A stretch of 64,000 bases of DNA from a virus: the IMG/VR virus record IMGVR_UViG_3300020462_000001, positions 1 through 64,000 of that record. One strand, 5' to 3'. Both the position numbers and the translations under genes were made by a program. A model generated the notes under the pieces. It was not told where the DNA came from. It did not search any database and was given only the letters and a program-made list of their open reading frames with translations. Below, piece after piece: positions 1 to 64,000 of this stretch. The stretch's first letter is position 1. Each line of letters begins with the position of its first letter.

Positions 1-338
1 ACCAGTTGGAAAGGACCACCATTGTAAAGCCATTCATCCAAAGATGCTGCTTCCCAGATGGGGTAGAAGTGTAGACCGATTGCGTTTGAACTAGGAACAA
101 CTGCACCAGAGATGATGTTGTTACCATACATGAGTGAACCAGCTACGGGTTCACGGATACCATCGATGTCAACTGGTGGTGCTGCAATGAATGCGATGAT
201 GAAACAGATAGTTGCTGCAAGCAACGTAGGAATCATCAGAGTACCGAACCAACCGACATAGAGACGGTTTTGTGTAGACGTTACCCATTCACAGAAGTTC
301 TGCCATGGGGATGTAATAGAGCGTGTGAGTGTTGTCAT
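1..338 (-). CDS. psbA: Photosystem II D1 protein, 5' part (runs off window start)
   Basis: Manual translation from ATG at 338: [43 protein letters not shown]...[59 protein letters not shown]; not in ORF track. Confidence 0.99.
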
Positions 339-354
339 TTGAAAAAGGGTTATG

Positions 355-460
355 TATTAGTGCAGGGAACACTAGGTAGTAGTATCTCCACTCTACCCTT
401 GCGAGTGGATATGAAAGACTGTTGTTTATACACGCTGTTTAGTCTTGGTAAGGCGTGTTA
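355..460 (-). ncRNA. Structured psbA 5' leader, PhotoRC-II-like RNA motif
   Basis: Stems at 430-458 (ACACGC/GCGTGT), 387-409 (TCCACTC/GAGTGGA) and 358-374; loop 441-446 can pair with 415-420 (pseudoknot). Position matches the known PhotoRC-II motif of cyanophage psbA. Confidence 0.7.
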
Positions 461-474
461 CGTTTCCGTTACAA

Positions 475-508
475 TATTTAGTATAACATACTACACCTCA
501 TATGTTAA
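475..508 (-). promoter_or_regulatory. psbA promoter: sigma70-type TTAACA-17-TATACT overlapping late-type CTAAATA
   Basis: -35 at 503-508, -10 at 480-485, TAAATA core at 475-480. Confidence 0.7.
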
Positions 509-530
509 GTACTTGCATTAAAAAACCCAT

Positions 531-594
531 ACTTAACAACTTGTGTTCATATGGGTAGAATAGGTTTGTGACCTTTGAAGGGATTGGCTTAGCT
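531..594 (+). repeat. 64-bp direct repeat copy 1 containing plus-strand promoter TTAACA-17-TAGAAT
   Basis: 58/64 identical without gaps to 63029-63092; 548-594 is 46/47 identical. Confidence 0.95.
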
Positions 595-749
595 TAGTAT
601 CTAAACTCTTGAAGCTTATCTAATACCTTATTGAGATATTCATCAGCAAGAGATCTTACCTCACCAATATCACTTCTTTGTTTGAGTTCATTCTTTAATT
701 CATACATGTGAGCCTCAAGCTCATACTTTGTTACTGGTCCTCTAGGCAT
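594..749 (-). CDS. Small hypothetical protein (51 aa)
   Basis: MPRGPVTKYELEAHMYELKNELKQRSDIGEVRSLADEYLNKVLDKLQEFRY*; GGAG RBS upstream; below ORF-track cutoff. Confidence 0.8.
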   Translation of the reverse strand: MPRGPVTKYELEAHMYELKNELKQRSDIGEVRSLADEYLNKVLDKLQEFRY

Positions 750-750
750 A

Positions 751-1008
751 TCATTGCTCCTTCATAATTTTATCAATAAAAGCTGCTCTCTTGGCCCAAG
801 TGTCCTTATCGCCATAGATGTGTCCCTTTTTATGTTTCGAGTTGATACATTGGGGACTCTCTTTAATACCACACACCAAGTTACTTAGTGTTTCTTCGTC
901 ACCTTTCTGACCTGTACTCCAGATATGTTGACCGTTTAACCATACTGCCCCACAGACAGTACACTCTTTACGCTCTAGTGAAAAGTCAGATACTTCTTTA
1001 TCAGACAT
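751..1008 (-). CDS. Cys-rich hypothetical protein
   Basis: RKECTVCGAVWLNGQHIW...LVC...CIN pattern; operon context. Confidence 0.75.
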   Translation of the reverse strand: MSDKEVSDFSLERKECTVCGAVWLNGQHIWSTGQKGDEETLSNLVCGIKESPQCINSKHKKGHIYGDKDTWAKRAAFIDKIMKEQ

Positions 1009-1247
1009 TAGAATGGAATAGATGGAATAGACGTACCACCTGATTCTACACCAGGAATTTCAGGTACACCACTATTTAACCCATTTACTAAAGATTCTGA
1101 AACCATTCCTTGAATTTCCTTAGTAATGTTTTCTTTTACTGACTCAGTAATACTATCTTTCTCAAGATAAACATATGTTCCACCAGCTACAATAGATGCA
1201 CTTACCAGAAAAGAACTGAAAGCCATAAGATTGATAAGTTTTTGCAT
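1008..1247 (-). CDS. Membrane-anchored hypothetical protein
   Basis: Likely start MQKLINLMAFSSFLVSASIVAGG (N-terminal TM helix); TAATG overlap with next gene. Confidence 0.75.
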   Translation of the reverse strand: MQKLINLMAFSSFLVSASIVAGGTYVYLEKDSITESVKENITKEIQGMVSESLVNGLNSGVPEIPGVESGGTSIPSIPF

Positions 1248-1332
1248 CGGTTTCAAGTGACTACAATATATATCTTCACTAGAATTCATAATTTACTAAA
1301 TAAATTGAAACAACGATAAGGTAAAGAAAAAG

Positions 1333-1830
1333 ATGAAGAAATTTCTTCTTTTGGTTTCTGCTTTATTAATCACAACACCATTGTCCGCTAGGGAAATTAA
1401 TTCTAGAATTACAGATTCAGTACAACTCACAGTTGATGGGGCAGCAGTCCAAACCCAAAGACTAGGGTCAACTTATTCTGTTTCTGGTTCAAACATAGCT
1501 GTAGATACGATGGGTGGATTGACTGGTGGCTCTGCCACAGCCCCAGCTACAATTAGTGCAGGTTCTTATGATATCAAAACTGATGGTTCTGCATTCAATT
1601 TATCAGAATCAGCATTCATAGGAGATACTGTAGCTACAACACAATCTATTGGAAATAACGGTAGATTTGCTTCACCAACAATATATGGTAACAGTACCAC
1701 AAGTGCAGGGGGAACAGCTGGAACCCTAGCCGGTACTTTATCAGGCACATCTATTCCAACCGTCACTGCTGGTGGACCTGGAACTACTGCTGTTGGACAA
1801 CGTACAATAGAACTAACTGTATTCAACTAA
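1333..1830 (+). CDS. Exported beta-rich Ser/Thr/Gly protein
   Basis: Signal peptide MKKFLLLVSALLITTPLSA; ends IELTVFN; late-type CTAAATA upstream. Confidence 0.8.
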   Translation: MKKFLLLVSALLITTPLSAREINSRITDSVQLTVDGAAVQTQRLGSTYSVSGSNIAVDTMGGLTGGSATAPATISAGSYDIKTDGSAFNLSESAFIGDTVATTQSIGNNGRFASPTIYGNSTTSAGGTAGTLAGTLSGTSIPTVTAGGPGTTAVGQRTIELTVFN

Positions 1831-2210
1831 TGAAAGATCTCCCATTAGCCATCATTTTAGGTGGACTTTTGGGAGTCCTTCATGGATTCTCACAACCAGT
1901 TCACTCAGCATCAGTTGTTCCTAACTTCACCAGAGGAACTGTTAACTCAGAAACAACATCTTCAACCACTGTTGTAGAGACGATAAGACAAATTGAATAC
2001 ACCACAGGTGAATCTTATACTGTCACAGGCACAAATATTATTATTCCTGAAAATCCTGGACGTGGATCTAGTTATAGAATAAGGGAACAAGGTGCCCCAT
2101 TCCAATTTAGTGAGACGTATCTTGGTCCCGGCATAGCCACGGAGACCCAAATTGACCGCACAACAACTACTGAAAGCTTTACTACTAGCCTCAGTGTGTT
2201 TACCCAGTAA
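1830..2210 (+). CDS. Exported beta-rich protein
   Basis: Hydrophobic N-terminus, VVPNF motif, ends LSVFTQ; TAATG coupling. Confidence 0.8.
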   Translation: MKDLPLAIILGGLLGVLHGFSQPVHSASVVPNFTRGTVNSETTSSTTVVETIRQIEYTTGESYTVTGTNIIIPENPGRGSSYRIREQGAPFQFSETYLGPGIATETQIDRTTTTESFTTSLSVFTQ

Positions 2211-2715
2211 CGCACTGGCCCAAGGTGCTCCACAAAATACAAATATAGCTGGTCCTTCAGCATCAGCTACAGGTAACGTAACCAATCAAGCAGTTCAAGT
2301 ACTACAAGGCCCCTTTGCCATTAATTCATATGGTTCGGGGGTCACATGTCAAGGCCCAACAGTTTCTATAGCACCTTTTGTTACAGCTAATAGAAACTAC
2401 AATCTAGATCCATCAACATTTCCAGCAGGTTCTGGTAATACTGGCTTAACTTTAGGGTTCAACATTCCCCTCGATGGTGGTCTTATTGAACTCTGTAAAG
2501 AAAGAGCTAGAGTTGAAACAGCAAGACAACAAGCAGAAGCAGACAAAGCAAGACTAGATTTTGAGTTAGTTCGTCTCCTCAAATGTGGTGAAGCTATGAA
2601 GACAGGTGTAAGATTTCACCCAAAATCTCCTTATGCTAGTATCTGTGCAGACATCATTGTAATCCAACCGCCACCACCTCCAGCCCCAGAACCTAAACCT
2701 GTATTGGTACCCTAA
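2152..2715 (+). CDS. Exported protein with Cys residues and Pro-rich tail (start uncertain)
   Basis: Signal-like LLKALLLASVCLPSNALA; ASATGNVTNQAVQ; KARLDFELVRLLKCGE. Confidence 0.8.
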   Translation: MTAQQLLKALLLASVCLPSNALAQGAPQNTNIAGPSASATGNVTNQAVQVLQGPFAINSYGSGVTCQGPTVSIAPFVTANRNYNLDPSTFPAGSGNTGLTLGFNIPLDGGLIELCKERARVETARQQAEADKARLDFELVRLLKCGEAMKTGVRFHPKSPYASICADIIVIQPPPPPAPEPKPVLVP

Positions 2716-2722
2716 CAAATAG

Positions 2723-2751
2723 TTGACCTTGAAAAACTTTATGTCTAATAT
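2723..2751 (+). promoter_or_regulatory. sigma70-type promoter TTGACC-17-TAATAT
   Basis: Direct motif match upstream of two small membrane-peptide ORFs. Confidence 0.6.
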
Positions 2752-2774
2752 AGATATAGAGTTTTCGAAAAACT

Positions 2775-2882
2775 ATGATCGGTACACTTATGCACAATGA
2801 CCTCTTTTTAGGAGGTCTTTGTTATGCCTTGATAGTAGTTCCAATCCTTGGATTGCAGGTTGTTCATAAAGGTGAGAAGTAA
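2775..2882 (+). CDS. Small single-TM peptide (35 aa)
   Basis: MIGTLMHNDLFLGGLCYALIVVPILGLQVVHKGEK*. Confidence 0.65.
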   Translation: MIGTLMHNDLFLGGLCYALIVVPILGLQVVHKGEK

Positions 2883-2998
2883 TGGAAGAGTTTCCTTGGG
2901 GCGTGTTTTATATTTTATCATCAGGATTAGTTTTCACTGGATATATTGTTCTGTACATATTGCATATGGCTTATAAAGAAATGGAGGAGAAAAACTAA
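2882..2998 (+). CDS. Small single-TM peptide (38 aa)
   Basis: MEEFPWGVFYILSSGLVFTGYIVLYILHMAYKEMEEKN*; TAATG overlap. Confidence 0.7.
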   Translation: MEEFPWGVFYILSSGLVFTGYIVLYILHMAYKEMEEKN

Positions 2999-3025
2999 AT
3001 AACTGAGAGTTTCCTGAGAGATCAA

Positions 3026-3487
3026 ATGGGTGCAATGGTTCCGCCTAGCCGCAAGAGTTGTTACAACTTTAGAGTTGTTGAGATCAATAGAGTGTTGGAT
3101 GGAGACACAATTGATGTCACCATCGACCTTGGATTTGATCTTTTCAAGAAAGAAAGAGTTAGAGTCGCAGGAGTTGATACTCCTGAGAAAAGAACTAAAA
3201 ACTTAGAGGAGAAAGCACTTGGAATCGACGCAACCAACTGGCTCAAAGAAAAGCTTGAAGGTGCTCTGGCTGGTGATGATGAGTTGTCTGTTAGGACTGA
3301 ACTTGTTGGTGGCGTCGGCAAATATGGGCGTCTTCTTGGTTGGTTATACCTTGGGGATGCGGAATTGTCCCTCAATGAGCAAATGATCACTGAGGGATAT
3401 GCCCATGAGTATGATGGGGGAACAAAGAACATGGACCTTGAAGCCTTACGAGAAATCCGTAGAGCACATGGCACATTGGTAGAATAG
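3026..3487 (+). CDS. Thermonuclease (SNase-family) endonuclease
   Basis: RVLDGDTIDV, RVRVAGVDTPE, GKYGRLLG, LNEQMITEGYA motifs. Confidence 0.9.
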   Translation: MGAMVPPSRKSCYNFRVVEINRVLDGDTIDVTIDLGFDLFKKERVRVAGVDTPEKRTKNLEEKALGIDATNWLKEKLEGALAGDDELSVRTELVGGVGKYGRLLGWLYLGDAELSLNEQMITEGYAHEYDGGTKNMDLEALREIRRAHGTLVE

Positions 3488-4276
3488 TTAGATAGAGAAT
3501 TTAGCTCCCAACTTCTTGATTATTGATTTGGGGGTTGCAAAATGCCTTGAAAATCTTTTTGTGCCCTCTTTTGAAAAATCTTTCTTAATCACATCATCGA
3601 TGATGATTTTGTTATCATATTCATAGAAAGAATTAAGCTCTACTTGATCTCTTAGATACTGCTCTAAGTTATCAATTTTATTGCCAATCACTTTTACACC
3701 ATCACCATCATACTGAAGTATCTGTACGGTTTTATCAACTTCTGGTATGAAGTGTAGAACTGGTTTCACCTGTTTAATTTTTATCTTTTTACTTTTAGCA
3801 GCTGCAATATTCTTCAATATTGGATCCATTCCAGATTTTAACTGAGTAAACAGAACTGTGGTTCCTAAAGCTGCAATAGTAGTAGCAACAGCCATTGCAC
3901 CTGCAGCTGCAATAGGTGCAGGATCAGGAACAGGTATATCAAGACCACCAATCTCTATGCTTGGTACTGTTACTTCTGGTTCTGGTGGTAAAGGAACAGA
4001 TGAATTCCTTGTCTCCATTGGAGGATCTGGTTGCCTCTGTTGAGACGGATTCATCTGCCCTCTAAATTCCTGTTCCGTTTGTAAATCAATTGTAGGATAC
4101 TCTATAGCTGTATCTGGAACATCCACCACAGGGGCTGTAAGACCCCTTACAACTGGTGGAGGTGGATTTACAGGTTCAGGTACATTTACAGATGATACAA
4201 CGGGTGATGGGAGTTCCTGAATAACATTACGGGCAATAATACTATTACTAGGAACTCTTATAGATTTTATTTCCAT
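3488..4276 (-). CDS. Pro-rich protein with central TM helix
   Basis: Pro-rich N-half, hydrophobic AAAGAMAVATTIAALGTTVLF, basic C-terminal domain. Confidence 0.8.
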   Translation of the reverse strand: MEIKSIRVPSNSIIARNVIQELPSPVVSSVNVPEPVNPPPPVVRGLTAPVVDVPDTAIEYPTIDLQTEQEFRGQMNPSQQRQPDPPMETRNSSVPLPPEPEVTVPSIEIGGLDIPVPDPAPIAAAGAMAVATTIAALGTTVLFTQLKSGMDPILKNIAAAKSKKIKIKQVKPVLHFIPEVDKTVQILQYDGDGVKVIGNKIDNLEQYLRDQVELNSFYEYDNKIIIDDVIKKDFSKEGTKRFSRHFATPKSIIKKLGAKFSI

Positions 4277-4282
4277 ATAGTT

Positions 4283-4561
4283 CTACATTGTTTTGGTTTC
4301 ATCTTTCTTTGCTTCTTTCTCCTCCTTCTTCTTAGCAGGAACAACTCCAAAAGTTGCGAGGGTTCCAGTGAACACTGATGCAATAAACGTTGGATCGATA
4401 TTCTTTTGTGGGATGCCGGGAACAGTTACATAATTAAGGGTCAGAATAGCTGCTGACCAACCCAATATAATAACTCTCACTAGGGTAGAAACACCCTCAT
4501 CAGCCCATTCAAACTTGTTTTCCTTTTTCTTTTTTAGTGGATCCTCGGGTTTCTTTTCCAT
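4283..4561 (-). CDS. Small two-TM membrane protein
   Basis: LVRVIILGWSAAILTLNYV and IDPTFIASVFTGTLATFGV segments with charged termini. Confidence 0.85.
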   Translation of the reverse strand: MEKKPEDPLKKKKENKFEWADEGVSTLVRVIILGWSAAILTLNYVTVPGIPQKNIDPTFIASVFTGTLATFGVVPAKKKEEKEAKKDETKTM

Positions 4562-4676
4562 GGTGCAGTGGTGTGGTATGAATATTTAGTTTTTAAAAAT
4601 CCAAAGGGGTCTAAAAAATACCAGGAAATTTTTTCCAACCTTTTTTCAAATAAAAAGTCAATTTTGTTTTGAGCAT

Positions 4677-4702
4677 AAAAAAGAGGCCCTACTCGGACCT
4701 CT
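4677..4702 (-). terminator. Rho-independent terminator
   Basis: AGAGGTCC-GAGTA-GGGCCTCT followed by T6. Confidence 0.75.
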
Positions 4703-4814
4703 GATAAACAGGAGTCATCATACCCCCGTCCATGTCATCATCGTCATCGATGATGTTCAAAAATATGTAAGCAATCACAAACCCCAATGATAAACCGAGG
4801 TAAGCGCTTACCAT
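4689..4814 (-). CDS. Small TM peptide with acidic DDDDDxxGGMMxP motif (41 aa)
   Basis: MVSAYLGLSLGFVIAYIFLNIIDDDDDMDGGMMTPVYQRSE*. Confidence 0.7.
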   Translation of the reverse strand: MVSAYLGLSLGFVIAYIFLNIIDDDDDMDGGMMTPVYQRSE

Positions 4815-4915
4815 AGACCAGGAATCACCTGACCTGTGACAGCATATGCTCCAATAGCTGCAATGATGCCAAGCATTGCCAGGCGTCCGTTAAGTTGTTC
4901 TGCGTTGTTGTTCAT
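4808..4915 (-). CDS. hli: High-light-inducible protein (35 aa)
   Basis: MNNNAEQLNGRLAMLGIIAAIGAYAVTGQVIPGLW*: AExxNGRxAMxG and TGQxIPG motifs. Confidence 0.95.
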   Translation of the reverse strand: MNNNAEQLNGRLAMLGIIAAIGAYAVTGQVIPGLW

Positions 4916-4995
4916 GATTCATCTCCTTTTTGTGTGAATAGGGCTGCACCTGCGAAGGTGGCCAATAGTATTCCAGATAATGCCAGTAGTTCCAT
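4912..4995 (-). CDS. Tiny TM peptide (27 aa) between hli genes
   Basis: MELLALSGILLATFAGAALFTQKGDES*; overlaps both neighbours (TAATG, ATGA). Confidence 0.65.
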   Translation of the reverse strand: MELLALSGILLATFAGAALFTQKGDES

Positions 4996-5204
4996 TAGAT
5001 AAGTCCGAAGAAAAGATTTCCTGTAATAGAATAAGAAAGAATAGCGAAGATAAAACCAATCATTGCCGCACGTCCATTCGCTCTTTCTGCACGTTCCGCG
5101 TAAGACTCATAACCATACTTTTCTGCATCAGTCTTAGAAACATACATTGTAGGCTCTTTTGCCCACATGTTTTGTTGGCCACGATCATTAGTTGTTACGG
5201 TCAT
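4995..5204 (-). CDS. hli: High-light-inducible protein
   Basis: AERANGRAAMIGF motif; NMWAKEP N-terminus. Confidence 0.95.
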   Translation of the reverse strand: MTVTTNDRGQQNMWAKEPTMYVSKTDAEKYGYESYAERAERANGRAAMIGFIFAILSYSITGNLFFGLI

Positions 5205-5257
5205 GAGTCTCCTTATGTAAAGTTATGTGTATATTATATATACTTTCTTTACATTTG

Positions 5258-6223
5258 TTAACTAGGAGTTGTTAGGGTTTCTACAACTTCAAGTGATTGT
5301 TGTCTGATTGACTCAGGAAGTGGGACATAACCAAGTGAATCAGAAGTTGATTGTGCCTCTTCACTCAACATGAATCTGAATACTTCCTTCATAGTATCAT
5401 TCTTCTCATGTTCTGGATTTGCTAACACCCATGTCAATGAGACAATAGGATACGAATTGGCACCACTAGGGTTAGGGTCACTACCACGGAGCTTATCGTC
5501 CAAGACGATTCTTGATAGACCCTCTGCAGATGTTTCAGCGTTTGCTTGAACATAGTTTCCATCCCTATTTTGGATCGATGCTTGTTGGAGTGTATCAGAG
5601 TTAACAACAAATCCATAGTTCAGATAACCAATAGAACCTTGTACTTGATTGATCTGAGCAGCAACACCAGAGTTACCCTTGGCCCCAATACCTGTGGGCC
5701 AATTAACTGCCTTACCACTACCAACTTCCTCAGACCATTGAGGAGAGAATGCAGATAGGGATGCAGTCCAACCAGCAGTTGTACCACTACCATCAGAACG
5801 ATAAACAACAGTGATAGTACCACCATCACAACCAACTTCTTCCCATGTATTGATATTACCGAGGTAGATATCTGATAGTTGAGTTTGTGTGAGTTTCAGA
5901 TCACAACCAGGATTATTATAGGCAGGAACAATAGCTCCACCTGTCATAGGAATCTGAACAATGGGTACTTCATTACCATCCTTTACGGCTTTATCTGAAG
6001 CACCAAAGTCCGTTGTTCCTGCATTAAATTGTCTTACACCTGCACCACTACCAACTGCTTGATAGTTTACTAGTGGTCCACCAGATTGTGCGAGTGTCGC
6101 AAACCATGATTGATATAGAGGTGCTGGGAATGTTGCACCAGCAGCACTAATTCTTGTAGTCGAAGAAGATGAACACGCAGCCAATAAACCGACTGCTAAA
6201 ACTGAACCAATTGCTTTTTTCAT
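5258..6223 (-). CDS. pstS: Phosphate ABC transporter substrate-binding lipoprotein
   Basis: Lipobox LLAAC; GATFPAPLY, GSGAG, DFGASD, YRSDGSGTT motifs. Confidence 0.97.
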   Translation of the reverse strand: MKKAIGSVLAVGLLAACSSSSTTRISAAGATFPAPLYQSWFATLAQSGGPLVNYQAVGSGAGVRQFNAGTTDFGASDKAVKDGNEVPIVQIPMTGGAIVPAYNNPGCDLKLTQTQLSDIYLGNINTWEEVGCDGGTITVVYRSDGSGTTAGWTASLSAFSPQWSEEVGSGKAVNWPTGIGAKGNSGVAAQINQVQGSIGYLNYGFVVNSDTLQQASIQNRDGNYVQANAETSAEGLSRIVLDDKLRGSDPNPSGANSYPIVSLTWVLANPEHEKNDTMKEVFRFMLSEEAQSTSDSLGYVPLPESIRQQSLEVVETLTTPS

Positions 6224-6247
6224 TATCCTCTGTTTGTTGTGTGCAAT

Positions 6248-6280
6248 AAAAAAGGGGAGCCTAAACTCCCCTATATTATA
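6248..6280 (-). promoter_or_regulatory. Extended -10 (TGgTATAAT) abutting a terminator-like hairpin upstream of pstS
   Basis: TATAAT at 6275-6280, hairpin 6253-6272, T-run 6248-6253. Confidence 0.6.
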
Positions 6281-6295
6281 CCATAGATCCTAAGA

Positions 6296-6658
6296 TCAGA
6301 AGCTGTAGGTCAGACCAACTTTGGTGCCATAACCGTTGTCATCTTCGTCAGTGATGAAGCCAACTTCACCATAAACGTTAACGTTATCGGTCACATCAAC
6401 ACCAACGCCAACCTTACCGGAGATCTCAGTCTCAAGATCTTCGCCATCAGCAGCAACGAAAGCAGGACCAGCTTGAATGTACCAAGCAGCAGAATCACCA
6501 AGACTCGACTCATAACCAGCGTGAGTTTCGGTCACGGTACCATCATAATCGGAACCAGTGAAACCGGTGTTGTTCTCGATGTTCACATAAGGACCAGCAA
6601 GAGCGGCACTAGCGGAAAGAGAAAGGGCAGCGGTTGCTGCGAATACAGATTTAAACAT
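6296..6658 (-). CDS. Small outer-membrane beta-barrel (porin-like) protein
   Basis: Signal peptide ending ALA; alternating beta strands; C-terminal KVGLTYSF barrel signal. Confidence 0.8.
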   Translation of the reverse strand: MFKSVFAATAALSLSASAALAGPYVNIENNTGFTGSDYDGTVTETHAGYESSLGDSAAWYIQAGPAFVAADGEDLETEISGKVGVGVDVTDNVNVYGEVGFITDEDDNGYGTKVGLTYSF

Positions 6659-6682
6659 TTAAATTACCTTTTTAATTTTACT

Positions 6683-6804
6683 TGTGGAGTGATTACCCAC
6701 AGATGAAAAGAGACTCGACTTGTCTCTGTCTTATCATATAAAACCTAATTCAAGTTTGCGGAAGTTGGTTTTATTGCTCAGTGTAAATACTTAGTCATTT
6801 ACAC
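6683..6804 (-). ncRNA. Candidate four-hairpin 5' leader RNA
   Basis: Stems at 6781-6804, 6738-6774, 6709-6727 and 6683-6701. Confidence 0.5.
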
Positions 6805-6825
6805 AGATGTATTTAGTATATTATA

Positions 6826-7632
6826 TTATTCTTTATCTGTTGAATTTGTTTGTGAGGGTTCGGATATCCTGCCAAGGTATGGATCATAATTCATCAACTC
6901 TTCTACCGGCATCTGTGCCCCTCTCTGAGACCAGAATGCCCACTGAGCATCATAGTTACCCTTATGGAAGGCATCAACGTGTTCAGGGTGAATACTACTA
7001 CCTAAGGGGATGTGATACAACAGGAGTGGTAAGGCATAAGTGTTACCTGAGTTGTATAGAAGATCATCTGCAACTGGTCTAGGTCTTACACCATTGTCCA
7101 GTTTATACTTATCCTTTCTTGTATGAAGATCGATCATCTTCTTTGCATGATGACGAGTGATCAAATAACAAGCAGTAGAGAATTCATTGACAAATCTCTT
7201 ATGAATCTTTATCTGAATGTCTCCAGTACAAATGATTGCAATCTGACATACATCCCAGTCATAAGGAATACGACAGAAGAAATCCTTCCAAGTAAAGTTC
7301 CAGAACTTAACCAACTCTAAACTACAATCATCTTCCATCATGATTGCATAAGGATCACCACTCTCATAGAATTGTTTGATGGCTTTGAGGTGAGAGGTCA
7401 CACAACCAATCTCACCACTACTTACCATGTCAGGGTATCTACCCTTCAGAATACCTCCTAGATCGTCATCACGACCATCATAGGCAGATACTCTTGTGTA
7501 GTTAGTGACACCCCAGTATTCAAACTGATCCTCCATATATTCACGTCTCTCTGGCTGACCATCCAGATTGATGTAGTAGATATGAGGAATTCCTTCTAGC
7601 TTATACTTTGACTTGTTCTTATCTCTGGTCAT
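6826..7632 (-). CDS. Glycosyltransferase family 25
   Basis: YINLD...ERR, RVSAYDG, GEIGCVTSHLKA, MEDD motifs. Confidence 0.9.
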   Translation of the reverse strand: MTRDKNKSKYKLEGIPHIYYINLDGQPERREYMEDQFEYWGVTNYTRVSAYDGRDDDLGGILKGRYPDMVSSGEIGCVTSHLKAIKQFYESGDPYAIMMEDDCSLELVKFWNFTWKDFFCRIPYDWDVCQIAIICTGDIQIKIHKRFVNEFSTACYLITRHHAKKMIDLHTRKDKYKLDNGVRPRPVADDLLYNSGNTYALPLLLYHIPLGSSIHPEHVDAFHKGNYDAQWAFWSQRGAQMPVEELMNYDPYLGRISEPSQTNSTDKE

Positions 7633-8512
7633 AAATCCAATCCATCACATCAATTTCGGGTTTCCATCCAATGACTTCACCAATCCTATCTATATTTGCA
7701 AGAGTGGTTGAGGCTTCACCAGGACGTTCAGGTAAGTATACCTGATTATCAGAGATAGCATTAGCAATCTCTTGAATAGAATAGTTCTTACCACTACCTA
7801 CATTGTATACATGGCCCAACATATGGTAGATAGGTGATATGGCCGCAAGATAGTTTGCTCTTGCTACATCTTGAACATGAACAAAGTCACGTCTCTGTGA
7901 ACCATCACCAATAATAGTAAGTGCGTCCCCACACTTTGCTTGTCTCTGAAAGATACCAATCACTGGTGCATATTGACCAACAGTAGGAGACCTATCACCA
8001 AACACATTGAAGTATCTAAGTGATACTGTCTCTAAACCATAGAGATCTGTATACATCTTACAAAGTTTCTCACCTGTAATCTTGGATACAGAGTAAGGGT
8101 TCAGACAATCATCAGGTTGTGTCTCTACATTAGGCCAAGGATTTCCACCATAACCAGATGATGTAGAGGAATATACAACCCTCTTCACACCAGCCTCTCT
8201 TGCACATTGTAGGACTACAGTAGTTCCAACACAGTTCATCTTGACTGCATGAATAGGATTCTCAATGGCAGGTTGTAGACGACTCTCTGCTGCAAGGTGA
8301 AACACATAATCCACACCATCAAACAGAGGTCTCATCTGTTTATACTTTGTGATGTCTGCCTTTGCATTCTGTGTCTTCTTATTCCAGTGAAACTTATTAT
8401 TGTTTGCACTTTCATTATCAACACAAATGACTTCGTATTTCTTATGAAGAAGGTAATCTACTAGGTTTGAACCGATGAAACCTGCAGCTCCTGTAACTAA
8501 TGCTTTAACCAT
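7619..8512 (-). CDS. NAD-dependent nucleotide-sugar epimerase/dehydratase
   Basis: TGAAGFIGS, YSVSK (YxxxK), LRYFNVFG, RDFVHV. Confidence 0.95.
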   Translation of the reverse strand: MVKALVTGAAGFIGSNLVDYLLHKKYEVICVDNESANNNKFHWNKKTQNAKADITKYKQMRPLFDGVDYVFHLAAESRLQPAIENPIHAVKMNCVGTTVVLQCAREAGVKRVVYSSTSSGYGGNPWPNVETQPDDCLNPYSVSKITGEKLCKMYTDLYGLETVSLRYFNVFGDRSPTVGQYAPVIGIFQRQAKCGDALTIIGDGSQRRDFVHVQDVARANYLAAISPIYHMLGHVYNVGSGKNYSIQEIANAISDNQVYLPERPGEASTTLANIDRIGEVIGWKPEIDVMDWIYDQR

Positions 8513-9236
8513 GGATAGATTGATAGATAAGATTTTTTAATCGTGTAGTAGAATACACATGTTCACTTCTGGGAATCCATACGATAGGAATACCCACCCC
8601 AACACCACTATAACTACCATCCGCATAGTCATCACCAAGAAACCTTAGATGGTATTCACCAGATTCAAGAAAGTTTAGAAACTCACTCTCAACATCATAA
8701 GTAACTACTTCATCAACATTCTTCAGTGACAATAGGATTTCTTTCCTGTCCTCTACTGATTGGACTGGTGCCAGCTTCCAACTCCTCTCGGAGTTAGGGT
8801 TGGTATGAAGGGCAACTGTTAGATGATTACAATGTTGTTTGGCAAAGGAAAACATCCTAGTGTAACCAGGATGAATAATATCAAAGGCACCAGCAACAAT
8901 ACCTTTCTTCTGTGGTTGTGTTTTCTTCCACTCCTCTACATTGATACCTTTGTCATCAATAAAGATATCAGCGTTTGGTTTGAGAAACATGGGCTCCAGT
9001 TGATGATACTTTACACCCCACTTTTTCAACTGTTCCTTTGTGAGATCTGACCAATCAATACCAGATGCCTTACCCCTTGCAGTAAAAATTGTGATGTGGT
9101 TACCCTCATCATATAATCTATTGACAGTCTCAACCATAAAGGGAAATGGTGTGGCCTCTAAGTAACCTGGCTTGTTATCATCAGGTCTCATTGGAGTGTG
9201 ACAAATAGTCCCATCCAAGTCAAAACAATATCTCAT
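8505..9236 (-). CDS. HAD phosphatase fused to TagD/RfaE-like nucleotidyltransferase
   Basis: FDLDGT...IFTAR...KP..DIFIDDK, then GAFDIIHPGY...GDDY...YSTT. Confidence 0.85.
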   Translation of the reverse strand: MRYCFDLDGTICHTPMRPDDNKPGYLEATPFPFMVETVNRLYDEGNHITIFTARGKASGIDWSDLTKEQLKKWGVKYHQLEPMFLKPNADIFIDDKGINVEEWKKTQPQKKGIVAGAFDIIHPGYTRMFSFAKQHCNHLTVALHTNPNSERSWKLAPVQSVEDRKEILLSLKNVDEVVTYDVESEFLNFLESGEYHLRFLGDDYADGSYSGVGVGIPIVWIPRSEHVYSTTRLKNLIYQSIHG

Positions 9237-9757
9237 ACCACTCCATGTAAGAATATCTGATGAACACACTCTACCACACCATAGGACTCTGAGTCAACAT
9301 GGTAATCAAACTTTGAGAAGTTTGCAAAGTTTGCATTTCTCCTCATAGTGTTGTGTGGACTGAACCCAGTTAGAATACCATGATCAATTCCATTGTAATT
9401 ACAATGTTTCTGACAGTTGATCATATTCAGTGACTCTCCACTAGAACTAATCAGAACTACCAGAGTATCTTCTTCTACATGGTACTTCAGGAACTCAACA
9501 TAAGCATTCTCATAACCATAATCATTTGTCAACATAGTCAACATAGAAGGATCAGACAATACATTCACCTTCTTCTGATGAAACTTCATATAATCTTGTG
9601 AGATATGAGATGCAACAGAGTTACTACCTCCATTCCCAAGAATGATAATACGATTATGTCTATCGAACTGATCTTGATACCTCTCAAACTCATCTTCGGC
9701 ATGAGCGTGTTCCAATGCTTCGACATAGGATTTAAAAGGATTCACCTTTAACTCCAT
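9233..9757 (-). CDS. gmhA: Phosphoheptose isomerase (SIS domain)
   Basis: GNGGS, NDYGY, ISSSGES, YGVVECVH. Confidence 0.8.
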   Translation of the reverse strand: MELKVNPFKSYVEALEHAHAEDEFERYQDQFDRHNRIIILGNGGSNSVASHISQDYMKFHQKKVNVLSDPSMLTMLTNDYGYENAYVEFLKYHVEEDTLVVLISSSGESLNMINCQKHCNYNGIDHGILTGFSPHNTMRRNANFANFSKFDYHVDSESYGVVECVHQIFLHGVV

Positions 9758-10682
9758 CAGATACCACCTTTATTTTAACATTTTCATATGGAATATTCAA
9801 TGTGTTTGTTTCAGAAAATACAAGAAAGAAACCACCATTACCTGCTCCACACAGTTTGTGAGCCACCACACTATCATTATTAGATAGAACCTTATCCATA
9901 TCTTGGATGTGTTCGTTCTCTGCAATAGAAGAACTTGTTTTCTTCTTCTGTTCCCATGACTTATTCAGTTCCTTAAGGATATGTTTGTAGTCCTTCTTCT
10001 TGAAGAACTCATATGCATGATCAACAATCTTCAGGAGGGGTTTGATTTTGTCGAGGTTTCCTGTGACACTCTTGAGTATCTTTTTAGAGTTCCTTGTAAC
10101 ACCAGTAAAGACAAGATGAGTATCATAGTGATCAAATAGATCAGTAGGTAGATACTCATACTTGATAGTGTTGATATCATAAAACTCAATTCTTTTAAAC
10201 CCTCCCACACCGCAACCATAGGGGTCTTGATAGCCACAATAAGGGTTGAACTTAAGTTCGAGAACATAGGCTAGAGAACAGATTTCCGTATCGGTTTTCT
10301 CAATACCTTGAAACAAACAACAAGCTTTGATAAGGCTAATGAGATATGAAGATGAAGATGCCAACCCACTTCCTTGTGAGTATGCATCACTAGTTAGGGT
10401 GACTTGAACAGGAGGCATATCAAAATACTCCAGAACAGTCCTTACAACTTCATTCTGGATATCATCAATACAATATACCTCTTCCCTCTTTGAGTAGTTG
10501 ATAATGTATTTGTGTTGATCCTTATTGAAACCAAACCTATCCTGACTGATAGTCACATAGGTCTTCAGGTCACATGCAAAACTAATTACAGATCCATAAC
10601 CATACTTATCAACAAAGAATGGGTTGTCAGTAGAACCACCGAAGAGTGAGATCCTCAATGGACAAGATGTGATGATCATCAA
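9732..10682 (-). CDS. hddA: D-glycero-alpha-D-manno-heptose-7-phosphate kinase (GHMP)
   Basis: PLRISLFGGSTD, GSGLASSS, GYQD, KLCGAGNGGF. Confidence 0.85.
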   Translation of the reverse strand: MMIITSCPLRISLFGGSTDNPFFVDKYGYGSVISFACDLKTYVTISQDRFGFNKDQHKYIINYSKREEVYCIDDIQNEVVRTVLEYFDMPPVQVTLTSDAYSQGSGLASSSSYLISLIKACCLFQGIEKTDTEICSLAYVLELKFNPYCGYQDPYGCGVGGFKRIEFYDINTIKYEYLPTDLFDHYDTHLVFTGVTRNSKKILKSVTGNLDKIKPLLKIVDHAYEFFKKKDYKHILKELNKSWEQKKKTSSSIAENEHIQDMDKVLSNNDSVVAHKLCGAGNGGFFLVFSETNTLNIPYENVKIKVVSDGVKGESF

Positions 10683-11038
10683 TCTCCTTTCATAATACGA
10701 ATACTATCACTATCAAAGTGTGTTGTCGAGAACTCAAACAATTCTGTGTCTTTAAGTGCATACATTTGATGTCTCATACCCTTAGGCACATGAAACTTAT
10801 CTCCCTCAACAAGGAGAATCTTATCTGCATTCTCTATCCTATCTTGATAAGAGTATACAACTTCAACAGCACCTCTTTGGATATAGAACACCTCATCTTT
10901 CAGTAGGTGATAGTGCCATGAGCACTTCTTACCCTGAGCAAAGTAGAGAATCTTTCCACAATACTCAGGGCAATTCACAATCCATTTTTCGAAACCCCAC
11001 CCTTTCGATACAAACTTGATGGGATCACTCGCATGCAT
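10679..11038 (-). CDS. Cupin sugar isomerase-like protein
   Basis: KGWGFE, SWHYHLLKDEVF, HVPKGMRH, FEFST; likely start MHASDP. Confidence 0.85.
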   Translation of the reverse strand: MHASDPIKFVSKGWGFEKWIVNCPEYCGKILYFAQGKKCSWHYHLLKDEVFYIQRGAVEVVYSYQDRIENADKILLVEGDKFHVPKGMRHQMYALKDTELFEFSTTHFDSDSIRIMKGD

Positions 11039-11447
11039 CTTTGCATCTCCTGATGACTTCTGTTGTTGAATACCCTTCCCTTCTGTCAAGGAACCTAACA
11101 TCCTCACAAAACTCTCTACCGACCACATCCCCATGCCTCCAGTCACCACCTAACAACATAATATCTGGTTTGATCATTTGGATTGAGTTTCTTAATCCTT
11201 CCCTATCATCAAACCCTAATACCAAATCTATGTATCTGATAGATTCTAACATGATCTTACGATCTATGAAAGTGTTGATAGGTCTTGATGGTCCCTTACT
11301 GTTTCTGACTTTGTTATCTGAATCGAGGCCAACAATGACCCTTCCTTCAGTTCCTGCCAAACATCTGGCGACTGAAAACAACTTAATATGAGCAGGAGTG
11401 AGAATATCATAGCAACCATTTAACCATACAGTTTTAGTTTGGGACAC
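11025..11447 (-). CDS. RfaE/HldE domain II-like heptose-1-phosphate nucleotidyltransferase
   Basis: NGCYDILTPAH, VGLDSD, KGPSRPIN, GGDW, GYSTT. Confidence 0.88.
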   Translation of the reverse strand: MSQTKTVWLNGCYDILTPAHIKLFSVARCLAGTEGRVIVGLDSDNKVRNSKGPSRPINTFIDRKIMLESIRYIDLVLGFDDREGLRNSIQMIKPDIMLLGGDWRHGDVVGREFCEDVRFLDRREGYSTTEVIRRCKDACE

Positions 11448-12174
11448 TTGTGCCTCTCTTAGATACTACTTTACTTGCCTGTCTGTTGGCATACTTGATA
11501 GCCCTAACAATATCTTTATCTTGTGAGTATGCTACTACCAGTGCTGCCAGGAATGTATCACCAGCTCCACTCACATCTAAGGTTTCTACCTCATGTTTCA
11601 CTGGATACATCTGACCATTCCACATAACACCATCTCTACCTAAAGTTTGAATAACTTTGTCTCCAAAGATGCCAACAAAACCTTCACTGATCTCCGCTTC
11701 AAAGTTATTGATCTTGATATACTTGGCATCATATGCCCAAGTATCTAACGGTTTCTTCGTGTCAAGAAATACGGAATCATGACTAGCACATATCCACTCA
11801 ATATCATCCCAATTGAGAAATCCCTTATCATAATCTGAAATGATGACATGTTTATAGTCCTTTAGGTTGAGATCAAATACATCAATACTCTCTGTGAATT
11901 GTGGAGTATCAACACGACAGAACATATGATTGCTCTTCTCATCTACAAATCTATTCTTAGTAATAGATTCCCAGTTATCATTGGTGATAATGTCTACTTT
12001 ACCTTTAGGAAGCATGTTACATACATTCCTGTAGACATTCATAGCCATACCAGGCATCTGTTCCACATGATCCACTTCCAGAATAGGAACCGGTTTCTCT
12101 GGTGATAATCTTTTTACATCACAATAGGTGTAGATGTCTTGACAACTATCACCAATGATAAGAATCTTCTTCAC
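11434..12174 (-). CDS. RfaE/HldE domain I-like heptose-7-phosphate kinase (PfkB)
   Basis: IIGDS..D.Y, RLSPEKPVP, ISDYDKG, DVSGAGDTF. Confidence 0.9.
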   Translation of the reverse strand: MKKILIIGDSCQDIYTYCDVKRLSPEKPVPILEVDHVEQMPGMAMNVYRNVCNMLPKGKVDIITNDNWESITKNRFVDEKSNHMFCRVDTPQFTESIDVFDLNLKDYKHVIISDYDKGFLNWDDIEWICASHDSVFLDTKKPLDTWAYDAKYIKINNFEAEISEGFVGIFGDKVIQTLGRDGVMWNGQMYPVKHEVETLDVSGAGDTFLAALVVAYSQDKDIVRAIKYANRQASKVVSKRGTSVPN

Positions 12175-12665
12175 TCTTTCTCTCCCATTACCATGAAGGA
12201 ATCATTGAGGTCTCTGTTACCCACAAACACATTACTAAATCCGATGTCCTTCATCATATCACCAATACACTCAGGTGTCAAGGCATGAAGGTGTTTCCTG
12301 TTGTTCCAGGGTCTCCAGTACTCCTGTGAGTAGTGTGGAAGGTATAGGAAGAGGGTTCCACCTACCTTCAGTTTATCTCTCCAGTAGTAGAGAGTTTCTA
12401 CCCAGTCAGGAACATGTTCCAAACAATGACTGGAGTAGATATAATCCACCTCTTCTATTGGTAGGTTGTTTGCATGCCAGTCATCATCAAACTCTAAATC
12501 AATAGCAATGGCACCAGGAAATGCCCACTCCTTCTTACAACATCCAATATCATATCCAACACCATCACAAACATACTTTGCAAATGGGATAGCAAACTGA
12601 GATGCGTTACCCTGAGCCTGAAACTCTGGGTAACTTTTTCCTTTAAATGTTACTGTCTTTATCAT
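12171..12665 (-). CDS. SAM-dependent methyltransferase
   Basis: DIGC, YIYSSHCLEHV, LKVGG. Confidence 0.85.
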   Translation of the reverse strand: MIKTVTFKGKSYPEFQAQGNASQFAIPFAKYVCDGVGYDIGCCKKEWAFPGAIAIDLEFDDDWHANNLPIEEVDYIYSSHCLEHVPDWVETLYYWRDKLKVGGTLFLYLPHYSQEYWRPWNNRKHLHALTPECIGDMMKDIGFSNVFVGNRDLNDSFMVMGEKE

Positions 12666-13399
12666 ATTATTTCGTATCGAACATTGTCATAGATGAATAA
12701 TTTTCCAGTATCCATATGTTTATTATACCAGTATTCTTCCATGATACAGATACTATTTAAAGTAGGTCTATCCTTTTCTTTAATAGCCGATGACATATGA
12801 CTAGCACCACTACTGAGTGCCACTATACCATAAGAGTTTGTAATAAGATCATAGTAATCAAAGAGACCATCAACAACAACCTTTTCATCTAGGTTCATAT
12901 CATACTCATGAGTTCTCTTACCATGATTGAGATTCTTACTGAATACTACTTCAACAAATCTCTTATTAGGAAACTCACTTCTGATCTCTTCCAACTTCCT
13001 TCTAAGTGATTCGATTGGATAGGTAACACTGATACAAGAGAAGTCAACTAGGAACGCATCACTATATCCAACAATGGATAGTGGTTTGTAATAAAGTTTT
13101 GGATACTTATTGACTGGTTTCAATCCATGTAGTTGTTCGATGTTTGCAATGTGATCACCAGCAATATTATGATAGTTTAGATCTGGCAGATCACCTGCAT
13201 TCCTTTCACCATGTTTGATTCCAACAACATAAGGATTGAAGAACCAAACCATCTTGTAGATATCATCATTTCTGAACTCACTATCTGCCCATATGTAAGT
13301 TTTTCTTCCTTGTTGTTTGTAGAATTGTTCTGGTAGAGTTGACAGCTGGAGATTGTCACCCAACCCTCCATGCCATGCTCCTAAGATCACATCTTCCAT
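12662..13399 (-). CDS. Putative glycosyltransferase (GT9-like heptosyltransferase motifs)
   Basis: N-terminal HGGLGDNL and C-terminal SSGASHMS resemble GT9 GD / DSGxxH motifs. Confidence 0.5.
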   Translation of the reverse strand: MEDVILGAWHGGLGDNLQLSTLPEQFYKQQGRKTYIWADSEFRNDDIYKMVWFFNPYVVGIKHGERNAGDLPDLNYHNIAGDHIANIEQLHGLKPVNKYPKLYYKPLSIVGYSDAFLVDFSCISVTYPIESLRRKLEEIRSEFPNKRFVEVVFSKNLNHGKRTHEYDMNLDEKVVVDGLFDYYDLITNSYGIVALSSGASHMSSAIKEKDRPTLNSICIMEEYWYNKHMDTGKLFIYDNVRYEII

Positions 13400-14007
13400 A
13401 CGATTTGGTATCCCTCATAAAGTAATTCTGCTCCAATGTTTTCCATGAAATCTTTCACATAGTTACCCTTACCAATGAGACCACCAGTAAAGAATCCATC
13501 ATGGTCATCCACACAAATGATAGTTCCTTTCCTACACTTTCTAATGATAGCACAGAGTTCCTTCACATGATGTAGTTGAGAGGGGTGTGGATTCTCTCTT
13601 TCAATATCATAGGAGTCCAGATACAGAAAGTCAATAGTTCCTTTCAATCTGATGTTCCAAAGAAACTCTACAGAGTCAGAACAATATGCTGTTGTTCTAT
13701 CTGATGTCATTGAGTTGGCATAATCTACATTAGCCTGACACAAATCAACAGAGATCACTTGACCATCATAGTAGTTGATGAAGTCATCAAAGATATATGT
13801 ACTAGCTCCATCATCACCAAAGGCAAGATCACCATGATCCTGTCTCATACACCCTGTTTCCACAATGGTGTAATCATCCTTATTCATCTTATCCAGTTCT
13901 TCAAAGACGATACTGAATGAAGATGCTCTATCCCTTTGTGGATTGTTCCCTGCTGGTTTCAACAAACGAGCAAAGAACTTTTTACTGAACTGATCTGAAT
14001 AACTCAT
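13387..14007 (-). CDS. Class I SAM-dependent methyltransferase
   Basis: IVETGC, GAST, DFLYLDS, CVDD. Confidence 0.8.
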   Translation of the reverse strand: MSYSDQFSKKFFARLLKPAGNNPQRDRASSFSIVFEELDKMNKDDYTIVETGCMRQDHGDLAFGDDGASTYIFDDFINYYDGQVISVDLCQANVDYANSMTSDRTTAYCSDSVEFLWNIRLKGTIDFLYLDSYDIERENPHPSQLHHVKELCAIIRKCRKGTIICVDDHDGFFTGGLIGKGNYVKDFMENIGAELLYEGYQIVWKM

Positions 14008-14624
14008 TCTTCTACCTTCTTCGATAACATCACATGGAAACTATAATCCTCATCCCTCAACTTATTCTCAAAGGGATACACATCAACCTTGAATTGTTTA
14101 GGTAGAATCTCATACACCCATGTATCAACTTCAAAGTTAGATACATGATACTTATCTTCAAAATCAATACTGATACTACCAACAAAGATACCATCATCTT
14201 TTAGGTGATCCAGAATGTTCTGAAAGAATTGTTCTAACTCATCAGGTTCAATGTGCTCAATCACTTCCCATGAGTTGATCATATCAAACTTAACTTGTTC
14301 CCCATCCTCTTCAATCCTATAGGGTTTTGCTGCATCAGCAGTCCATAGAATGTCTTGATAGTATGTTGCCCAACCTTCTCTTCCTGCCTTAGCACTATAG
14401 TCACTACCTTCAATACCAACAGACTTATGTCCTCTGTTATGAAGATCCACTACTAGTTGCCCACCAGAACAACCAATGTCTAGGAAGTTGATCTTCCTAC
14501 CTTCAAAGTGTTTCTCAATCTCTTCAATATATGCCAGAGATGTATTGTTATCTCCCTTTGTTCCCCAAGGTTCAATGTGATCCAGTGATTCATAAGCTAC
14601 TGGATAATCTGTAATAACTTTCAT
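14004..14624 (-). CDS. Class I SAM-dependent methyltransferase
   Basis: LDIGCSGG, GIEGS, WEVIEHI. Confidence 0.88.
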   Translation of the reverse strand: MKVITDYPVAYESLDHIEPWGTKGDNNTSLAYIEEIEKHFEGRKINFLDIGCSGGQLVVDLHNRGHKSVGIEGSDYSAKAGREGWATYYQDILWTADAAKPYRIEEDGEQVKFDMINSWEVIEHIEPDELEQFFQNILDHLKDDGIFVGSISIDFEDKYHVSNFEVDTWVYEILPKQFKVDVYPFENKLRDEDYSFHVMLSKKVEE

Positions 14625-14629
14625 GATAA

Positions 14630-16219
14630 TCAGCTAACCTTCCTATTTACAATGATTTTTCTGTCCTCTAAAATGTCACTGTTTCTTTCATAGAATATCT
14701 TACTATTCTTATGTTGTGACTTCAGTAACCAAGAAGCAGGTTGTCCAGATACTCTAGTTCCTCCCCACTCACCATCAGATCTCATATTGATCCAATAACA
14801 ACCACACACTTTACCAAGTTCTTTGTGTGCTCTGAACATTAAATCATGATCATCCATATCCTGTGGAGAATATGCCTCATCAAAGTAGTTCAATTTCTTC
14901 AGATCTTCAAGATCAATCATCAGAGGTCCACGATTCACTGTAGCACGAACTGCAAATGTGTCTCTAGGAGTATTAGATGCATCAGCCTCATCACAGGATT
15001 GGAGAATATCACACCAACAATTATCCAGATCTTCTTTCATACCTAGATGAACAGAGTTTGGATTTGCTTGATAGTTATGTGCAGTTCTGGCAGTTACAGC
15101 GAACACATCATCAAACTTAGTGAATGGTTTCTGCATTCTACGATTCCAACCACCTTCTTGAATCACCATATCATCTTGAATGATGATCACATAATCACCA
15201 GTTGCCACTTTGATTCCAGCATTGTTTGCCTTGGTTTCAAATACATCAGGTGTATGAACAATCTTGTAATCAATCTCTGTGGATTCTAATGTTTTCATAA
15301 TAACTTCTTCTGAGTTATCAGTACATCCATCAATCACCACAATCAATTCATACTCACCGACAGTGTATTCATCAATCGATTGAATCACTTTATCGATCAA
15401 CCAATCCTTATTGTGAACAGTAAGAATTAAAGAGTGTTTAGAATCAAGACCACCAGAGTATGGACACTCATTAATAATTTCTACCAGATGATTGTCTACC
15501 GGTCTGTAGATAGGTGCACCACTAGATAGGTATCTTTCATACCACCCATCAGCATTACACTCAATGTAGTTCCTAATAGAACCACTATCAACAGACAATC
15601 CATCTCTGATTGCAATGTTGGTTAGGATAGCTTGATCCTTTGCAGAATAACCATCAAACTCTGGGAAGTTATCCTTACCTGAGAAACTACTATCCTCACC
15701 ATTTACTCTCTCATCTAAACCATACTTCAACCACTCTTCTAGAATAGCCTTAGCTTCATCACACACTCTCCAGAAGGTAATACCAGCCTCTAGTTGTCTA
15801 GAGTTCCAGTATTCTATGGAATCACAATCCATGTAAACAAAACAATCCCTCTTGGTGACTGTCTTCTGAATAGTATTACCGATGACTAGAAGACATGGAT
15901 CATCTTCCATGACTTCATCAACATAATCAAAAAGATCTGGGTGAAGAACATCCTCAGTATCACATAGGACAATCTTGTCACCTTCATTCAGTGACTTCAT
16001 TGCCTCCAGGACCATCACAGGTTTCCAACTACACCAACCATACTTCTTATCTTCTGTGAAGTAATCCTGATTCTCTTTGTATGTTGAGGTCTCCTTAAGA
16101 TCATCAAGACCATAACGAAATGCCTTAGCACCTCTCCTCTCTGCTGTATCAGAAATATACTTCTGATAGCTTTTGAATAACTTACCACCGTAAGCAAATG
16201 TAACCAAGTTCCAAGTCAT
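14630..16219 (-). CDS. Two-domain glycosyltransferase (N-terminal GT-like plus C-terminal GT2)
   Basis: WKP...DQAILT N-domain; LTVHN, VIDGCTD, ANNAG, IQDD GT2 motifs. Confidence 0.85.
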   Translation of the reverse strand: MTWNLVTFAYGGKLFKSYQKYISDTAERRGAKAFRYGLDDLKETSTYKENQDYFTEDKKYGWCSWKPVMVLEAMKSLNEGDKIVLCDTEDVLHPDLFDYVDEVMEDDPCLLVIGNTIQKTVTKRDCFVYMDCDSIEYWNSRQLEAGITFWRVCDEAKAILEEWLKYGLDERVNGEDSSFSGKDNFPEFDGYSAKDQAILTNIAIRDGLSVDSGSIRNYIECNADGWYERYLSSGAPIYRPVDNHLVEIINECPYSGGLDSKHSLILTVHNKDWLIDKVIQSIDEYTVGEYELIVVIDGCTDNSEEVIMKTLESTEIDYKIVHTPDVFETKANNAGIKVATGDYVIIIQDDMVIQEGGWNRRMQKPFTKFDDVFAVTARTAHNYQANPNSVHLGMKEDLDNCWCDILQSCDEADASNTPRDTFAVRATVNRGPLMIDLEDLKKLNYFDEAYSPQDMDDHDLMFRAHKELGKVCGCYWINMRSDGEWGGTRVSGQPASWLLKSQHKNSKIFYERNSDILEDRKIIVNRKVS

Positions 16220-17019
16220 TAGAAATCCAGAATAGTCCAGTGAGAAGGATAAAGATCCTTAGTAGATTTGTGTGCATTGTTAGGACCAAACCAAGTCTTA
16301 GGTGCAATCACCTTTCCTCTGTTGGCCAACCATGCTCCCCACCATGAGAAGGTAGAGTTTGCAATGATGAAGTCACTACATTGTGTCATCAAAAAGAGAT
16401 CATGGTAAGGACCATTTTCATCAGAGATGATAAACCTCTCTGGTTGGAATAGTTCTTGACCAAAGGCCCACAATGGATCATCAGTGAATACAATGACTTC
16501 TCTGTCAGGATCAAACTGCTTCAGTGCAGCTTCATAATACTCAAGACCTAGATTGTGATGATTCTCTGCATTGATTAGGTAATCACCTCTACGAATATGT
16601 AAGGCAATAGGATCTTGAAATACTTCTTCTATGATCTCCTTACACTCATCTTGAATCTTCTTCTTGAATGTAAACTCTTTTCTGATCCTATCTTCTATGT
16701 GTAGGAAGTATCTTTCTGTTTGAAAGAAACCAATCAGGTTGTAGTCCTTACCAATCTTAAAGATACTCTCATCATAGTGAAAGTCTTTCTCTTGATAGTT
16801 CTTATCAGTAGGAACAAACCCAAGCCTGTCTGGTTTGATATCAAATACATCAAACAATTCAATACGAAGTTTGTTACCCAATGTATCCACTACCACATCA
16901 GTATGGTTAGGTATACAAAAAGATGTCCCAATTTTATCTGCCACACCAATGAGTGTAGCATATTGGAACATCTGATTACCAAGTTGACCTAGTTTTCCTA
17001 GGTAGTTCAATCCAATCAT
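16219..17019 (-). CDS. Glycosyltransferase family 11
   Basis: GQLGNQMFQYA, HIRRGDY, NSTFSWWGAWL. Confidence 0.93.
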   Translation of the reverse strand: MIGLNYLGKLGQLGNQMFQYATLIGVADKIGTSFCIPNHTDVVVDTLGNKLRIELFDVFDIKPDRLGFVPTDKNYQEKDFHYDESIFKIGKDYNLIGFFQTERYFLHIEDRIRKEFTFKKKIQDECKEIIEEVFQDPIALHIRRGDYLINAENHHNLGLEYYEAALKQFDPDREVIVFTDDPLWAFGQELFQPERFIISDENGPYHDLFLMTQCSDFIIANSTFSWWGAWLANRGKVIAPKTWFGPNNAHKSTKDLYPSHWTILDF

Positions 17020-17834
17020 TTGTATTTCTTTAGATACTTCTGTTCAGAATAATATTGTCTGAGTTCTTCTTCATTCAAGGACTGCAAGAACTCCCAAAGT
17101 TTGAAGTTATTCTGCATATGTGGATTGGTTAACCAGGAGTTAGGAGTCCTAGCATGTTCTAGATGATACACCCAGTTCTCAATCCTACCAACATTATAAC
17201 CTAGGAGGTTGAATCTATGGAGTCTCTCTTTGTCTTCTGGTGAATATGAGATAAAGTTCTCATTCTCCATACCAGCTTCAACATACACACTCTTCTTGAT
17301 GAACTGAGCATGTCCACTCTCTGCGTTATCAATCTCTACTTTCTTTTCCAGATGTGAGAACTGACAATCATTAGATAGAAATTTAGATACCATTTCATCG
17401 GTAGCAAATACTTTCTTTTGCCATGGTCCCTGTCCGTAAGGGTAGATGACATCAAAACCTCCCTCAGTGATAAACTTCTGTGCCTCTAAGTATGTCTTAA
17501 TCGGAAGAAGAACATCACAATCATAATTAGCAACAACTTCTGTATCACACATATGTAACATCTCATTGAGATATCTCATACGATAGAAGGTTGGATCAAC
17601 AGGTTCTGATTCCTCAAATACATGAGTCAGGTTGTTGATCTTATCTCCAAGATACTCCTTGATCTGAGGAAGAACACTCTCTTCAAATATAGATCTCCTA
17701 TCTACCTCCTTCAGAATAATACGAGTCTCAAAGTTCTCCAGAAGATAACAGAGAGTTGTAATAACATTCCTCATCCTATCTTCTGATTCGATACGGATAG
17801 GAATAATGAATGTTGTATCTTTTAAATCATGCAT
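17016..17834 (-). CDS. Glycosyltransferase (GT2/GT7-like)
   Basis: FIIPIR, NYDCD (DxD), GMENENFISYSPED, YHLEH. Confidence 0.85.
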   Translation of the reverse strand: MHDLKDTTFIIPIRIESEDRMRNVITTLCYLLENFETRIILKEVDRRSIFEESVLPQIKEYLGDKINNLTHVFEESEPVDPTFYRMRYLNEMLHMCDTEVVANYDCDVLLPIKTYLEAQKFITEGGFDVIYPYGQGPWQKKVFATDEMVSKFLSNDCQFSHLEKKVEIDNAESGHAQFIKKSVYVEAGMENENFISYSPEDKERLHRFNLLGYNVGRIENWVYHLEHARTPNSWLTNPHMQNNFKLWEFLQSLNEEELRQYYSEQKYLKKYK

Positions 17835-17835
17835 A

Positions 17836-18747
17836 TCAGTTAGGGATAACAGTCCAGTCTTTGGGATACAGATCCCTACAATCATTCACAGCCTCCAGAA
17901 CAGGTCCATACCAATGCTCAGGAACCACCACAGGTTGGGTTCTACCCTTCTGTAACCACGCTCCCCACCACCCTAGGGTAGAAGAGGATAGGATAGCTCC
18001 ATCACACAGAGACATGAGACACAGGTCGGTGTAGGGAACCTTAGATCGACGATGAGAACCATCACCCTCTAAACATAGATGATCATATTCTGGAACATCT
18101 GTATTCACTAGGAACCTTTCATCATCAAAGAACTCTTGTTCTGCACACCACTCTGGATCATCAGAACAAACCAACACATAAGAATCATCTGGGAATAATT
18201 CCAGAGCCCTCTTATAGTAATCGAATGTCATCATCCGATAGTGATCCTCACGGCCCACGTTATCTCCGCGACGAACATGGAGATAATGAATACTCTCAAA
18301 ATTACTGATAAACTCATTACAAGGTTCTAATACTTCTGGTTTAAATGAGAGATCTTGAAGAAGCTCATTACGAATGTGTTTGAAATACCTTTCAGTTTGA
18401 AGATATCCATCGAGGTTAGATCCATCCTCAAAATTGTTGAACAGATCCTCATCAAAATTATAACAACTCTCAGTTACGTTTGTGGTCTGAGGGTTTAAAT
18501 GTTTTAGGTGATCAAAGGAGAACATTGCCTGAGGGGACACATTCTCATTCACAAAACCAATATTCTTTTCAGACATATTAGTCATGTTGAATGGGTGGTG
18601 CATCCCATAGTTGGCATATGTCTCATGAGAATCAGGAGGAATACACCAGTCATACCCATGATGGGCTGCAATACCTCTCAGAGATGCATACTGAAAGAGT
18701 TGGTTTCCGAAACGACCATTCGTTCCGAGACGATCATATCCAATCAT
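17836..18747 (-). CDS. Glycosyltransferase family 11
   Basis: GRFGNQLFQYA, HVRRGD, SSTLGWWGAWL. Confidence 0.92.
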   Translation of the reverse strand: MIGYDRLGTNGRFGNQLFQYASLRGIAAHHGYDWCIPPDSHETYANYGMHHPFNMTNMSEKNIGFVNENVSPQAMFSFDHLKHLNPQTTNVTESCYNFDEDLFNNFEDGSNLDGYLQTERYFKHIRNELLQDLSFKPEVLEPCNEFISNFESIHYLHVRRGDNVGREDHYRMMTFDYYKRALELFPDDSYVLVCSDDPEWCAEQEFFDDERFLVNTDVPEYDHLCLEGDGSHRRSKVPYTDLCLMSLCDGAILSSSTLGWWGAWLQKGRTQPVVVPEHWYGPVLEAVNDCRDLYPKDWTVIPN

Positions 18748-19898
18748 AGGTTTACAATAAAAATGTCTTCAGTGATGTTGAATGTGTTATCAACGAATCT
18801 TACCTTGTCACCATAGGTTTTGTCAAGATACTCAGAGACCTGAGGTGTGACTCTCCTGTCATTCTGAATATAAACCTTGTGTCCTCTATCTAGAAGGTCT
18901 AGAGCTAAACGATATTGTTGACTCTCTGAAAGGATGTCTGTTCCTTTCTTGTATGTGATGTATTCAAAGTAGAATGGCTTCCTGTTCACATTCATTGTAT
19001 CCCAATAATCACACACAATCTTTGCATGCTCATTATTGAAACCATCTGTAACATACCCTAGGTTATATTCCAGTCCAACACCCTTAGCAAAGTGTGCAAA
19101 GGCTCTGTTGTCTCTAGGGAGACAAGGGCCACCATATCCAAGACCCCAGTTGAGATACTTTCTACCAATCCTACTATCAGTACCAACTGCTCTCAGAACT
19201 GCTGTGATCTCATCACCACAACCAGCCATGTTTAGAACATCTCCCAACATATTAGCGTAACTAATCTTTGTTGTGAGGAAACAATTCACTGCAATCTTTG
19301 TGATCTCTGCTGACTTTGTACTCATAGTACAAACAATAGATCTTGTTGTTTGAATCTTCCTATAGAGATCTTCAATCTCTCTAACCATATCAGAGTGTTC
19401 TTCGTTCTGATCAATACCAAGAAGAACCATATCAGCCTTCTTGAGATCACTCACAATGCTACCCTGTGCAATAAACTCAGGGTTATAGAACACTTTCACA
19501 TTGGAAGGAAGTTGTTTCTTGAAGTTATCACAATCACCAGGATTAGTAGTGCAACCAATCACCAGATGTTTTTTCTTTTCAACATCAGCAAACTCTTCTA
19601 TTACCTGCCATACAGCAGATACATCATAAGATCCATTATCACATGATGGGGTTGCAACCAAAGTGTAGATGAGATCACACTCATCAATCACCTCTCTGTT
19701 ATTTGTTGTTGCTCTAAAGTTCTTTGATACTCTAAGTAGATCTTCTACTTCTGGTTCATTAGTTACAATCTTTCTATTGTTAAGATCACTTACATAATCC
19801 TCTCTAATATCTGATACCAGTACTTCATACCCTGATTGTTCACAAAGAAGGGCAAAGCAGATACCTAATCTACCTGCCCCAATAACTCCAATTTTCAT
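18744..19898 (-). CDS. ugd: UDP-glucose/GDP-mannose 6-dehydrogenase
   Basis: GAGRLG, NPEF, AEITK, GYGGPCLPRD. Confidence 0.9.
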   Translation of the reverse strand: MKIGVIGAGRLGICFALLCEQSGYEVLVSDIREDYVSDLNNRKIVTNEPEVEDLLRVSKNFRATTNNREVIDECDLIYTLVATPSCDNGSYDVSAVWQVIEEFADVEKKKHLVIGCTTNPGDCDNFKKQLPSNVKVFYNPEFIAQGSIVSDLKKADMVLLGIDQNEEHSDMVREIEDLYRKIQTTRSIVCTMSTKSAEITKIAVNCFLTTKISYANMLGDVLNMAGCGDEITAVLRAVGTDSRIGRKYLNWGLGYGGPCLPRDNRAFAHFAKGVGLEYNLGYVTDGFNNEHAKIVCDYWDTMNVNRKPFYFEYITYKKGTDILSESQQYRLALDLLDRGHKVYIQNDRRVTPQVSEYLDKTYGDKVRFVDNTFNITEDIFIVNL

Positions 19899-20635
19899 AG
19901 TTTAAATGTGGGAATAGGATTCATCTTATGCTTATTCATGGCGTTGAAATCATGAAGGATACGAACCGCTGGGCCATTTCCATGTTCCATTGCGTATTCT
20001 AGATCTTCATATGAGGCTCCTAGTTGATCCTCATCAGTTCTACCATCATCCCATAATCCATCAGTTGGTTTAGCTTCAACAATCCTAGAATCAATACCTA
20101 AAGATTTTCCAAGTTCCCATACTTCAGTCTTATAAAGATCTGCGATTGGTGCAACATCAACACCACCATCACCATATTTAGTATAGAAGCCTACACCATA
20201 GTCTTCAACTTTGTTTCCAGTTCCAACTACCAGACCTTTATTATTTCCAGCAACCTGATAGAGAGTCACCATACGAAGACGAGAACGAGTATTAGCAAGA
20301 GAATGATTACCACTGCCATGACTTCCTAAATCCTTTTTGAATGTCTCAAAGGTATTGGTCAAATCAAACCTAAGAGTAGACACATTACTAAAGTTATTTT
20401 CTAACCACAGAAGATGTGCTTCTGATAGGTCTTTCTGTTCTTCATTCTGATGAATAGGCATCCCTACAGCAAACACTTTCTTACCAGTACTTGCTGCTAG
20501 AGTTGAGGATACTGCGGAATCAATACCACCAGATACACCAATCACCCAACTTTCTGATCCTGAATTATCAGAATACTCATTCAACCAATTAACAATACGA
20601 TCACGAAGTTCTGTGTAATCACTGATTCTGTTCAT
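19895..20635 (-). CDS. nadE: NH3-dependent NAD+ synthetase
   Basis: SGGIDS PP-loop, NTRSRLRM, GTGNKVE, GFYTKYGDG, PTDGL, TDEDQLG. Confidence 0.93.
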   Translation of the reverse strand: MNRISDYTELRDRIVNWLNEYSDNSGSESWVIGVSGGIDSAVSSTLAASTGKKVFAVGMPIHQNEEQKDLSEAHLLWLENNFSNVSTLRFDLTNTFETFKKDLGSHGSGNHSLANTRSRLRMVTLYQVAGNNKGLVVGTGNKVEDYGVGFYTKYGDGGVDVAPIADLYKTEVWELGKSLGIDSRIVEAKPTDGLWDDGRTDEDQLGASYEDLEYAMEHGNGPAVRILHDFNAMNKHKMNPIPTFKL

Positions 20636-21674
20636 TGATCTGTCCCTTAATCCATTCATATGTTTTACGAATCCCTTCTTCAAGGGTTTGTTCGTAGTCC
20701 CATCCTAACTCACGACGGACTACATCATTGTTACTATTCCTACCACGGACACCCAAAGGTGCATCCATTTTATGATTTCTCTTGATAGGTTTACCTGCCA
20801 CTCTGGAAGTGATGTCAGTCAAATCATTGATAGTCACCATCTCTTCTGATCCAATATTGACAGGACCAATAAAGTCACTATCCATTAGACGACGAGAGGC
20901 TTCAATACACTCATCAATATAGAGGAATGAACGAGTCTGTTCTCCATCACCCCATACTTCAATGTGACCACCAACATCAGGAAGTAGTGCTACCTTTCTA
21001 CAGATTGCTGCTGGTGCCTTCTCTCTCCCCCCGTCCCAGGTTCCTTCTGGTCCGAAAATATTATGATATCGAGTAACCCGTACAGGAATACCATGATTAC
21101 GATGATAAGCAAAGTAGAGGCGCTCAGAGAAGAGCTTTTCCCATCCGTATTCTGAATCTGGGTTTGCTGGGTATGCGGATTCTTCACGGCAATCTGGATT
21201 GTTGGGATCTAGTTGATTGTGTTCTGGGTACATACATGCTGACCCAGAATAGAAGATCTTAGTATAGTTTCTACCAGTACTCTCGTTTCTCTTTCTCTGT
21301 TCTTCCAATACATTCAGGTTAATGGTAACAGAGTTGTGCATGATGTCTGCATCATTCTCACCAGAGAATACAAACCCGGCACCACCCATGTCAGCAGCAA
21401 ACTGATAGATCTCATCAAAGGAATGAATATATCTTTCAGGAACTGAATGATAGAAGTTACCACGATCTCCTTTGTATTGGAGAACACGTTGAACAAAATA
21501 TACATCTCTCAGGTCACCCTGAACAAACTCATCAGCCTCAGTATTTGAATACTCAGGATACTTAAGATCCACACCACGAACCCAGTATCCTTCAGACTTA
21601 AGTCTCTTAACCATATGGGATCCAATAAATCCACCAGCACCAAGTACAAGTGCCTTCTTACGATATTGCGTCAT
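20619..21674 (-). CDS. GDP-mannose 3,5-epimerase-like SDR
   Basis: GAGGFIGSH, AADMGGAGF, SACMYP, YGWEK, GGREKAPAAICRK. Confidence 0.9.
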   Translation of the reverse strand: MTQYRKKALVLGAGGFIGSHMVKRLKSEGYWVRGVDLKYPEYSNTEADEFVQGDLRDVYFVQRVLQYKGDRGNFYHSVPERYIHSFDEIYQFAADMGGAGFVFSGENDADIMHNSVTINLNVLEEQRKRNESTGRNYTKIFYSGSACMYPEHNQLDPNNPDCREESAYPANPDSEYGWEKLFSERLYFAYHRNHGIPVRVTRYHNIFGPEGTWDGGREKAPAAICRKVALLPDVGGHIEVWGDGEQTRSFLYIDECIEASRRLMDSDFIGPVNIGSEEMVTINDLTDITSRVAGKPIKRNHKMDAPLGVRGRNSNNDVVRRELGWDYEQTLEEGIRKTYEWIKGQINEQNQ

Positions 21675-21718
21675 TCAGAATAAAGTATTTACCTAGTATG
21701 TATTATACCACATTAAAC

Positions 21719-24508
21719 TCAAAGTGAAGACTTTAAAGTCTGGATTTCAGATCTCATCTCCTCAATTTCTTTCTGTTGGTCTTTGATCGCTTCAATTAAA
21801 AGACCCACCATGTTTCCATAAGAAACTGTTTTGAGGTCTTGTAAAGCATCAGGATTTTTCTCTGACCTTGCATCTTGAGTTTGTACAACTTCTGGCAACA
21901 CTTCTTCAATCTCTTGTGCGATCACTCCCATACTTGACTCACCAGTATCTTTCCTATCAAAGTAGACACCACGTATAGCCTTTACCTTATCTAATGCACC
22001 ATCCACTGTACGAATATTCTCTTTGAGACGAACATCAGAATAAGCAGTTAGATTACCAGTAGCAGTCGCATTGCCATTATTGTCGCATCTTAAACTCCAA
22101 CTACCGGCGTTATTTAATATTCCAATCTGATTGGTAGAATCAGCATAAAAATACCCATTGACATTGGCGGATCCAGTGACGACTTTAATCCCGTTAGAAG
22201 TGCTATTGTTTCGTATCCTGAGATACTGGTTATCCAAATATAAGTGATAAGCGTAATTATTCGGCCAATAAAGTCCATGGTCATTACTTACTTCTATCCA
22301 AGTATTGGCATTCCAATAATTGTTACCAGTTTTGCCCATATAGTTGCTACCTTGGACACCATCAAGAGTATCAGCATCTAATCCTGAACCAGATCCATCA
22401 TTACCAGCGTGCCAAACTGCATTGCTAGATCCAATATAAACACCACCAGATGAATTGTAATTAAGGTGCAGAGAATTATCACTTTGGGCACTAATTGAGT
22501 TGTAATAGGCTCCATATCCAACCTGAAGATTGCCTAGTATCGCTCCACTGCTTCCACCAGTTGATGAATTATTAATAGATCCAGTTATTGATAAAGTGCC
22601 AGTGAAAGTGTCACTGGTATCAGACCTTAAGAAACTTGCACCTTGAATACCATCAAGAGTATCAGCATCCAATCCAGATCCAGAACCGTCGTTGCCACTA
22701 TTCCATACGGTCCTCCACGACTGCCACGTTCCATTATTCTTGCCACGGAGAGATATATTACCAGTACGATAATCACCATATATTTGATGAACCCATGAAG
22801 TGCTATATGCTTGTGAGTATAGAGCGCCATCACCTTGTCCGTACAGAGATATTGAATTTATGTACCCAGTCCCGTTAACGGTAACGTTATCAGGTGAAGT
22901 TACATTAGTACTATTACCATTTCGGAAACTTATTCCGTCAATATTAGTTGCACTACTAACAGATATTGAACCAATATCGCTTGTTTTAACATAATCAGAA
23001 CCCTGAAGCCCATCAAGAGTATCAGCATCTAATCCTGAACCAGATCCATCGTTGGAAGAGTTCCACATTGTGGCCCAGCCAGTATAGGTACCTCCCCACA
23101 CACCTCTTAGATAGCAATATGCAGGATTACCAGCTCCGACCAGGAATTGGTGACCGTATACGTTTGACCCGTTTGTGTAGTGTATTGATTGATGACCAAC
23201 CCAGTGACTAGTTTGAGTAGAAGGTTGATTGCCTGGTGAGCTCCAACCTTCAATGTGGCCAGATCCGTAATGAGAAACAGTGTTAAAATCATTATTTCCC
23301 CATCCCATCGTACCAACCCAATAGTTGGTATCAGATGTCTGTTGTTCTCTGCCTTGAAAACCAGTTTTAGCAGTTACGTTCATCAAAGAACGGAAGGATG
23401 CTAGGTCTACATATCTCAAGTAACCGTCATCTGAACAATACATCCTGTTCGGGATAGCACTGCTATTGTCACCTGAAGTTGTGTTAATCCAACCTGTCAG
23501 GAGGTAACCATTGCTGTCAGTTTTTACAACCCTGTCGGCGTTTTCATTTCTTCCACCTGTTTCAACGTGATACCCATCAAGTAAATCAGCGTCTAGCGCA
23601 GACCCTGAACCATCGTTTCCTGAGTGCCAAACAGTATAGTCAGAACCACCAACCCTTACTTGGAGTTCACCGTCAACATACTTACGAAGATCCCATCCTC
23701 CCCAGTTACTATTTAAGAATCCATATGATGGTGTAGAGGCGTGATTATGTCCATATAACTGCATTACCCAGTTATTGGAACCGTTAAAAATGCTTATTCC
23801 TGCATCTGTGGAAGCAGTAGTCCCTCCACGAAGTTTAAGATTTTGAGTAACATTAGTTCCTGTTGGCGCTAAAAATCCATTGATAGTTAGGTTTCCAGAA
23901 TATGTGTCATCTGCATCAGACCTTAAGAATGACGAGCTATCAATACTATCTAATGTTGATGCGTTAATCTGTCCGGTTAAAGATCCAACACCATCACCTG
24001 AGTCAACATTCAAGTTTCCCCCGGATGCCTTAACAGTCCAAGATCTTGTTCCACTCTGGTCAAAACCTAATCTACTTCCGTTTAGGATGAGTAGTCCAGA
24101 ATCTCCAGTGCTATTAAGATTTCCTCTACTTCCAAATCCCTGACCATCATCATCAGTATCAGACCTTAAGAAACTTCCACTATCAATACTATCTAATGTT
24201 GTCGCATTCACATCAGTCAGGTTAGCACCAGAACCACTAATATCAATACCAGTAAGGTTTGAACCGTCACCATAATAAATTGCACCAGTTACAACGCCGC
24301 ATGTGGCAATTCCAGTAACTGTAATGTCTGAAAAGAGATTATGAGAATTTCCTAAGGTACCGATAAATGCACCAGTAGCTGTAATATTCCTAGCAACAAT
24401 ATCAATGCTAGGAACAACACCAAATTCGCTTCCCTGGCTGATCATATCATCTACAGTTGTGCTCCCAAAGCCAACTGTAGTATCTACATAAGAATAATAT
24501 CTTGGCAT
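21719..24508 (-). CDS. Tail fibre protein with C-terminal intramolecular chaperone (peptidase S74)
   Basis: Repeated WxxGNDGSGSGLDADxLDG linkers; YSDVRLKENI, GVIAQE, VSYGNMVGLLIEAIK; late promoter GATAAATA at 24529-24536. Confidence 0.92.
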   Translation of the reverse strand: MPRYYSYVDTTVGFGSTTVDDMISQGSEFGVVPSIDIVARNITATGAFIGTLGNSHNLFSDITVTGIATCGVVTGAIYYGDGSNLTGIDISGSGANLTDVNATTLDSIDSGSFLRSDTDDDGQGFGSRGNLNSTGDSGLLILNGSRLGFDQSGTRSWTVKASGGNLNVDSGDGVGSLTGQINASTLDSIDSSSFLRSDADDTYSGNLTINGFLAPTGTNVTQNLKLRGGTTASTDAGISIFNGSNNWVMQLYGHNHASTPSYGFLNSNWGGWDLRKYVDGELQVRVGGSDYTVWHSGNDGSGSALDADLLDGYHVETGGRNENADRVVKTDSNGYLLTGWINTTSGDNSSAIPNRMYCSDDGYLRYVDLASFRSLMNVTAKTGFQGREQQTSDTNYWVGTMGWGNNDFNTVSHYGSGHIEGWSSPGNQPSTQTSHWVGHQSIHYTNGSNVYGHQFLVGAGNPAYCYLRGVWGGTYTGWATMWNSSNDGSGSGLDADTLDGLQGSDYVKTSDIGSISVSSATNIDGISFRNGNSTNVTSPDNVTVNGTGYINSISLYGQGDGALYSQAYSTSWVHQIYGDYRTGNISLRGKNNGTWQSWRTVWNSGNDGSGSGLDADTLDGIQGASFLRSDTSDTFTGTLSITGSINNSSTGGSSGAILGNLQVGYGAYYNSISAQSDNSLHLNYNSSGGVYIGSSNAVWHAGNDGSGSGLDADTLDGVQGSNYMGKTGNNYWNANTWIEVSNDHGLYWPNNYAYHLYLDNQYLRIRNNSTSNGIKVVTGSANVNGYFYADSTNQIGILNNAGSWSLRCDNNGNATATGNLTAYSDVRLKENIRTVDGALDKVKAIRGVYFDRKDTGESSMGVIAQEIEEVLPEVVQTQDARSEKNPDALQDLKTVSYGNMVGLLIEAIKDQQKEIEEMRSEIQTLKSSL
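22359..22399. repeat. 41-bp perfect repeat in tail fibre (second copy at 23010-23050)
   Basis: ccatcaagagtatcagcatctaatcctgaaccagatccatc at both positions; degenerate copies near 22650 and 23575. Confidence 0.9.
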
Positions 24509-24543
24509 TTATCTGATACTTTTTTAGATATTTATCTAGTATA

Positions 24544-24768
24544 TCAAATAGTCATCTTTCTACCAAGTCTAACAATCAAATCATCCAACCTAGCTTCTAC
24601 ATCACCACTAACTGGAGCCGATGCAGGAGCTTCATGTTTGTGTGAAGACAATTCTTCTTTGATCTCCTTTACTGCTGCTTCCAAAACTTTAAGTCTGGCT
24701 TCAACTTCAACATCATACTTTGACATTGCTGCTCCAGTAGAGGAGACACTTGCTTTACCCGCTGCCAT
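24544..24768 (-). CDS. Small coiled-coil late protein
   Basis: MSKYDVEVEARL; late promoter CATAAATA at 24792-24799. Confidence 0.8.
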   Translation of the reverse strand: MAAGKASVSSTGAAMSKYDVEVEARLKVLEAAVKEIKEELSSHKHEAPASAPVSGDVEARLDDLIVRLGRKMTI

Positions 24769-24802
24769 TTTGTTTAGTTAATAACTGCAGATATTTATGC
24801 AC

Positions 24803-24826
24803 AAAAAAGAGACCCAGAGGGTCTCA
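24803..24826 (-). terminator. Rho-independent terminator
   Basis: GAGACCC-TCT-GGGTCTC followed by T6. Confidence 0.8.
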
Positions 24827-24843
24827 GTGCCGACGCGCCAGGG

Positions 24844-25089
24844 CTAGTTTTGAGACGATACCGAGTCTTTTACATAACAATTAACCCCATCAGAATCCAA
24901 CCACTTTGGATATTCAGGATCTTCTATAGCAAGAAGTAGTTGATCTCCATTGTCAAACAGATAGATATCAGAGTAGTTTTTATTATACTCGTTTACTTTC
25001 TGTAGACGAAAGTCTGGTTTACCATTCAATTCAATGTGACCCTTTTGAACAAATCGATAAGGATACCGTTCATGGATTACAGTAGTCAT
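24844..25089 (-). CDS. Conserved cyanophage hypothetical protein
   Basis: MTTVIHERYPYRFV...NGKPDFRLQK...KWLD; ATGA overlap with upstream gene. Confidence 0.8.
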   Translation of the reverse strand: MTTVIHERYPYRFVQKGHIELNGKPDFRLQKVNEYNKNYSDIYLFDNGDQLLLAIEDPEYPKWLDSDGVNCYVKDSVSSQN

Positions 25090-25298
25090 ACATTCACACT
25101 TTCGAGATCTTCTGTTAGACATTCAATAAGTACATCATAGTCATCTAATGGATCACCAGAAAACTCAACACCGTCATTCTCATAAAATTTACGAACCTTT
25201 TTGAAAAGTTTTGGATTCTTTACGTCAAGGAAGAATTCTCCATTGGCTGCAGACCGGAGAGTTGTGATGTCTTTTTTGAACCTGGAAGTAACAGTCAT
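25086..25298 (-). CDS. Conserved cyanophage hypothetical protein
   Basis: LDVKNPKLFKKV...FSGDPLDDY; promoter TTGACC-18-TATAAT at 25321-25350. Confidence 0.85.
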   Translation of the reverse strand: MTVTSRFKKDITTLRSAANGEFFLDVKNPKLFKKVRKFYENDGVEFSGDPLDDYDVLIECLTEDLESVNV

Positions 25299-25378
25299 TT
25301 TTCTGTTTGTTTACTCTGTTATTATAATGGAATAAACCCTATAGGGTCAATTGCAAGGACAGTACTTGAACTGTCCAA

Positions 25379-25451
25379 TGCTGGTTGTGGGGATCGAACC
25401 CACTTTCTTTCTGTTATGAGCAGAGTGCAATTACCAAAGTGCTAAACCAGC
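25379..25451 (-). tRNA. tRNA with CAT anticodon (elongator Met or Ile2)
   Basis: GCTGGTT acceptor stem, CTCATAA anticodon loop, GTGGG-TTCGATC-CCCAC T arm; G1-C72, so not initiator. Confidence 0.88.
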
Positions 25452-25457
25452 CAATCA

Positions 25458-25628
25458 TTATGGTGCTTCATCGTGATCGACATACAATTGATATGCCTCA
25501 TCATCGATTGGCATCATCACAGCCGTATTGCCATTGTCATTAACTATACCCAGTGTCTCTCCATTCTCTACTCTCGTTATCAACTCATCCCACCTATCTT
25601 GAAACTCTTCTACTGAAAAAACTTCCAT
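25458..25628 (-). CDS. Phd/YefM-like small protein (56 aa)
   Basis: MEVFSVEEFQDRWDELITRVENGETLGIVNDNGNTAVMMPIDD..., matching the Phd N-terminal pattern. Confidence 0.7.
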   Translation of the reverse strand: MEVFSVEEFQDRWDELITRVENGETLGIVNDNGNTAVMMPIDDEAYQLYVDHDEAP

Positions 25629-25664
25629 CAATCTTTTGTAGTTGGTTTATTTATTATAACACAT

Positions 25665-26222
25665 TTACCTGAACCATCCAACCATAGTAATTCTGTTTCC
25701 TGATTTTAATGGAAGAACTCTATGGTATTTGTCTGAAGGAAACACAATGAAATCACCATAGTCAAACTTGCTTGTATGGACACTCTTATCTGATTTTCTA
25801 ATCTGAAAGTTTCCACCAGTATAATCTGACTTATTACTCAGACAATATACAATAGACAATCTACGATCACTACAATTCCCTTGGAAGTTATCAATGTGCC
25901 ACCCATAATGATCTCCTCCGGCTGAATACTTTGTGAATTGAATACATCCATCCCATTCATTTTTCACCTCAAAGTTCCAAATCATATCATTAACATTGTT
26001 TATGATTTTCTTCAGACCCACTTCAATGAAGTTTGAATGAAGAGTATCCAACCATGCAATTGAACATTTTCTTTCAACATGATTTGGAACTCTATCCTGA
26101 CCAACAGTTCCTTCTTCATATGACATGAATTCAGGACACGAATCAAGTATCTCTTGGGTAGCCCCAATCGTTCCCAGATTACCAATAAAGAAATCTTCTG
26201 TTATGATTCTCTTCTGTTTCAT
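25665..26222 (-). CDS. 2OG-Fe(II) oxygenase
   Basis: YGWHID, YTGGNF, VFPS, HRV, RITMVGW. Confidence 0.9.
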   Translation of the reverse strand: MKQKRIITEDFFIGNLGTIGATQEILDSCPEFMSYEEGTVGQDRVPNHVERKCSIAWLDTLHSNFIEVGLKKIINNVNDMIWNFEVKNEWDGCIQFTKYSAGGDHYGWHIDNFQGNCSDRRLSIVYCLSNKSDYTGGNFQIRKSDKSVHTSKFDYGDFIVFPSDKYHRVLPLKSGNRITMVGWFR

Positions 26223-26225
26223 GAG

Positions 26226-26537
26226 TTATTTAAGAGTCCACTTACATACATCACGATGGTTTACATCACCACCAAAGTATCCATTAATCTCAGTCTTTGA
26301 TTTCTCTTCAAGCACACTATCGTTCTTAGCTAAGAGATATGAAAGACAAGGTTTGATCAATTCAGAACGAACACTATTTTTTGTAACAACAGATTCTGAT
26401 TTAGAAACAGATTCTACGGAAGAAGCACGAACTAATTCAGTTATAGCTCCCAATGAACCACTAATGGCAAGTGCTACAGGAAGTCCTACACCTGCAATTG
26501 CCACACTACGGACAATACCGGACACATTTAAATCCAT
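26226..26537 (-). CDS. Hypothetical membrane-anchored protein
   Basis: N-terminal hydrophobic helix, two Cys. Confidence 0.7.
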   Translation of the reverse strand: MDLNVSGIVRSVAIAGVGLPVALAISGSLGAITELVRASSVESVSKSESVVTKNSVRSELIKPCLSYLLAKNDSVLEEKSKTEINGYFGGDVNHRDVCKWTLK

Positions 26538-26582
26538 GATAAATCAAAACAATATTGGAATGTGAAGATGATCAATCTCCAA

Positions 26583-26656
26583 AGCCTCCGACCCGACTTG
26601 AACGGGTGACCTGCTGTTTACAAAACAGCTGCTCTATCCAACTGAGCTACAAAGGC
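26583..26656 (-). tRNA. tRNA-Thr(TGT)
   Basis: GCCTTTGTAGCTCAGTTGGATAGAGCAGCTGTTTTGTAAACAGCAGGTCACCCGTTCAAGTCGGGTCGGAGGCT cloverleaf. Confidence 0.95.
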
Positions 26657-26658
26657 AA

Positions 26659-26732
26659 CGGGTCAGGAGGGACTCGAACCCCCGACCAATTCATTAGAAG
26701 TGAATTGCTCTATCCATCTGAGCTACTGACCC
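26659..26732 (-). tRNA. tRNA-Arg(TCT)
   Basis: GGGTCAGTAGCTCAGATGGATAGAGCAATTCACTTCTAATGAATTGGTCGGGGGTTCGAGTCCCTCCTGACCCG cloverleaf. Confidence 0.95.
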
Positions 26733-26765
26733 AATAGGTTGAGTGGTTTCCCTCTCAACTCTTAT

Positions 26766-26793
26766 ATTATACACCTTATTGGGAAGGTGTCAA
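26766..26793 (-). promoter_or_regulatory. sigma70 promoter for tRNA operon, TTGACA-16-TATAAT
   Basis: Consensus hexamers. Confidence 0.8.
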
Positions 26794-27416
26794 ACCTGAA
26801 CCAGACGGTTGATGTACTGGTTGCTGTAGTGGGTTCTGTTTCCGTGGATACCCCAACCCAACCAGTAATAAGCTGAGTCCATATACCTTCCAACAGATAA
26901 ACCAGATGTCTTAAACACATGCTCAACATCTGTCCATTGACGTTCGTTCACCATATATCTTAATTGAGTTTCAATGTGTGTTGGGTCTCCACCATACTTC
27001 TTTGAGAAGTGACCTAAGCCATGATACCTATCAGAAGTTGTCCATTGAATCAAACCAAACCCACCACTATGGCAATGGTGATAAGGAACTCTTGCACCAC
27101 CCTCACAAATATTTGGGTGGAACTTAGATTCCTGTTTGATATTACCCATTATAACAGATAGAGCAACCTTATCATAGATTCCTCGTTCTTGGAGAAAGTC
27201 TAAAACAATTCTCTCATTATCTGAGCAATTCTTACAAACCCATTTACTTAGTTTGGGTTCTTCTGGGGTTTCTTGTTCAAGTTCCTCTTTTGATTCTTCT
27301 ACAATATGGATAGTTGTATCGATTTTAGAAGAAGGGGTTTCACTTACAGCTCCAGCGAAGAGAAGAGGTACTGTAACAATTCCTAGAATGTTCTTCATAT
27401 TTTTGTAATGTTTCAT
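26790..27416 (-). CDS. Phage tail-lysozyme-family muramidase with N-terminal signal/anchor
   Basis: IMGNIKQES, GFGLIQWT, R motifs; start moved downstream of promoter TTGACA-17-TATGAT (27421-27449). Confidence 0.85.
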   Translation of the reverse strand: MKHYKNMKNILGIVTVPLLFAGAVSETPSSKIDTTIHIVEESKEELEQETPEEPKLSKWVCKNCSDNERIVLDFLQERGIYDKVALSVIMGNIKQESKFHPNICEGGARVPYHHCHSGGFGLIQWTTSDRYHGLGHFSKKYGGDPTHIETQLRYMVNERQWTDVEHVFKTSGLSVGRYMDSAYYWLGWGIHGNRTHYSNQYINRLVQV

Positions 27417-27445
27417 GAGTATCATACCAGTCTCAACTTGATTTG

Positions 27446-27874
27446 TCAAGCACCAAAATAATCTTTTCTAAAATATCGGTTCATTATGTTTGAATTGTAG
27501 TATCTAGGAGTTCCATCCCCCATAGATTCCGTAAGCACATTGTTCTTGAATAGTGCTTCTGTTTCTGCAAAATTAGTCTTACCCTTTGTGAGGTGAAGAG
27601 ACAGAATCTCTCTACGGAACATCTCCTTCCCTAAGAGTTTCACATCCTCTTTCAACTCATCACAGGATCCATAATACTTTCTCCAATCAGACTCACCCCT
27701 TACCTTGCGTTTCTTACCCTTAGGCGTACGGAAAGTCCAGAAGTATTTACGTCCGATGTATTGACGCTGGGTGGAAAGGTTGGTAATGAGATAAACAAAG
27801 CCAAAGTTGTCCCGAACATCAGCCCCATTAAAATGTTGGTTATGATAAGTCCACGGGTTTTCATATTCACACAC
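27446..27874 (-). CDS. GIY-YIG family endonuclease
   Basis: GFVYLITN...YIGRK, YYGS, E...YN. Confidence 0.85.
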   Translation of the reverse strand: MCEYENPWTYHNQHFNGADVRDNFGFVYLITNLSTQRQYIGRKYFWTFRTPKGKKRKVRGESDWRKYYGSCDELKEDVKLLGKEMFRREILSLHLTKGKTNFAETEALFKNNVLTESMGDGTPRYYNSNIMNRYFRKDYFGA

Positions 27875-27897
27875 ATATTAATTACAGCTAATTTTAT

Positions 27898-28203
27898 TTA
27901 GTGATGCCAATCATCACCACCCTTCCACACATATTGTGATGTTTTTGGTAGTTCAATAGGGCAACACTCATAGCCATATTTCATTTTAACATTCTCAACC
28001 TGCTCATCAATTGGTAGGTCGAGTAAGTAGATAGGTCTCTCATAATACCACTCCATAAACATACGAAGTGTCCTATGGGCCAAACTACAAAAAAGTGGCC
28101 TGAGACTATCAGACCACTTCTTATACGACAAGAGATACCCGTTATAAGGGTATCTACCTCTTATCTCAGAGTTTAAAGTTGCTGAAAGAGTCGCCTTGTA
28201 CAT
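27898..28203 (-). CDS. Hypothetical protein (start uncertain)
   Basis: Fills the gap after nrdB; partial overlap. Confidence 0.5.
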   Translation of the reverse strand: MYKATLSATLNSEIRGRYPYNGYLLSYKKWSDSLRPLFCSLAHRTLRMFMEWYYERPIYLLDLPIDEQVENVKMKYGYECCPIELPKTSQYVWKGGDDWHH

Positions 28204-29359
28204 CCTGTTTGATTCCTCCAACAACATAAGATTCGACTTCGGTTTCCTGTGGAGCCACTTGAAGACCCTTCGATGAGATCCAATGTTGGGTCCAAGGAAG
28301 TGGGTTGTTCTTAGCAGCGATATCGTAGACCGGCTTCAATCCTATACTCTTCATACGACGATTGGCAATCCACTCAACATATTGTTGCAATAGGGTGTCG
28401 TTCAGACCGATCATAGATCCATCTTGGAAGAGGTAATCAGCCCAAGCCTTCTCCTCATTCACAGCTCTATCGAACATTGCATAGACCCACTCCTCTTCTT
28501 CTTTGGCAATCTGTTTCATTACAGGATCATCACCACTCTTCCACTTATTCAAGATATTTTGCGTGATTGCAAGATGTTGATTCTCGTCACGGGCAATAAG
28601 GGAAATGATCTTCGCCGACCCTTCCATGAGTTTGAGCTCGCCGAAAGCAAAAGAACAAGCAAAAGAGACATAGAAACGAATGCCTTCCAAGATGTTGACA
28701 TTGGCAACAGCTCTGTAAAGTTTACGTTTGACTTCTTTAATCTCATAGGCAGTTGTTGGGGATCCTTTAAAGTCACTGTGCCACATCTCACCAGTTCCCC
28801 ACAATTGTGCTGTGTTGATGAAGTCATCATATGACTCTGTAACACTCCTGGCACGATCTAGGATCTTCTGATCTGTGACAATTTTATCCAACACTTCAGC
28901 AGGGTTGGAATAGATGTTCTTGATGATGTAGGTATAGGAACGACTATGGATCATCTCCATGAATCCCCATACTTCCATACAGGCTTCTAGTTCAGGTAGG
29001 CTGCAGTAAGGAATAAAAGCCATCCCAGGACCACGCCCTTGTATGGAGTCAAGCATAATCTGATACTTGAGGTTGCTTGTATAGATATGCCTTTGTTCTG
29101 GACGAAGCGAGTGATAATCTCCACGATCTTTCTGTAACGATACTTCTTCTGGTCTCCAAAAGTATCCTAATTGTTGAGTTGTAAGTTTCTCAAATACAGG
29201 ATACTTATAGGAATCATACCTCTGGACTCCCAGAGGCTTTCCAAAAAACATTGGTTGTTTCTTATAATCATGTACTTCAGTATTAAATACTGTCATTCCT
29301 TTCACATCATTCATATTATTACCGTTTACTGGTGAGACTTTAAACTGCACAGCTGTCAC
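28166..29359 (-). CDS. nrdB: Ribonucleotide reductase class Ia beta subunit
   Basis: FWRPEE, EMIHSRSY, LEGIRFYVSFAC, RDENQH, VAPQETE. Confidence 0.98.
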   Translation of the reverse strand: MTAVQFKVSPVNGNNMNDVKGMTVFNTEVHDYKKQPMFFGKPLGVQRYDSYKYPVFEKLTTQQLGYFWRPEEVSLQKDRGDYHSLRPEQRHIYTSNLKYQIMLDSIQGRGPGMAFIPYCSLPELEACMEVWGFMEMIHSRSYTYIIKNIYSNPAEVLDKIVTDQKILDRARSVTESYDDFINTAQLWGTGEMWHSDFKGSPTTAYEIKEVKRKLYRAVANVNILEGIRFYVSFACSFAFGELKLMEGSAKIISLIARDENQHLAITQNILNKWKSGDDPVMKQIAKEEEEWVYAMFDRAVNEEKAWADYLFQDGSMIGLNDTLLQQYVEWIANRRMKSIGLKPVYDIAAKNNPLPWTQHWISSKGLQVAPQETEVESYVVGGIKQDVQGDSFSNFKL

Positions 29360-31643
29360 ACTCTCCTTCCTCTATGTTTGATAGTTCTTGTAACAATGAT
29401 TCTACTTCAGATTTAGTTGAATCTTCAACCTCATCAGTCTTATTGTCATAAGTGTTCTGATAATATGAAGTTTTCCAACCATACTTATATGTAGTTAGGA
29501 AATCATTTGCCATTACAGATACCGGTACTTCATTATCAGGATAGTCTTCTGGATTATAACTCCAGTTACCACTGATAGCCTGATCAAAGAACTTCTGCAT
29601 CACAGCAACCACATTGATGTATCCTGTATTACCTTTCATCTCCCAAAGAAGTGTGTAGTTATTCTTGAGAGTGTTGTAGGAAGGTACAACTTGCTTGAGT
29701 GGTCCTTTCTTTGACTTCTTAATAGACAAGAAGTCACGGGGTGGTTCAATGCCATTGGTTGCATTTGATACCACAGAACTACTCTCTGAAGGCATCTGTG
29801 CTGATAGAGTACTATGTCTCAATCCATAAGCCTTAATCTGTTCTCTCAACTCTTCCCAATCATGTTGAAGAGGTTCTGAACTAATCTCATCTACATCTCT
29901 CTTATATGTGTCAATTGGAAGGATACCATCAGCATACTTCGTTCTACCAAAGTAATCACAATGTCCCTTCTCTTTAGCAATCTGATTAGAAGATCTCAAC
30001 AGGTAATACTGGAACGACTCTGTGAGTTTATGTACAGCATCCCATGCTTCTTGTGAATCGTATCTAACACCAAGTTTGGCAAGGTAGTGAGCCAAACCAA
30101 TAAAACCTATACCAAGTGATCTACGAGCCTTTGTGGCCTCTTCTGCGACCCTTACAGGATACTCCTGATAATCAATCAGTTCTTCCAATCCTCTGACCGC
30201 AAGATCACATAGGTCTTCCAATTCACTATCATTGTGGATTTTACCAATGTTGATAGCTGAAAGGATACAAAGAGCAATCTCAGAAGGCATCCCATCATCA
30301 ATATGTTGAATAGGATCCGTAGGAAGTGTGATCTCTTGACACAAGTTACTCATATTCACCTTGTCTTTGAAGGAAGAGTGAGAGTTACAATGGTCAATGT
30401 TCATGATATAGATTCGACCAGTCTCTGCTCTCTCTTTCAGTAGGTCGAGGATCAGTTCTTGTGCCTTGACAGTCTTTCTTGGAATAGACTCATTCTGTTC
30501 ATAACCCACATACAGCTCATCAAATCTATCAGTGCCAAAAGCATCATAGAGGTTCGGCGTATCGTGCGGTGAGAAGAGGCTAATCTCTCCATTCGTGATG
30601 AAACGTTCGTAGAAAAGTTTTGAAATTTGGATTGAGTAGTCAAGTTTCCTCACTCGATTGTCTTCTGTACCCTTGTTGTTCTTCAGTACGATGATGTCTT
30701 GGATTTCTGCGTGCCAGATGGGGAAGTGGACTGTTGCTGATCCACCACGAATCCCATTCTGCGTGCAACATCGTACAGTTGATTCAAACTTTTTAAGGAA
30801 AGGAACAACACCAGTGTGCTGAACTTCTCCGCCTCTGATCTTACTGTTGATTCCACGGATTCTTCCAGCGTTGATACCGATTCCTGACCTTTGCGCCACA
30901 TAACGGCCAATGGCCATGTCAGAAGCAAAAATACTATCCAAGGAATCGTCAACGTCAACCAAAACACAGGACGCAAATTGACGGAGGGGGGTTCGAACCC
31001 CTGCCATGATTGGTGTTGGGATGTTGATTTTGTGCTTTGAGATTGCGTCGTAGTACCTCTTGACATATGATAATCTTGTTTCCTTAGGATAGTTCTGGAA
31101 CATGGTCAACGCAATCATCATGTACATGAATTGCGGGGTCTCATATACCTCACTTGTACTTCTATCTTGCACTAGGTATTTATCCACAACCTGTCGCAAT
31201 CCAGCATATGTAAACAGGAAATCACGATCATGATCAATGAATAACTCTGCTTTCAGAATCTCTTCCAGAGAATACTTATCAAAGATACTCTTATCATACT
31301 GATGATCATATGCCAGTTTAGTAATATGATCTACCAGTGTAGGGAGTTCTCTTCTTCCACCATACAATGATTTCCTCAAAGAAAAGAGTAAAAGTCTAGC
31401 TGCCACAAACTGATAGTTAGGGTGATCCAAATCAATCAAATCACTGGCACTTTTGATAAGGATCTCTTGGATTTCAGAGGTACTAATACCATCATAAAAC
31501 TGAATCCCTGATGTCATCTCCACTTGACTTGCAGAAACACCTGCTAGTCCATCACACGCCTCTTCTACCATCAGGTGCATCTTATCAAGATCGAGAGATT
31601 CAACTCTTCCATCTCTCTTCTGTACCTTTGTGCCGTTGCTCAT
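29340..31643 (-). CDS. nrdA: Ribonucleotide reductase class Ia alpha subunit
   Basis: ATP cone KRDG, SCVL, SNLCQEI, MPSESS, C-terminal CDSC. Confidence 0.98.
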   Translation of the reverse strand: MSNGTKVQKRDGRVESLDLDKMHLMVEEACDGLAGVSASQVEMTSGIQFYDGISTSEIQEILIKSASDLIDLDHPNYQFVAARLLLFSLRKSLYGGRRELPTLVDHITKLAYDHQYDKSIFDKYSLEEILKAELFIDHDRDFLFTYAGLRQVVDKYLVQDRSTSEVYETPQFMYMMIALTMFQNYPKETRLSYVKRYYDAISKHKINIPTPIMAGVRTPLRQFASCVLVDVDDSLDSIFASDMAIGRYVAQRSGIGINAGRIRGINSKIRGGEVQHTGVVPFLKKFESTVRCCTQNGIRGGSATVHFPIWHAEIQDIIVLKNNKGTEDNRVRKLDYSIQISKLFYERFITNGEISLFSPHDTPNLYDAFGTDRFDELYVGYEQNESIPRKTVKAQELILDLLKERAETGRIYIMNIDHCNSHSSFKDKVNMSNLCQEITLPTDPIQHIDDGMPSEIALCILSAINIGKIHNDSELEDLCDLAVRGLEELIDYQEYPVRVAEEATKARRSLGIGFIGLAHYLAKLGVRYDSQEAWDAVHKLTESFQYYLLRSSNQIAKEKGHCDYFGRTKYADGILPIDTYKRDVDEISSEPLQHDWEELREQIKAYGLRHSTLSAQMPSESSSVVSNATNGIEPPRDFLSIKKSKKGPLKQVVPSYNTLKNNYTLLWEMKGNTGYINVVAVMQKFFDQAISGNWSYNPEDYPDNEVPVSVMANDFLTTYKYGWKTSYYQNTYDNKTDEVEDSTKSEVESLLQELSNIEEGECDSCAV

Positions 31644-32632
31644 ATCTTTTTCCAAGTAGTGAATTTTAGTTTTGCTTGTAGTCCTTGATAAGTATTCGAT
31701 TTTATGATAACTTCAACATCATGTCCACCCAAAACCATATCATTGATATCTTTCTGAGTAACATTAGAAGGCCAGATAACTATTTTATCTCCTCTCTCAA
31801 TAGTATTTGAGATACGGGATACGATTTCTGAATTTCTTGGTTCATTATCATATACCCAAACTGGATTAGTTATTTTCAATCCATCAGTATCAACATCAGC
31901 TCCACACATAGCAATTGAGTTATCAACGAATGTGGAATCAAATGGACCTTCAATGATATAAACGTTCTGTTCTCTATCAATTGTATCCAATCCATAAATC
32001 TTAGGAGCTTCCTCATCAATCATTATGGTTAAGTATTTAACAGGGTTTGAAGAGAGGGCTCTGCCCTGAACTCCTATCAATTCTTCATCCTTAATAAGAG
32101 GAATTACAATCCTCTGTTCACCATATTTTGTGTTCTCAAATGATCCTGGTTTAATCTCATTAACAAACTCTTGGAAGTTCTCTGCATAATAAAACTTCCC
32201 ATCAATGATGGCTCTTGATTCCAAGTAGTGCTTGGATTTATCTACACTGAAAGCAGAAGGGAGATTCAATTCAATCTTCTTTTTGAATTCAGGTTTAGAT
32301 GTTTTCAAAGTAGAGAATATATCTTTTGGCGATTCAGCAGTAAAGTTCTTACCACTCTTACCTTGTTTGAACTTCTCAAAGATATATTGTTTATGAGTTT
32401 GAGGGTCAATATCTTTTAAAAAATTATTTAAAGATATATTTACTCCACAGTTATGGCATTTATAATTGGTATTATTTTTAATTTGATAAAAATATCCACG
32501 AGCCTTACTTTTGTTCTTCTGAGAATCACCACAGATTGGACAACGGCAGTTATACAAATTGGGCTTTACTTTCTTGAACCTTTGAAGTCTGGATGATATC
32601 AAATTGATGTACTTAACATCAATAAAATCCAT
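31640..32632 (-). CDS. g61: DNA primase gp61
   Basis: CPICGDS...CHNC zinc finger; EGPFDS, DNEPRN TOPRIM. Confidence 0.96.
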   Translation of the reverse strand: MDFIDVKYINLISSRLQRFKKVKPNLYNCRCPICGDSQKNKSKARGYFYQIKNNTNYKCHNCGVNISLNNFLKDIDPQTHKQYIFEKFKQGKSGKNFTAESPKDIFSTLKTSKPEFKKKIELNLPSAFSVDKSKHYLESRAIIDGKFYYAENFQEFVNEIKPGSFENTKYGEQRIVIPLIKDEELIGVQGRALSSNPVKYLTIMIDEEAPKIYGLDTIDREQNVYIIEGPFDSTFVDNSIAMCGADVDTDGLKITNPVWVYDNEPRNSEIVSRISNTIERGDKIVIWPSNVTQKDINDMVLGGHDVEVIIKSNTYQGLQAKLKFTTWKKI

Positions 32633-32633
32633 G

Positions 32634-33002
32634 TTACCTGGAGTAGCTAGTCTTTATTATATCAGTTTCCTGCTGAAAGGTCAACACTGGGGAGTTAAAA
32701 ATAAAGCTAAGAGCAGCAACAATCCCTATACCAACCCAGACCTTTCTCTCAAGACCTTGCAGTCTTGCTACTACTCCTTTGTGGTCTTGATCCATTTTGT
32801 CTCGGAGTTGATCGATCTTTGTGAACAACACTATATCAACTTCTTCTTGTTTTGATATGCGTTCTTCATGAACAGCCAACATCCTACTGACTGCTGTATT
32901 CACTTCACTCAACTTCTCAATGGTAGCATCAAGTTTTATTATTATTGGCCTAAGATCTTCTATCTTTTGTTCTAAAATAGCCACTTTAACTTGATCATCC
33001 AT
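32634..33002 (-). CDS. Coiled-coil protein with C-terminal TM helix
   Basis: IEKLSEVN...MLAVHEERI; VWVGIGIVAALSFIF. Confidence 0.8.
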   Translation of the reverse strand: MDDQVKVAILEQKIEDLRPIIIKLDATIEKLSEVNTAVSRMLAVHEERISKQEEVDIVLFTKIDQLRDKMDQDHKGVVARLQGLERKVWVGIGIVAALSFIFNSPVLTFQQETDIIKTSYSR

Positions 33003-33201
33003 TCTTCGGCTTCCAGTTCTTTCTCAATCCTCGTTGATAGATATATCTCTTTTTTGGTTTACCCATAAGAGGATCAAATCCTGCTGTTGGACCTTTAGCA
33101 TCAGCCTTGCCACTGAATCCTGGTTTACTAGCGGTGCTACCGGTAGTCATCATCTCTTCTCTGATGAAATCAATAATTCTATTAAGCTTACTATTATGCA
33201 T
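32995..33201 (-). CDS. Small basic protein, probable head-internal
   Basis: IIDFIREE propeptide-like N-terminus, AGFDP motif. Confidence 0.75.
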   Translation of the reverse strand: MHNSKLNRIIDFIREEMMTTGSTASKPGFSGKADAKGPTAGFDPLMGKPKKRYIYQRGLRKNWKPKNG

Positions 33202-33574
33202 CAGAGATTCTCTCCAATTCCTTAATACAGTGTTCGTCTGATTCTAATTCATGAACATATGACCTTGGATATTCTGGAAGTCTATCCAAAAACTCTACGA
33301 ATGATTTAACGCAAGGCCAGAGATTACTATCAATTTTGAAGAACAACATTGGCGTTGTTGCATCTCCAAAGATATTATAGAGAATAATAAAATGATTGAT
33401 TAAAAGATGAACCTTTAAATCCCCTCCACTCTTATACTTTTTGAGCAGACGTTTAATATACCTGAAGTGGTTAAGATCTTTTTCAAAATCATCGACCGTA
33501 ACCGCTTCAGGATTTTCATAATTTTTAATAGCGAATATCAGAAAGTTATCTGAATTCAATTCATTAATGATCAT
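33194..33574 (-). CDS. Conserved T4-like hypothetical protein
   Basis: FAIKNYENP...F..DL..F.YIKRL...LLINH. Confidence 0.85.
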   Translation of the reverse strand: MIINELNSDNFLIFAIKNYENPEAVTVDDFEKDLNHFRYIKRLLKKYKSGGDLKVHLLINHFIILYNIFGDATTPMLFFKIDSNLWPCVKSFVEFLDRLPEYPRSYVHELESDEHCIKELERISDA

Positions 33575-33583
33575 GTTATCTCA

Positions 33584-34090
33584 TCAAGGAGTAGGATAAT
33601 CAGTACCACCAGTGGTGATTCCTGACATAGCTACAAGAGTTTCTTTCTTGACTCTAAGTTCACCTGAACTATCGTTGTATGTGGTAACACCAACCCAACC
33701 TTCGTGAGTCACTTCATATGAAGTTGCAACTGCGGCATTGCCAACACCATACACAAATGAATCACCGGAAGGTGAACCTTTCTCAGAATAAGTAGAATCC
33801 AAAATAGATGATTTTGGAAGTTGCGATACACCGAAAGCAGCTCCAGAAATTGCTGCCCCACTCAATCCAGCGGTAGAACCGATAGTACAAGAAGTGGCAC
33901 TTGCGATACTTACAATCACAGCGTCACCAAAGTAAGTACCACTCTTTGCCCCAAAACGAATAACGTCGCCTTCTTGAGCAGATCCAGTTTGTCCGAAAGA
34001 AGTGCCTGTTCCAGTAACAACGCCCGTACCATAATCGAGGACGACGGTACCCACACTATCTACGTTATCATTGTTTCCCCAAAGTGCCAT
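33584..34090 (-). CDS. Virion structural protein
   Basis: MALWGNND, HEGWVG, RVKKETLVAMS; TATAAATA late promoter at 34125-34132. Confidence 0.8.
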   Translation of the reverse strand: MALWGNNDNVDSVGTVVLDYGTGVVTGTGTSFGQTGSAQEGDVIRFGAKSGTYFGDAVIVSIASATSCTIGSTAGLSGAAISGAAFGVSQLPKSSILDSTYSEKGSPSGDSFVYGVGNAAVATSYEVTHEGWVGVTTYNDSSGELRVKKETLVAMSGITTGGTDYPTP

Positions 34091-34161
34091 GTCTTTGTCC
34101 TAGTAAAATTGTTATGCTAGTAAATATTTATAAAAAAAGGGAGACCTATGTCTCCCCACAA

Positions 34162-34362
34162 TCACTCTTCTCTATTTTTGATAGCCTTAGCTACTACCTC
34201 AAGAAGTTGATCGTCCATATCGGTCTTAGTCAACTTAACTGCCTTAGCAAGAATAACAAGGCAGATCTCAACCATTTTCTCACCGAGTTCTTCGTTTTCT
34301 GGAATCTTCGCAACAGCATCACTGACAATTTTCGATGCAAGTGGTAAAAGGAATGCAAGCAT
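34162..34362 (-). CDS. Small conserved protein
   Basis: MLAFLLPLASK...AVKLTKTDMDDQLL; followed by terminator 34132-34157. Confidence 0.8.
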   Translation of the reverse strand: MLAFLLPLASKIVSDAVAKIPENEELGEKMVEICLVILAKAVKLTKTDMDDQLLEVVAKAIKNREE

Positions 34363-34393
34363 GGTTATAGTGTATAACTACACTATATATGAT

Positions 34394-34582
34394 TTAATCT
34401 TTGTTAGAGACCCACTTCTTCTTATTCTTGTCATAGGTCTTCACTTCACCTGGTCTCAGAGAGTCTTTTTGGTATTGAGCAAAACTCTTCTTACCATATC
34501 TCATTCTGTCATCTTGTTCTTTGTGTCTTCTTTTCTCATCTTCAAGTCTTTTTTCATACTTGGCATCGTAAGCTTCATACAT
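34394..34582 (-). CDS. Small basic hypothetical protein
   Basis: LRPGEVK...KWVSNK; TAATG overlap. Confidence 0.75.
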   Translation of the reverse strand: MYEAYDAKYEKRLEDEKRRHKEQDDRMRYGKKSFAQYQKDSLRPGEVKTYDKNKKKWVSNKD

Positions 34583-35355
34583 TAGTCTGACTCTCCTACT
34601 CTTGATTTGTATGGATTTGGTTTCTTGTGCATAGCAGAGATTTTAGCTCTAGCCTTTGCATGTTTTTCTTTCTCAGATGCCTTTTCGTCAGGTGTCATTG
34701 CCTTACGTTTCTTGAAGTATTCTTGAGATACTTTCATCTGATCCTCAACACTCGTTCCCTCTTTTTTGATAGAAGGAGCCATCACTTTCATATGAGAATC
34801 ATACTTCACATCAGTTTTCTTGGCTGGTTTGGCATCCTTAATAGAAGGTGCACCAGTCATATCAGCCTCATCGAGCTCATACATCTCAACCACAACCGCA
34901 CCAATCTCTTCAAAGGCTTCAGTTACACCTTGAGGAGGATTGATTCTGATTTTGTTCTTTATATTCTTCTCTTTAATCTTACCTTTTTGATCTTTCTTAT
35001 CCTCCGATGAATCATCTGGAGATGAATCGGTTTTCTCTTCCTTATCCTCAACATCAACAACTTCACGGAGATCCGTTCTCCAATTAGAGTAGTTCTCTTT
35101 TACTTTCTTCTTCTCTTTCTTCTTCTCTACTGGAGAACAAGGAACACCTTCAACCTCACAATGACCTTCGTTTACCTTCTTACTGGGGTTCTGTTTGTTG
35201 TATTGTTTGACAGCTCTCTTATGAATGTCATAACCAACATCACCCTTGGGCATTGAATCGGAACGTTCCTCTTCTTTCTTTTCCTTCTTCTTATCACAAC
35301 CTTCACCAATACTCTGGTTGTAGATTGCAGACAGCTCGTTAAGAGGGATACTCAT
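34582..35355 (-). CDS. Highly charged probable head-internal polyprotein
   Basis: Many hydrophobic/K-x-E|G/A/N sites; CATAAATA late promoter at 35381-35388. Confidence 0.7.
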   Translation of the reverse strand: MSIPLNELSAIYNQSIGEGCDKKKEKKEEERSDSMPKGDVGYDIHKRAVKQYNKQNPSKKVNEGHCEVEGVPCSPVEKKKEKKKVKENYSNWRTDLREVVDVEDKEEKTDSSPDDSSEDKKDQKGKIKEKNIKNKIRINPPQGVTEAFEEIGAVVVEMYELDEADMTGAPSIKDAKPAKKTDVKYDSHMKVMAPSIKKEGTSVEDQMKVSQEYFKKRKAMTPDEKASEKEKHAKARAKISAMHKKPNPYKSRVGESD

Positions 35356-35363
35356 TTCTCTAA

Positions 35364-36629
35364 CTACTTTTTCTTATTCTTATTTATGAAACTCTTAATA
35401 TCATAACCCTTATATGGCTTTGCACCATCTTGAAGGTTAGTAGGTTCACCCTTCTCAAAACCAGGAGTTAGTTTTGCAATTCTCTTGAAGTTACCAGAAG
35501 TTCCAACCAAAGTATTTGGATGAGACTTATCTCTCATCTCACTATCCATCTTAACTTCAGTATATTCTTTAAGATCTTTCACCCAAGACTTGAACATAAT
35601 ATTATCTTCTGTTACACAGATGAGGTAGTTAGTTCCTCTACGAACAATTTTACCTACTAATCCAGTGTTCAGGTTCTCAACTAAAGTATTCAAGTTGAAA
35701 ATCTTTTTAGTTACATAGTTCTCACGAAGATTTCTCCAGTCAAACTTAGGTGCAATCTCCCAGAGACTCCACGATTCTGTCGTAACTTTCATTGCCTTAC
35801 GAACAGTATTCATGATAGACTTCGCTGTCTTATCATCTACAGTGTCTGGAATACCAGTCCTAAACGTCTCAAAATCATTCTCTGATGCTGCCTTTCTCAT
35901 CTTAGATGCAGACATTCCTTCTACACCTTCACCTTCTGCATCTCTCTCACCAGCTGAAATGGTTTCAATGTTTCCAAAGTCATACAACTTACCATTGTAT
36001 TTCTGAGCCAAACTATCAAACTCAGATACTCTATCAGATCCAACTACGATCTGAACATCAGAATATCCTTCTGCATCTGCTGACTTGAGAGCATCAAATA
36101 CAGTAACAATCCCTTCATCATTGATGATATCATCAGCATGATCAGGGAACATCTGTTTCATCAAAGAAGTCTTTTGATTAGGATCAAGTGGATTCTTCTT
36201 AGGATCAAATGATCTGGAAGGATAGATTTTCAAATCACCCTTAGCAACAGACCTCGCTTGATCTAATAACTTCTGATGACCAACAGTTGGTGGATTGAAC
36301 CTACCAAATACTATTGTCAACGTCTCTCCACTTCTATCTCCACCCGATTCTTCTTCACCACTACCAGCTGGTGTCTCTTCTTCTGAGGATGATCTCTTAC
36401 TTGCACCCTCATCATCACTTTTAACTACTCTTTGTATACCACTTTCTTCCTGACCACCAGTTGACTTCCTATCAGTGAACACAAGTTCCCCACCTTGTGT
36501 TCTTGCTTTAACATTTCCACCACGATCTACCCAGTTACCACTACCATCAGAAGTAAGACCCAACTTTCTTGCTTTCTCTGATGCTCTTGTGACTCTCGCT
36601 TCTGATAAAAAATTAAAGAAGTCTTTCAT
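35364..36629 (-). CDS. HIGH-family nucleotidyltransferase (cyanophage 'cytidyltransferase') with CTS-like N-terminus
   Basis: MKDFFNFLSE|A; FGRFNPPTVGH, VVGSDR, SAGERD, MSASKMR; GATAAATA at 36652-36659. Confidence 0.88.
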   Translation of the reverse strand: MKDFFNFLSEARVTRASEKARKLGLTSDGSGNWVDRGGNVKARTQGGELVFTDRKSTGGQEESGIQRVVKSDDEGASKRSSSEEETPAGSGEEESGGDRSGETLTIVFGRFNPPTVGHQKLLDQARSVAKGDLKIYPSRSFDPKKNPLDPNQKTSLMKQMFPDHADDIINDEGIVTVFDALKSADAEGYSDVQIVVGSDRVSEFDSLAQKYNGKLYDFGNIETISAGERDAEGEGVEGMSASKMRKAASENDFETFRTGIPDTVDDKTAKSIMNTVRKAMKVTTESWSLWEIAPKFDWRNLRENYVTKKIFNLNTLVENLNTGLVGKIVRRGTNYLICVTEDNIMFKSWVKDLKEYTEVKMDSEMRDKSHPNTLVGTSGNFKRIAKLTPGFEKGEPTNLQDGAKPYKGYDIKSFINKNKKK

Positions 36630-36657
36630 TTGACAATATTATCCATAGAAGTATTTA

Positions 36658-37350
36658 TCAGACAAAATGTTTTCTGAGTTTACCCATAGATTTCTTCTCA
36701 ATAAGGTGAATCATAGCGTAACTTACACCAAAGATCTTACCACATTCTCGTTGTGATTTGGCATAGAAACCATCAAGACCATAACGATGACACATAACAC
36801 TATACTCACGTTCTGTGAGAACTTCTTTCATTTGATCCTTGACAATCTCTAACTCACAATCAAGTTCAGTGTAGTATTCATCAGATACCAAGTCCTCAAG
36901 AGTAGAGTTGTCACCAATTGACCTATTGAGAGACATCACAAAAGGAAGAGAGTTCTTGAGTTTAAGATGTTCTTCTGGATTACTCTTCTCCAACTTACGA
37001 AGCTTCTCTTTTACATGGGAAGGAATACGAACTTTACCATGATTATTGGTGTGAAACTTACTCACATAACAATAGATCCAATAGTAGGAATAGGTGGAGA
37101 ACCTACAACCTTCTTTCGGATCAAACTTACGAATTGCTTTCAGTAACCCAATCACACCCTCTTGGAACATATCCTCAAAAGAATATTGTTCATTCCTACA
37201 ATACATCTTCTTGGTAACTTTACTTACCAGACCAAGATTATGCGTAACCATCCTCTCCAAAGATCGATCACATCCTTGTTGTGCTTCCTTACACAGTTCA
37301 ATTTCTTCAACGTGGGAAAGTCGTTTGGTCTTCATTAAGGGGATCAACAT
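36658..37350 (-). CDS. sigma70-family RNA polymerase sigma factor (RpoD/RpoS-like regions 2-4)
   Basis: HNLGLV, DMFQEGVIGL, KFDPKEGCRFSTY, VRIPSH, SLN, LTERE...RYGL. Confidence 0.92.
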   Translation of the reverse strand: MLIPLMKTKRLSHVEEIELCKEAQQGCDRSLERMVTHNLGLVSKVTKKMYCRNEQYSFEDMFQEGVIGLLKAIRKFDPKEGCRFSTYSYYWIYCYVSKFHTNNHGKVRIPSHVKEKLRKLEKSNPEEHLKLKNSLPFVMSLNRSIGDNSTLEDLVSDEYYTELDCELEIVKDQMKEVLTEREYSVMCHRYGLDGFYAKSQRECGKIFGVSYAMIHLIEKKSMGKLRKHFV

Positions 37351-37365
37351 GTTTACTATACTAAT

Positions 37366-37394
37366 AGTATACCGCGGTTTTACCCCAATGTCAA
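37366..37394 (-). promoter_or_regulatory. Early sigma70 promoter TTGACA-17-TATACT for the sigma gene
   Basis: Near-consensus hexamers. Confidence 0.85.
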
Positions 37395-37396
37395 CG

Positions 37397-39370
37397 TCAG
37401 ATGGACAGATCTCTAAGTGACCTCTTCAACCTCTCAATCATAAACCTACCAGTTTCCAATGACTCAGAAAGAATCTTCTTGAATTCTTTATTTTTCAAGA
37501 ATCTGTCAGCAAATCCACCATTCTTTTTGATATGATCAATCAACGTTGACTTTGCTGCACCATCATTCTGTTGATCAAATGCAGCCTGACTACCCATCTC
37601 TCTTGCATCTCTCCAAACTTGAGAAAGTCTTGCTCTACCTGCCTCATCTTGATCCATCAATGTGGATACAAATGCAGAATAAACCTTGTCATCTAACTTT
37701 CCTTGATTACCTCTGCCAGATTTCTTCTTCATATAACCACCAAGATCAAGTTCTTTGATCATCTCATAACCAATTCTATTCTTGACCTTAGGAAGTGACA
37801 CTCCCTTAGTCTTACCAAACTTACCAATATTGCTGTTGATAGTCTTTGCAATCTTTCTATCATTCTCTGAATACAGATCAAACAATTCAGAAGTTGCACT
37901 CTCTGACAACTTACCATTTTCCATGAACAGAGAATTGACAAGTCTGGCCTTATCATTAACAGTATTAGATTCTTCAGTCAGAGCATCTCTCGTTTCATAA
38001 TCCTCATCAGTAAAGTCCTTAAGTTTATCAACTTCGGTCTTATACCACTCATCCATACCCTTATCGAGTTTGGTTTGATTGAGGTTCGATGCTGTCAAGA
38101 TAAAGTTATCAACATTCTCACGTTGATCTTTCATCTCCTGTGTTGGAGCTCCATCATCTTTATTGTTAAATCCTCTCACATGTTCCAGATCTGTAGCATT
38201 CAAGTCAAGATCTGCACCACTATAACCATCCTTACCACCTTGTTGTAAGAATAGTTTTGCAACCATCAAACCACGCAATCTTCCATTTGCAACACCATTT
38301 GTCTTACCAGTCAACTTGCCTCTCAGTTGATTGCCATCTTTATCAATACCTAATGAGTGTCCAGTGTAGCTGTCAGATATCTTACCTGCACCTTGAAAAT
38401 TGCTCCTCAGTTTTTGTGGAAGTGCATCAAAGAATATCTCAGCTTCTTCATCAGTTACTTCAATAGCTCTAGTGGACTCTACAAACTCTTTAATTGTTTC
38501 AGGACTACCATCACCATATCCTTCTTGTAGTCTTTTTCTATTTGATTCTAGAAGTTCATAATCAACTTTACCTAATGCATTTTTACCTGCACCAGAATTA
38601 ATTCTACCAGTATAACCATAAGCTAAGGACAGGGCATTAACAAAGGACTTCTTTTTATCAGGATCTTCAATCTTACCGATAGCTTCTTTAATATCGTTAA
38701 TCCTTTTTTCCTGTTGCTTCGTCACTTCGCCAAGCTTTTCTTTATATTCACTTGTTACTTTTTCTACTTCATCATCTAGATCAAGGTCAGCATCTTCTTT
38801 TTCTTTTTCAGCAACTTTATCCTCAATTGTAGGGAAGTCTTCTGGTTTCTTTTCTGGTGCCTCTTCAGTTGCCTGAGGTTCTTCAGTAGGTTCCTCTTCT
38901 GCAGGAGGCTCTTCTTCAACAGCAGCAGCCGCGGCAGCCTGTTGATTTGCCATAGCAACCAGTGTGTTAGCTGCTCTCTTTACTTCCTTCTGTCTTTCTG
39001 GTGTTACCTTTCTACCACCAGTAAATTCTTTTGCCTTTTTCTCGGCATACTCTTGATCACTTATACCATCAGGAATCTGAGGAAGTGCAGTAGGTGTTGC
39101 CTGTGCACCAGAAGCATCTTGACTAAACTGGTCTAATGACTTTTTCTCAGCTTCTGTTTCTGCTTGTCCTGCAGGGGAGTTTGCCATTCTGTCTGGGAGA
39201 TCATAAGGCTCCAGTCTATCACCTACATTCTTATATCTCTTCTGAGTTTTGGGATCGATATAAACACCACGAGCCTGGTGTGAATAACCAAGCTCTGATG
39301 CCTTTTCGGCTCCTTTACTTTCTTGGAGAGATCTTACATGTTTGAAATACTTAAATACATCTCTCGTCAT
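37397..39370 (-). CDS. Large probable head-internal protein with Cas9-type HNH nuclease domain
   Basis: LFLQQGGKDGYSGADLDLNATDLEHV...NVDNFILTASNLNQTK; N-terminal module shared with 35364-36629. Confidence 0.75.
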   Translation of the reverse strand: MTRDVFKYFKHVRSLQESKGAEKASELGYSHQARGVYIDPKTQKRYKNVGDRLEPYDLPDRMANSPAGQAETEAEKKSLDQFSQDASGAQATPTALPQIPDGISDQEYAEKKAKEFTGGRKVTPERQKEVKRAANTLVAMANQQAAAAAAVEEEPPAEEEPTEEPQATEEAPEKKPEDFPTIEDKVAEKEKEDADLDLDDEVEKVTSEYKEKLGEVTKQQEKRINDIKEAIGKIEDPDKKKSFVNALSLAYGYTGRINSGAGKNALGKVDYELLESNRKRLQEGYGDGSPETIKEFVESTRAIEVTDEEAEIFFDALPQKLRSNFQGAGKISDSYTGHSLGIDKDGNQLRGKLTGKTNGVANGRLRGLMVAKLFLQQGGKDGYSGADLDLNATDLEHVRGFNNKDDGAPTQEMKDQRENVDNFILTASNLNQTKLDKGMDEWYKTEVDKLKDFTDEDYETRDALTEESNTVNDKARLVNSLFMENGKLSESATSELFDLYSENDRKIAKTINSNIGKFGKTKGVSLPKVKNRIGYEMIKELDLGGYMKKKSGRGNQGKLDDKVYSAFVSTLMDQDEAGRARLSQVWRDAREMGSQAAFDQQNDGAAKSTLIDHIKKNGGFADRFLKNKEFKKILSESLETGRFMIERLKRSLRDLSI

Positions 39371-39373
39371 TGA

Positions 39374-40459
39374 TCAACCTTCCCAGGAATTAACAATCTC
39401 TTCGATACGAGCCAGTTCAGCTTCAGAGAATTCTACACCCTCTTTCTTCATCTTCTTGCCAAATCTCATGGCTTGTTGACGTTGATACTGCTTTTCAATC
39501 TTTTTCTCGTCACGTCCATACTTCTTGGACTTGCCTTGTTCGATTGATTCTTTGTCAGCAGCACGGCCGATCTGTCTATCGATCTTGGTTTGCTTTTCTT
39601 TATTGATAGGAATGAAACCTTCAGTCTCAATTTCCTCTTTCTTCATGTTCTTGGCAATGGCCTTACGTCTCTTGGCGAGAAACTCATCAGAAGAATCCTT
39701 ATCACCATCATTATCGATGTCTCCATCTTCCTTACCTACGGGATCAAGTTTCTTCTCATAGATGGCTGCGTATGCATCACCCCAACCCTGTCTCAGAGAA
39801 GAATCACCTTCCTCCATAGAACCACGAGTTCTCTCAGCCTTATCATGATCGAAGTTCTTATCCTTCATAGGATCATAAGTCTTTGACTTACCACCAGCAT
39901 ACTTCTTCTTCATTCTATCAGCGTAAGCCTGAGGTGCTTCACCAGGCTTTCTAGCTTCAATGAGATCAGAGATCATCTCAATCAAACCACGTTTGATATT
40001 CTCTCTATCTTCATGAATCAAAGCTGCGTGAAGTTTCTGATTACCAACTTCATGAGAAACTCTGTTGTTCCACTTCTCAGTCAGAGGCTTATTCTGACGA
40101 TACTTAAGGAACTCTTCCTCACAGTTTCTTTCAGCCTTATCGGTTACGGTACCAATTACAGTTTCAAATGCTTCTACAATCTGAGTGATCTTACTATCTC
40201 TCAACGAAGAAGAGACACCTTTAGATTCTTCTAAAACAGATTTAACAACACTACAAGCCTCTTCAAGATCAAGACCATACTGGAAAAGACCTTCTACAAT
40301 TTCTTCACAAACTTCAACCAAATCAGACTCAAGCATTTGGCCCAAGTTCATCCCACTGATTTGATCTCTGGCTTGTGTAAGTTCTTCGCTAATAGTATCA
40401 TCATGTACAGCAGAGTATGCCTTATACAGATCTCTCATATCTTGCATGGTTTCGGCCAA
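39374..40459 (-). CDS. Probable head-internal polyprotein with DxDxDG loop
   Basis: KKLDPVGKEDGDIDNDGDKDSSDEFL; repeated x-x-E|G/A/K sites; TATAAATA at 40478-40485. Confidence 0.72.
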   Translation of the reverse strand: MAETMQDMRDLYKAYSAVHDDTISEELTQARDQISGMNLGQMLESDLVEVCEEIVEGLFQYGLDLEEACSVVKSVLEESKGVSSSLRDSKITQIVEAFETVIGTVTDKAERNCEEEFLKYRQNKPLTEKWNNRVSHEVGNQKLHAALIHEDRENIKRGLIEMISDLIEARKPGEAPQAYADRMKKKYAGGKSKTYDPMKDKNFDHDKAERTRGSMEEGDSSLRQGWGDAYAAIYEKKLDPVGKEDGDIDNDGDKDSSDEFLAKRRKAIAKNMKKEEIETEGFIPINKEKQTKIDRQIGRAADKESIEQGKSKKYGRDEKKIEKQYQRQQAMRFGKKMKKEGVEFSEAELARIEEIVNSWEG

Positions 40460-40472
40460 ATAAAATCTATTA

Positions 40473-40679
40473 TTAGTTATTTATATCTTCTAGGATTTCC
40501 TTTTCATTTTGATAAGGAACTTCCTTTCCACTATAAATGTCCCATCCTTTTTTAAGTTCTGGAACTAACCATACATCCCATTCTTTCATGCACTGCTGTC
40601 TGTTGAAATCATTACTATTACACATACCCAACACTAAGATGAACATATTAATTATTTTAAGGATAATCGATATGTCCAT
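40473..40679 (-). CDS. Hypothetical protein
   Basis: Hydrophobic N-terminus, C...C..W..WL.PE..PY..E. Confidence 0.7.
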   Translation of the reverse strand: MDISIILKIINMFILVLGMCNSNDFNRQQCMKEWDVWLVPELKKGWDIYSGKEVPYQNEKEILEDINN

Positions 40680-40836
40680 CTTGATTCCAAACTAACTGAT
40701 GTGCCATTTGATCTCTCAACTGATTGATTCTTACCTCATCATATTTTTGAAAGTTTCCTCTCTTCTCTACTTTCTTATAGTAATGAAGAGCATTAGTGAT
40801 GATAGTGTAATCATCCATTGAAAGATCAAATTTCAT
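40657..40836 (-). CDS. Hypothetical protein (59 aa)
   Basis: MKFDLSMDDYTIITNALHYYKKVEKRGNFQKYDEVRINQLRDQMAHQLV...; ATGA overlap. Confidence 0.7.
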   Translation of the reverse strand: MKFDLSMDDYTIITNALHYYKKVEKRGNFQKYDEVRINQLRDQMAHQLVWNQDGHIDYP

Positions 40837-41090
40837 AAATCAACTCCAACACTCGAAGTACCAACAACTCTTGTGACACTATCTAGGGTACCTTCTCTAA
40901 CATGTTTCAGATGAAATCTCATCATTTCAATCACATTATCTCTATGCATCCCTGTGATTCCATGTTGGATATCATAACCTTCGATTGTATATGATGACCA
41001 CAATCCATATCTGGTTTCCCAAACATGAAATGTCTCATCAATTAGTGATTCATTCTTCCGTTGATTCTTCATTCTTTTTATTGAATCCAA
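40833..41090 (-). CDS. Hypothetical protein
   Basis: IDETFHVWETRYGLWSS...VGVDL. Confidence 0.7.
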   Translation of the reverse strand: MDSIKRMKNQRKNESLIDETFHVWETRYGLWSSYTIEGYDIQHGITGMHRDNVIEMMRFHLKHVREGTLDSVTRVVGTSSVGVDL

Positions 41091-41268
41091 AGGGGCCTTC
41101 TTTTTCTTCTTCTTTCTTGAACTGCATCGCTACAGCTCCAAGTGATTCCATAACCTTGAGAATATCTTCTGTTTTGGCACCTTCACCAAGTTCTTTGGCA
41201 ACATACCAATACTTACTCCAGAAGTGTTCTCCAGCCTTCTGGTAGTCTTCAAGTGTTAATACTTTCAT
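41050..41268 (-). CDS. Conserved cyanophage hypothetical protein
   Basis: YQKAGEHFWSKYWYVAKELGE...PFGF. Confidence 0.8.
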   Translation of the reverse strand: MKVLTLEDYQKAGEHFWSKYWYVAKELGEGAKTEDILKVMESLGAVAMQFKKEEEKEGPFGFNKKNEESTEE

Positions 41269-41669
41269 AGGTCTCCTTCTTTACGATTTTCAGACTGGTG
41301 AACATCAAACTCTCCACCAGGATAACGAGACTTCAGTTTATCCACATTCATCTCAATGATTTCATCAAGTGATACATTCAATCCCATACAGGCTTGTGCA
41401 ACATACCACATAACATCACCCAACTCACGCTTCAGGTGGAACAGATTCTCTTCTGTCACAGGCTTACCTTGGAATACAATCTTCTTCACAACCTCAGTAA
41501 ACTCACCTGCCTCTGCTGACATTCCTACAGCAGCAGTCAGAAGTCGATGTGTTTCAAATCCTTCACCCCTCAGTTCTTGAATACGATACTCAAAAGCATC
41601 TTCATCTTTACTAGGTTGAGATGTAACGGCATTTACAAACTCAAGATATGCATCAGTATTTACAGTCAT
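41265..41669 (-). CDS. mazG: MazG nucleotide pyrophosphohydrolase
   Basis: GMSAEAGEFTEVVKK, ELGDVMWY, NVDKLKSRY. Confidence 0.95.
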   Translation of the reverse strand: MTVNTDAYLEFVNAVTSQPSKDEDAFEYRIQELRGEGFETHRLLTAAVGMSAEAGEFTEVVKKIVFQGKPVTEENLFHLKRELGDVMWYVAQACMGLNVSLDEIIEMNVDKLKSRYPGGEFDVHQSENRKEGDL

Positions 41670-43042
41670 TAGAATTTAAATCCCTCAAATGATTTCTTAG
41701 GTTTATCATCGTTATTATACTCTTCGTCTTGTTTGTTGTCAAGAAGATCATCCTGTGCAGACTGTTCACAATCATACAGTCTCATCTTTGCTCTGTCAAT
41801 ACCAACAACAAACCTCTTACAAAGGTTTGCGTCATTGTATCGATTCTTCAATTGCTTCACCAATATCTGTCCCAACTCTTCAAGCTCATCTGTTGAAATA
41901 AGGGCAAACATAAGATCAGCAGTAGCAGGGAGACCAAAGGACTCAGAAGTATCAGTAAGCTCAACATCAGAGCTACCATAACCAGAACGAGTGGTCTGGG
42001 TGGCAGATACGACAGGTACGTTCGCTTCGACAGCGAGGCCTCGAAGTTCTTCAGCAATAGACTTGACAATTGTATATGAATTGACACTACCTCCACCGCG
42101 ATACCGCGAGGAAGCACATATATTAAGGTAATCAATGAAAATAATATCAGGTCTAAATGACTTCTTAAGTGCAAGCTCATTAAGAAGTGCCGAAAAATGT
42201 CCACTATGTGCACTCGCAGTTGGGTATTCTTTAATGATAAGTGTGCCTTGAGTCTTCTGTGATAGATTGTTTACCTTTGTTTCAAAGGTTTGTTTAGGAA
42301 GTTCACCTATGTCCTGAATATTTACATTCAATAGATTGGCATCAATCCTTTCTGCAATCTTCTCTTCTGCCATCTCCAAAGTAATATACAATACATTCTT
42401 ACCAGAAAGAAGAACAGAAGAAGCCATATGACACATAAACAAAGACTTGCCGACACCAGTCCCAGCAAGGGCAATGTTAAGTGTTTTATTAGGTAACCCA
42501 CCTTTTGTGATCTTATTGAAGTATTCCAGATCGAAAGGAATTCTATTCTCTTTCCTATGATAAGATTCGAATCTTTCTTCATAGTCTAAAAGGTAATCGT
42601 GTCCAACATGATTATCAAAACTAACTGCAAGTGCATCAGAAAGAATGGCTGGAATAGCATCAGGGTTCTTGTCCTTACTCTGTCCATCAGCAATACCAAT
42701 AGATTCAACCAAAGCCAGATAGATTGCTCTATCTCTACACCACTTCTCGGTAGTATTACATAACCACTCAAACTCAGCAGGTTCATCGTTTAAGTGACTG
42801 ATAAGATGTGTAATTGATTTGAATTGTTGTTCATTGATATCCTTTCGTTTACCAACTTCAATACTCAGAACTTCTTTTGTGGGTACATTGTTGTACTCAT
42901 TAACAAAGTTTGAGATCTCATCGAATACAACCTTCTGGTCATTGTCTTCGAAGAAATCTTCTTGCAAAAAGGGGATAACCTTTCTAAGGTACTCTTCATT
43001 GTGAAGTAGATTACGAAGGATAAGAAACTCAATTTCATTCAT
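41669..43042 (-). CDS. g41: Replicative DNA helicase gp41
   Basis: AGTGVGKS, TLEMAEE, IDYLNIC, SATQTTR, QLKNRY. Confidence 0.97.
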   Translation of the reverse strand: MNEIEFLILRNLLHNEEYLRKVIPFLQEDFFEDNDQKVVFDEISNFVNEYNNVPTKEVLSIEVGKRKDINEQQFKSITHLISHLNDEPAEFEWLCNTTEKWCRDRAIYLALVESIGIADGQSKDKNPDAIPAILSDALAVSFDNHVGHDYLLDYEERFESYHRKENRIPFDLEYFNKITKGGLPNKTLNIALAGTGVGKSLFMCHMASSVLLSGKNVLYITLEMAEEKIAERIDANLLNVNIQDIGELPKQTFETKVNNLSQKTQGTLIIKEYPTASAHSGHFSALLNELALKKSFRPDIIFIDYLNICASSRYRGGGSVNSYTIVKSIAEELRGLAVEANVPVVSATQTTRSGYGSSDVELTDTSESFGLPATADLMFALISTDELEELGQILVKQLKNRYNDANLCKRFVVGIDRAKMRLYDCEQSAQDDLLDNKQDEEYNNDDKPKKSFEGFKF

Positions 43043-43550
43043 AATGGACGTATGTACTCATAATATACTTCGTTTTGCTAGGTGCCAATCCAGCGTGAGG
43101 GTACTCCCACGTGGGAGGGAACACTAATACTTTACCACATCTAGGCCGAATATACAACCCACTTTGAGTGAAGTGTGTATCTCCGTCATTATTATTCAAG
43201 TAGAAGAGAAAGGCCAAAGCTCTTCTAGCAGTATCATATGATGCAACATCTACATGTTCATCAAACCTTTGTTCTCCACCTGGTTCATATCTTTTAATAC
43301 GAAATTCTTCCAGAGACCTAAGCCTTGGAAGAAACTTATTATTGACATCAGAAGCATACATTCCGTATGCTTTCTGAGTATATTTTATCAACAATTCTAT
43401 TACTTCTGGTTGATGTTGATTTAAGTTGAGTTGAGTGAAGCATGGTGTGTAATCATTGTTGATATACTCATGTCCACTCTCTGTATTCTCAAATACATCT
43501 ATCAGTGTTTCACAGAAATCCTTTGGGATAACATCATACACTTGAACCAT
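43035..43550 (-). CDS. 2OG-Fe(II) oxygenase
   Basis: RFDEHVD, LFYLN, VFPPTWEYPHAG, KYIMSTY. Confidence 0.9.
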   Translation of the reverse strand: MVQVYDVIPKDFCETLIDVFENTESGHEYINNDYTPCFTQLNLNQHQPEVIELLIKYTQKAYGMYASDVNNKFLPRLRSLEEFRIKRYEPGGEQRFDEHVDVASYDTARRALAFLFYLNNNDGDTHFTQSGLYIRPRCGKVLVFPPTWEYPHAGLAPSKTKYIMSTYVHYE

Positions 43551-44544
43551 ATGAGAATTGTTCTTTTGCAATTTCATCTAACTTTTCTAATACTTCTTGA
43601 GTAAAATACGTTTCTGGATCTTTCAGAATAGCTTTAGCATAAACCTTCTTACCATCAAACTCATAACGACCGGCAACGTTCTTCCATAGTCCACCAAGTT
43701 CTCCTAACTCTAGGAGACCATAATACTTATCAAGGCCCCTTTCATCATAATAAAGACGAACCGTTACATCTTTGTTCTCTTTACTAAGTCTTGACTTTGC
43801 TGTTTTAACTTTGATAAGGTTTCCGACAACTTCTGTTCCATCCTTTTCCTTTTTCTTGCTGAGATAAAGGATCGTAGAAGCGGCATACTTGAGGCCACTG
43901 CCTCCTCCCATTTCCTTAGTAGGGACATAAGATCCGATGACATCGTAGGTGTGATTAGTAACAATCATTGGAATTTTAGCCTGTCCCAACTTCAGGGTTA
44001 ACATCCTAAATGCACCTTTAACCAACTGAGATTTGGTCATGTCACGAACTTGTTTGTCGTTAAGTGCGTCAGAAATCTCTTTCTCTGTGGATAACATACC
44101 CAAAGAGTCTAAAACAAACATACAGGGTTTGCGATCACTTTCAGGTGTCTTTAGATATATATCGACAGCCTGTAATGCCTTCTGTCGAAACTGCTCAATG
44201 GTTACAACATTAATAACAACTAATCTACTCAGGTCAATTCCACGACTCTCAAGAAGAGATTTGTTAACTGCGGCTTCAGTGTCAAAGTACAGACAGTAAC
44301 CACCAGGATTACTATCCAGAAAATTCTTAACCACAGCGAGACTAAAGAAAGTCTTGCCAGTAGAAGACTCACCAGCAATGGCAGTAATCTTATTCCCAGA
44401 ACAACCACCAAATATACTACCTGACAGAAGTCCGTTAAGGATGAACGAACCTGAGTCCACGTAAGTTTCTGTTTCGTCGATATCTGATGCGAGTTGTGTG
44501 TATTCATCACCAATCTCTTTTACAATCTCTTTTAAAAAATCCAT
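43534..44544 (-). CDS. uvsX: RecA-like recombinase
   Basis: AGESSTGKT, FDTE, LDSLG, TNHTY, GGSGLKYAAS. Confidence 0.96.
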   Translation of the reverse strand: MDFLKEIVKEIGDEYTQLASDIDETETYVDSGSFILNGLLSGSIFGGCSGNKITAIAGESSTGKTFFSLAVVKNFLDSNPGGYCLYFDTEAAVNKSLLESRGIDLSRLVVINVVTIEQFRQKALQAVDIYLKTPESDRKPCMFVLDSLGMLSTEKEISDALNDKQVRDMTKSQLVKGAFRMLTLKLGQAKIPMIVTNHTYDVIGSYVPTKEMGGGSGLKYAASTILYLSKKKEKDGTEVVGNLIKVKTAKSRLSKENKDVTVRLYYDERGLDKYYGLLELGELGGLWKNVAGRYEFDGKKVYAKAILKDPETYFTQEVLEKLDEIAKEQFSYGSSV

Positions 44545-44545
44545 A

Positions 44546-44683
44546 CTAATCAGTTATTTTTAATTTTTCCCAATAGGGAGTTTGACCTTTTGATGCTTTC
44601 ATCATAGCAATATAAGTCATTACCTCTTCTATAGAAGAAAGTATTATGGGGGGTTTAATTGGTGAGTGCCAGAGTTTGTACAT
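44546..44683 (-). CDS. Small hypothetical protein (45 aa)
   Basis: MYKLWHSPIKPPIILSSIEEVMTYIAMMKASKGQTPYWEKLKITD*; TAATG overlap. Confidence 0.6.
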   Translation of the reverse strand: MYKLWHSPIKPPIILSSIEEVMTYIAMMKASKGQTPYWEKLKITD

Positions 44684-45843
44684 TATCCGAAGAATAGTTC
44701 TAAATTTGCAACCTTTTCAACATTCCACCCAATAGAATCCAATACGACTTTTAAAGGTTCAAGGAAAGCCTTGTTAAATTGTAACTCATAATCAATATAC
44801 TTGTGAAGACCAGTCTCATATGGAAAATCTGAAATAAAACTAATCACATTCTCACGAATAGGATTAGCCTTCTTCAAATACACAAACTTGATCTTATCTC
44901 CATTCTGGATGGTAGTATACTTATTATCCAGTCCTTTCTCTTTCATATAATAATTATAAAGCAAAGCTCCTCTCACATGGATTGGACACCCTTTGCCATA
45001 TATTGTTGAATGGTTCTTATGTTTATTTACATCAGAAATAGAACGGGGAAATGAGAGCTCTTCTGGAGAAAGGTTATTGAATTTAGTTCTAGCATTATCA
45101 ATAAACCTAATCATCTCATCTTCTGTTCCCTTCATCATCAACTTAAGGGCATCCTTAATCATAGTTCTACAAGGTGCAGGTGTTGATGACTTAACAGCTT
45201 CAATACCCATGATCTTGAGTTTGGGTTCCTCATAACGAACACCCTCACTATCCCACACATTGAGGATGTATCTCTTCTTTGCTGTCCAGATTCCACGGTC
45301 AGCGATATTCTCTCGCTTCATCTGCATCTTCTGATCATATGCGTTTACATAATCAGCCAGTTCCACATAACACTTATCGATGAAGGGTTCTAGTTGATCC
45401 TGACACACTTTATCAAGTAGATTTACAACCTTCTCTTTATCATCCTTCTGTTTAGATAAAAACTTATCTACCAAAGGTCCGAGGTTTAGATATACAGAAT
45501 CAGTATCAACAGCAATCACATAATCTTTATCTGTTTTGAGGAGATCATTCAGATACTTATTGAGTTTATTCTCAATCCATCGAATAGAGGTTTGACCAGA
45601 TAGTGTAATAGCTTCTGCATTTGCCAACTTATAGTATCGAAACCATTGATTACCAATGGCACCATAAGCTGAGTTCAAACAAATCTTTCTCACCATCTGG
45701 AAGTTGTTAAACTTGGCAATATCTTTTACAGTTTGGTCTCTAAGTTTTAAGAGTTGACTATCACTGAGTTTAGAATAGTCTTTATCAGATTGTATAATCT
45801 CCTCTTCTGGTCCCTCTCCAGCACCACCAATCAGATAACCCAT
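44683..45843 (-). CDS. g43: DNA polymerase gp43, C-terminal subunit (fingers, palm, thumb)
   Basis: RKICLNSAYG (motif B), DTDS (motif C), KKRY, clamp peptide LELFFG. Confidence 0.95.
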   Translation of the reverse strand: MGYLIGGAGEGPEEEIIQSDKDYSKLSDSQLLKLRDQTVKDIAKFNNFQMVRKICLNSAYGAIGNQWFRYYKLANAEAITLSGQTSIRWIENKLNKYLNDLLKTDKDYVIAVDTDSVYLNLGPLVDKFLSKQKDDKEKVVNLLDKVCQDQLEPFIDKCYVELADYVNAYDQKMQMKRENIADRGIWTAKKRYILNVWDSEGVRYEEPKLKIMGIEAVKSSTPAPCRTMIKDALKLMMKGTEDEMIRFIDNARTKFNNLSPEELSFPRSISDVNKHKNHSTIYGKGCPIHVRGALLYNYYMKEKGLDNKYTTIQNGDKIKFVYLKKANPIRENVISFISDFPYETGLHKYIDYELQFNKAFLEPLKVVLDSIGWNVEKVANLELFFG

Positions 45844-45989
45844 TACTTACAAACCTCTTTTGAGTAGTTTACACCAATTCTATTTCCATAGTAGATAAAA
45901 CAGTCAGTGTCCACACTGTCCTCCACCTTACTTGAACACCCAGCCATTAAAAGAATAACCAATACTATGTAACCTTTCCAATAACCCAT
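45843..45989 (-). CDS. Small lipoprotein (48 aa)
   Basis: MGYWKGYIVLVILLMAGCSSKVEDSVDTDCFIYYGNRIGVNYSKEVCK*; lipobox MAGC. Confidence 0.6.
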   Translation of the reverse strand: MGYWKGYIVLVILLMAGCSSKVEDSVDTDCFIYYGNRIGVNYSKEVCK

Positions 45990-46894
45990 GACCTCATACC
46001 ATGTGGTACATCTGAAATAATTTCTTGAGTCAATATAGCTGCATCTTTTGGAACAACCACACAGAATCCAATACCTAGATTGAATACATTACGCATCTCT
46101 TCCTCAGCAATGTCTCCTGCTTCTTGAATCTTATTGAAGAGTTCTGGTCTCAACCAAGAGTCATAATCTACATCAACTGTCAAACCCTTAGGAAGACACC
46201 TAGGAAGGTTCTCAGGGATACCACCACCTGTGATGTGAGACATACCTAAGATAGGAACCACATCTAACAAGTCCTTAACAAGAGGAGCATAGATTGTAGT
46301 TGGTACTAACAACTCTGGCATCTCTTTATAGTAAATGTAATTTCTCCACAACATATCATTGACCAGTGTATATCCATTACTATGAAGACCACTACTCTCA
46401 ATACCAATGACTAAATCACCTGCTCTGATACTTCTACCATCAACAATATCAAACTTCTCTACAATACCAGTACAGAAACCAGCAAGGTCATAGTCAGTTG
46501 CTCTAAAATGTTCAGCAGTCTCACCACCTAGGAGTTGCATATCTGCAATCCTACAACCCTCAGCAACTCCATGGATAATATCACTTACATTAGCATCAAG
46601 TGTTTTAGTAGAGATATAGTCTAGAAAATATAATGGTTTAGCGCCAGAACATATAACATCATTGACGCACATAGCAACAAGATCTTGACCGATAGTGGTG
46701 TAATCATTAGCAATCCTACAGATATTGATCTTAGTTCCAACACCATCAGCACCAGACACTAGTACAGGTCTTTCATATCCTGACGGTACTTCCATCATTC
46801 CATTAAACCCACCAACACTAGGTGATAATGTTTTGATATACTCTACAAAGGATCGTCCCTTCTGAATGTCAACACCAGATGTCTTATAGTCCAT
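45965..46894 (-). CDS. purM: Phosphoribosylaminoimidazole synthetase
   Basis: MDYKTSGVD, DGVGTK, DLVAMCVND, GGETAEH, SSGLHSNG, HITGGG. Confidence 0.96.
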   Translation of the reverse strand: MDYKTSGVDIQKGRSFVEYIKTLSPSVGGFNGMMEVPSGYERPVLVSGADGVGTKINICRIANDYTTIGQDLVAMCVNDVICSGAKPLYFLDYISTKTLDANVSDIIHGVAEGCRIADMQLLGGETAEHFRATDYDLAGFCTGIVEKFDIVDGRSIRAGDLVIGIESSGLHSNGYTLVNDMLWRNYIYYKEMPELLVPTTIYAPLVKDLLDVVPILGMSHITGGGIPENLPRCLPKGLTVDVDYDSWLRPELFNKIQEAGDIAEEEMRNVFNLGIGFCVVVPKDAAILTQEIISDVPHGMRSWVIGKVT

Positions 46895-47147
46895 TTTTAA
46901 TCTTCTCCAATTGTTCTAGTTTCCATATGATATAGTCAATCGTTGGAATACACTGAGGATTCCATCCAACAAACCCATATGTTTGTTCACTAGGCATCTT
47001 CCAACATTCAGCATCATCATTCTCAAGATCTAATGACTTACGATACTCTTCCTCACCAAACATAACAACTGCTCGTTCTGCTTGGTTCAAACTCTTGAAA
47101 CAATCAAAAGAATTTCTTCTAATGATTTCAGGGATTTTGTGTTTCAT
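46884..47147 (-). CDS. Hypothetical protein
   Basis: FKSLNQAERAVV...FVGWNPQCIPT. Confidence 0.75.
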   Translation of the reverse strand: MKHKIPEIIRRNSFDCFKSLNQAERAVVMFGEEEYRKSLDLENDDAECWKMPSEQTYGFVGWNPQCIPTIDYIIWKLEQLEKIKNGL

Positions 47148-47320
47148 TTTCCAAATAGTATACTACAAACTACATACAATCCCATTGCAGACCAGTATCC
47201 TAAGGTTGTCAATCCAAAAATACCTGGTATTACAGCATTCCATACTAACATAACAATTAGAGGACTTACAAATAATTTTATCAGTATTTTACATAATGAT
47301 TCTTTTTGTTTAGGGTTCAT
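47144..47320 (-). CDS. Small two-TM membrane protein (58 aa)
   Basis: MNPKQKESLCKILIKLFVSPLIVMLVWNAVIPGIFGLTTLGYWSAMGLYVVCSILFGK*; ATGA overlaps at both ends. Confidence 0.75.
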   Translation of the reverse strand: MNPKQKESLCKILIKLFVSPLIVMLVWNAVIPGIFGLTTLGYWSAMGLYVVCSILFGK

Positions 47321-48777
47321 AGTCCTCTCCTCTTCATCTCACCTTCAATATCAACTAACTTTTGTTTACTCTTCAACATCTCACCTTTGAATGCCTTACG
47401 TTCTGCATACATCTTCTCCATCAATTCAGGAAGGAAACCTTTAACATCCTTACGGAACATAGCTCCGTTAGCACATACTGCATAATCATTATACATCTCA
47501 AAGGTGAGTTTCTCATTAAGAATCTTATCGACAGTAACTGATGGATGTTTCTCTTCCAAAAGAGTTTCAGGTGAGATGTTGTATTGCATCATCAGGTGAG
47601 GATACAGAGAGTTAAGGTCAAAAGATACAACCCAATCATATACACCAGGAACAGGTTCTTTAACATAAGCTCCAGCAAACTTCTCATCCTTAGCAGATGT
47701 TTGTTTCTGAGGAATTACAATATTCCTCTTCTTCAGATAGTTATAGATGATCGTATCCCACAACTTTACTTGACCCATAGGATCAACAAAGTTCACTTTG
47801 GCATCAAATGCCATAGTAATAACCAGTTCAATCAAACGGAGTTTGTCCTCCATCCTATCAACAAGTTCCACGTCAACGATGTTGTAATCTACAAACTTCT
47901 TCCAGTTACCATCATAGAACTCTTTGAAGGTATTGAACTCTGAGTGGTCCAACTTCTTCTGTCCAAGTTCTACCTCAGCAATAAAGTCCAGTTTATAGCT
48001 CTCCCTATTCACATAAGTAAATTTCTTATAAAGTTCCAGAAAATCCAAAACAGTCACACCAGCCATGGTATAAACATTGTTTGGACGACCATGAATAAAC
48101 ACCTCATCATGAGACACAATGCCCCAAGGAGAGAACCTCCTCACATTTCTGTCTCCCATGATACGAGACACACGGCCAAGAAGATAAGGGATATCATAGA
48201 AACGACAGTTCCACCCTGTCACAACCTCAGGAGGATCTGTAGACCACCAATGGATGAATGCATTCAACATATCAATCTCATCTTCATAATGATGATATGT
48301 CACATTCTTTTGAGTAGGTGTATATGGTTTCCTACCCCAAGTAATGATGTTTTTGGTTGTGTAATCTTGAATGGAGATGGTCAACATCTCCTCGGCACAA
48401 GAATCAGGTGAAGGGAATCCATCTTCTGACTTCACCTCAATATCAATAGTGACCAGTTTGATCTTCTTAATATCCCATTTGATTTCATTTTGGGGATACT
48501 TTTCAGAGATATATTGGTAGAGATACTTCTCATTACCATAGATCTTGAAACCATCTACACCTTCGTACTTCTTATAGAACTCTCTACAATCTCTTACATT
48601 TCCAGGTTGAATAGGTTCAACATTCTCACCTTCGAGTGTTTTCCACTCACTTTCTTTCTTGGATTTCACATACAGAGTAGGGAAAAACTCTTCCTTATAC
48701 TGAACACGTCGTCCATTCTCATAACCACGAACCAGGAACTCATTCCTGACCATTTGAATGTTGGTGTAAAAATCCAA
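47317..48777 (-). CDS. g43: DNA polymerase gp43, N-terminal subunit (exonuclease plus motif A)
   Basis: DIEV (ExoI), NCRFYD (ExoII), YNIVD (ExoIII), SFDLNSLYP (motif A); ends in fingers. Confidence 0.95.
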   Translation of the reverse strand: MDFYTNIQMVRNEFLVRGYENGRRVQYKEEFFPTLYVKSKKESEWKTLEGENVEPIQPGNVRDCREFYKKYEGVDGFKIYGNEKYLYQYISEKYPQNEIKWDIKKIKLVTIDIEVKSEDGFPSPDSCAEEMLTISIQDYTTKNIITWGRKPYTPTQKNVTYHHYEDEIDMLNAFIHWWSTDPPEVVTGWNCRFYDIPYLLGRVSRIMGDRNVRRFSPWGIVSHDEVFIHGRPNNVYTMAGVTVLDFLELYKKFTYVNRESYKLDFIAEVELGQKKLDHSEFNTFKEFYDGNWKKFVDYNIVDVELVDRMEDKLRLIELVITMAFDAKVNFVDPMGQVKLWDTIIYNYLKKRNIVIPQKQTSAKDEKFAGAYVKEPVPGVYDWVVSFDLNSLYPHLMMQYNISPETLLEEKHPSVTVDKILNEKLTFEMYNDYAVCANGAMFRKDVKGFLPELMEKMYAERKAFKGEMLKSKQKLVDIEGEMKRRGL

Positions 48778-48779
48778 GA

Positions 48780-49034
48780 TTACTCCTTCACCAGGTCTGT
48801 GTACTTGTCTACCAGTGTACCATTAGGTTCCACAATAGTCAAGATCTTATCTGAGTGGATCATAAAGGTATTTTGATTGGTAATATTAACCAACCAAGGT
48901 GATAAGGTTTGGTTATCATTGACAACAAAGGGTTCTGTCAGTTTACAATCTGCTTCACCCATATCTCCACCAATCTCTTCAATCTGAGTCAACAGATTCA
49001 GGTTGTTCGTCAGTACTAGTAGCTTCGGCTTCAT
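48780..49034 (-). CDS. Conserved cyanophage hypothetical protein
   Basis: DCKLTEPF...PWL...SDKILTIVEP. Confidence 0.8.
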   Translation of the reverse strand: MKPKLLVLTNNLNLLTQIEEIGGDMGEADCKLTEPFVVNDNQTLSPWLVNITNQNTFMIHSDKILTIVEPNGTLVDKYTDLVKE

Positions 49035-49341
49035 TGATTTCCTCTAATCTCTTATTAAACATATCCCTCACTTCGTCATGAGGGTTCACAATAGTAATAA
49101 CCCAGTCAGAAGGAATAGGAATAGTCCTATCCTTACTTAAAGGGAGCCATGGTATCATCTGAATTCTAGTACGATGTTGAGTGGTACCATCTTTTGGTAC
49201 ATCAGCGACAAGTTTTACCCTATGTGGAACATCAAGATAGTATCCGAATACCCTCTTCTCCTCTCCATCTGGTACAATCATCTCCTGCACATCCGCTACA
49301 ACATCTTCTCCAGATTTAAGAAGTAATAGTTTTACAGTCAT
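48979..49341 (-). CDS. Conserved cyanophage hypothetical protein (Sm-like)
   Basis: LLKSGEDVVAD...PWLPLSKD...DWVITIV. Confidence 0.85.
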   Translation of the reverse strand: MTVKLLLLKSGEDVVADVQEMIVPDGEEKRVFGYYLDVPHRVKLVADVPKDGTTQHRTRIQMIPWLPLSKDRTIPIPSDWVITIVNPHDEVRDMFNKRLEEINEAEATSTDEQPESVDSD

Positions 49342-49370
49342 TTTTTCAGTTGTTTATGAATCATTATACC

Positions 49371-49409
49371 GCAAAAAGACCCTTGGTTTTAGCCAAAGGT
49401 CTTTTCTGC
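49371..49409. terminator. Long hairpin, probable bidirectional terminator
   Basis: gcaaaaagacccttgg-ttttag-ccaaaggtcttttctgc. Confidence 0.65.
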
Positions 49410-49434
49410 GACGATATTTGGGGATTACCCAAAC

Positions 49435-49875
49435 TTATTTATTGTCACTTCCTCCAAGGAAGAAACGTCTTTTTCTTGATTCTGGGATGATACGAGAAAG
49501 TGATACGATCAAAAGGCCGTTTTCAAAGGTCACATCAGACACTTCAGTGTCTTCTGAGATGGACCAGGACCGAGTGAAGGACCGTTGAGCCAGACCACGA
49601 TGAAGGTAGGTGTGACCCTCCTCCTTATCCTTAGAACCCTCCACAACGAGGTTTCCACGTTCCGTATAGACCTTTACCTCATCGTTTGTAAACCCAGCCA
49701 GAGCCAGTTCTAGACGGGACTCATCCTCTGAAACCTGCACAAGGTTGTATGGGGGATAGTTCTGTGCTTCATAGCTGAAGATACGATCAAAGTAAGTATC
49801 CATACCAATCGTATTTCTCTGTAGCCTCTCCATCAATTGATTGATGTTTGCAGTATTGTACTTAGCGAGTGTCAT
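49435..49875 (-). CDS. hsp20: Small heat-shock protein
   Basis: NYPPYNL, LALAGF, YLHRGLAQRSF, FENGLL (IbpA-like). Confidence 0.95.
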   Translation of the reverse strand: MTLAKYNTANINQLMERLQRNTIGMDTYFDRIFSYEAQNYPPYNLVQVSEDESRLELALAGFTNDEVKVYTERGNLVVEGSKDKEEGHTYLHRGLAQRSFTRSWSISEDTEVSDVTFENGLLIVSLSRIIPESRKRRFFLGGSDNK

Positions 49876-49930
49876 TTGTTGCTCCTTATTAAGCGAGTTT
49901 GAAGTGTGTAGCCTCTTTCGACGACCACAT
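49876..49930 (-). promoter_or_regulatory. ROSE-like RNA thermometer leader of hsp20
   Basis: CUCGCUU-AAU-AAGGAG hairpin (49882-49897) occludes the SD with a UCGCU motif; upstream GAAA-tetraloop stem. Confidence 0.6.
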
Positions 49931-49950
49931 ACTAATTATAACAGATGGCA

Positions 49951-49975
49951 CAAAAAAGGGGAGTCGGAACTCCCT
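49951..49975 (-). terminator. Rho-independent terminator after regA
   Basis: AGGGAGT-TCCG-ACTCCCC followed by T6. Confidence 0.75.
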
Positions 49976-49980
49976 ACTTT

Positions 49981-50424
49981 TTATTGGGGGGTTTCACTAC
50001 CCTGTTGTTTTCTGGATCCAATATTGTACTTCTGTTCCAAAATCCATTCTTGCTTTTCCCTGTAAGGAAGAACTTTAATTTGATTCAATGGTGCAATGTT
50101 CTCAATCGATTCATCATTGACTATAGAAAGTAATCCCCAATCAACAAGAAGGCGAGTAATACGATTCCTACGCTGAACATCATTAACAGTAAGATTAGCG
50201 TATTTGCCATCGAGAGCAAACAACTCTTTAAAGTGTACAATGTAATATTTACCCTGTTTATGTAAGATATGACAAGACTGATATAACTTCTTTTCTTTTC
50301 TAGAAGCAACACCAATCCTTGTCAGTGTTTCTCTAACTTTCAAGAAGTCATCAGGTGCATTTAGAACAATTTCAACCATTTCTGATTGAGACCATTCTAC
50401 CCTAGGCTCAATAGTTTGACTCAT
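49981..50424 (-). CDS. regA: Translational repressor RegA
   Basis: DDFLKVRETLTRIGVA, LYQSCHILHKQG, HFKELF. Confidence 0.97.
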   Translation of the reverse strand: MSQTIEPRVEWSQSEMVEIVLNAPDDFLKVRETLTRIGVASRKEKKLYQSCHILHKQGKYYIVHFKELFALDGKYANLTVNDVQRRNRITRLLVDWGLLSIVNDESIENIAPLNQIKVLPYREKQEWILEQKYNIGSRKQQGSETPQ

Positions 50425-50807
50425 TTCTTTCCACCAGTGTCAAGTCTTTGTTTAATGTATTCCAGTTGTTCAGGAGTCAAAATCTTCATAACTTGAGATG
50501 CCTTTTCATTACTATAACCATAGTAAGTTTTTACATAATCAAGATCTGATACCTTTTCCTTCCGAAGCCAAGGAGAGAATCTCTTCCTTTTTCTCAATAT
50601 ATTTAGATAAAAATTATATTGCATATCTTTATCAAGAAAATGGTACTTGTTCATCTCATTGGCTTGAACAATACAATCCATGTGACCTGACAGGCACTTA
50701 TTAATAATATAGGGTGGATACTCTTTAACGATATAGGGTTCTGCTTTAATAAGGTTTTCCTTATTAAAGTTTATAGAGTTCAACCAATCTTTCAATTCAA
50801 TAGACAT
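50421..50807 (-). CDS. g62: Clamp loader small subunit gp62
   Basis: YPPYIINKCLS, NEMN, RKRFSPW, YYGYSNEKA. Confidence 0.92.
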   Translation of the reverse strand: MSIELKDWLNSINFNKENLIKAEPYIVKEYPPYIINKCLSGHMDCIVQANEMNKYHFLDKDMQYNFYLNILRKRKRFSPWLRKEKVSDLDYVKTYYGYSNEKASQVMKILTPEQLEYIKQRLDTGGKK

Positions 50808-50810
50808 AAA

Positions 50811-51095
50811 TCAGAGAATCAACTTCTTACTAGGGGTTTCAATTGGAGAGAAGATCTTCTTGTAGTTTTCTACAATCTCATCTCTTGCATCAATCACATA
50901 AACAATGTAATCTTTAGATACTTTAATAGTATTCTCATCCTTAGCAAGAGTAGACCAAGGTGCAAAACCAACTTGACCTTGAGCATTGGGAATAGCAACA
51001 AGAGGATGCTCTACCTCAATACTATTCTCATCTTCACTGATTTGAGTATAGATTACCTCTTCACCGGTATTCATTCGTAATACTTTGACTTCCAT
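50811..51095 (-). CDS. Conserved hypothetical protein (Sm-like)
   Basis: LRMNTGEEV...GFAPW...PSKKLIL. Confidence 0.8.
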   Translation of the reverse strand: MEVKVLRMNTGEEVIYTQISEDENSIEVEHPLVAIPNAQGQVGFAPWSTLAKDENTIKVSKDYIVYVIDARDEIVENYKKIFSPIETPSKKLIL

Positions 51096-51098
51096 CTT

Positions 51099-51488
51099 TT
51101 AACCTCCATCAATTTGACAACCGACTAATGCTCCACCAATAATTCCAGCTGGAATACTCCAGATCCAGTTTTCTTGAGTGGATAGAGTGCCTCCAGCAGC
51201 ACCTCCAGCAATTCCACCGATAATACTACCTTCAACACAGGAATTATCATCTCCCTGACGGGGAGCAGGTCGAGTGTTTCCACCAGTATTATAGGAGTTT
51301 TCACAAGGAACTTCTACTCTTTCATTCCATGTTCTAACTCTTCCTGGATTTCCTCGTGTTCCAGGAATGTACTCTTCACGATAAACTGTCTCATAACAGT
51401 TCGTTTGTTCTGTTCCGCCACCTTGACGATAGTCAGCCATTACAGGACTACCAAATGCCAGTACCAGAATAGGGATTAGATACTTCAT
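51099..51488 (-). CDS. Exported glycine-zipper protein
   Basis: Signal peptide; GSIIGGIAGGAAGG...PAGIIGGALVGC. Confidence 0.85.
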   Translation of the reverse strand: MKYLIPILVLAFGSPVMADYRQGGGTEQTNCYETVYREEYIPGTRGNPGRVRTWNERVEVPCENSYNTGGNTRPAPRQGDDNSCVEGSIIGGIAGGAAGGTLSTQENWIWSIPAGIIGGALVGCQIDGG

Positions 51489-51742
51489 TGAATCTCCTCA
51501 ATATTGAATATCTCCCAGTCTTCAATTACTGTGTTTGCAAGTAATCTATCACTGAGAAGTTTTAATTGTTCGTTCATTGATTCTTCATCATCAGAATCGA
51601 TATACATCTCAATCAACTTACCCATTCTCAACTTTTCAATATTCAAATCGGAAAGTCTTCCACAAGCTCCTCTAACAGCATTACCTGCAGAGTCATCAAC
51701 TTGGGCTCTCAATCTGGTGTATATCGTAGCTTTGTACTTCAT
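51485..51742 (-). CDS. purS: FGAM synthase PurS subunit
   Basis: LRAQVDDSAGNAV, RMGKLIE, LLANTVIEDW. Confidence 0.88.
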   Translation of the reverse strand: MKYKATIYTRLRAQVDDSAGNAVRGACGRLSDLNIEKLRMGKLIEMYIDSDDEESMNEQLKLLSDRLLANTVIEDWEIFNIEEIQ

Positions 51743-52689
51743 TTAAAATCACACTCCACCATTATTTCAGTCAAACAAGCAAGCATATTTATTTCTTGGT
51801 CAGCAACGAATGAACTTTGGTACTGATACTTCGCAATAATAAGTACAGCGGCAGCGATACCAGGACCATCAAGATGGGAGTAGACTGCATCGTATACAGA
51901 ACGAAGAAGTACAGTGGGGTCGTTATCAAGATTATCAACAACCCACTTACGAGTTGCCGCGAAATCTTTGGTTTTGAGTTTTTTGAAGAGGTCATTCGTT
52001 TTTACATTTGAAAAACTAGCAAGAATACCTGTATCAATCTTACCACTGACAGAGTATCTTTGTAGTTCATTAAGAACCCGTCTCCAGTCAGGGAAGTGTT
52101 TCTGAATCAGTTCAACTAGAACTTTTGGATCATATTCCACACCTTCTGTCTCAAGTATAGTCCTGAGACGGTTGAAAAAGTTCGCTGCGAGTTCTTGTCG
52201 TTCTTTTCCTCTGATGGCAAAGTCGATGACTGCACATCTGGAGTGGAGGGGGGAGATGATTTTGTTTTTGTAATTACAGGTGAAGATGAATCTGCAATTG
52301 CCAATGAACTCCTCAGTAAACGCCCGTAAGCAGAGTTGAACATCTGGGGTTGTGTTGTCAGCTTCGTCAATGATGATGACTTTGTGTTTAGCACTTGACG
52401 AAAGTGAGACGGTCGAAGCGAAATTCTTCGCATTGTTTCTGACGGTATCAAGGAATCGTCCTTCATCGGATCCGTTGATGACATAATAGTCTACTCCTAA
52501 TTCGTTACAGAGGGCTTTAGCGACAGTGGTTTTACCACATCCAGGTGGTCCAGATAAAAGTAGATTGGGTACTTCACCCTTCTCTACAAATTGTTTGAAC
52601 ATATTCTTGATCCCATCAGGGAGAATACATTCTTCAATAGTCTGTGGTCGATAAGATTCAACCCAGACAAATTCATTACGACTCATCAA
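51739..52689 (-). CDS. g44: Clamp loader large subunit gp44
   Basis: YRPQ, GPPGCGKTT, IIDEAD, LHSRC. Confidence 0.96.
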   Translation of the reverse strand: MMSRNEFVWVESYRPQTIEECILPDGIKNMFKQFVEKGEVPNLLLSGPPGCGKTTVAKALCNELGVDYYVINGSDEGRFLDTVRNNAKNFASTVSLSSSAKHKVIIIDEADNTTPDVQLCLRAFTEEFIGNCRFIFTCNYKNKIISPLHSRCAVIDFAIRGKERQELAANFFNRLRTILETEGVEYDPKVLVELIQKHFPDWRRVLNELQRYSVSGKIDTGILASFSNVKTNDLFKKLKTKDFAATRKWVVDNLDNDPTVLLRSVYDAVYSHLDGPGIAAAVLIIAKYQYQSSFVADQEINMLACLTEIMVECDFK

Positions 52690-52822
52690 CTAACCTCAAA
52701 ATAAAAGAATCACCATCAGGAATCCATTCTAACAGATCACCTTCTTTCCATCCAGTTTCCTGTAGGATTTCTTCAGTGAATGTTAGGATTCCATCATCAC
52801 TAACTTTCAATATGGTGTTCAT
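52676..52822 (-). CDS. AbrB/MazE-like small protein (48 aa)
   Basis: MNTILKVSDDGILTFTEEILQETGWKEGDLLEWIPDGDSFILRLVDES*. Confidence 0.72.
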   Translation of the reverse strand: MNTILKVSDDGILTFTEEILQETGWKEGDLLEWIPDGDSFILRLVDES

Positions 52823-53517
52823 ACGAACTGCCTTAACTTAGTTAGTATAATTTTATATGCCTCCACTATATCACCTTCTCCTTTACGGAACAAGTCCTTA
52901 TCGAACCTTTCTCCTTTCCCTTTACTCCATAACCTCATGTTATCTGGTGAAAGTTCATCAGCCAGATAGAGATCACCATGAGCATCATATCCAAACTCAA
53001 GTTTAAAATCAACCAAATCAATACCACACATCAAGAAGAGTTGTTGTAATAACACATTGATATCTAATGTTTTTTCAATCAATGGTTGTGTATTGATACC
53101 CATCAACCTCACACGATCTGGTGTAAGGAGTGGATCATTCTTTGTATCATCCTTGAGAAAGAACTCAACAATAGGTGGTTGGATAACCATACCTTCATTG
53201 AGATTGGTGGTCCTTACGATAGAACCAGCTGCGATATTCCTACAGATAACTTCTACAGGAACAATCTCAAGTTTCTTGCACTTCATAGTATTCAATGAAG
53301 GGCAATCAATGAAGTGAGTTCTGATTGAGTTACTTTCCAGATACTCAAACAACATTGCTGACATAAGACAACAGATCGTACCCTTTCCTTTTGGGTAATC
53401 AATCATCTGTCCGTTTCCAGCAGTCACGCAATCTTCATACTGAACCAATACCTCTTGAGGTTCATTAGTTGCATAGAGTGTTTTTACTTTTCCTTTTAAA
53501 ATTTCAGTCATACCCAT
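52819..53517 (-). CDS. purC: SAICAR synthetase
   Basis: GKVKTLY, PVEVICRNIAAGS, KDDTKNDP, DFKLEFG, ADELSPDNMRLW, DKDLFR. Confidence 0.95.
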   Translation of the reverse strand: MGMTEILKGKVKTLYATNEPQEVLVQYEDCVTAGNGQMIDYPKGKGTICCLMSAMLFEYLESNSIRTHFIDCPSLNTMKCKKLEIVPVEVICRNIAAGSIVRTTNLNEGMVIQPPIVEFFLKDDTKNDPLLTPDRVRLMGINTQPLIEKTLDINVLLQQLFLMCGIDLVDFKLEFGYDAHGDLYLADELSPDNMRLWSKGKGERFDKDLFRKGEGDIVEAYKIILTKLRQFV

Positions 53518-54035
53518 TCAGGTTTACGATTAGGTAGGCGAAGGTAGTTATCCTTCACCCATGGTTTAGAACCAATGTACATCTTATATGCATCAAAGGT
53601 TGTGATACCAGTATCTAGCTTGAACTCATCAGGCATTGCCCTGACGAAAGGGGTGGTCACCTTGCCAGACCTTCCTGTAGGGTCTCCAGTGGGGAGAATC
53701 TCCTTCGCAGCTAGTAAAGTGTGGTGACACGTATGGACCTTGCCATACCTCTGTGTGTACTCCTCACAGAGGGCCAGACCATGGTGAAGGAGCCACTGCC
53801 AGTTCATCACGAACTCGTTGGCCCAGAGGGTACAGGGGTGGTTACGGAAGGCTCCTTTCTCAGTTGAGTAGGGAGTTCCGTCAGCCTTAGGAAGGGTACC
53901 AAACCCATGACCCCATTTGTCAGAACATACGATAGAAAGCATCTGACAGGTCTCTAAAGGCATCTTGACAATGTGCTTATCAGGAAGAACTTGTGCAGAC
54001 TCTACAGGAGAATCACTAGTGACAAAGATGTTCAT
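53508..54035 (-). CDS. Pyrimidine-dimer DNA glycosylase-like protein
   Basis: MNIF, DKHIVKMPLETCQML, NHPCTLW, EYTQRYGKVH, AMPD. Confidence 0.8.
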   Translation of the reverse strand: MNIFVTSDSPVESAQVLPDKHIVKMPLETCQMLSIVCSDKWGHGFGTLPKADGTPYSTEKGAFRNHPCTLWANEFVMNWQWLLHHGLALCEEYTQRYGKVHTCHHTLLAAKEILPTGDPTGRSGKVTTPFVRAMPDEFKLDTGITTFDAYKMYIGSKPWVKDNYLRLPNRKPEWV

Positions 54036-54685
54036 AAGAAATTAGAATTCAACAGTACTCTAACAGGTACATCATAAGCACACATTCCTGTGTGAAGATG
54101 ATTTCCTTCAAAAATAAACAATCTGTTAGATACTGAATCAACTCTCATCATTTCAGTAAGACCGTTTACTTGTTTGGATGTTAGGGAGTTTCCATAGGAA
54201 CCAATGGATCCTTTTCCGAATCCCCGATGAGTTTCGTAACCCTGTGTTTCATTATAGACCACCGTTGGCGACCCACAGGTGTGGAGATACAGAATTGTTG
54301 TAAAATGTTTCAATGGTATATCCACATGAGGGTGGAACTTAATTTCCTTTCCCCTATGTGTAGTGAGATCTAATCTAGTTCTAACTAGTTTTTTAAATCC
54401 AAATTCACTCCCATACCTCATCAGTATCTTGTTATTGATACGTTGAACTAAGGGAGTGTTTTTCTTATCCTGATATTTACAACCAGGTTCATCCATATGG
54501 ATGAAGTTAAAACCAAATCCATATCCAGTTTTATCAACTTCTGTATCAGGTAATCCAGAAGAACCACCTGTAATACTTGGTATGTGATAATACTCTTGGT
54601 CGTATGTTAGTGAATTTACTATGTCATCAAAGTTTTCATCATCTATAAAATTATCTACAATTTTATATTTCATAGTAAATGACAC
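54032..54685 (-). CDS. 2OG-Fe(II) oxygenase-like protein
   Basis: IVDNF, PHVD, ILYL, NRLFIFEG..LHTG, RVLLNSN. Confidence 0.8.
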   Translation of the reverse strand: MSFTMKYKIVDNFIDDENFDDIVNSLTYDQEYYHIPSITGGSSGLPDTEVDKTGYGFGFNFIHMDEPGCKYQDKKNTPLVQRINNKILMRYGSEFGFKKLVRTRLDLTTHRGKEIKFHPHVDIPLKHFTTILYLHTCGSPTVVYNETQGYETHRGFGKGSIGSYGNSLTSKQVNGLTEMMRVDSVSNRLFIFEGNHLHTGMCAYDVPVRVLLNSNFL

Positions 54686-54691
54686 AGTTTA

Positions 54692-55357
54692 TCAACCGAA
54701 GGTAGAATCCGGTTCAAGTGCGATGTAATACGTCACGTCAATATTCTGATTAGTGAAACGAGAAAGGAGTTTAGATGATACAACTACATCATAGTTACCA
54801 GGTACAATCTTAAGGTTCTCTTCTTTGAAGTTGAATACAAACTCATCTTCTGTCTCACCAACAATGATAGAGAAGTCATTAGAAGTGTTATTCTTCTTGT
54901 CTCGTGCAACCAGTTTGATCACACCGTTCTCACCAATCACAGATACATCAGGAAGTTGATAGATCGATGATGCCTTCTTGAGTTTCTCAAGTTGTTGTGA
55001 GGACAACTCAAAGGACACATCCTCAGAGGGAAGAGTGATCTCCTTATCGGGGGGTGCAACGATCACAGAAGGATCTGCGAAGAAGTACTTAGACCTCATA
55101 CGACCTTCTTTGATGACGACATACTCATCATTAGTGAAGTCCAGTTCAGGACTTGCGTGAAGGGAGAGACCATTAAGGAATTGGTTCAGATCATAGATAC
55201 CAAAGTCCTTATCAAACTCTTCAGCAACGTTTGCCTCCACCAGAATGTTCTTCATCACAGAAATGGTACGAAGTTTGGTACCCTCTTTGAAGAGAATAGA
55301 TTGATTGATAGAAGAGAAGTTCTTCAGAAGATTTACAGTGGATTCAGAAAGTTTCAT
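54692..55357 (-). CDS. g45: Sliding clamp gp45
   Basis: LKNFSSINQS, FGIYDLNQFL, YYIALE. Confidence 0.96.
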   Translation of the reverse strand: MKLSESTVNLLKNFSSINQSILFKEGTKLRTISVMKNILVEANVAEEFDKDFGIYDLNQFLNGLSLHASPELDFTNDEYVVIKEGRMRSKYFFADPSVIVAPPDKEITLPSEDVSFELSSQQLEKLKKASSIYQLPDVSVIGENGVIKLVARDKKNNTSNDFSIIVGETEDEFVFNFKEENLKIVPGNYDVVVSSKLLSRFTNQNIDVTYYIALEPDSTFG

Positions 55358-55378
55358 AATTTGTTGTTTAGAGTTCGA

Positions 55379-55729
55379 TTATTGAGGGTATTGTTCAAGT
55401 TTTGCGTTTTTGTCGTTGAAGAACATTAGAAGAACAGCATAGTGGAGAATCTTTGTAATGTCACGTCGTGCTGTTCCTTTCTTATCATATCGTGATGCAT
55501 ACTTCAGGATGTTACTCCTACAGAATGCTTCACCATCACCACATGCTTCGATGAGATCTAGAGTTTGAATCTTACTCTCACCTGCTGAGTAGTGTTGATT
55601 GTATGTTCCTCTGATGTACTCAAGAAGTTCATTTACAATCTCCTCCTCATTATACTTAAGTTTCTTGTATACTGGAGCATTAGGGTCTCTGTTCCTCTCA
55701 GTATCATAATAGTGTTCAGAGTGTTCCAT
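55379..55729 (-). CDS. DUF3310-like conserved phage protein
   Basis: TYNQHY, FCRSNILKYASRYDKKG, DITKILHY. Confidence 0.8.
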   Translation of the reverse strand: MEHSEHYYDTERNRDPNAPVYKKLKYNEEEIVNELLEYIRGTYNQHYSAGESKIQTLDLIEACGDGEAFCRSNILKYASRYDKKGTARRDITKILHYAVLLMFFNDKNAKLEQYPQ

Positions 55730-55764
55730 AGTAAAGAAGGGGAGGTTTATCTCCCCATATTATA

Positions 55765-56871
55765 TCAGAAGTTTACCTTTCCTTCAACAGTTTCACCATT
55801 GTATTCTACAGTGAATGACTGTGACATCTCAAAGTCGATATCCACTTTATCATACAACTCAATGAATGACTGTTTGGTTTCATCATCGAAACGATTCAAA
55901 CAAACTTTGATTGCCTTGGTCTTATCACCAAAGATCTCATATGCTTTGACGATATGAACCAACCTACGGGTACTGATAACCTCTTCGATACCTCCATCGT
56001 TGAAGGTTTTACGAATGATATCAGCCCAATCAGCTAGGTGCTTACAGAACTTCTCATCCTTACATAGGATACCAAGGATCTTCTGTTCAGTAGCTGGTGA
56101 AGGATACTCTTGTTCAAGAGTGATACAGAACCTTTCAAGGAAGGCTTCATTCAATACATTGGTACCGATGAACCTACCATCATCAGATCCCTTACCCTTG
56201 GTGTTTGCTGTTGCAATTACAGTGAAACCATCTTTGGGTTTCACAAACTTACCAATCTTCTTGAGGAAGACACCCTTACCTTCAAGGATAGATTGGAGAC
56301 ACAAGATCTTATTGGATGCCAGGTCAACCTCATCTAGAAGCAACACTGCTCCACGTTCCAGAGCCTCGATGACTGGACCATTATGCCAAACAGTTTCACC
56401 ATTAACCAAACGGAAGCCACCAATAAGGTCATCCTCATCAGTCTCGATAGTAATGTTGACACGGATTAGTTCCCTCTTGAGTTGAGCACATGCCTGTTCA
56501 ACACCAAAGGTTTTACCGTTACCAGACAATCCAGTAATGAATGTAGGGTAGAATAGACCAGATTTAATAATCTTTTTGATATCATTGAAGTTACCGAATG
56601 GAACATATGATTGATCTTTGTCAGGTACTAGGTTCTCTTCAGTATGATTTTCTACAGCTGGAGTTTGATATGTTTCTTCTAATTCTTCTTTGATTTCTTG
56701 AACGGTGAGTTCCCATTTACCACGACCAGATTTATACTGATCGATTTTCTTAGTAACTGTTGGGTAAGAAGTACCATGCATCGCACACCAGGCCCGGATA
56801 TCACCTGTTCGTACAGTCTCACCATAAATGGATTGGAGAGATGATACAATGTATTCAGTGGAAAGTGTCAT
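55765..56871 (-). CDS. cobS: CobS/MoxR-like AAA+ ATPase
   Basis: GLSGNGKT, LLLDE, ATANTKG, AFLERF, STRRLV. Confidence 0.92.
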   Translation of the reverse strand: MTLSTEYIVSSLQSIYGETVRTGDIRAWCAMHGTSYPTVTKKIDQYKSGRGKWELTVQEIKEELEETYQTPAVENHTEENLVPDKDQSYVPFGNFNDIKKIIKSGLFYPTFITGLSGNGKTFGVEQACAQLKRELIRVNITIETDEDDLIGGFRLVNGETVWHNGPVIEALERGAVLLLDEVDLASNKILCLQSILEGKGVFLKKIGKFVKPKDGFTVIATANTKGKGSDDGRFIGTNVLNEAFLERFCITLEQEYPSPATEQKILGILCKDEKFCKHLADWADIIRKTFNDGGIEEVISTRRLVHIVKAYEIFGDKTKAIKVCLNRFDDETKQSFIELYDKVDIDFEMSQSFTVEYNGETVEGKVNF

Positions 56872-56894
56872 AATAAAGGGGTTCTACAATAATG

Positions 56895-56915
56895 AAGCAG
56901 TTTAGGGGTGAGTAA
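56895..56915 (-). promoter_or_regulatory. 21-bp motif TTACTCACCYCTAAAMTGCTT, copy upstream of cobS
   Basis: 19/21 identical to 59105-59125; both end 23 nt before an ATG. Confidence 0.75.
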
Positions 56916-57036
56916 CTTTAACTAGTTTCAGTTTAAGAGATTTGAGAGCCTGTTTACGGGCCTTAAGGACACCCTTACAAGTGCCCTTTGTTTTCTTCTC
57001 TTTACCTGAATTGTGTACCCAATTGGGTGTTGACAT
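56902..57036 (-). CDS. Small basic protein (44 aa)
   Basis: MSTPNWVHNSGKEKKTKGTCKGVLKARKQALKSLKLKLVKVTHP*. Confidence 0.7.
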   Translation of the reverse strand: MSTPNWVHNSGKEKKTKGTCKGVLKARKQALKSLKLKLVKVTHP

Positions 57037-57038
57037 GA

Positions 57039-59081
57039 CTAACAGACCAGATCCATGAATTGACTGAGAACTTTCTTATTTAGAGTTTTAGCTTTGAGTG
57101 ACTTCATAAATGATGATTTGATTTTGGATTTTGTTGCGTTGTTCTCAACTTCAAAGGTCGAATCACTATCGAGTGAATTCTGAATCATAACGAAGTATGC
57201 ATCGAATCCAGAGTCATTGATCCTATAACTCTTATCTTTACGAGCAACCTTAGATTGTTCCTCTGTAATGTATTGATACCTCTTCACAAAGGGAACAAAA
57301 TCTCTAGATGAGATGAGACGAATACCAATGAAGTTAGTATCAGGAAAGGTCTGTTTTAGATCCTTCAACATAACATCAGTGAACTTCCAGTATTCATAAT
57401 CAAGTTGGTAAGTGTGACCAGTTTTACGATTACGAAGGAAACCATTTGCTACACACGACCGAGGACACATGCTACCATTATAAGTACTATATCCAAAGTG
57501 ATTTAGTTGGTGAGCTTCACCATCAGTGAGAATAACACACTGAACCTTCTGGAGGTTATTCTCTTTCTTAAACTTAGGAATAATCGTGTGAAGGGCCACC
57601 ATTGATTCATTCAAAGGTGTACCAGACAAGTTAACCTGACCAGGAGGAGCATAAGAAACATAGTGACGGAAAGAATATGCAACTCTGAATAGATTCTTCA
57701 TCTGAGTCTCAAGTGTTTTCTTATTGACTTTGGAAGTCAACACATTCATGAATGAGAAGTCACTATCAATAGTAAAGTTACCTTCTATAAATTCATTATG
57801 AAAACTATCACGTTCGGTTTCTCTTACTCTGATGTTGTAGGAACTAGTGAAAGCATATACATCAAAGGGAATATTAACCTTACTACAGAACCAAACAAGG
57901 TTGTAAAGTTGTTTGATAGTACTCTCCATACAATCAGCCATAGAACCAGACCAATCTAAGACGAAGATCAATCCGTGATTCTTACCATCAGGAACGACAG
58001 ATACCTTCCTGAATAGATCTTCATTATACTTGTAAGTATGAAGTTTAGTACAATCAAGAACACCAGTTCGTGCTGTGGTTGTTCTAGCGTAAGCGTCAGC
58101 TGACTTCTTACACTCAAACTCTTTAACCAGATAACTCACTTCACGTTGTGCAGTTTTCTTAAAGTTGTTGTATATGGAATCAACATATTGAAATGTTCCT
58201 TCAGGATATGTTTTAAATTGAATCGTTATAGCATCATGAATATCTTTATTAGGATTAACAATCTTTTCATACTCTAACTTAGGGACTTCATAATACTCAT
58301 TACCACGACCTTCTCCAATTAAACCATTCAACTCAGATACATTCTCATTGAATATCTCATCAGTTGTAACTTCTGGTTCAGATTGTGTAACTTCTTCTCC
58401 AGATGAACTAGGATCGATATCAGTTTCTGTACTATCACCCTCACCTTCAGAATCACTATCTTCTTGTTCACCTTCTTTCTTTTCTTCTCCCTTCTGGTTA
58501 CCTTCAGTTGTATCATTAAGTTCTGGTTCTTGATTATTCAACTCATCCTTACAGAACTTGTAAATCTTTTCAGCTACATCTAACGCATCTTTGAATGATT
58601 CGCTCTCACCTACAAGATCAACAAGTTCTTGTTCTACTTCTGTAAAAGGAATCTTACTGAAGTTTCCAATCTTGTAGTGTAGATTGATACGATCAGCCAG
58701 ATTCATCTCACTGATATCAGTATCTTCAAGTTCAAAGAAATCAGATTCAGATAACTCTTCATATCCACGATAAAAAGATTTACATAATCCAGGAAACCTA
58801 CGTTTCATAAGTTTCTCAATCCTAGCATCTTCTGTGATATTCACAAAAGATCTAGGTATTCTTTTTTCCCAATCCCATTCATTAGGAGTATAAAGAGCGT
58901 GTCCTACTTCATGACCAACCAACATATCATATACAGTGTTAGAAGCTCTCTTCCACATTGGAAGTGTAAGAACTCTCTTCTCAACATCAAATGATGCTGT
59001 ACTTACATCACGATTCTCTACTACCAAATCTTCTGTAGCAAGGAGTTTAGCAAGTTGTGATTTGATCTCGTAATTAACCAT
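57039..59081 (-). CDS. CobT-like metallopeptidase/vWA protein
   Basis: HEVGH zincin motif, acidic linker, DWSGSM MIDAS, GTPL, LTDGE. Confidence 0.88.
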   Translation of the reverse strand: MVNYEIKSQLAKLLATEDLVVENRDVSTASFDVEKRVLTLPMWKRASNTVYDMLVGHEVGHALYTPNEWDWEKRIPRSFVNITEDARIEKLMKRRFPGLCKSFYRGYEELSESDFFELEDTDISEMNLADRINLHYKIGNFSKIPFTEVEQELVDLVGESESFKDALDVAEKIYKFCKDELNNQEPELNDTTEGNQKGEEKKEGEQEDSDSEGEGDSTETDIDPSSSGEEVTQSEPEVTTDEIFNENVSELNGLIGEGRGNEYYEVPKLEYEKIVNPNKDIHDAITIQFKTYPEGTFQYVDSIYNNFKKTAQREVSYLVKEFECKKSADAYARTTTARTGVLDCTKLHTYKYNEDLFRKVSVVPDGKNHGLIFVLDWSGSMADCMESTIKQLYNLVWFCSKVNIPFDVYAFTSSYNIRVRETERDSFHNEFIEGNFTIDSDFSFMNVLTSKVNKKTLETQMKNLFRVAYSFRHYVSYAPPGQVNLSGTPLNESMVALHTIIPKFKKENNLQKVQCVILTDGEAHQLNHFGYSTYNGSMCPRSCVANGFLRNRKTGHTYQLDYEYWKFTDVMLKDLKQTFPDTNFIGIRLISSRDFVPFVKRYQYITEEQSKVARKDKSYRINDSGFDAYFVMIQNSLDSDSTFEVENNATKSKIKSSFMKSLKAKTLNKKVLSQFMDLVC

Positions 59082-59104
59082 GGTGTAAGTGTCTCTCAGA
59101 TATA

Positions 59105-59125
59105 AAGCATTTTAGAGGTGAGTAA
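59105..59125 (-). promoter_or_regulatory. 21-bp motif, copy upstream of cobT-like gene
   Basis: See 56895-56915. Confidence 0.75.
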
Positions 59126-59230
59126 TATTATTTTTGAGAGGGTTCTATCAGTTTAGTAATTGGCACACCAAACCCCGACATTTCTGCCGGGGTTCTTAGG
59201 TAGGATTCTCCTTTTAAGTTTTTATAGAAA

Positions 59231-59398
59231 TTATGTTGTCAGAATGTACCTACAGAATCTTTTTGCTTCGTGATCAGGAATGTCGCACTCGGTAATACAT
59301 TGAAAGTATTCCGTCACTTGATCATAGCGTTCCTCCTCTGTGTTTTTCTCATCCCACTCCCAAGTTGCTAGCTCGTTACGTGATATCAAATTTTTCAT
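59231..59398 (-). CDS. Small Cys-containing cyanobacterial-type protein
   Basis: MKNLISRNEL...EYFQCITECD...KRFCRYIL; GAGG RBS. Confidence 0.75.
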   Translation of the reverse strand: MKNLISRNELATWEWDEKNTEEERYDQVTEYFQCITECDIPDHEAKRFCRYILTT

Positions 59399-59467
59399 GT
59401 TATAACCTCTCATGAGATTCTCATTATATAGTCAGGGTATCCTAACTTTATGAAGTTTTAGTATTCT

Positions 59468-61177
59468 TCATACTTTCCTTGAGAACCCTTTACACTTCTC
59501 AAACTTGACTACTTCTTGGAACTTATCTTCGAGTCCAGTTTTGTGAGAGATCACAAATATATTAGCATCTGTAATTTGATATCTAATAATCTTGAGGAAC
59601 TCATCAGTCCCAAATCCATCCAGTGAAGAATCGAAAACCTCATCAAGGATTAAGAGGTTAGTATTCACAGAGTTCTTGAACCTAGCAACCTCTCTCCATG
59701 TGAATAGAAGTGCCAAATCAATTCTCATCTTCTCCCCTTCACTGAATGAAGAGTATGAGAAGTCCTCATGAATGGGTGATTCAATTGTCTCATTAAATTC
59801 ATCATCAAGTTTGAAATTAATGTAGAACTCCATCATCTGGAGATACTTATTGACTGACTGATTGATCAGTGGAAGATACTTCTTAATAATTTTTGTCTTA
59901 ACTCCACCATCCTTCAGAAGGTTATATGTGAAATCATAATATGAAATATCTTCTCTCTTCTTTCCTAACTCCTCATATGTGTTTTGTAGCGATTCTCTGA
60001 AACCTTCAAGCTTCTGGTGTTCAGAATTTCTGTCTTCAAGTTGTGAGGTAAGTTTTTGAATTTCAGATTCATGTTGCCTGATCTGTCTTTGACAACTAGA
60101 GATCTTAGTGTTGTTAGAAGTAATGTCATTAAGTAAGTTACTTATGTCTCCTGAAATAGATTTGAAGTGAGACTCTCTGTTTTCTTCCTCTTTGATCACA
60201 TTTAAGAGTTTCTCGTACTCTTTCTGTAAATCCTTTGCTTTAAGTTGAGAGTCTTCGATTCTATTTAACCTAAACGATTCTTCAATGTGCTGATCACAGG
60301 TAGGACAAACCGCATTATCGTTAAAAAACTTATGATCTTTAACTAATGTAGAGATCTTCTGTGAGATCTTACCCTTAAAACTTCCATACTCACGAAGTTT
60401 CTTACTGGAATCAGAATATTCTTCAAGTTCTTTCTGAAGTTGTTCAAGTAATTGATTACTATTTGAAGACTCATGAATCAACTCATTCTCTTCTGATACA
60501 AGATCTGTAATCTTACTTTGTCTCTGTTTGATATCATCCTGACTTCTGTTTTCCAACTCATCAATAAAGTTCTTCTGCATCTCAACTTTATCACTGAGTG
60601 ATTCTTTCTTCAGTTCTAGAGTTCTAATATTTTCTCTCAACCCACGAATCTTATCTTTGATCAACACATTCATAGATGAGAAGATCTTAATGTCCAACAG
60701 ATCCTCAACCACCTCTCTCCTACTGGATGTAGGGAGTTGCATAAAGGGAACAAAGGTGGATGAACCTAGGATAACGATCTGTGTGAAACTCTTATAGTTC
60801 ATCTTCAGAACATTCTGTTCCAACCACTTCTGTTGATCATTAGCAGATGCCTTTTGATCTAACTCTTCACCATTACGCCAGATCTTAAATGTGTTAGGTT
60901 TGATTCCCCTCTCAACCTTCCACTCAACCTTATTCACATTGAACTCAATCTCAACTACCGTACCCTTATCATTGGTAGTATTGATGAGTTGATTCTTATT
61001 GATTTTACGAAATGCCTTTCCGTAGAGTGAAAAGCATAATGCATCAAGGATAGTGCTTTTCCCTGCCCCATTGGTTCCAATAATAAGAGTAGTTGAATCT
61101 TTGTTTAGTTCAACTTCGGTAAAGTGATTGCCGGTAGAAAGTAGGTTCTTCCAACGAATCTTTTCAAACAAAATCAT
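59468..61177 (-). CDS. g46: Recombination endonuclease subunit gp46 (Rad50-like)
   Basis: GTNGAGKS, CPTC hook, FSEGEK, LDEVFD, ISH. Confidence 0.97.
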   Translation of the reverse strand: MILFEKIRWKNLLSTGNHFTEVELNKDSTTLIIGTNGAGKSTILDALCFSLYGKAFRKINKNQLINTTNDKGTVVEIEFNVNKVEWKVERGIKPNTFKIWRNGEELDQKASANDQQKWLEQNVLKMNYKSFTQIVILGSSTFVPFMQLPTSSRREVVEDLLDIKIFSSMNVLIKDKIRGLRENIRTLELKKESLSDKVEMQKNFIDELENRSQDDIKQRQSKITDLVSEENELIHESSNSNQLLEQLQKELEEYSDSSKKLREYGSFKGKISQKISTLVKDHKFFNDNAVCPTCDQHIEESFRLNRIEDSQLKAKDLQKEYEKLLNVIKEEENRESHFKSISGDISNLLNDITSNNTKISSCQRQIRQHESEIQKLTSQLEDRNSEHQKLEGFRESLQNTYEELGKKREDISYYDFTYNLLKDGGVKTKIIKKYLPLINQSVNKYLQMMEFYINFKLDDEFNETIESPIHEDFSYSSFSEGEKMRIDLALLFTWREVARFKNSVNTNLLILDEVFDSSLDGFGTDEFLKIIRYQITDANIFVISHKTGLEDKFQEVVKFEKCKGFSRKV

Positions 61178-61436
61178 GAGCGTTATCAGGGGGAATCACA
61201 ACATCATTGGGGGTAATAACAGTATACCTATGTTCATGTAGTTCACATGTTCTTATCATAAGTTCGTCATCTATTTCCAAAACCTTAAGTTTTGGATAGT
61301 CGAGTAATTCGAGTTGCATGGCGTATCTAACAGCATCATCCTCTTGAGTAAAGATATAAAGAACTTGTTCCCCATCTTCATCAACAACAGAATATGCTCC
61401 ATCCTTCTCTTTACCTACAACTGTGATAATATACAT
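61164..61436 (-). CDS. Conserved cyanophage hypothetical protein
   Basis: GAYSV...F..EDDA.RYA...VIPP. Confidence 0.85.
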   Translation of the reverse strand: MYIITVVGKEKDGAYSVVDEDGEQVLYIFTQEDDAVRYAMQLELLDYPKLKVLEIDDELMIRTCELHEHRYTVITPNDVVIPPDNAHDFV

Positions 61437-62476
61437 CAGACAAGTTCACATGCTTCTTGGTATATCGATCTCATTACATTCTGAATACGTTCTGTATCCA
61501 AATCAGTCTCTGAATCGTTAATATATCTATCTAAGATAGAAAGTGTATCTTCTGATTCTTCAATCTCAAACTCTTCTGATTCTATCAGTTGGAAGTTCTC
61601 GATGATTTTAAGATCATGTACGCCAACAGAATAGAGTTTATCAATAAACTTTTCAAACTTAGTGATATTAGTTTTCTTCTTGACAATAACCTTGACAATC
61701 TTATTCTCATACTTTGTAACATCAAACATCTGATGATCCGTGTCTTCATAGTAGATGTTATGGAATAATTCGTATGGGTTATCGACCGGAGTATGATCTA
61801 GTGTCTCTGTATCAAAGATATGAAATCCTCTAGTATCATTCACATCATTCCAGAACATTTGATAGGGATTACCTAAGTAGAAGATCTTTCCGTCTGACGA
61901 TCTAGTGTGATAGTGTCCCGAGAAGACTTTCCTGTACTTCTCAAATAGTTGGCTGTCCATACCATTTTCCATGACGCAGCCACGATGAGCTCTGAATCCT
62001 GACAACTCAAGGTGCCCCATCGCACAAATGCAATTTGAATCTTTAATAGATTTGACGCTACTCTGATAATTTTGTTCATTAATCCATGGAATAAAGAGAA
62101 TTTCTAATCCACCCACATTCACTTCTGTTGTGGATGAATACACCTTAACATTATTATACTCTTTCAACAATAAGTCAACAGCGTTAATATCATTTGTGTT
62201 TTTGTAGTATGCATCATGATTACCTACCATGAGATGCATTGTGATTCCTCGTTCTTTAATAGGCTCAAAGACAACTCTCTTTGCCCATTCTAGTGAAGTG
62301 AAATCAATACCTTTACGGCTATCAAAGGCATCACCCATATGGATAATAGTATCAATGCCTTCACTATCAATAGTGGGGAAAAAGATGTCTCTATAAAACT
62401 TTTCAAAATAATCATGAAACAGTCTAGAACTTTTTCTGGCCCCATAATGAGTGTCCGTTATGATAGCAACTTTCAT
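61436..62476 (-). CDS. g47: Recombination endonuclease subunit gp47 (Mre11-like)
   Basis: TDTHYG, GDAFD, GNHD, GHLE, SGHYH. Confidence 0.97.
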   Translation of the reverse strand: MKVAIITDTHYGARKSSRLFHDYFEKFYRDIFFPTIDSEGIDTIIHMGDAFDSRKGIDFTSLEWAKRVVFEPIKERGITMHLMVGNHDAYYKNTNDINAVDLLLKEYNNVKVYSSTTEVNVGGLEILFIPWINEQNYQSSVKSIKDSNCICAMGHLELSGFRAHRGCVMENGMDSQLFEKYRKVFSGHYHTRSSDGKIFYLGNPYQMFWNDVNDTRGFHIFDTETLDHTPVDNPYELFHNIYYEDTDHQMFDVTKYENKIVKVIVKKKTNITKFEKFIDKLYSVGVHDLKIIENFQLIESEEFEIEESEDTLSILDRYINDSETDLDTERIQNVMRSIYQEACELV

Positions 62477-62480
62477 ATAA

Positions 62481-62987
62481 TCAGTATCTCAACTTAGAAT
62501 GCACTGCATCTTTAATTGAATTATACTCTGAGTAGTTTGAACTGTCAAGATCATTAGAATCAAAGACCTCATCAAAGTCGGTCTTCTCAAGAATCTTATT
62601 CTTAATCTCTAGTTGCTTCTTCTCCATAGAGATTCTACGAAGGAAGGCAAAGTAGATGATTTGTGTGAAGTATGCAAAGGGATTCTTTGACTTCTCAGGA
62701 CTGAAGTTATGAATATATCTTACACAATTCTCAATACCATCACAGATCATATCATCCTTGAACATGTAGTTCACAAAGTTAGGCTTATATGATAAGTGAT
62801 TAGCAATCTTAAGGAAACATTCTCCAATGTAACGAGGAATCTGTGGTTTAGGCTTATCGTTGAGTTTAGCTCTTTCTACTTCTGCAAAGTAGTTTTCAAG
62901 AGCATTAAGAAACTCTTTGTTGTTAACGTAATGCTCTGGTTTAGCTCTTTTTCTTGCCATTGTTCCATAGGGTTTTGCTACATTCAT
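62481..62987 (-). CDS. g55: Late-transcription sigma factor gp55
   Basis: HYVNNKEF, KPNFVNY, NPFAYFTQI, FLRRI; promoter TTGTTA-17-TATAAT upstream. Confidence 0.95.
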   Translation of the reverse strand: MNVAKPYGTMARKRAKPEHYVNNKEFLNALENYFAEVERAKLNDKPKPQIPRYIGECFLKIANHLSYKPNFVNYMFKDDMICDGIENCVRYIHNFSPEKSKNPFAYFTQIIYFAFLRRISMEKKQLEIKNKILEKTDFDEVFDSNDLDSSNYSEYNSIKDAVHSKLRY

Positions 62988-63028
62988 GTTCCATAATCAG
63001 TTTCAATTATTATACCTCATTATCAGGG

Positions 63029-63092
63029 ACTTAACAAACTTAGTCCATATGGGTAGAATAGGTTTGTGACCTTTGAAGGGATGGGCTTAGCT
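63029..63092 (+). repeat. 64-bp direct repeat copy 2 containing plus-strand promoter TTAACA-17-TAGAAT
   Basis: Matches 531-594. Confidence 0.95.
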
Positions 63093-63476
63093 AGACTTAA
63101 AGAGATTCTCTAAAGACTTCTTGGTATCCTCTACAGTACCCAAGTATCCCATTTCCCTGTTGAGTTCAGAATAATTACTCTTAAACATCTTACCAACATA
63201 GTCTTCATAGAAACAGATCATCTCCATTGAATCTGATTCAGAAATAGTTAATACATCATCCATATTAAGAATAAACATATCTTGAGAAGAAGTCTTTAAC
63301 CAAGGCTCCATCTTATAAGCCTGTCTACCTCTTGTCTTTATAAACTCAACTACAATCGGATTAGAAAGAATCAATACTGTTCTATCTTCCTCTTCTGATG
63401 CAGCCACCTTTGTGAATATCTCTTCTCCTGAATACTTTAGTTTAATTGTTGCGTAAAATTCCTCTTCTATACCCAT
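63087..63476 (-). CDS. Conserved cyanophage hypothetical protein
   Basis: FYATIKL.SGEEIF...EPWL...MGYLGTV. Confidence 0.85.
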   Translation of the reverse strand: MGIEEEFYATIKLKYSGEEIFTKVAASEEEDRTVLILSNPIVVEFIKTRGRQAYKMEPWLKTSSQDMFILNMDDVLTISESDSMEMICFYEDYVGKMFKSNYSELNREMGYLGTVEDTKKSLENLFKSS

Positions 63477-63487
63477 AGGTTAGTCTC

Positions 63488-64000
63488 CTAGTCTTTGATA
63501 TTGATTGATGTGATGTCATAATTGAATTGTTCTTGATTGTATATCTTCACTCGTTCAATGAAGTGATTCAATGTATAGTTCTTACGACTATTGAGAGTGG
63601 TATCATCTGCAATGTCATAAAGCTTTGCTTTCACTTTGTTCTTGCCTTTTCTAAGGACTCTACCAATAGACTGAAGATTACGAATCCTAGACTTAGATGG
63701 AGAGGCAAAGATTACATTATGTAGATTTTTAATATTGATTCCAGTACTGAATGTTCCGTAAGAAGCCACGATTATAGCGTTATTCTGTTCCTCAGTAATA
63801 CGCCTGACCTCTTCTCTATCCTCAGTATCTACACCACCATGAATAAAGAAGACCTTTCTGCCTTCCTTTACTTTGTTATTTATCTGGTCATAAAGTATAG
63901 CTCCATGAGATTCTACTCTTGCAAATAACACAAGAGTATTACCTTCCAGGTCTACAGCTAGATTGGATATGAAGTTTGTTCTTTTAGGATGACTAATCAA
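63488..64000 (-). CDS. uvsW: UvsW helicase, 3' part (runs off window end)
   Basis: ASYGTFSTGINI, LQSIGRVLRK, LYDIADD. Confidence 0.95.
   Translation of the reverse strand: MISHPKRTNFISNLAVDLEGNTLVLFARVESHGAILYDQINNKVKEGRKVFFIHGGVDTEDREEVRRITEEQNNAIIVASYGTFSTGINIKNLHNVIFASPSKSRIRNLQSIGRVLRKGKNKVKAKLYDIADDTTLNSRKNYTLNHFIERVKIYNQEQFNYDITSINIKD

Follow-up and report, generated by a model that had tools for sequence, protein, structure and literature searches.

To our knowledge, only a small number of enzymes reach the cell ready-made in the heads of tailed phages. Phage T4 packages diverse internal proteins by means of a capsid-targeting sequence (CTS) (PMC3012670, PMC9026906), which is 10 residues long and is associated with an L/I-X-E rule (PMC9026906). 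Staphylococcal nuclease and EcoRI, when fused to the CTS, were packaged in viable phage (PMC3012670, PMC9026906). Among cyanophages, cytidyltransferase/NMNAT proteins have been detected repeatedly in virion proteomes (PMC10665884, PMC9602691), and virion mass spectrometry of S-CREM2 recovered gp12 with 28 peptides and 27% coverage (PMC10665884). This protein (WNL50931.1, labelled 'CRISPR-associated endonuclease Cas9/Csn1 (virion protein)') was annotated as "CRISPR-Cas9 nuclease" in the same 2023 Front Microbiol paper, and was read by its authors as a host-acquired Cas9 nuclease (PMC10665884). The authors also warned that virion preparations can carry along late proteins that are abundant (PMC10665884).

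The locus described here comes from an uncultured, T4-like cyanophage and encodes a 657-aa protein of the same family, P0001, at 37397..39370 on the minus strand of the window, the whole 64,000-nt stretch of DNA that was analysed, which is part of a 90.5-kb, 44%-complete contig. All features located below lie on this minus strand. The family has no Pfam model, and its PHROG (phrog_3561) is listed as 'unknown function'; a word-index search returned 241 matches, and there are 97 representatives at 50% identity. The novelty of P0001 is moderate, and an earlier estimate was too high, since the family had already been flagged in 2023, when a relative was both labelled 'CRISPR-Cas9 nuclease' and detected among virion proteins (PMC10665884).

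P0001 begins with a putative propeptide (residues 1-17; 39320..39370) that ends in L-Q-E and appears to resemble the T4 capsid-targeting sequence with its gp21 protease site. It is followed by a common module, 'A-x-x-K-A-x-x-L-G...G-x-G-x-W-x-D' (residues 18-57; 39200..39319), which is supported by HMM matches, and by an acidic, Ala/Glu/Pro-rich, low-complexity linker (residues 58-225; 38696..39199), which is disordered and aligns poorly among relatives. A helical domain (residues 226-330; 38381..38695) contains invariant columns from A250 to G288 and a conserved loop, G-R-x-N-x-G-A-G-K-N-x-L-G; the AF2 model has a pLDDT of 85 overall, and of less than 50 in this loop. The HNH (beta-beta-alpha-Me) nuclease domain (residues 335-440; 38051..38368) is supported by alignment, AF2 modelling, and fold and profile searches, and is followed by an all-helical C-terminal domain (residues 441-657; 37400..38050), which is conserved together with the HNH core and gave no informative fold match. 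The regions on either side of the HNH core, described in the earlier note as unknown flanks of about 200 residues, thus resolve into the N-terminal module, the acidic linker, which is disordered, and a pair of helical domains that are conserved with the core; as that note suggested, they might serve in target recognition. The protein contains no Cys in its 657 residues, compared with 1.2% Cys in the other long ORFs of the contig, and 136 of 172 relatives likewise lack Cys. Cys-free ORFs of the same contig include the prohead scaffold and protease.

The earlier note had proposed a stand-alone, Cas9-type HNH domain at 38060-38265 (residues ~369-437, reading LFLQQGGKDGYSGADLDLNATDLEHV...NVDNFILTASNLNQTK), an interval that falls within the domain at residues 335-440, and fold and profile searches agree with this assignment. 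The motif features quoted for it were all found in P0001, namely the Q377-x-G-K-D-x-Y383 lead-in, the acidic-His pair (E396-H397; codons 38180..38185), the N422-x8-N431 spacing, and the absence of Cys. Translation places the codon of H397, the predicted general base, at 38180-38182, preceded in the protein by the predicted acidic metal ligand E396. The codon of N422, the first Asn of the H-N-N set, which stands directly before strand 2, lies at 38105..38107, and that of N431, which lies in the helix and is a putative metal ligand, at 38078..38080. In an alignment of 61 relatives, with identities down to ~17%, H397, N422, and N431 were the sole invariant columns, and H/N/N was retained in all eight isolate-phage homologues. 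In the AF2 model of the domain (pLDDT 77), DLEH ends strand 1 (residues 393-397), FILTA forms strand 2 (423-427), and SNLNQTK forms a helix (428-434), which gives the beta-beta-alpha-Me topology.

Searches with the whole 433-residue model were uninformative against the PDB with Foldseek (E >= 2), and with VIA-align they yielded chiefly generic helical hairpins (residues 228-319); the HNH domain was therefore folded by itself. Foldseek comparison of an AlphaFold model, which the earlier note had suggested as a check, then ranked Cas9 HNH domains first: the best 21 matches were all Cas9 chains, among which isolated Sp, Geo, and Nme Cas9 HNH domains ranked highest (E 0.04-0.15, probability up to 0.98, identity up to 29%). 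With VIA-align, just 62 of 48,161 chains reached Z>=2, and most of these were HNH or related beta-beta-alpha-Me nucleases, including PtuB (Z 5.7), SaCas9 and AnaCas9 (5.2 each), Gme HNH (5.1), and T4 endonuclease VII (4.7), which has its fold in common with the domain; IscB chains reached only 3.0-3.9. The scores are individually modest (Z <= 5.7; Foldseek E >= 0.04) yet very consistent. The ESM Atlas returned only the protein's own cluster and low-score HNH clusters.

At the sequence level, the HNH assignment came only from family-level profiles and structure, single-protein searches of Pfam and PDB sequences with P0001 having given no HNH match. The family profile matched 17 Cas9 sequences in the PDB (E 5e-4 to 1e-2), with H397 opposite the His of the D-H pair of Nme Cas9; non-Cas9 families never scored better than E 0.029 in this search, and IscB was not matched. 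P0001 does not match Pfam HNH_4 (PF13395) at E <= 1, nor was a match found in a six-frame search of the contig, whereas 9 of the 61 relatives match this model (best E 9.2e-6), and one relative scores 21.9 bits, against the gathering threshold of 22 bits. The link between P0001 and HNH_4 is thus transitive, through the family. Taken with the fold comparisons, these results make it almost certain that P0001 holds a genuine zinc-free HNH fold of the Cas9/HNH_4 type.

That the fold is also that of an active nuclease is very probable, as judged from its sequence, and P0001 is predicted to be a metal-dependent HNH DNase of the Cys-less, HNH_4/Cas9-like subgroup, set between two conserved helical domains. 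It might instead be a capsid-internal protein in which a catalytically dead HNH serves only to bind DNA, for example in genome condensation or ejection; the long acidic and helical regions and the co-transcription with a highly charged protein would suit such a role. We regard this as improbable, because the residues kept as the sole invariant positions across very divergent relatives are the general-base His and both Asn, a pattern that is typical of a maintained active site.

P0001 has several features in common with Cas9 HNH domains (type II-C/II-A; Nme, Geo, Sp; 5vgb, 8f43, 6o56) and PF13395: a beta-beta-alpha-Me core that lacks zinc, a lead-in helix reading L-x-L-x-x-Q-x-G-[KR]-[DC]-x-Y-[ST]-G, an acidic-His pair, the N-x8-N spacing, and a Lys that follows the second Asn. 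The acidic member of the pair is Glu in P0001 and Asp in the Cas9 HNH. The spacer between the His and the first Asn is 25 residues long in P0001, with its own conserved F401, N403, D405, G407, and R417, compared with 14 residues in SpCas9. Unlike Cas9, P0001 has neither a RuvC domain to host an HNH insertion nor a guide RNA. A kinship with the Cas9/IscB HNH, as had been suggested, holds to the extent that these domains fall in the same HNH_4-like subgroup; any closer kinship is inseparable from the bias of the PDB towards Cas9.

Cas9 HNH domains being the nearest solved sequences, P0001 could be imagined as an RNA-guided nuclease related to Cas9/IscB, but the chance of this is close to negligible. 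The earlier note saw no RuvC motif, array, or guide-sized gap, and Pfam, repeat, and Rfam searches likewise found none: RuvC, bridge-helix, REC, and PI models gave no Pfam match in P0001 at E <= 1, no CRISPR-like repeat array was found in 30-46 kb, and Rfam returned only tRNAs and PhotoRC-II in the 64-kb window, with no known guide RNA family. Intergenic gaps are 3-50 nt, and neighbouring genes abut. Cas9 chains align to P0001 over their HNH region alone, and its flanking domains, which are helical, have no Cas9 match. By these searches, P0001 lies outside any CRISPR or RNA-guided system. The top structural match, PtuB of Septu/retron Ec83 (9e8z_E, 8ee7_C; rmsd 3.1 over 75 residues), is likewise a Cys-less HNH outside CRISPR; it differs in being a small defence nuclease under the control of the PtuA ATPase. 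PtuB has no sequence-profile match to the P0001 family, and no PtuA-like partner is present at the P0001 locus.

The family profile brings together three cyanophage proteins that have been listed as virion proteins: S-CREM2 gp12 (E 2.8e-19), and S-TIM5 AEZ65730 (E 1e-27) and S-CBWM1 gp174 (E 3e-53), both annotated as virion structural proteins. The gene of gp174 adjoins the major capsid gene. Matches to BFVD structures are consistent with family membership, and all three proteins keep H/N/N; they are distant from P0001, with 17-25% identity. S-CREM2 gp12 matches P0001 pairwise with E 1e-4 over the HNH region, carries the same N-terminal module, and is preceded by a small abutting gene with ATAAATA 22 nt before it. 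It differs in its length (869 aa), in its C-terminal part, and in overall sequence (~19-25% identity to P0001). The sole Cas9 part in either protein is the HNH domain.

These relationships suggest that P0001 is likely to be virion-associated. Packaging in the head and delivery with the DNA are probable, given the virion listing of the distant relatives from three other cyanophages; the injection reading is supported indirectly by these relatives together with the capsid-targeting-like N-terminus. The detection in other phages might alternatively reflect carry-over of an abundant protein, in keeping with the contamination caveat of the S-CREM2 authors. P0001 would then be a nuclease that works inside the cell during the late phase, without being packaged on purpose, and it would act on intermediates of replication or recombination, on host DNA, or on packaging substrates. 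Its neighbourhood of replication and nucleotide-metabolism genes fits this explanation, as does T4 endonuclease VII, a late debranching enzyme with the same fold. We consider it unlikely, however, given that a family member is recorded as a virion protein in three independent phage lineages, that the N-terminal propeptide and module are common to other virion-detected enzymes, that P0001 is Cys-free, as prohead core proteins are, and that S-CREM2 carries a separate endonuclease VII gene, gp4.

The N-terminus of P0001 looks like a T4-type capsid-targeting propeptide. The pattern [LI]-x-E occurs within the first 30 residues of 109 of 116 full-length relatives, compared with 29 of 114 control ORFs, and ends at residue 16-17 in 90 of these 109; a gp21-like protease is encoded on the same contig. 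An HMM of the module matches the neighbouring cytidyltransferase (E 3e-17), S-CREM2 gp12 and gp14 (twice in gp14), and the S-CRM01 g130 kinase and g128, and the module is present on both the HNH protein and the cytidyltransferase in S-B05, ACG-2014f, and ~30 IMG/VR loci. It did not match the S-TIM5 and S-CBWM1 homologues or S-CRM01 g51, which counts against the packaging reading. The HMM was needed because pairwise BLAST of the module within the contig is weak (E 0.02-0.12). The module was found on three enzyme classes, all of which occur in cyanophage virions (PMC10665884, PMC9602691). The T4 internal proteins (IPI-III, Alt) appear to be similar to P0001 in being encoded by late genes, in their short N-terminal L/I-x-E peptide, in bearing varied cargoes under one shared address, and in being accompanied by a gp21-type protease gene (PMC9026906, PMC3012670). 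The address of P0001 adds a 40-residue module to what is seen in the T4 CTS, and the likeness is one of function, with no sequence homology claimed; the cargo is a predicted nuclease in P0001, and an anti-restriction protein or ADP-ribosyltransferase in T4.

The earlier description of P0001 as a late protein is supported by the position of its gene within a late-promoter unit. A gene for a 361-aa, highly charged protein (39374..40459) lies upstream and is co-transcribed, its stop being 3 nt before the HNH start codon, and the T4-type late-promoter motif TATAAATA (40478..40485) stands 19 nt before this abutting ORF. The motif also precedes the tail fibre, tail sheath, and head scaffold genes of the contig. 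The coding strand of the contig has 28 copies of ATAAATA and the opposite strand has one; ~22 of these copies are located 12-44 nt ahead of a start codon, among them those of the tail fibre, sheath, and scaffold genes. The counts of TATAAATA and ATAAATA in the contig are not above shuffled expectation, and the evidence for late promoters is for this reason taken from strand exclusivity and position. In 45 of 58 related IMG/VR loci, ATAAATA stands before the HNH gene or before the operon that contains it, as it also does in S-CRM01, S-B05, and S-CREM2.

Downstream, a 421-aa, NMNAT-like cytidyltransferase (35364..36629) has its own copy of ATAAATA (36652-36658) and the same N-terminal propeptide and module as P0001. 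In S-B05 and many IMG/VR loci, the HNH gene likewise has a counterpart of the charged protein upstream, and the block of charged protein, HNH protein, and cytidyltransferase is stable in isolates and ~30 IMG/VR loci. Many annotated phage HNH genes are homing endonucleases, and a small homing endonuclease does lie near the homologue in S-TIM5. That P0001 is itself a free-standing, selfish mobile gene of this kind is nevertheless very improbable: the protein is 657 residues long and its flanking domains are conserved, its gene keeps its synteny with that of the cytidyltransferase in ~30 loci, a late promoter serves the gene, homologues are listed as virion proteins, and there is no sporadic insertion pattern beside a target gene. 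The neighbours of the HNH gene function in replication and nucleotide metabolism (gp41, UvsX, gp43, gp61, NrdAB). This position, outside the structural block, counts against packaging.

The best reading of P0001, judged slightly more likely than not, is that of a capsid-packaged, injected DNase. The HNH gene would be transcribed late, from a T4-type promoter in common with the abutting upstream gene. The short L-x-E propeptide and the 40-residue module, which is found also on the phage cytidyltransferase and, in relatives, on Ser/Thr kinases, would direct P0001 into the prohead core, broadly in the way that internal proteins of T4 are guided by their capsid-targeting sequence, and the gp21-like protease probably removes the propeptide. 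The Cys-free mature enzyme would be kept in the head beside the DNA and would enter the cell upon infection, where H397, as the general base, and E396 and N431, as metal ligands, would bring about DNA cleavage. The target would most likely be the host chromosome, or competing or defence-related DNA; action on host or foreign DNA after injection is plausible, but falls somewhat short of an even chance. More tentatively, several cyanophage lineages may load capsid enzymes via a modular address tag, composed of the L-x-E propeptide and the 40-residue A-K-A-L-G...G-x-G-x-W-x-D module, with the HNH DNase, the NMNAT-like nucleotidyltransferase, and Ser/Thr kinases as cargoes. The HNH protein would then be a virion-borne DNase that cuts host or rival DNA at entry, before phage gene expression, and its Cas9-like domain would be part of a phage-resident pool of HNH_4 domains.

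If true, a naturally packaged DNase would alter the view of the first minutes of cyanophage infection: it might help to shut off the host, scavenge nucleotides, exclude co-infecting phages, or counter defences in picocyanobacteria, which are of global importance. The N-terminal address carried by three unrelated enzymes provides a testable rule by which ejected proteins could be predicted purely from their sequence, and might also be used to bring foreign cargo into cyanophage capsids. Misleading public annotation is corrected as well, family members being labelled 'CRISPR-Cas9 nuclease' and 'cytitidyltransferase'.

A nuclease stored beside the genome needs restraint, which is a point against packaging, and none was identified. 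Shielding of the phage DNA from its own nuclease by a phage methylase was considered and is unsupported, as no methyltransferase (PF02086, PF00145, PF01555) was found in the 90.5-kb, 44%-complete contig. Methyltransferase genes are present near the HNH homologue in ACG-2014f, S-TIM5, S-CREM2, and S-B05.

The 657-aa HNH protein P0001 is encoded at 37397..39370 (-) on a contig that is a 90.5-kb IMG/VR virus fragment with an estimated completeness of 44%. The contig belongs to a T4-like cyanophage: the neighbours of the P0001 gene encode gp41 helicase, UvsX, a split gp43 polymerase, primase, NrdA/B and MazG, and T4-like structural genes (tail fibres, sheath, scaffold and prohead protease) are also present. 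The gp43 DNA polymerase is divided into two ORFs (486 and 386 aa; 44683-48777 (-)), with purM (45965-46894) in between. A 361-aa ORF (39374..40459 (-)) ends 3 nt before the start codon of P0001, and GGAAGG lies just 5′ of the P0001 ATG. The nearest isolate homologue, from Synechococcus phage ACG-2014f, shows 47% identity. Translation of 38060-38265 (residues ~369-437) reproduced exactly the HNH motif read in the earlier note, and the codon assigned there to the catalytic-type His (38180-38182) encodes His397.

Alignments defined a conserved short peptide ending in L-Q-E (residues 1-17), a conserved module also detected by HMM (residues 18-57), and an acidic low-complexity linker (residues 58-225). 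AlphaFold2 modeling, with a 66-sequence alignment as input, gave a helical domain (residues 226-330, alignment-supported), the HNH domain (residues 335-440, likewise) and a helical C-terminal domain (residues 441-657), for which the fold search gave no informative match. The first helical domain carries an invariant loop, G-R-x-N-x-G-A-G-K-N-x-L-G (residues 253-265; 38576-38614 (-)), modeled with low confidence, whose conservation among close relatives equals that of the active site. The loop matched no known motif and is not a Walker A motif; it may form a second functional site.

A single-sequence search with P0001 found no match in Pfam or the PDB, and its PHROG (3561) is without known function. 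A word index yielded 241 relatives, and a search of 1.84 billion proteins gave 97 family representatives at 50% identity. The HNH motif region is the best-conserved stretch in an alignment of 22 closer relatives, and only H397, N422 and N431, the H-N-N triad, are invariant among 61 relatives with identities down to ~17%. Nine of these 61 matched Pfam PF13395 (HNH_4), which covers the Cas9 HNH domains (best E 9e-6; cut-off 22 bits, with one relative at 21.9 bits). The 61-relative profile retrieved 17 Cas9 sequences from all PDB sequences (E 5e-4 to 1e-2) and no non-Cas9 family better than E 0.029; the alignment spans the lead-in helix (L-Y-x-x-Q-x-G-[KR]-[DC]-x-Y-[ST]-G), the D/E-H pair, the first Asn and N-Q-x-K.

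Model confidence (AlphaFold2 pLDDT) was 85 over residues 225-657, and 77 in the domain model of residues 330-484. The latter shows a beta-beta-alpha-metal arrangement, with T-D-L-E-H as strand 1, F-I-L-T-A, directly after N422, as strand 2, and S-N-L-N-Q-T-K, which includes N431, as the helix. Foldseek placed Cas9 chains in the first 21 positions for this domain model, with isolated HNH domains from Sp, Geo and Nme Cas9 at the head of the list (E 0.04-0.15, probability ≤0.98, identity ≤29%) and the Gme HNH nickase and PtuB just below the 21. In an independent structure search, VIA-align, only 62 of 48,161 chains reached Z ≥ 2, the majority being HNH or related beta-beta-alpha-Me nucleases: PtuB (5.7), SaCas9 and AnaCas9 (both 5.2), Gme HNH (5.1), AceCas9 (5.0), GeoCas9 (4.9) and T4 endonuclease VII (4.7), as well as McrA, Cap5 and IscB, the last at Z 3.0-3.9 only. 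Since the match lists are nearly pure, though each score is modest, the HNH fold is considered settled. The absence of any cysteine among the 657 residues rules out an HNH of the zinc-finger type.

An RNA-guided enzyme would be one reading of these similarities. However, Cas9 chains match P0001 solely across their HNH region in structure and profile searches, and none of the RuvC, bridge-helix, REC or PI families was detected in P0001 by a Pfam search. No CRISPR-like array occurs within the 16 kb at 30-46 kb, and Rfam found no guide RNA family in the 64-kb window, reporting only three tRNA genes (25379-25451 and 26583-26732 (-)) and a PhotoRC-II cis-regulatory RNA (374-471 (-)); the close packing of the genes leaves no space for a guide gene. 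P0001 is thus a stand-alone HNH protein, as the earlier note had proposed. The domain may be specific kin of the Cas9/IscB HNH or simply another HNH_4-type domain, the PDB being heavily enriched in Cas9. A homing endonuclease is another rival identity for this stand-alone HNH protein, and an unlikely one.

Of the contig's copies of ATAAATA, the T4-type late-promoter core, 28 are on the coding strand and one is on the opposite strand; ~22 of the 28 lie 12-44 nt 5′ of a start codon, including those before the positive controls (two tail-fibre genes, tail sheath and head scaffold). Neither the core nor the full motif is more numerous on the contig than expected by chance, the evidence being strand and position. 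The full motif, TATAAATA (40478-40485 (-)), lies 19 nt before the 361-aa ORF abutting the P0001 gene; the 421-aa NMNAT-like cytidyltransferase gene (35364..36629 (-)) and the downstream 257-aa ORF have their own ATAAATA copies. The core is located 15 nt before g51 in S-CRM01, 41 nt before the gene abutting the HNH gene upstream in S-B05, and, in S-CREM2, 22 nt 5′ of gp13, the gene abutting gp12. In 45 of 58 assessable IMG/VR loci it lies ≤60 nt from the start of the HNH gene or of its upstream abutting gene(s). The late class predicted for P0001 in the earlier note is well supported by inference from this strand bias, position and conserved placement. A near-consensus sigma-70 promoter, TTGACA-N17-TATACT (37366-37394 (-)), begins 3 nt past the P0001 stop codon and directly precedes a 230-aa sigma-70-family gene (36658-37350); it looks like an early-type promoter set between late units. 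The sigma gene is missing at the corresponding position in S-B05.

Virion-listed relatives, a shared N-terminal module and a propeptide-like N-terminus point to a virion location for P0001. S-CREM2 gp12, named "CRISPR-Cas9 nuclease" by its authors, was detected by virion mass spectrometry with 28 peptides and 27% coverage (PMC10665884), and matches the family profile with E 2.8e-19. S-TIM5 AEZ65730 ("virion structural protein and packaging"; E 1.3e-27) and S-CBWM1 gp174 ("virion structural protein"; E 3.4e-53), whose gene is immediately 5′ of the major capsid gene, also match, and BFVD structure matches are consistent with these relatives. The virion-detected homologues are distant from P0001, and the S-CREM2 authors cautioned about possible co-purification with virions (PMC10665884); a late nuclease that is not packaged is the corresponding rival. 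All three proteins keep H, N and N, and the invariance of these residues speaks against another rival, an internal protein that binds DNA through a catalytically inactive HNH fold.

An HMM of residues 1-57 matched the neighbouring cytidyltransferase (E 3e-17) and nothing else on the contig. The module HMM also matched S-CREM2 gp12 and, at two places, the virion APH-like kinase gp14, the S-CRM01 Ser/Thr kinase g130, and the HNH and cytidyltransferase pair in ACG-2014f, S-B05 and ~30 IMG/VR loci; the S-TIM5 and S-CBWM1 homologues and S-CRM01 g51 gave no match. Kinases and cytidyltransferase/NMNAT are non-structural enzymes repeatedly found in cyanophage virion proteomes (PMC10665884, PMC9602691). 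In S-CREM2 gp14 (7580-9847 of genome L003) the 40-residue module occurs twice, at residues ~9-56 and 169-208, so it can occur apart from the extreme N-terminal propeptide and may serve a separate function. S-CRM01 g128 (100701-101252 of genome L009) carries the module on a separate 183-aa ORF directly 5′ of the 285-aa "T4-like" ORF g127 (99847-100704), and the S-CREM2 virion cytidylyltransferase, ORF154, has only 286 aa; these "cluster C" phages may encode address and cargo in separate genes.

Judged by its residues, the extreme N-terminus of P0001 looks like a T4 capsid-targeting propeptide. L/I-X-E is the sequence after which T4 gp21 cuts, and the 10 N-terminal residues of IPIII are sufficient for capsid targeting (PMC9026906). 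The [LI]-x-E motif occurs within the first 30 residues in 109 of 116 full-length relatives, compared with 25% of control ORFs, and ends at residue 16-17 in 90 of the 109; a gp21-like protease gene is on the same contig. Cysteine is absent from 136 of 172 relatives (contig average, 1.2%) and, as in P0001, from the prohead scaffold and prohead protease.

In the most likely mechanism, P0001 would be a late-made HNH DNase, addressed to the prohead core via its N-terminus, probably trimmed by the prohead protease, held with DNA in the head and released into the cell at infection. Viable T4 particles can accommodate packaged nucleases beside their DNA (PMC3012670, PMC9026906). H397 would activate water, with E396 and N431 holding the metal; candidate targets are the host chromosome, co-infecting phage and defence-related DNA. 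A DNA methyltransferase, which might be how the phage genome is spared, is encoded near the P0001 homologue in four isolates; none was found on the 44%-complete contig.

No Pfam model exists for the family, and the public names of its members are misleading ("cytitidyltransferase", "CRISPR-associated endonuclease Cas9/Csn1", "virion structural protein"). A 2023 paper (PMC10665884) had already reported both the resemblance to the Cas9 HNH and the detection of one member in virions. The present analysis adds the family-wide invariant triad, the conserved late-promoter placement, the tie of three virion-listed proteins to the family, and an N-terminal address common to the HNH protein and two further enzyme classes.

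Two highly charged, low-complexity proteins, of 361 aa (39374-40459 (-)) and 257 aa (34582-35355 (-)), flank the HNH, sigma and cytidyltransferase block, each behind an ATAAATA. PHROG pieces are shared between the two and also with "cytidyltransferase" PHROGs, and both may be further head-internal proteins. A charged counterpart is found 5′ of the HNH gene in S-B05 and many IMG/VR loci.
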